Source of the DNA: an uncultured virus (IMG/VR IMGVR_UViG_3300008117_000099)
Lineage: Duplodnaviria > Heunggongvirae > Uroviricota > Caudoviricetes
DNA length: 30,783 bases
Direction: 5' to 3' (one strand)
IMG/VR virus record: IMGVR_UViG_3300008117_000099
Position numbers and translations under genes: made by a program. Under the pieces are notes generated by a model. That model was not told the DNA's origin. It ran no database searches and worked only from the letters and a program-made list of their open reading frames with translations. Below are positions 1 to 30,783 of this stretch, in pieces; position 1 is the first letter of the stretch; each line of letters opens with the position of its first letter.

Positions 1-56
1 TGCCACATGAATTCCTCTAAACGCTTTGATGGTTCATCTTGCTGACGATTAATCAC
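1..56 (-). CDS. partial hypothetical protein (5' end; runs off the window)
   Basis: GTG start overlaps the TGA of the HNH gene (GTGA coupling); frame is open to the window edge (MINRQQDEPSKRLEEFMW...). Confidence 0.45.
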   Translation of the reverse strand, partial: MINRQQDEPSKRLEEFMW

Positions 57-343
57 TTCTCGTTCTCTTTCTTTCCTGCACGGCGCTTGTTTTCTTTAGC
101 GGTGTTCTTGCCATGCTTTAGAGGACGTAGGTTGCTGCCCTTGTCATTATTGTGGTTATTGTCCTTGTGGTCCACATCTGTGTCCTTAGACAACTTTCCA
201 TGCTTTGACTCGTAATCGGCCCTAGCTTTGTTTTTAGAGGTGGTAACCCACTTGCCGCCTACCTTTTTCTTGTAGACATAGATTGGACGTCCGCCATTGG
301 CCTTGGAGCCCTTATATGGGCCAAACTTTTTGGTCTCAGCCAT
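53..343 (-). CDS. small HNH endonuclease-domain protein
   Basis: Motif DVDHKDNNHNNDKGSNL...H.KN is typical of the HNH (beta-beta-alpha-Me) fold; TAATG coupling to the upstream ORF. Confidence 0.75.
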   Translation of the reverse strand: MAETKKFGPYKGSKANGGRPIYVYKKKVGGKWVTTSKNKARADYESKHGKLSKDTDVDHKDNNHNNDKGSNLRPLKHGKNTAKENKRRAGKKENEK

Positions 344-480
344 TACTTCTTAACTTTCTTTGGTTTAGCAACCTTTTTCTTTCCCGAACCTTCAGGAACG
401 CAATTAGGTACTTTCTTACCGTTTTTAGTTTTAAAACCTACTTGAACGTAACCATCCCAACAAGGACCTTGCTTAGCCAT
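343..480 (-). CDS. 45-aa basic protein with CWxGY...KxVPNCVP motif (not in ORF track)
   Basis: Manual translation MAKQGPCWDGYVQVGFKTKNGKKVPNCVPEGSGKKKVAKPKKVKK; TAATG overlaps at both ends. Confidence 0.8.
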   Translation of the reverse strand: MAKQGPCWDGYVQVGFKTKNGKKVPNCVPEGSGKKKVAKPKKVKK

Positions 481-692
481 TATTTTTTCTCCTTCTTGTG
501 AGGATTATCTTTGTGCCAATCCTTTACAGCTTTGACACCTTCTTTGACAGTTTTTGAACCGCCCTTTTTAGTCAAGTTAATTTTATCGTATTTTCCCGCT
601 TTGGCTTTTGCCTCGTGGTCAACAACAACATCACCCTTTTTGTTCTTCTTAACAGTGTGTTTAATACCTTGTACTTTAATTGTCTTTTTCAT
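480..692 (-). CDS. Lys-rich hypothetical protein
   Basis: 70-aa ORF tightly packed in the minus-strand operon. Confidence 0.75.
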   Translation of the reverse strand: MKKTIKVQGIKHTVKKNKKGDVVVDHEAKAKAGKYDKINLTKKGGSKTVKEGVKAVKDWHKDNPHKKEKK

Positions 693-698
693 GACGTC

Positions 699-953
699 CT
701 AGAACATTGAACCTGGACGCTGTGCATCATTACGTCCTTGATTCATGTATTCATTACGACCAGCAACGGCTCCTCTAACAGCTGCTTGCGGTACTGCAGA
801 CTTAGCGCCTTGAATTGCAGCAGATTTCATAGCTGTCATTCCTGCACCTTCTGCTGCTGCACCTGCCGCACCTTGTGCAGCACCTCTTGCAAGCATAGGG
901 GCTGCGGCGCGAGCAACCGCTCCAAGAATTGGTAAAAGTACTGGGGCTGGCAT
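699..953 (-). CDS. Ala/Gly-rich hypothetical protein
   Basis: 84-aa ORF, operon packing, GAGGT RBS upstream. Confidence 0.75.
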   Translation of the reverse strand: MPAPVLLPILGAVARAAAPMLARGAAQGAAGAAAEGAGMTAMKSAAIQGAKSAVPQAAVRGAVAGRNEYMNQGRNDAQRPGSMF

Positions 954-955
954 AA

Positions 956-1153
956 TTACCTCATATCCATATTACGTTTTGATTTGTTTAAAACATCAAT
1001 GGCATTCTCTGACACAGAATACCGTCCATAGCTTGGACGTGGGCCCGAAAACATTCCGTTATTAATATTGCGGAACTCTTTGACGCGGGAGGTACCTGTA
1101 CGTACACCTAGTGCATTCTGTGCACGAGTAGGTCCTAGAGCTGGGTCTTTCAT
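956..1153 (-). CDS. hypothetical protein
   Basis: ORF track 956..1165; likely start is ATG 1153 (MKDPALG), overlapping the upstream stop (ATGA). Confidence 0.65.
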   Translation of the reverse strand: MKDPALGPTRAQNALGVRTGTSRVKEFRNINNGMFSGPRPSYGRYSVSENAIDVLNKSKRNMDMR

Positions 1154-1311
1154 ATGCTCCACCATCCTTCATATTTAGCGTTCGGGTTTGCTTCTTTCCA
1201 TTCACGCATTAACTTGATTTCTTCTTCCCAGTTAATCTCGTGAGTCAAACGTCCACATAGAGAACAGACCTCTTCGTTCATGTTCTCGTATATGTGTTTG
1301 CAGTTTGTCAT
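1150..1311 (-). CDS. 53-aa hypothetical protein with CxH...CxxC motif (not in ORF track)
   Basis: Manual translation MTNCKHIYENMNEEVCSLCGRLTHEINWEEEIKLMREWKEANPNAKYEGWWSI; ATGA coupling on both sides. Confidence 0.7.
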   Translation of the reverse strand: MTNCKHIYENMNEEVCSLCGRLTHEINWEEEIKLMREWKEANPNAKYEGWWSI

Positions 1312-1451
1312 TTTTTATCTTTGTTTGAAGGGGGCCAAGTATCAAGTACTGCAGCAATTCTTCCATCCTTGCGTAGACGAACAATCTTGCCATCCTTGAT
1401 TTGAATAGGATTAAACTTAATGTGCTTCATGTATGAACCGCTGCTACTCAT
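1308..1451 (-). CDS. 47-aa hypothetical protein (not in ORF track)
   Basis: Manual translation MSSSGSYMKHIKFNPIQIKDGKIVRLRKDGRIAAVLDTWPPSNKDKK; fills the operon gap with overlaps. Confidence 0.7.
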   Translation of the reverse strand: MSSSGSYMKHIKFNPIQIKDGKIVRLRKDGRIAAVLDTWPPSNKDKK

Positions 1452-1776
1452 TTCTACTCGTCGCTTTCAACTCAGAGTTAGGGTTGCGGTCAACTTCTTT
1501 ACGTGCTCTACGTACATTTGGACTATCGGTAGCGGCATTGTTAGGTGCTTGCTCCATAAGGTGCGCCAGGATGTCTCGTCCACCACGCTGTCCTTTGTTA
1601 AAAGCAGCAATACGTGATGCGGCCCATTCCTGGTCTAACTTCTCTGCATCTTGCAGTGTTAGAGGTCCACGTTCTTTTTGTGCAGTAAGAATGTGCTCTA
1701 TAGCTTCTGGATGAAATCGGCTTGATAGATATCGGGAGGTTAATCCCTTTGCAGAATACTTACCCATTTGGGTCAC
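1444..1776 (-). CDS. hypothetical protein
   Basis: 110-aa ORF in operon; true start may be the ATG near 1767. Confidence 0.7.
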   Translation of the reverse strand: MTQMGKYSAKGLTSRYLSSRFHPEAIEHILTAQKERGPLTLQDAEKLDQEWAASRIAAFNKGQRGGRDILAHLMEQAPNNAATDSPNVRRARKEVDRNPNSELKATSRNE

Positions 1777-2044
1777 TCAATCCTAGGTAGTCCATCGCCT
1801 TATCAAAAGTACTTTTGCGCTTTTCAACTGGCTTTGACATAGCAATTGCTTCATCTTCATGCTTTGTCATCTCTGGGCTATCTTTGCCGCGGTTCAAAGG
1901 GATTGGCACAGTTTGTCCAGTGCGTTCTTTGACTCGACGAGTAGCAGTAAGGTCGATAACGCGGTGTGAGTCACTTGCACGGTTAGCAGGTGCTGTGCCA
2001 AATTTCATGCGAGGTCCAAAGCCCTCAAATGGTTCGTCTGTCAT
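1760..2044 (-). CDS. hypothetical protein
   Basis: 94-aa ORF, ATGA coupling to the upstream gene. Confidence 0.7.
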   Translation of the reverse strand: MTDEPFEGFGPRMKFGTAPANRASDSHRVIDLTATRRVKERTGQTVPIPLNRGKDSPEMTKHEDEAIAMSKPVEKRKSTFDKAMDYLGLSDPNG

Positions 2045-2772
2045 ACTCCAGCTTGTCCCCTTCCATAACGTGGAACAGAAAGACCTTGACGTTGTGCAAC
2101 AGAGGTTGCATTTGTCATGAGGTGCTCGAGTGCACCGATATCTCCGTGTTCTGGGTGGATATTAATTGATTGAATAATTCCTGAACGTGGATGCCACGAA
2201 ATAGAAGATTCATTATCTTCGTGTAGAAGTGTGGCAATATGATGTCCTCCACCCTTCTTACCAATCTTAGCTTTTTGCACTGTTACGCCTTGTGCAGGAT
2301 TGATTGTGCGCTCAGCAGGTCCTTTAACTTTACCTGACTTAGTGACGCACGAGCCGCCACTACACCGCACTCCCCACTCACCTGTACCGCGACGCTTCTC
2401 TTGTGGAATCTTAGATACGTGAATTGGTTCGCCTACACCCGGTGCAATTGACTTATCGCAGTTGTAACACTTTCCAGGATAACGATTTACATTCTGTCCA
2501 GACTCACGAGTATCTTTTGCAACAGAGAAATCAATTGTTGTTCCATACTCACGCTCTGTGCGATTTGGGTCATAGCCTTCACCATTTGGTCCGGTGATGC
2601 GACCTAAGCGATTTGTATCTCCAAGGCTTCTATCAATAAAACGTTGACGACCTGGAGAAATAAACTCTGGCATATCTGGGTCTTTTGCACTAGATGCACG
2701 AGGTGTTGTTGCACGCTTGGTCTTACCGGCACCTCGAATGATGCTAGCTGCACTCTTTTTCTTCTTAGCCAT
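2041..2772 (-). CDS. basic hypothetical protein with possible Zn-binding CxxC...CxxxxC
   Basis: 243-aa ORF, GGGGAG RBS upstream, CYNC and RCSGGSC motifs. Confidence 0.8.
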   Translation of the reverse strand: MAKKKKSAASIIRGAGKTKRATTPRASSAKDPDMPEFISPGRQRFIDRSLGDTNRLGRITGPNGEGYDPNRTEREYGTTIDFSVAKDTRESGQNVNRYPGKCYNCDKSIAPGVGEPIHVSKIPQEKRRGTGEWGVRCSGGSCVTKSGKVKGPAERTINPAQGVTVQKAKIGKKGGGHHIATLLHEDNESSISWHPRSGIIQSINIHPEHGDIGALEHLMTNATSVAQRQGLSVPRYGRGQAGV

Positions 2773-2787
2773 ATTGTAAATTCTCCC

Positions 2788-3021
2788 CTATAACCCTGTG
2801 TAATTCTCGCTTAATTCCACGTATTCCTTAAATGAGCACGACAACTCAGCCATAATCGCGGCATAGCTTCTTGGGTGTTTAGCAATGAAGTGTTTAGGTA
2901 TATCCGTGGCCTTGGACTTGCGGGATAGGCAGGCGTTGTTTATATCTGCTTCTATCAATTTAGCAAAGCGCCCAACCCGGTCGGGCCGGTCAGACTGCTC
3001 CAGAAGCCATGCGATAAACAT
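2788..3021 (-). CDS. YozE/SAM-like small protein
   Basis: N-terminal FxxWLxxQxxRxDxVGxFA pattern recalled from the YozE SAM-like family; leaderless start (TACCAT-N7-ATG). Confidence 0.55.
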   Translation of the reverse strand: MFIAWLLEQSDRPDRVGRFAKLIEADINNACLSRKSKATDIPKHFIAKHPRSYAAIMAELSCSFKEYVELSENYTGL

Positions 3022-3036
3022 GGCAGAAATGGTAGG

Positions 3037-3618
3037 TTAGAAACCCCTGCTGTGGCATTCCATAACTAAATTATTTACTGGCTTGCCACGAGAGAAATGA
3101 GCAGCGACTGTAGGGGACACGTTGTCGATAAGCACCTGGTGCATGCCTAGTCTCTTAATCCTCTTCTTCAGTATTGCCCCATCTTTATTCTCTTCGGCAA
3201 TCATGCCCATATACAAAATGGTCCAGATGACACAGGCTTCAAAGTCATCACGGTAATTCCAAGAGATTTCTTTAATCAGTTGAATGACGGGGGCCGTGTC
3301 AGCATATTTTGACCCTGCCGTAGTTGCGTCATAGATTTTCACGAAATCAGCATAGATATCTTTTGCTGGTCGTTCTTTGGACCACTGCCGAACGATGCGG
3401 AAATACCACACATCAGTTGGAAAGCGCATCCACCGCTTATTGCTACTGACGACATGGATGCACCAGTCATCAAAGCTACCTTTGCCAAAGTAGAGAGCGA
3501 CCTTATCGCCCTCAGTGGTAAAGGTGGCTACATGTTGCTTAAGCGCAGAATTCTTTCGGGTTCCAAAGTTTCGTTCAATTTGAGCAAGCGCAGTGTCCAG
3601 AGCAGTTTGACGGTCCAT
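3037..3618 (-). CDS. hypothetical protein (DUF7004-like body) with RecA-like N-terminal helix
   Basis: N-terminus MDRQTALDTALAQIERNFG resembles RecA residues ~1-20; body has FDDWC, PTDVWYF, DFVKIYD, GMIAEENK, LKKRIKRLG, FSRG motifs (family assignment from memory). Confidence 0.75.
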   Translation of the reverse strand: MDRQTALDTALAQIERNFGTRKNSALKQHVATFTTEGDKVALYFGKGSFDDWCIHVVSSNKRWMRFPTDVWYFRIVRQWSKERPAKDIYADFVKIYDATTAGSKYADTAPVIQLIKEISWNYRDDFEACVIWTILYMGMIAEENKDGAILKKRIKRLGMHQVLIDNVSPTVAAHFSRGKPVNNLVMECHSRGF

Positions 3619-3700
3619 CCTCAGATGCTATCACTTCGGCTACTGCCTCGCTATTTTCGATTGAAATTAATTTTGCGTTACCGCAGTTTTCGCTACACAT
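3575..3700 (-). CDS. putative 41-aa Cys-rich leaderless peptide (not in ORF track)
   Basis: MCSENCGNAKLISIENSEAVAEVIASEDGPSNCSGHCACSN; ATG lies 6 nt after TACACT, the same geometry as the neighbouring promoter; overlaps the next gene by 44 nt. Confidence 0.35.
   Translation of the reverse strand: MCSENCGNAKLISIENSEAVAEVIASEDGPSNCSGHCACSN
3619..3647 (-). promoter_or_regulatory. leftward leaderless promoter GGCAGTAGCCGAA-N4-TAGCAT-N6-ATG
   Basis: 13-mer at 3635-3647; -10-like box at 3625-3630; ATG at 3618. Confidence 0.6.
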
Positions 3701-3729
3701 GGGAAAAGTGTAACAGTTCGGCTACTGCC
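3701..3729 (-). promoter_or_regulatory. leftward promoter GGCAGTAGCCGAA-N4-TACACT-N6-ATG
   Basis: Identical 13-mer at 3717-3729 with identical spacing to TANNNT and to ATG (3700). Confidence 0.55.
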
Positions 3730-3770
3730 TGGAATTCTAGGTGTTACCTGTTGTTGTCTCCTGGCGGGGG

Positions 3771-3863
3771 TGTGACGGGGGTCACAGTCTAATGGTGGGG
3801 GGTCTGCTGTGATAGAGGTCACACCGCTGGGTGGCAGGTTGGCAGGGTATGCGGGTGTATCTT
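3771..3863 (+). promoter_or_regulatory. repeat module 1 (downstream half only): two TGTGA-N6-TCACA boxes, GGGTGGCAGGTT, -10
   Basis: Boxes 3771-3786 and 3808-3823; 12-mer 3829-3840; 17-nt spacer; TATCTT 3858-3863. Confidence 0.8.
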
Positions 3864-3906
3864 TATCTTATTAGCAACAGTGCTAATACCTAACAAGGGG
3901 CTACCA

Positions 3907-4332
3907 ATGAACGAAGCAACACCAACACCTGAGGTCACACTTGCTGACCGCTACGACTCAACCGCTGTAATCGTGCTCAACCCTAGCGAGTACGTCGAGA
4001 AGTCAGCACTCGACTTGAACTACGACCTCCGTCGTCTCGAGTCATATCGCTCAATCGCTAACAATCAGACATCTAACATCGAGTCTGTCAAAGAGTATCT
4101 CATCGAGAACTACGATGAACTAGGAGGTCATGCCGATTCAATCGCTGAACTTCTCGACATCGAACTTACTCGTGAAGTCGAGTACACCGTCACCATGACC
4201 GCTACGGTCACCGTCACTATCAAGCCGGGCGACGATGCAGACTCACTCATCTCCGACAGTCTCTACATCGAGTCCAACGACAGCAATGTCACCGTCGACG
4301 ATTGCACCGTCGATTACACCAACGAGGCTTAG
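3907..4332 (+). CDS. acidic hypothetical early protein
   Basis: ORF track 3880..4332; AAGGGG RBS places the start at ATG 3907. Confidence 0.8.
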   Translation: MNEATPTPEVTLADRYDSTAVIVLNPSEYVEKSALDLNYDLRRLESYRSIANNQTSNIESVKEYLIENYDELGGHADSIAELLDIELTREVEYTVTMTATVTVTIKPGDDADSLISDSLYIESNDSNVTVDDCTVDYTNEA

Positions 4333-4344
4333 GTAGCCCTAAGA

Positions 4345-4377
4345 CACGAGCCCCTCGCTTCGGCGGGGGGCTTCGTG
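4345..4377 (+). terminator. GC-rich hairpin with C(UUCG)G loop
   Basis: CACGAGCCCCTCGC-TTCG-GCGGGGGGCTTCGTG just after the stop codon. Confidence 0.65.
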
Positions 4378-4393
4378 CTGCCCGCGCCCCAAT

Positions 4394-4517
4394 TGTTTGT
4401 GTTGGCCCACCCACCCCGTTACTTAGGGAGTAAGGGAAGAAGAGATTGTGACCTACATCACTGTGACTAGCATCACAGAGTCGGGTGGCAGGTTGGGGGG
4501 TTGGCTGGCTGTAATGT
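4394..4517 (+). promoter_or_regulatory. repeat module 2
   Basis: TGTTTGTGTTGGCCCACCCACCC; boxes 4447-4462 (1 mismatch) and 4462-4477; 12-mer 4483-4494; 17 nt; TAATGT. Confidence 0.85.
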
Positions 4518-4556
4518 TCTCTATGTAAGGCAAACAACCACTAAAGGGGGCAATGT

Positions 4557-4748
4557 ATGACACGCAAGGATTATGTAGCAATCGCAAAAGCAATTTCTGC
4601 GGTTCGTGAATTTTCTTATCTAAAAGGTGATTTGAATTTTCAGGCAGGAATTGACCAAGTCACTGGAGCAATCTCTCAGGTTCTACAGGACGACAATCCA
4701 CGCTTCGACCGTGACCGCTTCATCACTGCAACGATGGGAGGCAACTAA
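4557..4748 (+). CDS. hypothetical phage protein (MTRKDY...DNPRFDRDRF)
   Basis: 63 aa, AAAGGGGG RBS. Confidence 0.8.
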   Translation: MTRKDYVAIAKAISAVREFSYLKGDLNFQAGIDQVTGAISQVLQDDNPRFDRDRFITATMGGN

Positions 4749-4963
4749 TGAGCCAAGTAGTTGAGATTCGTCTAACGGTTCCGCAAATTATCGTTCTCCG
4801 CCAAATGCTTCAGTTGGAAATAACTTCCAACCTACGAATGAGCAAGCACGAAACGGCTCTCCACGCTTTCAAGCGATTGACAGGAGTAGACCCAGGCAGA
4901 GGAGCCAAGGGACGGCAGCGAGCCTTAGACATACTGGCTCAGTTCGACATCGACGAGGACTAG
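4748..4963 (+). CDS. hypothetical protein
   Basis: 71 aa, TAATG coupling, GGAGG RBS. Confidence 0.8.
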   Translation: MSQVVEIRLTVPQIIVLRQMLQLEITSNLRMSKHETALHAFKRLTGVDPGRGAKGRQRALDILAQFDIDED

Positions 4964-4969
4964 GAGTGA

Positions 4970-4991
4970 GGCGGGGGTGAAAGCCCCCGCC
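4970..4991 (+). terminator. hairpin with GAAA loop
   Basis: GGCGGGGGT-GAAA-GCCCCCGCC after the stop. Confidence 0.65.
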
Positions 4992-5017
4992 GACACGCCC
5001 GACCGCGTGGCAGAAAA

Positions 5018-5128
5018 GTTTGTGTTGGCCCGCCCTCCCCATTCTCTATAAGGGAATTAGGGAAGAAGAGAGTGTGATGAGTATCACATTATCGGGTGGC
5101 AGGTTTGGTACTGGGCATGGCATAGATT
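5018..5128 (+). promoter_or_regulatory. repeat module 3
   Basis: GTTTGTGTTGGCCCGCCCTCCCC; box 5073-5088; 12-mer 5094-5105; 17 nt; TAGATT. Confidence 0.85.
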
Positions 5129-5151
5129 TGGTTATGAAAGGGGGCAATCAA

Positions 5152-5442
5152 ATGGATAAAGCAACGACCGACCGCATGGCGTCATTATTTTTCGCTATGT
5201 TCGGCAACGACAATAACGATGAGTTATTCGTCACTGATGATGATAAAGATTTCTTTATGAATCATCTCGGTTCCTTTGCTGAACTCATGGCTAATCAAGC
5301 CGTTGAGTTTCTCACCGACCAATTCAGCGTCGATGAGCGTGCTGCCAAAATGGTGATTCATGGTACCGCCATGCTTCACAAGATGTTAGGCGCACAATCC
5401 TTCTCAGACTTCCTCATCACTGAGCAATTAGCAGACCAGTAA
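5152..5442 (+). CDS. hypothetical protein
   Basis: The ORF-track extension from 5020 runs through the repeat; AAAGGGGG RBS gives ATG 5152 (MDKATTDRM). Confidence 0.8.
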   Translation: MDKATTDRMASLFFAMFGNDNNDELFVTDDDKDFFMNHLGSFAELMANQAVEFLTDQFSVDERAAKMVIHGTAMLHKMLGAQSFSDFLITEQLADQ

Positions 5443-5454
5443 TCGCCGGTCATG

Positions 5455-5480
5455 GTGGGGGCGGGGCAACCCGCTCCCAC
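5455..5480 (+). terminator. hairpin with GCAA loop
   Basis: GTGGGGGCGGG-GCAA-CCCGCTCCCAC. Confidence 0.65.
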
Positions 5481-5501
5481 ACCCCGCGACCCGCGGAAAA
5501 A

Positions 5502-5617
5502 TGTTTGTGTTGAGCAGCCCACCCACCCTGCTCTTATATATGGGAATAAGGGAGGGAGAGAATGTGATGTAAGTCACAAAGTCGGGTGGCAGGTTTGTCG
5601 GTGGCAGGGTATAGATT
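5502..5617 (+). promoter_or_regulatory. repeat module 4
   Basis: TGTTTGTGTTG...GCCCACCCACCC; box 5563-5578; 12-mer 5584-5595; 16 nt; TAGATT. Confidence 0.85.
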
Positions 5618-5640
5618 TAGAAATGAAAGGGGGCGGATAA

Positions 5641-5895
5641 ATGATTAGACCGCTAAATGAAATCGCTTTAGAAATAAATAGCGATTGCAGTGGTAAGCCT
5701 TGGTATAACTATGCCAAGCCTTATGTTCAAGCCATGATGTCTCTGAATAGTATCAAAGATACTTATGGTCTAGATAGTGGGTATAGCGTAGTTAGTTATG
5801 CTCTAGCCAATCTCACCTATTGGAGGGGAGACACGGCACGCCGCGTAAAGGCGGAATTGAAGCAACACCTAAAGGGGGTGGCTGTAAGTGGGTGA
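5641..5895 (+). CDS. hypothetical phage protein
   Basis: 84 aa, AAAGGGGG RBS; AKPY..AM and NLTYWRG..ARRVKAEL motifs. Confidence 0.8.
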   Translation: MIRPLNEIALEINSDCSGKPWYNYAKPYVQAMMSLNSIKDTYGLDSGYSVVSYALANLTYWRGDTARRVKAELKQHLKGVAVSG

Positions 5896-6283
5896 CCGCG
5901 CTAATTTCGGGTTCCGTGATAGTAAGGGCAACACGCTCTTTCTATACGGACACTGGGCGGGTAGCGAAATGTTCGCTCAACTCGCAAACGCACTGGATAG
6001 TGCACGCAGTCGGTGGGGCGACGAAGGGTACGCAACGCGTATCTGTGTCTCGCAGATTGTCAATCACGATTGGAGTCAACCACTATCGTGGGGACTCTAT
6101 GTCAATCAGATTGGAGACAATGAGCATCATGTCCCAATCGTGGACTGGAAGTCTCAGACCATGGGACTCTATGCGTTCGATTGGACTTGGGGAGACACCA
6201 AGATTCGATACCTCGCAGATGAGCCAAAGTTCACAATGCCACTAGAAGAATTCGTGGCGAAGTATCAGAAGGTGCTGGCATGA
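5888..6283 (+). CDS. hypothetical phage protein
   Basis: 131 aa, GTG start with AAGGGGG RBS; MGDRAN...LYGHWAG motif. Confidence 0.8.
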   Translation: MGDRANFGFRDSKGNTLFLYGHWAGSEMFAQLANALDSARSRWGDEGYATRICVSQIVNHDWSQPLSWGLYVNQIGDNEHHVPIVDWKSQTMGLYAFDWTWGDTKIRYLADEPKFTMPLEEFVAKYQKVLA

Positions 6284-6402
6284 GGTACATAATCACGCTG
6301 GCAGTTGAGAGCGAGAATGACCCAAGAACCGATTGGGTATTCGAGGAGACTCTAGTAGTCGACCGATATGAAGTTCTCAATATCGAGGTTTCTGCCCCCT
6401 AG
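6280..6402 (+). CDS. 40-aa acidic hypothetical protein (not in ORF track)
   Basis: ATGA coupling; MRYIITLAVESENDPRTDWVFEETLVVDRYEVLNIEVSAP; ends just before the hairpin. Confidence 0.65.
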   Translation: MRYIITLAVESENDPRTDWVFEETLVVDRYEVLNIEVSAP

Positions 6403-6414
6403 CAGAAAACGCGA

Positions 6415-6443
6415 GAGCCCGGGTTTTCAGGTAGCCCGGGCTC
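6415..6443 (+). terminator. GC-rich hairpin
   Basis: GAGCCCGGGTT-N7-AGCCCGGGCTC. Confidence 0.6.
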
Positions 6444-6461
6444 GCCGCGGCTCGCGGGAAA

Positions 6462-6571
6462 TGTTTGTGTTGAAGCCCACCCTCCCTCATTACTGGGAAA
6501 TAGGGAAATAAGAGAGTGACGGACATCACACTTTTGGGTGGCAGGTTTTGTCGGTTTAGCGTGATTAGATT
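6462..6571 (+). promoter_or_regulatory. repeat module 5
   Basis: TGTTTGTGTTGAAGCCCACCCTCCC; box AGTGA-N6-TCACA 6515-6530; 12-mer 6536-6547; 18 nt; TAGATT. Confidence 0.85.
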
Positions 6572-6602
6572 CTCTCAACCTACCGAAAGGGGCTAACGCC
6601 AA

Positions 6603-6821
6603 ATGGAAACACCAGACGGCAAGAAAATGGTGGCAGTACCTTTTACTGTCCAATTCACTACTTGGTTTGCTGAGGATAAGTTCCCAGCGTATGTTCCGCA
6701 AGAAGTGTTAGAAGAAATGTGTAAGCAAGGTTTTGTGGAGTTATCCGCAGAAATGATGGAAAAACTGAATAAGGATTGGTCTGCTATCTATCTAGAAGTA
6801 TCCGAGAAGGTGAGTGCGTAA
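6603..6821 (+). CDS. hypothetical protein
   Basis: 72 aa, AAAGGGG RBS. Confidence 0.75.
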   Translation: METPDGKKMVAVPFTVQFTTWFAEDKFPAYVPQEVLEEMCKQGFVELSAEMMEKLNKDWSAIYLEVSEKVSA

Positions 6822-7403
6822 ATGGGTATGGATGTATATGGCAAGTCACCTGCCAATGAAAGTGGTGAGTATTTCCGCAACAATGTGTGGTGGTGGCGAC
6901 CACTATGGGATTACTGTGTATCAGTAGCACCCGACCTATGTGAAGGCGTAAGCGGTCACTATAACGACGGCGACGGATTAGAAGCCGAAGGCGCAATACG
7001 CCTAGCGGAAATCCTGCTCGCTGAAATCGAGAGTGGGCGAACCGCACAATACGGCAAGGAGCGTGACGAGTTCCTAGAAGCAATCCCTAATGAAGAGTGC
7101 TCTGCTTGTAAGGGTAGTGGGTGGATTACTCCGCCAACCGAAATGCAGAACGCTGAGTTTATGGATTATGTGACCGATATGGTCAAGAGTGGTCAAGTGG
7201 TAACGCTGGACTCTACTGAGAATCAGTTCATCAAGGCTATGGAAGAGGGCATAAGCACCCAAATCAAAGAGCCGAAACAATGCGGTGGATGTGACGGCAA
7301 GGGCGAACGCCGACCTTGGGATACTCACTATCCATTCTCCGTTGATAATGTTCGAGAGTTTGCTGAGTTTTGTAAAAACTCTGGCGGATTCGAGATTTGC
7401 TAG
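6822..7403 (+). CDS. hypothetical protein with DnaJ-type CxxCxGxG zinc motifs
   Basis: CSACKGSG and CGGCDGKG; YFRNNVWWWRPLW and FCKNSGGFEIC motifs. Confidence 0.85.
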   Translation: MGMDVYGKSPANESGEYFRNNVWWWRPLWDYCVSVAPDLCEGVSGHYNDGDGLEAEGAIRLAEILLAEIESGRTAQYGKERDEFLEAIPNEECSACKGSGWITPPTEMQNAEFMDYVTDMVKSGQVVTLDSTENQFIKAMEEGISTQIKEPKQCGGCDGKGERRPWDTHYPFSVDNVREFAEFCKNSGGFEIC

Positions 7404-7421
7404 GTAGGTTAGCAAAGGCGA

Positions 7422-7445
7422 GTGTGGCAGGGCGACCTGCCACAC
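7422..7445 (+). terminator. perfect hairpin with GCGA loop
   Basis: GTGTGGCAGG-GCGA-CCTGCCACAC. Confidence 0.65.
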
Positions 7446-7460
7446 GACCCGCCCGCGAAA

Positions 7461-7571
7461 TGTTTGTGTTGGTAGCCCACCCACCCACATAAGGGGAAAT
7501 GGGGAAAGAAGAGAGTGTGACCTATATCACACCGGCGGGTGGCAGGTTTGTAAGTAATGAGGGTATAGATT
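7461..7571 (+). promoter_or_regulatory. repeat module 6
   Basis: TGTTTGTGTTGGTAGCCCACCCACCC; box 7516-7531; 12-mer 7537-7548; 17 nt; TAGATT. Confidence 0.85.
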
Positions 7572-7602
7572 TATCTCACCTAATCAGAAAGGGGCTAATC
7601 GT

Positions 7603-7899
7603 ATGGGACGTACCTATGCGGACGGTTTGGTTGATAGCGGTATCTCGCTTGAACAAGGCGTGACTATCCACCTTACCTCTAATCACTATCCACCTGTACC
7701 TACTAGCATGGTGATACCTTGTATCGAGGCTATCTATGCGTGTGCCGACGGCGACTATGAACGCCTAATCGAATTACCTGAAGGCGTGACATGGCGAGGC
7801 AATACCTCCGCACCTGCCAACGCTATTGCCGAGGCTCATCACCTCGACCCGTTTATCAGCGACTATGCTGATTTCAAGTTGGAGGCTTGCGATGAGTGA
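7603..7899 (+). CDS. hypothetical phage protein
   Basis: 98 aa, AAAGGGG RBS; HLTSNHYPPVP motif. Confidence 0.8.
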   Translation: MGRTYADGLVDSGISLEQGVTIHLTSNHYPPVPTSMVIPCIEAIYACADGDYERLIELPEGVTWRGNTSAPANAIAEAHHLDPFISDYADFKLEACDE

Positions 7900-8113
7900 G
7901 CCTATGTACCTTGGTGGCGATACCGTTGCCTACGCTAACTCTAGCGAGGAAGTTCAAAGTTCCGAGTGTGGCGAGTGCGAGCAAGAAAGTGAGTTCCCCG
8001 CCTACTCAGAATACTCTCATGGCATAGTCTCATGGTATGCCGAGTGGAAGTGTAAGTATTGCGGATACGACAACACTAGTGAAGGGTGGTACGACCCGCA
8101 TGACGACAATTAG
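7892..8113 (+). CDS. small acidic Zn-ribbon protein
   Basis: GGAGG RBS gives ATG 7892; CGEC...CKYC. Confidence 0.75.
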   Translation: MSEPMYLGGDTVAYANSSEEVQSSECGECEQESEFPAYSEYSHGIVSWYAEWKCKYCGYDNTSEGWYDPHDDN

Positions 8114-8267
8114 CAAAGACGCGAATTACACGATTGTCGATGAGCAAATACTCCATTGTGACGAATTGCAGTTTCAATATATCTGCAATAAGTGCGAGGA
8201 ATATATGATTTGCTATTACTGTGAGTTTGACTATACCAAGCCTCACGATTGCGAAAGTTTCGGTTAG
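8100..8267 (+). CDS. small Cys-rich protein
   Basis: ATG 8100; HC...CNKC...CYYC...HDC. Confidence 0.65.
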   Translation: MTTISKDANYTIVDEQILHCDELQFQYICNKCEEYMICYYCEFDYTKPHDCESFG

Positions 8268-8282
8268 CCCCCGAATAACGCG

Positions 8283-8308
8283 AGGCCCCGTCGAAAGGCG
8301 GGGCTTTT
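8283..8308 (+). terminator. intrinsic terminator with GAAA loop
   Basis: AGGCCCCGTC-GAAA-GGCGGGGCTTTT. Confidence 0.7.
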
Positions 8309-8331
8309 GCACGTCGCGGGGCCCGCGAGAA

Positions 8332-8441
8332 TGTTTGTGTTGACCCACCCACCTCATTAGGGAATATATTATTAAAGAGACACGCTGTGACCATAGTCAC
8401 ACGGCCGGGTGGCAGGTTAACGGTATATAGGGCTATAGATT
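8332..8441 (+). promoter_or_regulatory. repeat module 7 (predicted leaderless transcript)
   Basis: TGTTTGTGTTGACCCACCCACC; box 8386-8401; 12-mer 8407-8418; 17 nt; TAGATT, then 6 nt to ATG 8448. Confidence 0.85.
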
Positions 8442-8447
8442 TAGGCC

Positions 8448-9143
8448 ATGGAGAAATTGAAGAGGTCTAAAGATATCAAGGTGACGAATTCGCTCACCCC
8501 TGGCGGTGCCGTACGTATTGCGAATTCATTCGGGTTACTTAGCGGTAAAGAGTACTCGTGCCCTGGCGCGACGTCCATATGCGAGAGAGTTTGCTACGCG
8601 GGACGGCTTGAGAGAATGAGACCGTCGGTCCGTAATGTCATGGCCCACAATTGGGACCTAGTCAAGGATGCAGACGTCGACACTATTACGGCCCTATTGG
8701 ACGTAATTATTAATGATTTTAAATTCGAATGCGAGAAATTCAACGCCGATAAACTATTCCGCATTCACTGGGATGGCGATTTCTTCAATGAGGCCTATAC
8801 CATGGCATGGATTAATATTATTAAACGCCATGAAGATGTCCACTTTTGGACGTATACACGCAATGCAGCTGCAGCTCAGCTACTGGCCGGTAACAATCTA
8901 GAGAATCTCGCGCTTTACTTTTCTGCAGACGATGACAATCTGCAGACGGCGATGACCCTTAAGGAGAAGGGAATCGCCCTGGCAATGCTTAAAGATACGT
9001 TTGAAGAGGCCAAGGCTGTTCTACCCCGTGCAGCAATGTGCCCCGAGCAACGTAAGCAAGTGCCACTGGCCGGTGCATGCGTTGCATGCGGAATCTGTGT
9101 TAAAGGGAGGGCAGACATGACATTCTCCATAACGAAGAGGTAA
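8448..9143 (+). CDS. Gp88-family (radical-SAM-like Cys motif) phage protein
   Basis: SCPGATSICERVCYA, FRIHWDGDFF, FWTYTR, C-terminal CP...CVACGIC. Confidence 0.75.
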   Translation: MEKLKRSKDIKVTNSLTPGGAVRIANSFGLLSGKEYSCPGATSICERVCYAGRLERMRPSVRNVMAHNWDLVKDADVDTITALLDVIINDFKFECEKFNADKLFRIHWDGDFFNEAYTMAWINIIKRHEDVHFWTYTRNAAAAQLLAGNNLENLALYFSADDDNLQTAMTLKEKGIALAMLKDTFEEAKAVLPRAAMCPEQRKQVPLAGACVACGICVKGRADMTFSITKR

Positions 9144-9155
9144 TCAGTCCCGGCC

Positions 9156-9179
9156 GGCCCGTCGCTCCCACGGCGGGCC
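9156..9179 (+). terminator. GC-rich hairpin
   Basis: GGCCCGTCG-CTCCCA-CGGCGGGCC after the stop. Confidence 0.55.
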
Positions 9180-9189
9180 CGCTGGCCGG

Positions 9190-9337
9190 TGTGACGTGCG
9201 TCACAGCCGGCGAAAGTTTGTGTTGGCCCTCCCACCCCATTTAATATTATGGGAATATATGGGAAAGAGATTTATTATTATTGTGAGAAGCATCACACTG
9301 CTGGGTGGCAGGTTTCAGAGAGGTCATAACCTAGAGT
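9190..9337 (+). promoter_or_regulatory. repeat module 8
   Basis: Extra box 9190-9205; GTTTGTGTTGGCCCTCCCACCCC; box 9282-9297; 12-mer 9303-9314; 17 nt; TAGAGT. Confidence 0.85.
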
Positions 9338-9386
9338 TCTCTATGTAAGCAACAAGGCTTACCTGTTCATTGGGAGATGAACGCCT

Positions 9387-9833
9387 ATGGCACAAGGAAG
9401 AATAGTAGTGGATAAAGCACTACTTATCGCTAAGTTGGTTTCATTACAAGAGAGTGAAATCAAGAGTTATGAGAAAGAGATGAAGGATTGGGAGAAAGCC
9501 CAATCTGACTACGCCAAGAAGTTGGCGACCGCTCAGAAACGCATTATCTCGGCTCTTACAAAGGGCAAGATTGTTCAGTTCCGAGTATCAGACGGCTATC
9601 GCTGGGAAAACGGCGAAAGAGTGTCCTATGGGTCAGATGTATCCATAGAGTTGTCGGGTATTGCGCCCGAAGTTTTCGGCGAAATCCCTTCTAGTAGGGG
9701 ATACGCACCGACAGACCCACGCACCCAATCTCACGGCAAGTATTTTGAGCGAGCCAAGATGTTGGAAGCAATCGGGCTAACCAAGAAAGATGAGGTATCT
9801 CTACCACTACGCTGGTCAGAGGAATACCTGTAA
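9387..9833 (+). CDS. hypothetical protein with N-terminal coiled coil
   Basis: 148-aa ORF, GGGAG RBS. Confidence 0.8.
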   Translation: MAQGRIVVDKALLIAKLVSLQESEIKSYEKEMKDWEKAQSDYAKKLATAQKRIISALTKGKIVQFRVSDGYRWENGERVSYGSDVSIELSGIAPEVFGEIPSSRGYAPTDPRTQSHGKYFERAKMLEAIGLTKKDEVSLPLRWSEEYL

Positions 9834-9877
9834 GTATTAGCGGGCGGTCAGGCGACACCCGCTAATCCATAGGAAAC

Positions 9878-9916
9878 ACGGGGTTAGGCAGAGCAATCTG
9901 CCTAGCCCCGTTTTTT
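9878..9916 (+). terminator. strong intrinsic terminator
   Basis: ACGGGGTTAGGCAGA-GCAA-TCTGCCTAGCCCCGT followed by a T run. Confidence 0.85.
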
Positions 9917-9976
9917 GCGTCCTGCCGTACGCTCAAACGGCTCAAACCCATGCCCGGCGTCGCCGGCAGCGAAAAA

Positions 9977-10338
9977 TGTTTGTGTTGGCCCACCCTCCCT
10001 ATCCGTTAGGGAGTTGTTGTTAGAGAGATGTGACCAATCTCACATGTGATTCTGCCCACACTGCCACCGGCTGTGACGTAAGTCACATGTGACATTGCTC
10101 ACAGACATGAAATGTCGACAAATCGCTATGTCTGCTTATGGCTATTTCGGCTACTGCCCGAAATGTGACGGCGGTCACGGCGGTATGACCAGATGTTAGA
10201 AGCCCTCTCGGGCTAGTTATTACATAACAGAGAGAGGCATACTCAGAGAGAGATGAGAGAGACAGAGAGAGTGTGACGCTAATCACAGAAAGATTATTGG
10301 CTCGGGTGGCAGGTTCTGTCGGTATGCGGTGGTTGAAT
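9977..10338 (+). promoter_or_regulatory. repeat module 9, expanded, with six TGTGA-N6-TCACA-type boxes
   Basis: TGTTTGTGTTGGCCCACCCTCCC; boxes start at 10029, 10045, 10072, 10088, 10164, 10272; GA-rich tract ~10229-10271; 12-mer 10304-10315. Confidence 0.8.
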
Positions 10339-10371
10339 ACTCCTATGCCCAACAGAAAGGGGTCTTACAAG

Positions 10372-11763
10372 ATGTCGCAAGAAAGCCTTGCGGTACTAGT
10401 AGTCGGCTATAACGCCTCTACTTGCTATCAAACACTCATCATGCCACAGGAGTCTGACACTCTCCTATTCCACAGAGAATATACAGGTCAACGTGGTCGC
10501 GGTTCGGCTTGGCGCACAATTTCGCTAGGTGAACTGCCTAATACGGATAAGGTCGAAGCACCGTTCTGCTTCTCCGTATCTACCAACAACATCGCTCAGG
10601 CAGGTATTGGTCTTATTACTCCTGTCTCTAACAAGGCTATGAAACTATGGGACGAGAACTCCCCTGTTACTGCCCTTGAAACTACCTCTGATTACCTTAC
10701 CGTAGTCAAACTCATGCGTGACATGCTCATCGAAGGCTCTGCTGACCTTCAATCCTCTGTCATTGACGGTTCTAACGTCTCTCTACGACCAATCGGCAAA
10801 GCGCGAAATCCTCTAGGGGTGTCGTTCCAACCCGAGCGAGAGCCTGAGACGACCGTTGTCCCTGTCGCAACTCACGCACCGACTTCAACCGACGTTATCG
10901 TTGCTGAAGTGCCCGATAAGAAGTGGGCTAACACCTACGTCAATCGTAAGTTGCCCTCAGGTCACACAGAGTTTGAAATCTTTGACTCTGCCCTAGCCAA
11001 TGCTGAGAACGTCCTCATCTTTGGGCCGACAGGTTCGGGCAAGACCATGAGCGCACTCGCTTATGCCTCTACTCGCAACCTCGATTACTACAACATCTCA
11101 TCTCACAACGGCTCTGAGCCTTCAGAGTGGATTGGTCGTTGGATACCAACGCCTGACGGTCACTATAAGTGGCAAGACGGTGCGGTCACTCAGATTGTTC
11201 GCAACGGCGGTGTATTGCTTCTCAACGAAGTTAACTTCCTTCCTGAACGTGTCACGACCGCTATCTTTTCTCTGCTCGACGACCGCCGTCACCTACAACT
11301 TATGGGTAACAACGGCGAGATTGTTCACGCTCACCCGAACCTTCTCATCATCGCTGACATGAACCCGAACTATCGCGGTACACGTCCAATGAACGAAGCG
11401 TTCAAAGACCGTTGGGCGCACAAGTTGGAGTTCGACTACGACCCAACTATCGAGCGTCGTCTCATCAAGGCAAAGTCCTTGCTCGAAATGGCAAAGGCGT
11501 TGCGTGAAGGCGGAGAACGTCGTGAAATCATGACGCCAATCTCTACACGGTCACTAGTGACCTTCTCTAATAATATCCACAAGTTGGGATTGGATTACGC
11601 TATCTATTCCTTCCTCAATGGGTTCGGCGACATGAAGGAACGCAACGCCGTCCGTGTAATTGTCGAGAACACTTACAAGGCGAACATCGCCCAAGACTTT
11701 GGTATCGAAGTCAACTTTGTGACCGACGTGGCTGAGCAAGTAGCAGAGGCGGTTCAAGCATGA
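10372..11763 (+). CDS. MoxR-group AAA+ ATPase (CbbQ/NirQ/CobS-like)
   Basis: Walker A GPTGSGKT, Walker B VLLLNEVN, WQDG, MNPNYRGT..MNEAFKDRW, ISTR; AAAGGGG RBS gives ATG 10372. Confidence 0.9.
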   Translation: MSQESLAVLVVGYNASTCYQTLIMPQESDTLLFHREYTGQRGRGSAWRTISLGELPNTDKVEAPFCFSVSTNNIAQAGIGLITPVSNKAMKLWDENSPVTALETTSDYLTVVKLMRDMLIEGSADLQSSVIDGSNVSLRPIGKARNPLGVSFQPEREPETTVVPVATHAPTSTDVIVAEVPDKKWANTYVNRKLPSGHTEFEIFDSALANAENVLIFGPTGSGKTMSALAYASTRNLDYYNISSHNGSEPSEWIGRWIPTPDGHYKWQDGAVTQIVRNGGVLLLNEVNFLPERVTTAIFSLLDDRRHLQLMGNNGEIVHAHPNLLIIADMNPNYRGTRPMNEAFKDRWAHKLEFDYDPTIERRLIKAKSLLEMAKALREGGERREIMTPISTRSLVTFSNNIHKLGLDYAIYSFLNGFGDMKERNAVRVIVENTYKANIAQDFGIEVNFVTDVAEQVAEAVQA

Positions 11764-13754
11764 GCCGTCAATGGGCAGACGAAGCACAGTTCAATATCTA
11801 TGACTACAAAGAACTAGTCATTGAACGCTACGACGAGCAGACATGGGTTGACCTAATTTCAAGTCAGTTAACTGAGGACGAAATTACCAACATCGCTGAC
11901 ACCATTGAGGACATCGTGGACATGGAACACGCAGAGTTAAACTCAATGTGTTCCGTGTTCACAACCGCAGACCGTATCCTCACCAAAGAAGGCGACGTTC
12001 GTGTCAAGACTTACAAGCCAACTGCTGACGACGAAGGACAGTACGACGGTGTCTCAGGTTGGTCTGACGGCAAGACCGTCATGTTCAATCTAGACGTTGT
12101 TCGTGCGTTGTCTGAAACAGACCTAACGGCTCTCAATGGCTTGAACTATCACGAACTCTGCCACCTTATCTACACTCCCCGAGCAGGTTCTGAGTTAATC
12201 CAATGGGCGGTCAAGAACAAGGTACAACGTGCCATGAACTACTTAGAGGACATGCGTATTGAAACGTTGTTCACGGCTCGCTTCCCAAGCACTCGCTTGT
12301 TCTTGGAGTCTAACTTCATCTCATACGTTGCCAACCATGACGTTAATAATAACGACACGCTTTTTCTATTAACTCGCGGTCGTCGCTATATTCCTCTTGC
12401 TATCCGTCAACGTATTGCTGATTGCTTCATCGAAGCACACGGTATCAAGGTTGCTCAGGAAGTTGCTGACGTGGTTGACCAATACCGTACTCTTGTATTC
12501 CCACGCGACTTTGAACTAGCCAAGCCACTCATCATGCGTTACTCAAAGATTGTTGGCTCAGGTAATAATCCTCAGGGCGATAACGGTGAAGGTAACGAAG
12601 GTGAAGGCAACCAACAAGGCGACGAATTAAATCTCGATTGTCCTAACGGTTGTGCCGACCGCAAGCCAATGAAAAACGGTCGCCCACTCTCACAGAAAGA
12701 ACAGAACGCTGACTCTGCTAAAGCACAAGAAGCAGACAAGCAGGACAAAGCCGAGCAGTTAAATAATAAATCCGACGACGAAACTATTAACGGTGGCGAC
12801 GGTCAAGGCGACTCAACCCATGAGTACAACGACAACGTTGACTCCGAGCAGTTAGAGCAGGACACACGCAAGACCGACCAAGACATCGCTGACATGCTTG
12901 AACAACGTGCCAAAGAAATCCGTGAGAACGAGCAGGTACGTCGTGAGGTTCGCAACTTCAAAGAAGCGGTCGATACCAATAGCGAATACAACGGTGCTTT
13001 GAAACAGGCTCGCTATCGTGACGAACATGTCTCTCTCAATAGTGACATCGACTTATCTGCTGAGAAGTTCGGTCGTGAGTTAGAACGTCTAGAGGTAGAA
13101 GCCGAGCCAACATGGTTGCGTGAGTTATCGTCAGGTCGTCTCAACGTTGAGCGAACCATGAACTCTGACATCAACTCTATCGACCGCATGTTTGACCGTT
13201 GGCAGGACGCCGATTACTCCACCGAGATTGAGGCAGTTATCTTGCTCGACAACTCAGGCTCTATGGGCTATCGAATTACAGAAGCATGCCGTTCGGTGTG
13301 GGCTATCAAGCGTGGCTTGGAACGTATCAACGCCAACACCACCGTCTATGCCTTCAATAGCGGAAGCCGACTTCTCTACTCTGCTACCGAGAACGCTGAC
13401 CCTAAGAACGTTCGCGTCCTTCACACAGGCGGTACAACTAACCCACTCATGGCTCTAAAAGAAGCCGAGCAAATATTTAACATGAGTAGCCGTACCACTA
13501 AATTATTATTTATCGTAACCGACGGTGGCTTTGACCACTCTGAGCCATGCGACGATTACATCAAAGCGTTCAATGACTCGGGCGTTATCACAAGCACCGT
13601 GTTCATCGGCTACATGCACCGTGACGTGGACGTTGATTACATCGAACACTATCGTCACTACGCTAAATACTTTAATGTTATATCTCAGCCGTCCGACCTT
13701 GTGCGGATTGCTACCGACATCGTTCAAGGCGAGATTGGAGTACGAGTCGCATGA
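11760..13754 (+). CDS. vWA-domain protein with N-terminal HExxH region (CobT-like AAA+ partner)
   Basis: HELCH and NYLEDMRIE, acidic linker, SGRL, MIDAS DNSGSM...GGT...TDG; ATGA coupling to the ATPase. Confidence 0.9.
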   Translation: MSRQWADEAQFNIYDYKELVIERYDEQTWVDLISSQLTEDEITNIADTIEDIVDMEHAELNSMCSVFTTADRILTKEGDVRVKTYKPTADDEGQYDGVSGWSDGKTVMFNLDVVRALSETDLTALNGLNYHELCHLIYTPRAGSELIQWAVKNKVQRAMNYLEDMRIETLFTARFPSTRLFLESNFISYVANHDVNNNDTLFLLTRGRRYIPLAIRQRIADCFIEAHGIKVAQEVADVVDQYRTLVFPRDFELAKPLIMRYSKIVGSGNNPQGDNGEGNEGEGNQQGDELNLDCPNGCADRKPMKNGRPLSQKEQNADSAKAQEADKQDKAEQLNNKSDDETINGGDGQGDSTHEYNDNVDSEQLEQDTRKTDQDIADMLEQRAKEIRENEQVRREVRNFKEAVDTNSEYNGALKQARYRDEHVSLNSDIDLSAEKFGRELERLEVEAEPTWLRELSSGRLNVERTMNSDINSIDRMFDRWQDADYSTEIEAVILLDNSGSMGYRITEACRSVWAIKRGLERINANTTVYAFNSGSRLLYSATENADPKNVRVLHTGGTTNPLMALKEAEQIFNMSSRTTKLLFIVTDGGFDHSEPCDDYIKAFNDSGVITSTVFIGYMHRDVDVDYIEHYRHYAKYFNVISQPSDLVRIATDIVQGEIGVRVA

Positions 13755-13969
13755 ACTTCTTAGACTCTCTAAATCAAATGGTTCAAGACGCAATAAATGA
13801 GGACATCAAAGACCACCTGTTAGACCAATGGGTGGCTAACCATGCCGACGAAGGTGAGGCGTACTTGGAGTGGCAGGTCGTTGGCTTTGCTGACGACACC
13901 ATCAAGGCTCAGTACAACGAGTACTACGACCTCACACCTGCTGACGAATATTATTATGAGGTGAACTAA
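13751..13969 (+). CDS. acidic hypothetical protein
   Basis: 72 aa, ATGA coupling, GGAG RBS. Confidence 0.8.
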   Translation: MNFLDSLNQMVQDAINEDIKDHLLDQWVANHADEGEAYLEWQVVGFADDTIKAQYNEYYDLTPADEYYYEVN

Positions 13970-14193
13970 TGAGCGACCACTACTTTGTAGTCAAGTACAA
14001 CAACGAGACAGGTTGGGAGTGGGATACCGAAACGGAAAGCGCACACTTCTCTGAGGGAACTATCTACACCGAAGGCAAGTGGGTGCGCTCGGGCGATTGC
14101 TTCGGCAACGACCAACACAAACTTTACGACATCGACGAGCAAGCCTCTGAACAGTTAGGGCGAGCCATGCTAGTAATGAACGGAGACATGTAA
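13969..14193 (+). CDS. acidic hypothetical protein
   Basis: 74 aa, TAATG coupling, GAGGTG RBS. Confidence 0.8.
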   Translation: MSDHYFVVKYNNETGWEWDTETESAHFSEGTIYTEGKWVRSGDCFGNDQHKLYDIDEQASEQLGRAMLVMNGDM

Positions 14194-14288
14194 TGCCCAA
14201 GAACGATTGCTGTGAGCATGACCAATACGAAAGCGCATGTGCCTGTTGTATCGGTGAGTGCGACGATTGCGGGTTCGGATATGAATAA
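14193..14288 (+). CDS. 31-aa Cys-rich peptide (not in ORF track)
   Basis: MPKNDCCEHDQYESACACCIGECDDCGFGYE; TAATG coupling and GGAG RBS. Confidence 0.65.
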   Translation: MPKNDCCEHDQYESACACCIGECDDCGFGYE

Positions 14289-14487
14289 CCGCCGCCACCG
14301 CCGCCAAGCAGAAGAAACCCTTATTAAAACTCACTCAGATATTAATAAGCAACAACAATTAAATTATATTGGCTTGGCTAAATATATTATCTTGGAAGAA
14401 GAACCCACAGACCGCCCAAGTAACGGGTGGGAGAGATTAGAGAAATTGGAGAAAGATGTCCTCGGAGACACGACGTCTAAGTCCTAA
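14281..14487 (+). CDS. hypothetical protein
   Basis: ORF track 14212..14487; ATG 14281 overlaps the upstream stop. Confidence 0.6.
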   Translation: MNNRRHRRQAEETLIKTHSDINKQQQLNYIGLAKYIILEEEPTDRPSNGWERLEKLEKDVLGDTTSKS

Positions 14488-14674
14488 CCGTGACTTGCGA
14501 CGAGTAATCCTGCTCGCGTTACAACAAGGTTGGACAGTAGAACGCAGGAACAATGGTCATATACGCTGGACTTCGCCTAGCGGTTACCATTACTATTCAT
14601 CATCAACACCAAGCGACGGTCGCGCTATACGCAACATCAAGCGTGACCTACGAAAGCAAGGCTTAACAGTTTAG
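14456..14674 (+). CDS. HicA-like (dsRBD-fold) protein
   Basis: GWTVERRNNGHIRWTSPSG...SSTPSD.RAIRN pattern; GGAG RBS; no HicB-like neighbour seen. Confidence 0.65.
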   Translation: MSSETRRLSPNRDLRRVILLALQQGWTVERRNNGHIRWTSPSGYHYYSSSTPSDGRAIRNIKRDLRKQGLTV

Positions 14675-14683
14675 GAGTTCACA

Positions 14684-15100
14684 ATTCAAACGTTCCTTCC
14701 ATACGCTGACTTCAAAGAGACGGCCAAAGTTCTTGACTATAAAAGATTAGGCAAGCAACGTGTAGAGACGTATCAAATCTTGCGTGTGCTTGCTGGTCTA
14801 ACAAAGGGTTGGCGTAACCACCCTGCCGTTCTTATGTGGGAAGGTTACGAACCTGCTCTGTGTGAGTATGGTCGCGTAGTCTGTACTGAGTGGATTGGTC
14901 GTGGCTACAACGATACGCTCTTGCCTCACTTTGAGAGCGAAGCAAACTCTGATAATCTACCGTCGTGGTTGGGAGACTCACGGCTACACATATCTCATCA
15001 ATCCAACCTCATACGGAAAGATGAGACGTTCTACAAACCAAAGTTCCCTGGAATACCAAACGACTTACCCTACTTTTGGGTAGTAACGAAAGGAAAATAA
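14684..15100 (+). CDS. pyrimidine-dimer DNA glycosylase / MSMEG_6728-like protein, probable ATT start
   Basis: In-frame upstream extension reads (I)QTFLPYADFKETAKVLDYKRLGKQRVETYQI...WRNHPAVLMW...HISHQSNLIRKD; AGGAG lies 6 nt before ATT. Confidence 0.8.
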   Translation: MQTFLPYADFKETAKVLDYKRLGKQRVETYQILRVLAGLTKGWRNHPAVLMWEGYEPALCEYGRVVCTEWIGRGYNDTLLPHFESEANSDNLPSWLGDSRLHISHQSNLIRKDETFYKPKFPGIPNDLPYFWVVTKGK

Positions 15101-15105
15101 TAAGC

Positions 15106-15384
15106 ATGGCAATCAAGTACAACTTCAAGCATGAGATTGATAACGACAAGAAACGTTATTACAAGTTCAACATCGCAAAGAACCTAGAGAAAGGTGGCTC
15201 ATGGCATGCGTCGTACGTCGTGACCAACCGCGAAGGTTCAATGACAGAAGTTGGTTCAGAAGCCTTTTCAAGTTCCGCACCTGCCAAGCGTTGGTGTGCT
15301 GGTCTTGTTGGTCGTAGCCGTCTCGGTTGGGACGTAGCGGAAAACAAGATGAGCATGACTTCAGCGATTGACGTGAAGTTATGA
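15106..15384 (+). CDS. hypothetical protein
   Basis: ATG 15106 after AAGGA, in frame with track ORF 15076..15384. Confidence 0.75.
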   Translation: MAIKYNFKHEIDNDKKRYYKFNIAKNLEKGGSWHASYVVTNREGSMTEVGSEAFSSSAPAKRWCAGLVGRSRLGWDVAENKMSMTSAIDVKL

Positions 15385-15482
15385 GCCACATAATCCCTCA
15401 GCCTGATTGGGGTCGTCCGTCACCCGATATTCCTGACGAAGAAATCTACGATGACGAAGAGTTTGAGGACGACGATGACTAG
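15381..15482 (+). CDS. 33-aa very acidic peptide (not in ORF track)
   Basis: MSHIIPQPDWGRPSPDIPDEEIYDDEEFEDDDD; ATGA coupling. Confidence 0.65.
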   Translation: MSHIIPQPDWGRPSPDIPDEEIYDDEEFEDDDD

Positions 15483-15702
15483 TGGAAATTATTATGGCAA
15501 GCACAACTGGACTAGTAGAAAGAAACAGTTAGAGAATAACTACTACAACAGTGAGCCACCATGCCGTTGTAATACAAAGCATAAATTAGTCATAGCCGTA
15601 CATAACGGAGAGATAGAGATTATTGGTAAACCTACTAACCTAGAGGTTTCTATCCTTAACTTGGACAAGGAACTCAAACGTGACGACGACACTGAAGATT
15701 AA
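15475..15702 (+). CDS. hypothetical protein
   Basis: ATG 15475 after GAGG, in frame with track ORF 15451..15702. Confidence 0.6.
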   Translation: MTSGNYYGKHNWTSRKKQLENNYYNSEPPCRCNTKHKLVIAVHNGEIEIIGKPTNLEVSILNLDKELKRDDDTED

Positions 15703-16036
15703 AGATTACGATAACTGCGTGTTTGATGAGGAAGGTCAGCCAATTACCATCAAGGCTTGGTCACAGCACTCAGCAGACTCGCTTAAATACTATCGAGAGA
15801 GCGTAGTTAACGGTTTTACTATTAGAACCTATTGGACTGGCGTAGATATGCCACACCCAGCTCGGCTAACTCCGCAGTTTAATTACTCTCGGTGGACTCC
15901 AAACGACCCACCTTTAATATTTGAAGGCGTCGTGTATGACCAAGACATGCTTCCAATTTACCGGGGCCGGTATACAGACCGAGACCAAGCGTATGTTGAG
16001 CACTCTCAATTATTAAAGGAGTATAAAAAGAAATGA
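15680..16036 (+). CDS. hypothetical protein
   Basis: 118 aa, GTG start after AAGGA. Confidence 0.75.
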   Translation: MTTTLKIKDYDNCVFDEEGQPITIKAWSQHSADSLKYYRESVVNGFTIRTYWTGVDMPHPARLTPQFNYSRWTPNDPPLIFEGVVYDQDMLPIYRGRYTDRDQAYVEHSQLLKEYKKK

Positions 16037-16200
16037 AATGCCAAGTACCCACATGCAACAGCGAAGAGATTATTTATAGCGGGGTAGACGCCTTTGTACT
16101 CGGTGTCCCAACAGAGCAAATCTGCTATTCCTGTGCCAATATCTACAATCAAGTAATCGGAGTCAAAGAGAAGTACGACAGCCGAGCAACCTCAAACTAA
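16033..16200 (+). CDS. 55-aa Zn-finger-like protein (not in ORF track)
   Basis: MKCQVPTCNSEEII...ICYSCANIYNQ...; AAGGAG RBS, ATGA coupling. Confidence 0.7.
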   Translation: MKCQVPTCNSEEIIYSGVDAFVLGVPTEQICYSCANIYNQVIGVKEKYDSRATSN

Positions 16201-16255
16201 AAAATTACCCCCAGCATTAAATCTAGGCAGAGACCTATAATGCTGGGGGCTTTTT
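16199..16255. terminator. bidirectional terminator between convergent blocks
   Basis: CCCCCAGCATTA...TAATGCTGGGGG 12-bp stem flanked by an A run and a T run. Confidence 0.8.
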
Positions 16256-16256
16256 A

Positions 16257-18287
16257 TTATTGATTGTCTTTAATTAATTTAACTTCGCAAGCGTCAGTCG
16301 TACAGTAGGCTTCACCAATCGCATCCGCCGCCATACCTGCGTAGACGCCCGAGAAATCAATTGGAAATAATTTCATTGTCGCTTCCTCGTATTCCTCAGC
16401 AGTAATCTGCGTGTATGGCATTTGAGGGTAGACAGTGTTTCCCATAGGCAAGAAAGAGATGGTCTTTAACTGACCGTCGTGCATGTGGAGAATTGAAGGG
16501 ATTGCCTCTGACTCTTTCTCAGGGTCGAAGGTAACAGTTACCGATACTGAGTTATCAGACCAGTAGCGTTGGGTAACAACTGCGAGAGAAACCTTTTCGT
16601 AAACCGAAACTTCTTTCTCAGCACGCTTGGCTTCAGTCTTGATTGGGAAGAACACAACGCTTGTAGTGTCAGGTGATTCAGAGGCAGGTTCAACTCGATA
16701 CTGAGCAAGTTTGAACAACGGAAGCATGGGGTCACTGTTGGCAAAACGGATAGCACGATTGAAGAACTTACCGCCCGAAGCCCAGTGGACTCCAGGGGAT
16801 TCACCAGCAAGAATTGAAACTGTGCCTGAAGGCTTGACAGTAGTCATCTTGATTGACGGACGAATACCAAGCCACTCTGAGTATGACTCATCGTACTTCT
16901 TTACAGTTTCGTATCCACCATCTAGCCAGTCACGCAACACAGTCCAGCCATTGTTGTCTGCAAAGTTAGCGATACCTGAGATTGAGGTTCCAATACGACG
17001 ATTGCGTTGCATGATTGCGTTTGTCTCTTCCCAGTGTGTAGGGAGCAGAGTTACAGTCTTGGCGTATAGATACGCAAACTTCAAGGTGCGCTTGAAATCT
17101 TCCAAGTTCTCATGGCGGTTCAAGTACGTCTCTACCAAGGTACAGCACTCAAAGCTTTCGAGTGATTGCTCAGCGCATGGGTTATACCCAGCAATACGCC
17201 AATCTTTATTATTAGGCGGGTCAATCAAACGGCCGTACTTTCGTGATACGTCCATCCAGACAACTCCAGGCTCTCCGTTACGAACGATACCGTCAATAAT
17301 ATTTGAGAAGTCTGAGCCGACCTTGGCTTCTACAGAGTTGTTAGACATCCAGGCCCATCCCGGAGTTTTAGGGTCGTACGAGTTACGCTCAGGAAACTTA
17401 TCAGCGTTCTTCAAGTTTAAAAACTCTTGGTCATCAATCTGGCCAATGAGCAACTCAGCGGAGCGACGGACGTTACCGCTTACAACACAAACCCCGATGA
17501 GGTTGCCAATATCAGCAATATCCACTCGGGTTAACTTCTCCCCTGCCCGACCCGCAAATATTTTACGGATGTAATTATGGAGTTTTACGAGTGGTTCTGG
17601 TCCTGCTGCGGTTCCTCCGAAGGTTTTGATTGGCGTCCCTGCTGGTCTAATTTCTTCGTAACGAAATACTGGAGCCTTCGTATCTGGTCGGAGGTAAGCA
17701 TTGATGAGAGCGGATGTGGAATCGACCCATCCTTCTCGGGTGTCGGGGATGACATATTGTTCTCCTTCTTGTGGTTCATAGATGGTGAAGTCTTTGGTTG
17801 CACCCTTGTCGTCAAACCCAACTCCTACGCCCAACATGCTGGCTTCCATTAGAAAGGCAAACGGCTTGGCTGGGTTGTTCTTGGTCATCTCCATTGTGGA
17901 TACAAAGGCGCAATTCTGTAAAGCGGCCGAGTTCTTCTGTTCATTGACTAGGGGTGTACCCATGACCCAAAGCCCGCGTCCTGGAGGTGTCCACTTCAAG
18001 TTGAACAGGCGGTCAAATGCTTCCTTGGCTGAGGCTTGTGCCTTGGCGTCTGACCATGGAAGGCGTTGGGTTTTGGCGTGGTCTTTCTGCAGGGAGTACA
18101 TGCCATTGATGACACGCTCACATACATCCACCCAAGTCTCTTTGGTTCCATCCGCTTTTAGTCTGGAGTATGTGCGTAAAAATGTAATCTCTCCGACCGA
18201 ATTTCCAGCCGCATCTTGGTATCCCCAAGGGACTTTCTTACCCTTATATGTGGCTACAAAATCTTCTGCTAAATGGAACGAAAGCAT
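16257..18287 (-). CDS. nrdJ: class II (adenosylcobalamin-dependent, monomeric RTPR-type) ribonucleotide reductase
   Basis: RTYSR, PPGRGLW, NCAF, GNVRRSAE, NPCAEQSL...CCTLVE, TTVKPSGT, C-terminal CTTDAC; AAAGGGAG RBS favours ATG 18287 (track start 18317). Confidence 0.93.
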   Translation of the reverse strand: MLSFHLAEDFVATYKGKKVPWGYQDAAGNSVGEITFLRTYSRLKADGTKETWVDVCERVINGMYSLQKDHAKTQRLPWSDAKAQASAKEAFDRLFNLKWTPPGRGLWVMGTPLVNEQKNSAALQNCAFVSTMEMTKNNPAKPFAFLMEASMLGVGVGFDDKGATKDFTIYEPQEGEQYVIPDTREGWVDSTSALINAYLRPDTKAPVFRYEEIRPAGTPIKTFGGTAAGPEPLVKLHNYIRKIFAGRAGEKLTRVDIADIGNLIGVCVVSGNVRRSAELLIGQIDDQEFLNLKNADKFPERNSYDPKTPGWAWMSNNSVEAKVGSDFSNIIDGIVRNGEPGVVWMDVSRKYGRLIDPPNNKDWRIAGYNPCAEQSLESFECCTLVETYLNRHENLEDFKRTLKFAYLYAKTVTLLPTHWEETNAIMQRNRRIGTSISGIANFADNNGWTVLRDWLDGGYETVKKYDESYSEWLGIRPSIKMTTVKPSGTVSILAGESPGVHWASGGKFFNRAIRFANSDPMLPLFKLAQYRVEPASESPDTTSVVFFPIKTEAKRAEKEVSVYEKVSLAVVTQRYWSDNSVSVTVTFDPEKESEAIPSILHMHDGQLKTISFLPMGNTVYPQMPYTQITAEEYEEATMKLFPIDFSGVYAGMAADAIGEAYCTTDACEVKLIKDNQ

Positions 18288-18345
18288 GCTCTCCCTTTCA
18301 AAAATAGGTAATGCCAATTCATGGGTTGAATTGGCTTCTTATATA

Positions 18346-19827
18346 CTAATTGTCTTCTATAGAACTTTGGATAATCTTAGTGGTCTGCTCCTCGTTCAGT
18401 CCATTATTAGGTAACTCTTTGAGGGCTTGCGCCTTGTCTCCAAAGATTGCAGACAGGACTCCACCAGTTCCTTGACGCTCAACAGTCATGCGAATAAACT
18501 CGCGGGAATCATCCAATTCCTTAACTGTTTTGATGAGTTTGAATAGTCTATCAATTTCTTGCGAAACATTTGGGTCAGCGTAACCGCCGTTCATTTCTTC
18601 GCTAAAACGCATGAAAGCTACCCTTTGACCCTGCATTTCAATGATTGCGTTAATCAAACTCTTAAGTTGTTCTTTAGTCTTAACCTCTACTGGCAGGTTA
18701 AAAGCACACGCAGATTGGGGCTTAAACGCTGGGCAGTTAGCGGCTACAAAGCATGTATCGCACTGACGTAACGTGGCGGATTGTGACCTAACAACAGGTA
18801 CTTCTTTAATGACATCATGACCCTGTTCATCCTGTTCAACAACGCTCTTATACTCGTATCCAAACACTGGAAGTGGTCCCATTTCATCGGGATTACGGGG
18901 TTCAACTTTCCGCATGCCAACACCCTTCTTATCAACATTGGCAAGGGTAGTTTCCGCGTTAGTATCATCGTCATGATTATCGCTATTAGTATATAACTCG
19001 TCATCCGAGCCGCTATGGTTCATCATGTTTATCTTAGTCTCCATCTGCTCGTATGACCAGATTGCCAATCGGCAAACTTCTTGGGGGTCGTCGGCTAATA
19101 TCTTGTCGACATCAAGCCATGCCTTCTCGTATATCTGGCGGTATCTAGAACGTGCCTGTTCTTTCATCCGTTTTGGGTATCGTACTAGACGTGTGCCATC
19201 CCAGACAATTGTCTCACCGTGAGTCATCGGCGACAACCAGGAAAGGGTTGAGGCTGACTCAAATATTATCTGGCGTAAATTGTCAGGTTTTGCACATCCA
19301 ATTGCATGGAACCGGGTGCCGTGCCTCCGTTGAATCATTCGGCTATCGGATGCTAACCAGGTCATTTCCTCTATGGTTTCACCTGGTATGCCAATGTCTA
19401 AATATTTTTGCGCCATCTCATTTAGCCCGCGTTTACCGCTAGATGGGTCCCAGACCGGCAAAAACTTTGCCGGCGGTAGTTGGGACCAGGCGGTCTTTCG
19501 CTGTACCTCTATGAACTCCGGGCTTAGGCCAGGGTGAATGACCTCTGAGAACAGGGTAATACGGTCAATATTATTAGCAATAAATTCTTCGTAGTCGGCG
19601 GCAAACTGCTCGAGCTCATCCAGGCTTAACTGTTGATTACGGGGGATTCCAGCATGGACAAATATTTTCATGCTCTCTGGAAAATAATTAGATAGCAAAT
19701 ACGCCTTGGTTTTAGGCAACCCGCGCTTGACCAGCCGCCAGTAGCTCACGCCAACCTCTGTAGCTCCAGCTGACTCCAGAAGGGTTCTATTACTAGGGAC
19801 CTCGGCCCCCAAATATATTATTTTCAT
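18346..19827 (-). CDS. TGT/queuine-tRNA-ribosyltransferase-like barrel (degenerate) with C-terminal CxxC...CP...C domain
   Basis: VSY, VHAG, LPVW, IGIP, FHAIG, FESASTLSW parallel the DSG/PVxH/HxxG/SxDSTSW motif order of phage TGT-like proteins; CDTCFVAANCPAFKPQSAC. The CDS is certain, the function tentative. Confidence 0.5.
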   Translation of the reverse strand: MKIIYLGAEVPSNRTLLESAGATEVGVSYWRLVKRGLPKTKAYLLSNYFPESMKIFVHAGIPRNQQLSLDELEQFAADYEEFIANNIDRITLFSEVIHPGLSPEFIEVQRKTAWSQLPPAKFLPVWDPSSGKRGLNEMAQKYLDIGIPGETIEEMTWLASDSRMIQRRHGTRFHAIGCAKPDNLRQIIFESASTLSWLSPMTHGETIVWDGTRLVRYPKRMKEQARSRYRQIYEKAWLDVDKILADDPQEVCRLAIWSYEQMETKINMMNHSGSDDELYTNSDNHDDDTNAETTLANVDKKGVGMRKVEPRNPDEMGPLPVFGYEYKSVVEQDEQGHDVIKEVPVVRSQSATLRQCDTCFVAANCPAFKPQSACAFNLPVEVKTKEQLKSLINAIIEMQGQRVAFMRFSEEMNGGYADPNVSQEIDRLFKLIKTVKELDDSREFIRMTVERQGTGGVLSAIFGDKAQALKELPNNGLNEEQTTKIIQSSIEDN

Positions 19828-20279
19828 ACCCTTGGGTCTTCTAAATATAGTTCCTGCTGCTTGTCTAGCTCAGCTTGGATATCTATCCAGCTCTTGCGGC
19901 CCTCTTTGCTGTCGGGGCGCGATGCAGGGTCTAAATAGTATGGGTCTAATAATAAAAGGGTTCTAAACCCTCTTTCTAACAATTCTTTAGCTGTCTCCGT
20001 ATCGGCAACAATCACCAGGTCTACTGGTCCTTGAGAACGAACGTACTCTGCCTGACTTACCAACGGGTTATTGTGGAAATCTGGGACGTCGGTACCGATT
20101 AGGTCGTCAAACTTGCCAAGGTTGTTTTCCTTTAACCAACGCTCAGCCTCTGTCTTGTCCGTACAGATTATAAATATCTTTTGCGTTGTTTTTAGGGTGC
20201 GGTAAAGCGCAACGCTTTCTCTGATGGGTACTTTCTTTTTAGTTCTAAGTACTCCGTCTATGTACATCAGTAGTGCCAC
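19824..20279 (-). CDS. HAD-superfamily-like protein (degenerate motif I)
   Basis: N-terminal LMYIDGVL (cf. DxDGxL), WL...L..FDDL, later VAD. Confidence 0.5.
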   Translation of the reverse strand: MALLMYIDGVLRTKKKVPIRESVALYRTLKTTQKIFIICTDKTEAERWLKENNLGKFDDLIGTDVPDFHNNPLVSQAEYVRSQGPVDLVIVADTETAKELLERGFRTLLLLDPYYLDPASRPDSKEGRKSWIDIQAELDKQQELYLEDPRV

Positions 20280-20291
20280 GAATATTCCTGT

Positions 20292-21221
20292 CTATTCTCG
20301 AATCATTGCCCGTCTAATTAATACGTCAGCACTTGGTAACTCTACACCGTATGTACTAACTTCTGTTGCTTTCTTTGACTCATCAGTTAAATCTTTTAAC
20401 TTTCTCAACGCAGGTATTACACCAGAGTCTTTATTGGCTTGCCACCTGTAGTTTGCAAAATCAGAATAACCTTCGCCAGCCTCACTAAATGCTGACTTTC
20501 GTCCCTGATGGATGTCTTCAAATAACGCAGTGCCTTGCGTTGCAGCCAGAAAAATTTCACGCTCTGCGTTTACTCGCATTGCATCGTTCTGTGCGGCTTG
20601 TAGTTTATTCAACGCCTGTGTATATCTACTAAGGATGTCCAACGCCATCATGCGGTCCCTATTTACTTTTAGGTCCCAATCTTGTCGATGTTCCGCTGAA
20701 GACTGCACAGGTTCTACTGTCCAATCATCATCTGTCAACGAATAAGCGGCATATGGTTTAATCTTTGTTATATCGCTTTGAACGTTTACATAAAATGTAA
20801 GTTCAAACGAACCCAAAAAGTTTTTGGTGTCCTCTTGTAATTCGTTTCTAAATCCTTCGTTTAACATTGACGCAACTTCTTTGTCACTGAACCCTCGATA
20901 GTTTGGATTAGACATTCTAAACTGTTCGTAGTTTATCCCTATCAAACAATCCAGGTCGGCAGGCTCTCGCTCTGCTGCCCATTGATGTGACACGCCTGAA
21001 CCAGCTAACCAAACATGTGACCATGACTCAGCTGCGTTATATTTATTATTGAGGTGACCAAACAACGAGGCCAAGACTGCGTTTCTAACACTTGGGACTA
21101 TATGATTATTGCGAAATAGACGGGGGTCAAGTCCAAGTTGAGGCTTGCTGAAGTATGACGAATCGCCTCGGGTAAGTTCTACGGGTTCTGCTTTGTTAGA
21201 TAATGCCTCATGAAAGTCCAT
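20292..21221 (-). CDS. Pol-beta-superfamily nucleotidyltransferase
   Basis: LAGSGVS...ADLDCLI (GS-x-DxD) and a later ELTFYV; leaderless start TAAGAT-N7-ATG. Confidence 0.7.
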   Translation of the reverse strand: MDFHEALSNKAEPVELTRGDSSYFSKPQLGLDPRLFRNNHIVPSVRNAVLASLFGHLNNKYNAAESWSHVWLAGSGVSHQWAAEREPADLDCLIGINYEQFRMSNPNYRGFSDKEVASMLNEGFRNELQEDTKNFLGSFELTFYVNVQSDITKIKPYAAYSLTDDDWTVEPVQSSAEHRQDWDLKVNRDRMMALDILSRYTQALNKLQAAQNDAMRVNAEREIFLAATQGTALFEDIHQGRKSAFSEAGEGYSDFANYRWQANKDSGVIPALRKLKDLTDESKKATEVSTYGVELPSADVLIRRAMIRE

Positions 21222-21239
21222 AAGGCTTATCTTACTTGA

Positions 21240-21443
21240 TTATTCTTTTTCCCTACGTTTAATCTCTGGCGCGACGTCGTATCGTTTTGTTTTTTCTGGC
21301 GAATCAGTGTTCAATGGATTCATAAATCCACATACACGATGCGCTTCAACGAACGAATTCGCCCAAGTAAGCATTAAAGTATCTGCGTCTTCTACTTCGG
21401 CCTGAAATGAGGCCATGCAGTTGCAAGACATTTCAATAAACAT
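21240..21443 (-). CDS. small Zn-binding hypothetical protein
   Basis: Likely start ATG 21443 (MFIEMSCNC...HRVC) after AGGGGTG. Confidence 0.65.
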   Translation of the reverse strand: MFIEMSCNCMASFQAEVEDADTLMLTWANSFVEAHRVCGFMNPLNTDSPEKTKRYDVAPEIKRREKE

Positions 21444-21459
21444 TCCAACACCCCTGTCG

Positions 21460-21741
21460 TTACAGGATATCCCTGTTGACCAAAGACTGCCGTATCGCAG
21501 CCACTTTGCGCTGGCTATCCTCGGAGGAATTTTCGTGAATTTTATTAAAAACCCGCTGAGCCAGGTCATCGGCAGCCATGGCGTCCAATAAATCCCGGAA
21601 TCCCTGCTTCATGTCAGTACGGTTGGCCAGCCTCTCGACCATAAATTCGGACCCCAACTCGTGGGTGGCATGGAAGGAGCCGTCAAAGGACTTGACCACG
21701 ATGAAGGCTGTCTCAAAATCTGGCAATGTTTCTTCGCTCAT
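21460..21741 (-). CDS. hypothetical protein
   Basis: 93 aa, ATGA coupling. Confidence 0.75.
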   Translation of the reverse strand: MSEETLPDFETAFIVVKSFDGSFHATHELGSEFMVERLANRTDMKQGFRDLLDAMAADDLAQRVFNKIHENSSEDSQRKVAAIRQSLVNRDIL

Positions 21742-22271
21742 TTGTACATTCCCTTCTGCTCATTGTGCTTTTTCATGTTGTAGGACTTGACTGGGCAAAA
21801 ATCGCATAAATAAATCTTTGGAGCCCGGGACTCTCCAAGACCTTCCGCCTTACGTTCCTTTGCGGTATCGGGCTTTAATATTTTTCTATCGGACTTATAG
21901 TCACTGCATTGCCCAATTGGACGGTTATGCAGGGCGTAACAGTTCATCGCATCTTCTTGGAAGGTGGACTTGGTGTCGTAGAACTTAGTTCCAAATACGT
22001 CAAGGCCAGCCGAGCCCTCTTGAATTTGCTTCATGATGGAGGCTTTGACGTCTGGACGCATCCAGTACTTTACGGGAAACTTAAATAACAAACCTGTGTG
22101 TGGAGCAGGTTGTTGATGGCGTTCGACGGTAATTTGCAATAAAACATCGTCGTCTGGGTGACCTTCCCAATCGGGAAGTTCTTCCGCGGTCTTACAATTA
22201 CGGCATACGAGCAGCCGTATCTGCGGTTCTTTTGTTTCTTTGGTCGCAATATCCTTGAGATTGTCCGCCAT
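21738..22271 (-). CDS. hypothetical protein with CxxC motifs
   Basis: 177 aa, AGGAG RBS; CRNC, C...H...C, CDFC. Confidence 0.8.
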   Translation of the reverse strand: MADNLKDIATKETKEPQIRLLVCRNCKTAEELPDWEGHPDDDVLLQITVERHQQPAPHTGLLFKFPVKYWMRPDVKASIMKQIQEGSAGLDVFGTKFYDTKSTFQEDAMNCYALHNRPIGQCSDYKSDRKILKPDTAKERKAEGLGESRAPKIYLCDFCPVKSYNMKKHNEQKGMYK

Positions 22272-22308
22272 TTTATGCTCCTAATCAGTGAGACGAATTA
22301 ATACTAAC

Positions 22309-22794
22309 TTATTGTCCTTTGTTACGCCAAACGTCTACATTTGAAACGGTGCACTTGCCTTCAGCGCAGGTTGCGTCATCTCCACTGAAGCTTACAGTAT
22401 TGTCGCACCCGCTGTTTCCACATGGCATCTCTGAGCCGTGAGGAATGATGGCTCTTGTAGGGTTAGTCATACCCTTATTAGCCTTGATACCTTGCGCGAT
22501 ATTCCACGCTGAGTTGCGAGCGGCTTCTTTCTTTGGACCTCTTGGGGCTGATTTAAATGAACTAATTGCTGTGTTCAATGCCTTTAATTCTTCGTGTGTT
22601 CCTTCACGATTAAACTTTTTGTTTCCCCATGTTTGGTCAATCTCATTAAAAATAGCGCGGTTCTTTGCTGCACGAGCTGAGGCTTCAGAATCAAGCTGGT
22701 CTTGGCTTGGACGACTTGAACGTAGCTGAGGACTAGCGTCCATGCTGCTTACGTCTCTTAAATCAGATTCGTCAGGAACAAATTCTTTTGCCAT
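22309..22794 (-). CDS. hypothetical protein with C-terminal four-Cys motif
   Basis: 161 aa, TAATG coupling, GGAGG RBS. Confidence 0.8.
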   Translation of the reverse strand: MAKEFVPDESDLRDVSSMDASPQLRSSRPSQDQLDSEASARAAKNRAIFNEIDQTWGNKKFNREGTHEELKALNTAISSFKSAPRGPKKEAARNSAWNIAQGIKANKGMTNPTRAIIPHGSEMPCGNSGCDNTVSFSGDDATCAEGKCTVSNVDVWRNKGQ

Positions 22795-23024
22795 TACTTT
22801 TTGCCTCCGATACCTCTAGTGCCTTTAAACTTTGCTGCAGTACCGCCTTCGTATGCTCGGACATCTACATGTCCTTTTCCTGGAACTTCTAAAGCGTTGT
22901 CTCTATAGTTTGGATTAGCAATTGCACGACCACCAGTGGTGTCGTAGTTGCTCCAACCTAATGCTTTACCCATATCTTTTAATACACGGGTTTCGTCTTT
23001 TTCTCGGCGGCGTGGAAGTTTCAT
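22794..23024 (-). CDS. basic hypothetical protein
   Basis: 76 aa, TAATG coupling, AGGAG RBS. Confidence 0.75.
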   Translation of the reverse strand: MKLPRRREKDETRVLKDMGKALGWSNYDTTGGRAIANPNYRDNALEVPGKGHVDVRAYEGGTAAKFKGTRGIGGKK

Positions 23025-23233
23025 TAATTTGCTCCTGGGTTGACCTTACTTGGTTCTTCTGAATTAATAAAACCATAATTCATGTAAGGGTGCAATCCAG
23101 CACGGTTCTTCATTACAGTTTGGTCTCCCATTCCTGGGGCTACTGTTGTATTAGGACGACGCTTGCGATACTTACCGTCGGTTGCGCCTTCCAACATATC
23201 AGCGTTCTCTGAGCGTACTTTACGAACGGTCAT
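23024..23233 (-). CDS. hypothetical protein
   Basis: 69 aa, coupled at both ends. Confidence 0.75.
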   Translation of the reverse strand: MTVRKVRSENADMLEGATDGKYRKRRPNTTVAPGMGDQTVMKNRAGLHPYMNYGFINSEEPSKVNPGAN

Positions 23234-23460
23234 TCTGCCATCCTATTCTTTACTAGTTTGCTCGCTTTGACTCGTGAGCAGTGCGTGCAATGGTCGTTGG
23301 TCATAGCCAAGTATGGGTTAATGGATTTTCCACAGCCCTTGCATGCCTTGGCACCATTGTATTGGGTTTCTTTCAAATTTTGTTGCGTTTCTAAGGAAAT
23401 ATCTGTAGCTCCGGCCATACCCTCACCGGTAGCGTCTGTGAATAGTCCTGGGTCCTTCAT
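23230..23460 (-). CDS. Zn-finger hypothetical protein
   Basis: CKGC...CTHC. Confidence 0.75.
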   Translation of the reverse strand: MKDPGLFTDATGEGMAGATDISLETQQNLKETQYNGAKACKGCGKSINPYLAMTNDHCTHCSRVKASKLVKNRMAE

Positions 23461-23467
23461 TTGTTTA

Positions 23468-23689
23468 TCAACGCCTCTGCATATTTCTTGTTTGCTCTTC
23501 TGGGGTTACCACTGGGCTGTGATTTGGGTGACCAACTGGCCACGCACTTACCCAACCATGCTTTTCTTTGTAAGCAGTTTTAGTAATAATTTCAGTATCT
23601 CTGCTTGGCATTTGTTGGCTAGTTCTATCTGGCTCTGTTCGGTACTCAGGAACGCGTCGTGAGTCATTAGCTCTATCTGGAGGATTCAT
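23468..23689 (-). CDS. hypothetical protein
   Basis: 73 aa, operon packing. Confidence 0.7.
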   Translation of the reverse strand: MNPPDRANDSRRVPEYRTEPDRTSQQMPSRDTEIITKTAYKEKHGWVSAWPVGHPNHSPVVTPEEQTRNMQRR

Positions 23690-23691
23690 TT

Positions 23692-24048
23692 TTATACCTG
23701 TCCTAACGTATTTCGGCTGGTTCCCTGCTGACTGTTTGGAGTGTTGGAGTAGTCAGACTCAACACGCTGTCCACCAGCACGTCCACCAAGCTCAACAATA
23801 TCTTGAATTCCTATTTCTGTAGTGACATACCCGTATCTATCTGGGAATAGGTCTATCTGCGGCAGGTTTGGGCGCACGTACTCTTGAATCTCTTCGCTTG
23901 TCATAGCGCCAACGGCCAAAGCTTGACCAAGTAAACGGTCGTTGTTTCCTTGAAATGGGCCTAGATATGCCTGAGGTGGGTATGCGCCTTCTTCTGGTGC
24001 TATCCACGGACGATTTGAATAAACGCCGTTTGCGTATTTACCTGGCAT
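23692..24048 (-). CDS. hypothetical protein
   Basis: 118 aa, GGAG RBS. Confidence 0.8.
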   Translation of the reverse strand: MPGKYANGVYSNRPWIAPEEGAYPPQAYLGPFQGNNDRLLGQALAVGAMTSEEIQEYVRPNLPQIDLFPDRYGYVTTEIGIQDIVELGGRAGGQRVESDYSNTPNSQQGTSRNTLGQV

Positions 24049-24051
24049 TAG

Positions 24052-24585
24052 TTATCTCCACTGTGGACGCATGCGTGCCATTTGGTCTTGGCGTGCTGCG
24101 TTAACTAGAACAGGCGAATCGCTACGAGCGGTTGGTCCTGTTTTTCCATCATTTGGTAGGTGTGGTGCTGGAGCAATTAACGCATCGTACACGTAACGTG
24201 AAACAGGTACGCCTTTGTTTGCGGCTTTAATCTGACGCATAACTCCACGTTCGCGTTCTAAACCTTTTGGATAATAATAATCAGACGAATCAATTCGTTC
24301 GCCTCTGTGCACACCACGTTGGTAGCTGCGTTGTCCAACGCGAGCTTTCAAACCATCAAGGACTTTATCTGATGCGCTAGAAGGACGGCCACGGTCATCA
24401 CGACGTGAACGAATAGTTCCTAAATAACCATCTGGATATTCTGCTTGTGGCGCACGACCAACACCCATGCGTAAAAAGTCCATGTCGGAACGTGCGACTG
24501 GAACACCACCGCCACCATAGTTGGTATAGGTACCCGCAAGCCCGCCACCGCCTAGGTTTTGGGTATTTTGATGTGGATTAGGCAT
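24052..24585 (-). CDS. Arg/Gly-rich hypothetical protein
   Basis: 177 aa; leaderless start TATCAT-N6-ATG. Confidence 0.8.
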   Translation of the reverse strand: MPNPHQNTQNLGGGGLAGTYTNYGGGGVPVARSDMDFLRMGVGRAPQAEYPDGYLGTIRSRRDDRGRPSSASDKVLDGLKARVGQRSYQRGVHRGERIDSSDYYYPKGLERERGVMRQIKAANKGVPVSRYVYDALIAPAPHLPNDGKTGPTARSDSPVLVNAARQDQMARMRPQWR

Positions 24586-24608
24586 ACCTAAATGATACGC
24601 CTAAATGC

Positions 24609-25640
24609 CTACAACTTTGAGGTAAATTCCGTTCCTTCGTGAATTGCCCAACCATCCATGATATGAATAGGCTGTAAAGTGAAGTGGCCGTCTTCTCGTA
24701 TCCAGCCAATCATGATTCCTTGTTGCCAGTCTTCCCAATGTTTGACTGGTCGACCAAAGTCGTTAAGACCAGAGCCGTAAGAAGGAACCGCGCCGTCAAT
24801 TCTACAGAGGCACCCCGGACTTGCCGCGACACTTCGTATTGGACCGTCTGCGTCTGCAACTGTCTTGTATTGGAGCTCTTGACGATGCGTGTGTCCGAAT
24901 ACTGTTGAGATATGCGGGTTTTTGTTGGCGTGTGCGCTAGCGGTTGAGCCATTAGACCTTGCAATAGTTCCGTGAATTGCTCGTAGTGTTTTTGTAAGCC
25001 AGTATTCTCCAGCAGGATATGCTCCAATGTAGTCCACCTTTAGTTCGTCGAGTCGTAGTAGATATGGGATAGATAGGACAGGCCACTCTTCTGGAACTGC
25101 TGCGGCTCGTTTAATGCCCTTTGAGGCCATTGCGTTGGCAATTACATACCGTTGCATACGGCAATCATGATTACCTTCCAACATCACAATCTTTGCTGAG
25201 GGGCATGTAGCACGTTGTACGGCTAGTAAATGATGACCGTAGTCCAAGGCTGGCTGCACTGTATGAGCAAACATCTCTTCTTGAGCATACTTACCCATGG
25301 TTGGCAGGTCTAGGTAATCACCCAAGTGCACAATTTCATCTACGCCGTACTGTTCTTCCAAATAAGCAAGAATTTGAAAGTGCACGTCAATGGCATGAAC
25401 ATCATGAAATGGGTCTAACGTTCCGTCCTCATACTTGCGATAACCAATTTGTGGGTCTGGAACAAAAACAACTAAACGATACTGATGTTTAGGTTTCTTT
25501 GGTGCTTTTTTATTTTCGTAAGGTTTAACAATAGTCGGTTTTGCTACTTGAATAGGTGGCCAGGACCAGTCTTTTAAAGACTCAGCTGCATTTCGGTTTA
25601 GTGCTTGGGTTAAAATCTCCGATAGATTTATTTCTGGCAT
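24609..25640 (-). CDS. calcineurin-like metallophosphoesterase
   Basis: PDPQ, LGDYLD, EGNHD, IHG, FGHTH; likely start ATG 25640 (track 25646). Confidence 0.85.
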   Translation of the reverse strand: MPEINLSEILTQALNRNAAESLKDWSWPPIQVAKPTIVKPYENKKAPKKPKHQYRLVVFVPDPQIGYRKYEDGTLDPFHDVHAIDVHFQILAYLEEQYGVDEIVHLGDYLDLPTMGKYAQEEMFAHTVQPALDYGHHLLAVQRATCPSAKIVMLEGNHDCRMQRYVIANAMASKGIKRAAAVPEEWPVLSIPYLLRLDELKVDYIGAYPAGEYWLTKTLRAIHGTIARSNGSTASAHANKNPHISTVFGHTHRQELQYKTVADADGPIRSVAASPGCLCRIDGAVPSYGSGLNDFGRPVKHWEDWQQGIMIGWIREDGHFTLQPIHIMDGWAIHEGTEFTSKL

Positions 25641-25864
25641 ACGCAATAACCCTTCATATGTTGACGGAAAACGGTTGACTTAAATGGAAGTTCATAACCG
25701 TTACTAACTAAATCTCTATACAGTCCTGCGGACTCAACCTTTTCTTCAATTAATTGTTTGAACAACTCTCTATATTTATTATCAAGAGTGTCTAACCAAG
25801 TACCTACGGCACATTTAGTTGGAGCCTTGTGTTGCTCCAAATGCTTTTGCAGCACTTCTAACAT
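25628..25864 (-). CDS. hypothetical protein
   Basis: AGGGAG RBS gives ATG 25864; KC...HMKGYCVC. Confidence 0.7.
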   Translation of the reverse strand: MLEVLQKHLEQHKAPTKCAVGTWLDTLDNKYRELFKQLIEEKVESAGLYRDLVSNGYELPFKSTVFRQHMKGYCVCQK

Positions 25865-25935
25865 GTAGTCTCCCTGTTGCATGTTTGTTATATGTGCAAC
25901 GCGCCAAGCCTAGCACATGTTAAATTTAAACAAGC

Positions 25936-25975
25936 AAAAGAAAACCCCCTGGCGGTCAAATGCCAGGGGGTTTCT
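25936..25975 (-). terminator. intrinsic terminator
   Basis: AAACCCCCTGGC...GCCAGGGGGTTT inverted repeat with a T-rich tail on the minus strand, downstream of the 25987 stop. Confidence 0.8.
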
Positions 25976-25986
25976 AACGGCCTAAA

Positions 25987-26334
25987 TTAGGCCAGGGAGT
26001 CGTGAACCGAATCCTGGAAATTAGGACGAGAACGGTTCACTGATGCAGAAATGATTCTGCCGTTACCCTGCGTCGCACTAGCTTCCGGTGACTTATACGC
26101 AGGAATCATTGCACGGATGCCGTATGCGGCACCGTTACGACCACCAGAACTCAACACGTTTGTACGTGATGGCTTTGGCTGTGCGTAAGGGTCAGTTCCG
26201 CCCTTGGCGTTACCTGTCTTCTTCATGAGTTTGCCTTTTTCAGGCATAGCAACTCTTGGTTTTGCACTTGCAGAAACGGATGGCTCAGCTGATGCTGGAG
26301 CAATCGGCTTCGGATTCTTTGTTGAATCTTTCAT
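25987..26334 (-). CDS. basic low-complexity hypothetical protein
   Basis: 115 aa, AAAGGAAG RBS. Confidence 0.75.
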   Translation of the reverse strand: MKDSTKNPKPIAPASAEPSVSASAKPRVAMPEKGKLMKKTGNAKGGTDPYAQPKPSRTNVLSSGGRNGAAYGIRAMIPAYKSPEASATQGNGRIISASVNRSRPNFQDSVHDSLA

Positions 26335-26396
26335 TTAACTTCCTTTGGCCTAAAGGGTTTAACTAACAATAGGTGTTTTATTAATAAATGTCAGGC

Positions 26397-26681
26397 TTAA
26401 CTTGCATTTACAACGAACACAATGGCAGAAATTTGACCATCGTGGGATTCAATCGATGCGAAGCCTGGAATACACACCAGGTCTAAGCCTCTTGGGGCTG
26501 TATAGCCTCTGGCTATGGCGATTGCTTTTACGGCCTGATTTACTGCACCAGCGCCAACGGCTCTGATTTTGCAGCTTCGGGTCTCATAGATGCTATGGGC
26601 AATTGCAGATGCTACGGATTGTGGGTTTGAGCCGGCGCTTACTCTGAGCACCTGGTCATCAGGTTGGACTGTTTCAGACAT
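26397..26681 (-). CDS. spoVS: SpoVS-family (Alba-like) protein
   Basis: LRVSAGSNPQSVASAIA...IRAVGAGAVNQAVKAIAIARGY.AP.G.DL.CIP.F. Confidence 0.92.
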   Translation of the reverse strand: MSETVQPDDQVLRVSAGSNPQSVASAIAHSIYETRSCKIRAVGAGAVNQAVKAIAIARGYTAPRGLDLVCIPGFASIESHDGQISAIVFVVNAS

Positions 26682-26750
26682 GTTTTATACCTCGGTTTAC
26701 GTTTAGTGGGTCCCGCGGAAAATATTATGAGGTATATCTGTACTTATGTC

Positions 26751-26918
26751 TTAGTCAATGGGGGTTGGAGCTGTAGCTAAAGAACCGCAAAGGGCACACT
26801 CCATATCAAGCATATATAGGGATATCTCGCCATCTTCAAACATGGCTTGGACTTTCCACAGCATTGAGCCGCAAACGCAGATATGTAACGGCTTTTCTTT
26901 ATCTCTGAGGTCCATCAT
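26751..26918 (-). CDS. 55-aa Zn-ribbon protein (not in ORF track)
   Basis: MMDLRDKEKPLHICVCGS...MECALCGSLATAPTPID; ATGA coupling. Confidence 0.75.
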   Translation of the reverse strand: MMDLRDKEKPLHICVCGSMLWKVQAMFEDGEISLYMLDMECALCGSLATAPTPID

Positions 26919-27082
26919 TTGCCGCCCCATCCGCCGCCTTTAAAAACCAAGCCTGGGGCAGAATAAACACGGTCCATAAATACCTGGCATCTTGGACAAC
27001 GCATAACCTTGTCTTGTTCAATAGACAACTGAGCAGTGCCCATGGCGTCACATTTAGTGCACCTAAACTCGTATGTAGGCAT
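26915..27082 (-). CDS. FmdB-family Zn-ribbon protein (not in ORF track)
   Basis: MPTYEFRCTKC...RCPRC...MDRVYSAPGLVFKGGGW; TAATG coupling. Confidence 0.85.
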   Translation of the reverse strand: MPTYEFRCTKCDAMGTAQLSIEQDKVMRCPRCQVFMDRVYSAPGLVFKGGGWGGK

Positions 27083-27651
27083 TATTTCTCCCTAAACTTT
27101 GGGTCTTGCATCTTATCGTACACTTCTTTTTCTACGGCTGTTGAACATCTTTTGGCTACTAGATGGGCCAACGCGTATGAATCGGCGGCGTTGTCGTCTG
27201 TAAACTCAGCGTGCCACTTCTTAAAGGTGTACAACAACATCTGACTTTTAGCAACGCCCTGACCTTTTCCAGTTACATACTTTTTTAATGTAGTTGGTGG
27301 AACAATTAGAGGATATTCGCCTTGACGTCCTTGAAAATGGGAGAACAACGTGAACTTAACCATACCGCCTAGTTCTCCTGCCATGTTAGCCATCTGGCTT
27401 CCAAAGGCATAACCTTCCATGCAGGTATCAACAATTAAGTTTGATTCTTCTACAGCTTTAAGAGTATCTAAGGTTGACATATACACCGACGCCAAACGGC
27501 GAATTCCGGTGTCTTCAAATCTTTTTACAGAAGTTATATACGAACCATCTTCTGCAAGGAACGTCATAGCAAATCCGCTATATGACTGGTCTATGCCTAG
27601 CCAACAATTTTTGTTGGGTGTAAGGCCGGGTCCAAATGTTTTAACTTTCAC
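27082..27651 (-). CDS. RuvC-like Holliday junction resolvase
   Basis: LGIDQSYSGFA, MEGYAF, ELGG, PPTTLKKYVTGKG, DNAADSYAL. Confidence 0.85.
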   Translation of the reverse strand: MKVKTFGPGLTPNKNCWLGIDQSYSGFAMTFLAEDGSYITSVKRFEDTGIRRLASVYMSTLDTLKAVEESNLIVDTCMEGYAFGSQMANMAGELGGMVKFTLFSHFQGRQGEYPLIVPPTTLKKYVTGKGQGVAKSQMLLYTFKKWHAEFTDDNAADSYALAHLVAKRCSTAVEKEVYDKMQDPKFREK

Positions 27652-28142
27652 GGAAACATCCGCTCACCACGGGAGCGGAATGCTAATCCTGAGGTTCGTC
27701 GAGTAAGTTCACGGCTAACCAAGGATGTATCACGCTCAACGTTATTTACCATAACTTCGACTAGTTTTCTATAGTTATACCGGGCCATGTAAATTTCTTT
27801 TAAATCTTTAATTCTAGGTTCAACAGCAACCTTTGCTTTTATCAAAGTCATAGTGTCTTTAGTTGCTTTACCGTTGTAGTGCTGCAGGAACAAAACGCTT
27901 TCCTCTTGGTCTAAGTCTTGCTCTGCGTTTCGTTCGTCAATAAACGCACACGCTAACTGCGTTGATAAGAAGTTGTTATACGCAGTTAACCTAGAAAAGA
28001 TATCCATAAGTTCTTCATCCGCTACTTCCGTAATATCAATTGGAAGTTTAGGAGTATCCATTTGCATGGATGTTCGAACTTGTAATCCCTGGTTGCCCAG
28101 GGTTTGAATAGTAGGAGTACCGTGACTGGTACTAATTTCCAT
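27648..28142 (-). CDS. alpha-helical hypothetical protein in the recombination cluster
   Basis: Track 27648..28151; C-terminal VSRELTRR; start uncertain (28151 or 28142). Confidence 0.75.
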   Translation of the reverse strand: MEISTSHGTPTIQTLGNQGLQVRTSMQMDTPKLPIDITEVADEELMDIFSRLTAYNNFLSTQLACAFIDERNAEQDLDQEESVLFLQHYNGKATKDTMTLIKAKVAVEPRIKDLKEIYMARYNYRKLVEVMVNNVERDTSLVSRELTRRTSGLAFRSRGERMFP

Positions 28143-29019
28143 TTTTTGCATTTAGTTGCTCCATATGGTGGTTACAGCTGCGACATCCTGCCGCACCGTT
28201 AATATTACAGTCAGGCATGACCCCAGCGCTAATCGAGTCAACAATCATCTGGGCTGCGTCAAACAACGGCTGGATACCAAAATCACTCTTTTGGATTACA
28301 AACTCTTTTACATCTTGGGTTGCCTTGGATTCGTAAAGAACCAGGGCCTCTTTTGGCGCATCTTCATAACCTATTAACTCCATGAGCTTCATGTACATCT
28401 GGGCTTGCTGGATGTGGGTGTAGAACGGCGTTTCTACATCTTTCCAAATCTTTTCAAAATTCCCATCGTGTTTAAAGAACAGGTCTGGAGTTTCCCAACG
28501 AAAAGTGCCAATGCCTACAGACTTAATTTCTAAAAGAAGGGGGTCGTTAAAATCAACTAACCAGCCATCTGCGTGACCTGAGATTCGTAACGGTTCGTAA
28601 TAAAGCGGTACTTCTAAGTACTCATATGCAGACGCAGGTGCCTCTGGGTCATGGTCGTTAGGGAGTCCAAAGAATACGTCTCCGCACTCTAAGCATTCAT
28701 ACTTACCTTTTAAACGGCCCATCTCTTTAAACCAAGTTTGCCAACGATGGTGAATATGGTGTCCTTCGTCAAACACCATGGCTTGTTTAAGGCTGGCTTT
28801 GTATTTAGAAGGTGCTGGTTCTGCGCCCTGTAACTCAAAGTAAGACGCTCGATAACACCAATCATCTTTTACCATTGCAGACGGATGCAGTACATCAGTT
28901 CGACGTGATGTATCGGCTGGTTTAGAAAGTAAAAACCGTTCTACCGACCCAAGAACTCTAGTGTCAACCTTTCCTAGGTCAACCAGTTTCTTAAGCGCTC
29001 CCGTTGGCTTGTATGTCAT
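28132..29019 (-). CDS. Cas4-like PD-(D/E)XK exonuclease
   Basis: HPS...WCYR, GHADG, LEIKS, QAQMY, C-terminal C...CRSC. Confidence 0.85.
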   Translation of the reverse strand: MTYKPTGALKKLVDLGKVDTRVLGSVERFLLSKPADTSRRTDVLHPSAMVKDDWCYRASYFELQGAEPAPSKYKASLKQAMVFDEGHHIHHRWQTWFKEMGRLKGKYECLECGDVFFGLPNDHDPEAPASAYEYLEVPLYYEPLRISGHADGWLVDFNDPLLLEIKSVGIGTFRWETPDLFFKHDGNFEKIWKDVETPFYTHIQQAQMYMKLMELIGYEDAPKEALVLYESKATQDVKEFVIQKSDFGIQPLFDAAQMIVDSISAGVMPDCNINGAAGCRSCNHHMEQLNAKNGN

Positions 29020-29333
29020 TTATTATTCCTAACCCATTCTTCTAGTGTGAAACCTTTTTTCTCCGCTTTTCTGCGAAGAGCGTTTCTTTCTCTGTGAGAA
29101 AGTCCGCCCCAGATTCCATGTTGTTCGTCATTGCCCTCTGCGTACAGAAGGCACTGTACTCTAACAGGGCACTCTGACAAACCGTCGCGTCCAAAGCAGA
29201 CGGCTTTAGCTTGGTTAGCAATTGGTTTATATAAATCTTTGTCTCGTGGCGGGAACCACATCTCGGTGTCCATGCCTTTACATTTGGCATCGTAACGCCA
29301 CTTTTCTACACCTTCGTCTTCGTACAAGAGCAC
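29016..29333 (-). CDS. whiB: WhiB-family transcription factor
   Basis: AKC...WFP...AKAVC...CPVRVQCL.YA...GIWGGLS..ER. Confidence 0.93.
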   Translation of the reverse strand: MLLYEDEGVEKWRYDAKCKGMDTEMWFPPRDKDLYKPIANQAKAVCFGRDGLSECPVRVQCLLYAEGNDEQHGIWGGLSHRERNALRRKAEKKGFTLEEWVRNNK

Positions 29334-29647
29334 TCCTGGAGATATTGGCGCAGTTCCAGGAAGTCGTCCTCAGTTAACAAAACGTAATTTTCACCGTTGA
29401 GATGAAAGCCAAGGACAGGCATTCGACTGTCAAGAATTGCTTCTTTGACAATCTTTTCAAGAACCGCAGCCTTAACGGATACGGAGGCTTTGCCCGTCCA
29501 CTTATGCTCTATGAGCAAATCTTCTGAACGTACATCGCCTTTTCGACTCCAAAAAGCTCCGCTTCCAGCATTACGCTTTCCGCCAACTTTCTTAGCGAGT
29601 CGGTCCTCGTGCTTCCTTGACTCCTTCTGTCCTTTACTCCTCGTCAT
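29306..29647 (-). CDS. Hjc-like PD-(D/E)XK nuclease / Holliday junction resolvase
   Basis: HEDRLAK...GSGA...KGDV...LIEHK. Confidence 0.75.
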   Translation of the reverse strand: MTRSKGQKESRKHEDRLAKKVGGKRNAGSGAFWSRKGDVRSEDLLIEHKWTGKASVSVKAAVLEKIVKEAILDSRMPVLGFHLNGENYVLLTEDDFLELRQYLQECSCTKTKV

Positions 29648-30692
29648 TGTCTGGTTCCACTACGTACTTAGACCCAGCCTTGACAGTTTCAAGAACCTCC
29701 TTCTCCAGTGATTCTTTTAAGTCAATCTCTTCTCGTATTGAGCTAACCATAGCATCTGCGCCCTGCCACTGCCGTTCGGCATACCGGTAATAGGCTCCTG
29801 CGCGAGTTATGACCTTATTTATGATGCCTAGCGCAACAATCTCCTTAGCAAAGTCATACTCGCCAGGCAGAGCGTTACCTCCGTCAGCAAAGTAAAAATC
29901 TACAAAAGCAGTCTGTGATGGTGGGGCGGATTTGTTCTTCAAGGTGCGAACCTTGATGGTCTGGCCTACTCGACGTTTTTCTTGTCCTGAGCCAACCTCA
30001 ATCCAATCATCACGTTTAATTTCAATACGTGTAAAGAACGCATAATCTTTTCCTTGCCCACCTGGAGTTGTTCGTGGGTCTCCATACATGACGCCAATCT
30101 TTGAACGCCACTGATTAATTAACAAACCAATAAAAGGACGCTCTGGTTGAGTTAATGAACGCTTTGATGCTTTTCCAACTTTGCGGAAGAACTTATTTGT
30201 GAGTAAAGCTCCGCGTCCAACAGTAGCTTCTTCCATTTCTTTCTCGTCTTCGGTTGAAGGAACCAGTGCGGGTAAACTGTCAATAACAATACAATCAATT
30301 GTTTTAGACCCAACAATTTCAATAACGGCACCATATGCTTCTTCCATTATATTTGTAGAAATTACATACACTCTAGATGGGTCAACGCCACAAAGTTCAG
30401 CGTAACCAGGAACCCACTCTTCTGCTGCAACCCACACGGTTGTAAAGTTAGGGTCTTTCTTTTGATTGGCAGCAATTGTTTTTAAAGCAATAGCAGTCTT
30501 TCCATTACTTGCTTCACCAACTAATTCATGCCATTGATTTGCCGGCCAACCACCGCCCAAGGCAACATCAAGAGATAAAGAGCCAGAAGTAAAACGATGA
30601 GGAACTTCTACTATCTCTGAGCCAAGAACAACGGTGTCTTCGCCAAATTTTTTATTTATCTTTGCTAATACTTTTGCTAGGTCTGCGTTCAT
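29634..30692 (-). CDS. recA: RecA/UvsX-like recombinase
   Basis: SGSLSLDVALGGG, Walker A GEASNGKT, VIDSL.ALVP, INQWRSKIGVMYGDPRTTPGG, KNKSAPP. Confidence 0.95.
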   Translation of the reverse strand: MNADLAKVLAKINKKFGEDTVVLGSEIVEVPHRFTSGSLSLDVALGGGWPANQWHELVGEASNGKTAIALKTIAANQKKDPNFTTVWVAAEEWVPGYAELCGVDPSRVYVISTNIMEEAYGAVIEIVGSKTIDCIVIDSLPALVPSTEDEKEMEEATVGRGALLTNKFFRKVGKASKRSLTQPERPFIGLLINQWRSKIGVMYGDPRTTPGGQGKDYAFFTRIEIKRDDWIEVGSGQEKRRVGQTIKVRTLKNKSAPPSQTAFVDFYFADGGNALPGEYDFAKEIVALGIINKVITRAGAYYRYAERQWQGADAMVSSIREEIDLKESLEKEVLETVKAGSKYVVEPDNDEE

Positions 30693-30783
30693 TACCCCAG
30701 CTTACCAATAATTTCAGTAGGGTTCCAACCGCCAGTTTCTACTTGTTTTGCGGCTTGAGTTGGGCCTTCCAAAGGCACGCTAA
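30692..30783 (-). CDS. partial hypothetical protein (3' end)
   Basis: ...PLEGPTQAAKQVETGGWNPTEIIGKLG*, TAATG coupling to recA. Confidence 0.55.
   Translation of the reverse strand, partial: SVPLEGPTQAAKQVETGGWNPTEIIGKLG

Follow-up and report, generated by a model that had tools for sequence, protein, structure and literature searches.

Bacterial RecA opens with helix A of its N-terminal domain (E. coli residues 3-21; PF00154 positions 1-17), which carries the pattern DRxxALDxALxQIExxFG at its extreme N-terminus. According to PMC2672939, Lys6 is joined by a salt bridge to Asp139 of the adjacent subunit, while Lys8, Lys19 and Lys23 face outward, towards the DNA. Ile26 is the polymerisation residue and docks in a pocket of the neighbour; Lee and Wang regard the Ile26 motif and strand beta-0 together as the motif by which the RecA family polymerises (PMC2672939). 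In eukaryotic cells, the BRC repeats of BRCA2 bind RAD51 through an interface described in two papers as mimicry of this polymerisation motif (PMC2672939, PMC8219027).

A link between host RecA and the activity of a phage protein is also on record. P1 Ref and PhiNM1 Gp16 are HNH endonucleases, and they provide a precedent for bringing a phage effector to RecA-coated DNA; the abstracts of the papers concerned make no mention of a copied RecA helix (PMC4330346, PMC4713147, PMC12817073). Among proteins that act on the filament itself, DprA has been proposed to cap it at the self-assembly interface (PMC4066776), and RecX is described as taking filaments apart (PMC5766188). None of these four known RecA regulators and phage binders matches the phage protein considered here; DprA and RecX have folds and interfaces unrelated to it, neither copies the RecA helix, and neither is hit in Pfam. 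Synthetic peptides derived from the RecA N-terminus have been used as filament inhibitors on the same idea, a free helix competing for the acceptor site, and these are laboratory designs rather than natural genes. A search of the literature open without subscription returned no description of a natural RecA N-terminal-helix mimic.

The gene analysed here (3037..3618, minus strand) lies in a window, the whole stretch of DNA that was studied, of 30,783 nucleotides. It is an ATG-initiated open reading frame at the head of a leftward operon, and its 193-aa product begins with a RecA-type helix, which a short linker connects to DUF7004. With bacterial RecA it shares the helix A pattern at the extreme N-terminus, a hydrophobic stripe and a basic residue in the place of Lys6; unlike RecA, it has an unrelated domain after the helix. 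The likeness to BRC repeats is one of principle, in that a non-recombinase carries a copy of a recombinase's oligomerisation element to the acceptor site (here a predicted one). However, the element copied by BRC is the FxxA strand motif, which corresponds to Ile26 of RecA, whereas the phage protein copies the preceding helix; BRC-RAD51 is eukaryotic and cellular, whereas this pairing would set phage against host; and the two are unrelated in sequence. In contrast to P1 Ref and PhiNM1 Gp16, the phage protein belongs to no HNH or other known nuclease family.

The gene and its RecA-like N-terminus

The open reading frame at 3037..3618 is a real gene. Homologues numbering 703 were retrieved, and both its position and its neighbours are kept in related lake-phage contigs. 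An in-frame TAG lies at 3628-3630, four codons upstream of the ATG, and in locus L002 (100% identical) this ATG is the sole ATG, GTG or TTG before the conserved FDDWC anchor at residue 49. The next methionine is residue 64, inside DUF7004, so that any start that left out the helix would also cut into the domain. The start codon assumed in the original prediction is thus borne out, and a true start downstream of the helix is ruled out by the upstream TAG, the start-codon scan of L002 and purifying selection on codons 1-19 (see below). The window gave neither a DNA nor a protein match among INPHARED phages. A run listing labels its DNA as lake water metagenome, and no RNA run was listed as containing it.

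The segment that resembles RecA, MDRQTALDTALAQIERNFG, occupies codons 1-19 (3562..3618, minus strand), with residues 3-18 helical in the structural model. A 19-position HMM made from 105 bacterial RecA N-termini scored it at ~31 bits, an E value near 1e-11 for a single sequence. As a null set, the stop-to-stop frames of the window and of every locus fetched were scored as well (12,975 frames, 1.1 million residues); the best of them that was neither RecA nor DUF7004 reached 6.2 bits. By this comparison the N-terminus is RecA-like well beyond chance. The phage encodes a RecA of its own (29634..30692, minus strand; 352 aa; Pfam RecA E 9.4e-48), whose N-terminal helix, MNADLAKVLAKINKKFG, is divergent: it scored 3.5 bits with one of three RecA N-terminus HMMs and was not among the top 30 matches listed for the other two. 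The original prediction had held that the segment is nearer to the bacterial RecA pattern than the phage's own RecA is, and the two scores (~31 vs 3.5 bits) agree with it.

To place the helix among natural proteins, a profile was made from 7 helix-bearing homologues (residues 1-40) and run against 5.8 billion proteins of 71-2000 aa, giving 770 matches at E<=10 among 4,754 candidates. The best 120 of the 770 consisted of 9 DUF7004 proteins followed by RecA (PF00154) in 111 of 111 cases, with a best E of 2.9e-4. Among these 111 listed RecA proteins, the helix was identical to that of the phage at 16 of 18 positions in 32, at 15 of 18 in 69 and at 14 of 18 in 8, and two had no helix match within their first 90 residues. 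The RecA matches listed came mostly from lake Actinobacteria, the named sources being Candidatus Planktophila, Candidatus Nanopelagicales and Actinomycetales. One actinobacterial RecA, P0313, agrees with the phage helix at 16 of 18 positions; against 92 further RecA helices from bacteria the median is 10 of 18. Besides its own RecA, the phage encodes WhiB, a RuvC-like resolvase and a Cas4-like exonuclease. Because of the WhiB gene and the nearest RecA helices, the host is probably actinobacterial, of the Nanopelagicales (acI) type. On these alignments the phage helix is specifically RecA-like and nearest to the RecA of this probable host lineage.

The features that were copied and those that were left out can be read position by position against the RecA consensus (D/E)(K/R)xKALxxALxQIE(K/R)xFG. 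A6, L7, A10, L11, Q13, I14, E15 and F18 are conserved in phage and RecA helices alike, and L7, L11, I14 and F18 retain the hydrophobic stripe formed in E. coli by L10, L14, I17 and F21. R3 takes the position that Lys6 has in E. coli; this third residue is R in 92% of the phage helices, and every RecA helix has K or R there. Position 5, which is Thr in the 193-aa protein, is Lys in 88% of RecA helices and never Lys in those of phages (these phage counts are from 14 rows, of which one, P0009, is misregistered). Two of the three outward, DNA-binding lysines, the equivalents of Lys8 and Lys23, are missing from the phage protein. Where RecA has its KGS(I/V)M polymerisation motif and beta-strand 0, the alignments show the linker TRKNSA (3544..3561, minus strand; codons 20-25; coil at 19-25 in the model), G19 being followed by TRKNSALKQ, so that the KGS-I/V-M motif is absent; no FxxA-type strand motif or Ile26 equivalent follows the helix. 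Because the Ile26 motif and strand beta-0 are missing, the helix alone may bind weakly.

The DUF7004 domain and the age of the fusion

Codons 26-193 (3040..3543, minus strand) form a DUF7004 domain of three strands and seven helices, as delineated by Pfam, alignments and an AF2 model (pLDDT 94). Residues 38-193 match Pfam DUF7004 (PF22539) at E 4.4e-47; the score is 160.4 bits, where the cut-off is 27, and the match runs over profile positions 4-155 of 155, which makes the phage protein a full-length member; most members, from bacteria and other phages, are about 160 aa long and lack the N-terminal helix. The alignments (39 and 100 sequences) contain the invariant or near-invariant motifs GxFDxWC, P67/D69, Y89/D91/F92, GMIAEENK and KKRIKRLG. 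A direct reading of the sequence found no Walker A motif (GxxxxGK[ST]) in any part of the 193 residues, and a Pfam scan at E<=10 listed DUF7004 only, with no RecA ATPase core. The original prediction had described a RecA-type helix running into an unrelated domain without Walker motifs. This is what was found, DUF7004 being that domain.

Searches for a fold or function gave little beyond the family itself. With the model as query, no fold was assigned (best E 0.4 in the PDB with Foldseek, best Z 4.8 with VIA wide, best E 0.09 in BFVD); the DUF7004 profile found only an unrelated best match at E 0.06 among PDB sequences, and the ESM Atlas held no usable match. PHROGs returned noise at E 0.1-0.2, neither Pfam nor PHROGs indicated an HNH nuclease family, and three proteins compared with PADLOC-DB (P0001, P0047, P0117) had no defence or counter-defence match at E<=0.1. 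In the literature searched, the term DUF7004 occurs in one paper, whose title and opening lines concern another subject. DUF7004 forms the C-terminal part of fusions in 4 of 18 long forms scanned, where its partners are Pol III alpha (P0166), a D12 Dam-type methyltransferase (P0192, P0199) and ASCH (P0253). DNA methyltransferases are neighbours in 4 of 24 loci and ThyX in another count of 4 of 24, the loci being hand-picked and three of the four ThyX cases coming from related large phages. We infer that DUF7004 is tied to DNA metabolism. Two more specific assignments were considered. A PD-(D/E)xK nuclease composed of P67/D69 and E143-x-K145 is a possible one, although a modelled helix contains the ExK and 74 residues separate it from the PD; the nuclease of a Dam-linked restriction system, which the methyltransferase fusions and adjacency might suggest, had no support from PADLOC.

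The distribution of the helix is narrow. All 12 rows with a RecA-like helix at an 8-bit cut-off fall within one 40-row phage sub-clade (branch support 81), itself nested in a 43-row phage clade (support 99), and the sub-clade also includes degenerate remnants of the helix. In bacteria, DUF7004 proteins are about 160 aa long and are without it. Within the helix-bearing clade the DUF7004 domains have diverged to about 44-50% identity. Over codons 1-19, comparison of the window with L176-178 or L003 gave synonymous differences per site of 0.87-0.99 and non-synonymous differences of 0.11-0.13. Synonymous sites are thus saturated between members of the clade, and codons 1-19 are, by this measure, under purifying selection. 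Several orthologues that occupy the corresponding place in their genomes, P0005, P0008, L183 and L184 among them, have nonetheless lost the helix or keep it only in degenerate form, which indicates that it is dispensable for the gene.

Taken together, these patterns suggest that the helix was probably gained once and lost several times. Among homologues, the N-terminal extension is carried within one phage clade, where it has been kept by purifying selection, apart from those orthologues in which it is lost or degenerate. A recent fusion to a recA fragment, offered as an alternative in the original prediction, is not supported as recent because the helix spans a diverged clade, its synonymous sites are saturated and selection on it is purifying. 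The likeliest origin is instead an old capture of the 5′ end of a host recA, in which an ancestor of the phage clade would have joined the first ~19 codons of a host-type gene to a pre-existing phage DUF7004 gene.

Predicted docking on host RecA

A complex was predicted between residues 1-30 of the phage protein and a host-type RecA core (P0313 residues 46-363), together with three controls. P0313 is a stand-in for the RecA of the host, picked by helix likeness; a search for a near-identical host recA among 401 genomes of one phylum reached at best only 82% identity to it. The RecA-helix complex scored 0.63 and the best of the three controls 0.00, although part of the former score may stem from the model's having learned solved structures of RecA filaments. 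Among solved complexes 116 of 157 attain this mark, and among mismatched pairs 2 of 215; because the prediction used our own alignments, these counts apply only roughly. Contacts agreed by at least 54% across the complex runs, and partner pLDDT was at least 64.

On the helix, the predicted contacts involve residues 3-4, 6-7, 9-11, 13-14 and 17-18; on RecA they involve residues 103, 129-131, 133, 138, 141-142, 145-146 and 148-152 of P0313, equivalent in mature E. coli RecA to residues 89 and 115-138, beside Asp139. R3 touches RecA residue 151. The helix is thus predicted to sit on the surface of the RecA core that normally receives the N-terminal helix of the neighbouring subunit. The original prediction had inferred an interaction with host RecA filaments, and a modelled one was obtained with the host-type stand-in, subject to the influence of solved filaments. 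We regard docking on host RecA as somewhat more likely than not.

The reading that we favour, while holding it as slightly short of an even chance, is that the N-terminus is a docking module that tethers DUF7004 to host RecA and at the same time blocks the acceptor site. The helix would dock on the acceptor surface (E. coli residues about 89 and 115-139), the normal seat of the neighbour's helix. With a link of only about 6 residues after the helix, the 168-residue domain would occupy the place of the next RecA subunit; DUF7004 would be held at RecA or at a filament end, and the acceptor site would be closed to further RecA. At the acceptor surface of the phage's own RecA, 3 of 16 positions are identical to host-type RecA, compared with 12 of 16 for E. 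coli, and the Asp139 equivalent is retained. Being diverged in both helix and acceptor surface, the phage RecA is predicted to escape. That the protein binds and caps host RecA, that the phage RecA is immune and that DUF7004 has an activity are all steps that we infer. A fuller version is more doubtful: a natural chain terminator in which the near-exact helix copy caps or occupies host RecA, blocks recombination and SOS and steers a DNA-acting domain, while the phage RecA has co-diverged to build an orthogonal filament.

The same docking evidence would serve a protein that only inhibits, capping host RecA monomers or filament ends with DUF7004 as steric bulk while the divergent phage RecA continues to work. 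Host recombination and SOS would then be suppressed, including SOS-triggered defences or competing prophages. Several features suit such a role. The linker is short; without the Ile26 motif and the DNA-binding lysines a bound copy could not extend the filament; the phage has its own RecA with a diverged acceptor surface, as well as the resolvase and the exonuclease; and the gene heads its operon at a divergent intergenic region. However, more than 30 residues of DUF7004 are invariant or near-invariant across 100 sequences, conservation far beyond the needs of a bulky appendage. The domain is also widespread without the helix, and its retention where the helix was lost several times suggests that its own activity is the core function. 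We therefore consider inhibition alone unlikely as the full explanation; if docking does occur, the selected effect is somewhat more likely to be the delivery of DUF7004 than inhibition by itself.

Still less likely, in our estimate, is that the recA-derived helix no longer binds RecA and has become a structural cap, a dimerisation element or a stability element of the phage protein. Its dispensability in many orthologues would fit, as would the pLDDT of 91 for residues 1-10 in the monomer AF2 model, where the helix may be packing on its own domain, and the predicted complex may mirror the model's memory of RecA filaments. A relic of this kind does not readily account for the retention of Q13, E15, R3 (at the Lys6 place) and the hydrophobic stripe after synonymous saturation. 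Nor would it explain why the closest RecA helices come from the likely host's lineage rather than from a random one, with identity of 16/18 to lake Actinobacteria against the median of 10/18 elsewhere. A different partner is improbable: the helix might bait a protein that recognises RecA's N-terminal helix, such as DprA, whose binding to RecA may involve that helix, or might regulate phage recombination by docking on the phage RecA with its retained Asp139 equivalent, but at its acceptor surface that RecA shares only 3/16 positions with the host type, and its N-terminal helix reaches only 3.5 bits.

RecA filament dynamics govern recombination, SOS, prophage induction and several defence responses. 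If the tether-and-block reading is true, phages attack the self-assembly interface of the RecA filament with a copy of its own helix, a strategy known so far from BRCA2/RAD51 and from designed peptides; the fuller version, with its orthogonal phage filament, would be a bacterial-virus counterpart of BRC-RAD51 mimicry and a first example of "interface orthogonalisation" between phage and host recombinases. The helix would then represent a minimal inhibitor tested by evolution, in which docking residues were kept and the DNA-binding lysines and Ile26 motif shed. It would also provide a handle on DUF7004, a family of 388 representative clusters. A testable extension is that many phages may keep a divergent RecA because an orthogonal interface permits them to disable that of the host.

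Genomic setting of the locus

Directly downstream of the DUF7004 gene lies a 77-aa gene (2788..3021, minus strand), placed by tblastn synteny and without a family in either Pfam or PHROGs. Of 15 related loci compared by tblastn, 11 have this gene together with the DUF7004 gene, helix-less loci included; the loci named for it are L003, L004, L176-180, L183, L184 and L187. The next gene of the operon encodes 243 aa (2041..2772, minus strand), likewise falls in no Pfam or PHROG family, and is kept in the nearest relatives, with tblastn matches of 52-56% identity in L003, L004 and L176-179. No RecA was found in three related viral records (G067-G069), which are fragments 15-31% complete.

The leftward operon is separated from a rightward gene (3880-4332) by a divergent intergenic region at 3619..3879, as defined by the map of open reading frames. 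A scan of 2700-4000 for consensus promoters and terminators gave counts at chance level. The intergenic region contains two exact copies of TTCGGCTACTGCCT (3635-3648 and 3717-3730), a sequence that occurs 3 times in the window against an expectation of 0.15.

A RecA-type helix at the N-terminus of a DUF7004 protein

The gene at 3037-3618 (minus strand) is a 193-aa ORF with an ATG start, and residues 38-193 of its product match Pfam DUF7004 over the full length (PF22539; E 4.4e-47, 160 bits vs. a cut-off of 27). A start downstream of the N-terminal helix is rejected. An in-frame TAG is located four codons 5′ of the ATG (3628-3630); in L002, a locus 100% identical to this one, the ATG is the sole ATG, GTG or TTG ahead of the conserved FDDWC anchor; and the second methionine is residue 64, already within the DUF7004 domain. 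GAGG abuts the ATG, an unusually short spacing for a ribosome-binding site. When codons 1-19 were compared with those of the related loci L176, L177, L178 or L003, differences per site were 0.87-0.99 for synonymous and 0.11-0.13 for non-synonymous positions. Saturation at synonymous sites with few amino-acid changes indicates that the N-terminal segment is translated and under selection.

Likeness of this segment to RecA was measured with a 19-position HMM constructed from 105 bacterial RecA N-termini. Of these, 78 are from genome loci that an alignment of E. coli RecA with phage RecA had located; the other 27 come from genomes of a single phylum. The phage protein scored about 31 bits (E about 1e-11 for one sequence). 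In a null set of 12,975 frames (1.1 million residues), the best frame that was neither RecA nor DUF7004 reached 6.2 bits, and a 13.8-bit match within the set was L187, a further helix-bearing DUF7004 protein. The helix of the phage's own RecA, MNADLAKVLAKINKKFG, scored 3.5 bits with one of three HMMs and fell outside the best 30 rows for the other two; the proposal that the DUF7004 protein is closer to the bacterial RecA pattern than the phage's own RecA is therefore upheld.

The strongest test of likeness was a database search that is independent of the chosen RecA sample. A profile built on residues 1-40 of seven helix-bearing homologues (A7) was searched against 5.8 billion proteins (71-2000 aa), giving 770 matches at E≤10 from 4,754 candidates. 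Among the best 120 of these 770, 9 DUF7004 proteins ranked first; the remaining 111 all contain PF00154, the best of them with an E value of 2.9e-4 over the whole database. Sources of the RecA proteins among the matches listed include Candidatus Planktophila, Candidatus Nanopelagicales, Actinomycetales and Actinomycetota. The sequence DRQKALDTALAQIERQFG, identical at 16 of 18 positions to the phage helix DRQTALDTALAQIERNFG, was present in 32 of the 111; another 69 were identical at 15 positions and 8 at 14, and in 2 no match to the helix was found within residues 1-90. Against 92 distinct RecA helices from a broader sample, the median was 10/18 and the maximum 14/18. Taken together, the HMM scores, the A7 search and the 16/18 identities confirm that this DUF7004 protein carries a RecA-type helix, nearest, among the matches listed, to that of lake-Actinobacteria RecA.

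Distribution of the helix and the DUF7004 family

DUF7004 has 703 relatives in a 90% clustered database and 388 representative clusters at E≤0.001. Most members are about 160 aa long, are found in bacteria and other phages, and lack an N-terminal extension. The helix was present in 11 of 111 parsed viral or metagenome loci (L002-L004 and L173-L180) and, outside the parsed set, in L187, for a total of at least 12 among the 140 fetched. A quick maximum-likelihood tree was made from 64 DUF7004 domain sequences. With the RecA-like helix called at an 8-bit threshold, all 12 helix-bearing rows fell within a single phage sub-clade of 40 rows (support 81), nested in a 43-row phage clade (support 99). 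They occurred in each of the four branches of this sub-clade, mixed with helix-less orthologues and with clearly degenerate versions (P0015, P0016, P0022, P0027 and P0028). The helix-less orthologues L183 and L184 sit in the same genomic slot. In the helix-less orthologues L181 (about 1080-1210), L182 and L188, the stretch AVAEYAKFAPM, immediately upstream of or across the start codon and partly in frame, may be a decayed remnant of the C-terminal half of the helix and the linker (ALAQIEKNFGP). With the strict threshold the tree requires at least 8 changes, and its simplest reading would be that the helix was gained once and then decayed or was lost repeatedly. The spread across the clade and the degenerate and helix-less orthologues argue that the helix is old, optional and retained in several lineages. 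A fusion to a recA fragment, offered earlier as an alternative, is not supported as recent, given the presence of the helix across four branches and the saturated synonymous sites.

An AlphaFold2 monomer model from a 100-sequence alignment (pLDDT 94, pTM 0.84) consists of a helix at residues 3-18, coil at 19-25, three strands and seven helices. Fold searches with the DUF7004 model produced no match (best E 0.4 with Foldseek against the PDB, best Z 4.8 in VIA wide, best E 0.09 in BFVD), nor did DUF7004 match PDB sequences, PADLOC or Atlas. The conserved acidic residues D50, D69, D91, E142 and E143, together with the basic stretch KKRIKR, may point to nucleic acid, a nucleotide or a similar ligand.

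DUF7004 forms the C-terminal part of fusions in 4 of 18 longer members scanned, behind DNA polymerase III alpha (P0166), D12 N6-adenine (Dam-type) methyltransferases (P0192 and P0199) or ASCH (P0253). Among 24 loci hand-picked for diversity, a DNA methyltransferase was adjacent or near in four (L048, L054, L204 and L210) and ThyX directly upstream in four (L019, L037, L045 and L251, three of them from related large phages); neighbors in L050 include a family A polymerase and RecA. These fusions and neighbors place DUF7004 in DNA metabolism, and they provide a lead to the function of the family. DUF7004 is repeatedly joined to the end of a module directed at DNA or the replisome; the RecA helix would add one more.

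Predicted docking on RecA and alternative roles

When phage residue i is aligned with residue i+3 of mature E. coli RecA, both helices share A6, L7, A10, L11, Q13, I14, E15, F18, G19 and a basic residue at position 3, which is R in 92% of phage helices (14 rows, one of which, P0009, is misregistered) and K or R in RecA. Thus R3 (equivalent to Lys6), the hydrophobic stripe and, mostly, R16 (equivalent to Lys19) are retained. At position 5, 88% of RecA helices have Lys, and phage helices have Glu or Thr, never Lys; T20 occupies the place of Lys23, and TRKNSA that of KGS(I/V)M. According to Lee and Wang 2009 (PMC2672939), Lys6 of E. coli RecA bridges Asp139 of the neighboring subunit, Lys8, Lys19 and Lys23 face outward and bind DNA, and Ile26 is a polymerization residue that sits in a hydrophobic pocket of the neighboring subunit, as a BRC repeat does on RAD51. 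The docking helix has therefore been copied minus DNA-binding lysines and minus the strand motif that relays polymerization. Residues 44-48 within DUF7004 (window 3475-3489, minus strand) read FGKGS, as do the five residues after the helix in RecA; this clade has the form FGxGxFD, G47 is invariant family-wide, and the likeness is probably coincidence.

Complex prediction was run with residues 46-363 of P0313, an actinobacterial RecA standing in for that of the host (core minus its own helix and strand; 41-row alignment), and residues 1-30 of the phage protein (18-row alignment). The score was 0.63 (0.62, 0.63 and 0.63 in three runs), and the best of 3 controls scored 0.00. The mark is reached by 116/157 solved complexes and 2/215 mismatched pairs, counts that are only a rough guide here because our own alignments were used. 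Runs shared at least 54% of contacts, with a partner pLDDT of at least 64. Predicted contacts involve helix residues 3-4, 6-7, 9-11, 13-14 and 17-18 and P0313 residues 103, 129-131, 133, 138, 141-142, 145-146 and 148-152, which map to residues 89 and 115-138 of mature E. coli RecA, just before Asp139; R3 touches P0313 residue 151, which lies two positions from the Asp139 equivalent. In the literature (PMC2672939), this surface is assigned to the N-terminal domain of the neighboring subunit. Since RecA filament structures have been solved, the pass may reflect memory of them; the model supports binding of the helix to a host-type RecA core without demonstrating it, and what it shows is compatibility with the acceptor site.

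The original prediction of a RecA-filament mimic is thus partly supported, with strong in silico evidence from likeness, selection and predicted docking. The reading we favor, at somewhat under an even chance, is that the helix would dock on the host RecA acceptor site, hold DUF7004 at RecA or the filament end and shut the site to the next subunit. The main points against any docking model are that the Ile26 motif is absent from the phage protein, that the helix has been lost repeatedly, that the complex prediction may draw on memory of solved structures, and that the confident residues 1-10 of the monomer model could mean self-packing.

A pure anti-RecA or SOS inhibitor is conceivable but unlikely; it would share the predicted docking and the objections to it. 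Less likely still is an inherited relic that serves the phage protein internally, a reading that self-packing and repeated loss would fit and against which the likeness and selection would weigh. Another partner, such as DprA, which has been proposed as a RecA filament cap (PMC4066776), or the phage RecA (29634-30692, minus strand), is very doubtful, the latter having a divergent N-terminal helix and acceptor surface. At 16 acceptor positions (15 predicted contacts plus the Asp139 equivalent), host-type RecA is identical to E. coli RecA at 12 and to phage RecA at 3, vs. 32% identity overall with the latter (105/326); phage RecA retains the Asp139 equivalent. Divergence of both helix and acceptor suggests that the phage RecA interface has co-diverged and may be orthogonal to that of the host.

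The phage protein is a member of DUF7004 and, lacking the ATPase core, is not a RecA. The tethering and capping proposed here would resemble the action of BRC repeats on RAD51, although a different element is copied. Synthetic RecA N-terminal peptides have been used as inhibitors. RecX-derived peptides are reported to inhibit RecA (PMC5766188). P1 Ref and PhiNM1 Gp16 are phage effectors coupled to RecA (PMC4330346, PMC4713147, PMC12817073); unlike the phage protein, those two are HNH enzymes. In the literature searched, with most subscription journals lying outside it, we found no description of a natural protein with a RecA N-terminal helix. Our data partly support mimicry of a recombinase self-assembly interface, a known principle in new form.

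Operon, phage setting and likely host

The DUF7004 gene heads a leftward operon divergent from the gene at 3880-4332. It is followed by a 77-aa and a 243-aa gene, an order also present in the related contigs L003, L004 and L176-L180; the 77-aa gene follows in remoter relatives as well, both helix-bearing (L187) and helix-less (L183 and L184). The plus strand has three occurrences of the 14-base motif TTCGGCTACTGCCT, two of them exact and one bearing a single mismatch, vs. 0.15 expected. Those at 3635-3648 and 3717-3730 lie between the divergent genes, ahead of the DUF7004 gene, and that at 10146-10159 precedes the CobS-like gene. The phage may use this motif as a promoter or operator.

The window, a phage fragment of 47% G+C, has no match among INPHARED phages, and the runs with this DNA are labeled lake water metagenome. 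It encodes a WhiB-type regulator (29016-29333, minus strand, E 2e-17), a SpoVS homologue (26397-26681, minus strand, Pfam E 1e-29), a class II ribonucleotide reductase, a RuvC-like resolvase, a Cas4-like exonuclease and its own RecA. Carriage of WhiB suggests that the phage infects Actinobacteria, and hosts of the lake-Actinobacteria type would be expected for a WhiB-encoding lake phage.

At 10273-13754 (plus strand), a CobS-like AAA_5 ATPase of 496 aa, which matches PHROG 'porphyrin biosynthesis', adjoins a VWA-domain protein (664 aa), which we take to be a CobS/CobT-like pair of the kind frequent in aquatic phages. A 493-aa queuine tRNA-ribosyltransferase-like protein (18346-19827, minus strand) has a PHROG match (E 2e-56) and none in Pfam; DpdA-like enzymes of this kind insert 7-deazaguanine bases in phage DNA. 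A basic protein of 96 aa (53-343, minus strand) has a weak HNH_3 match (E 2.7e-4, under the Pfam cut-off) and is kept at 80% identity in the related phages L003, L004 and L184.
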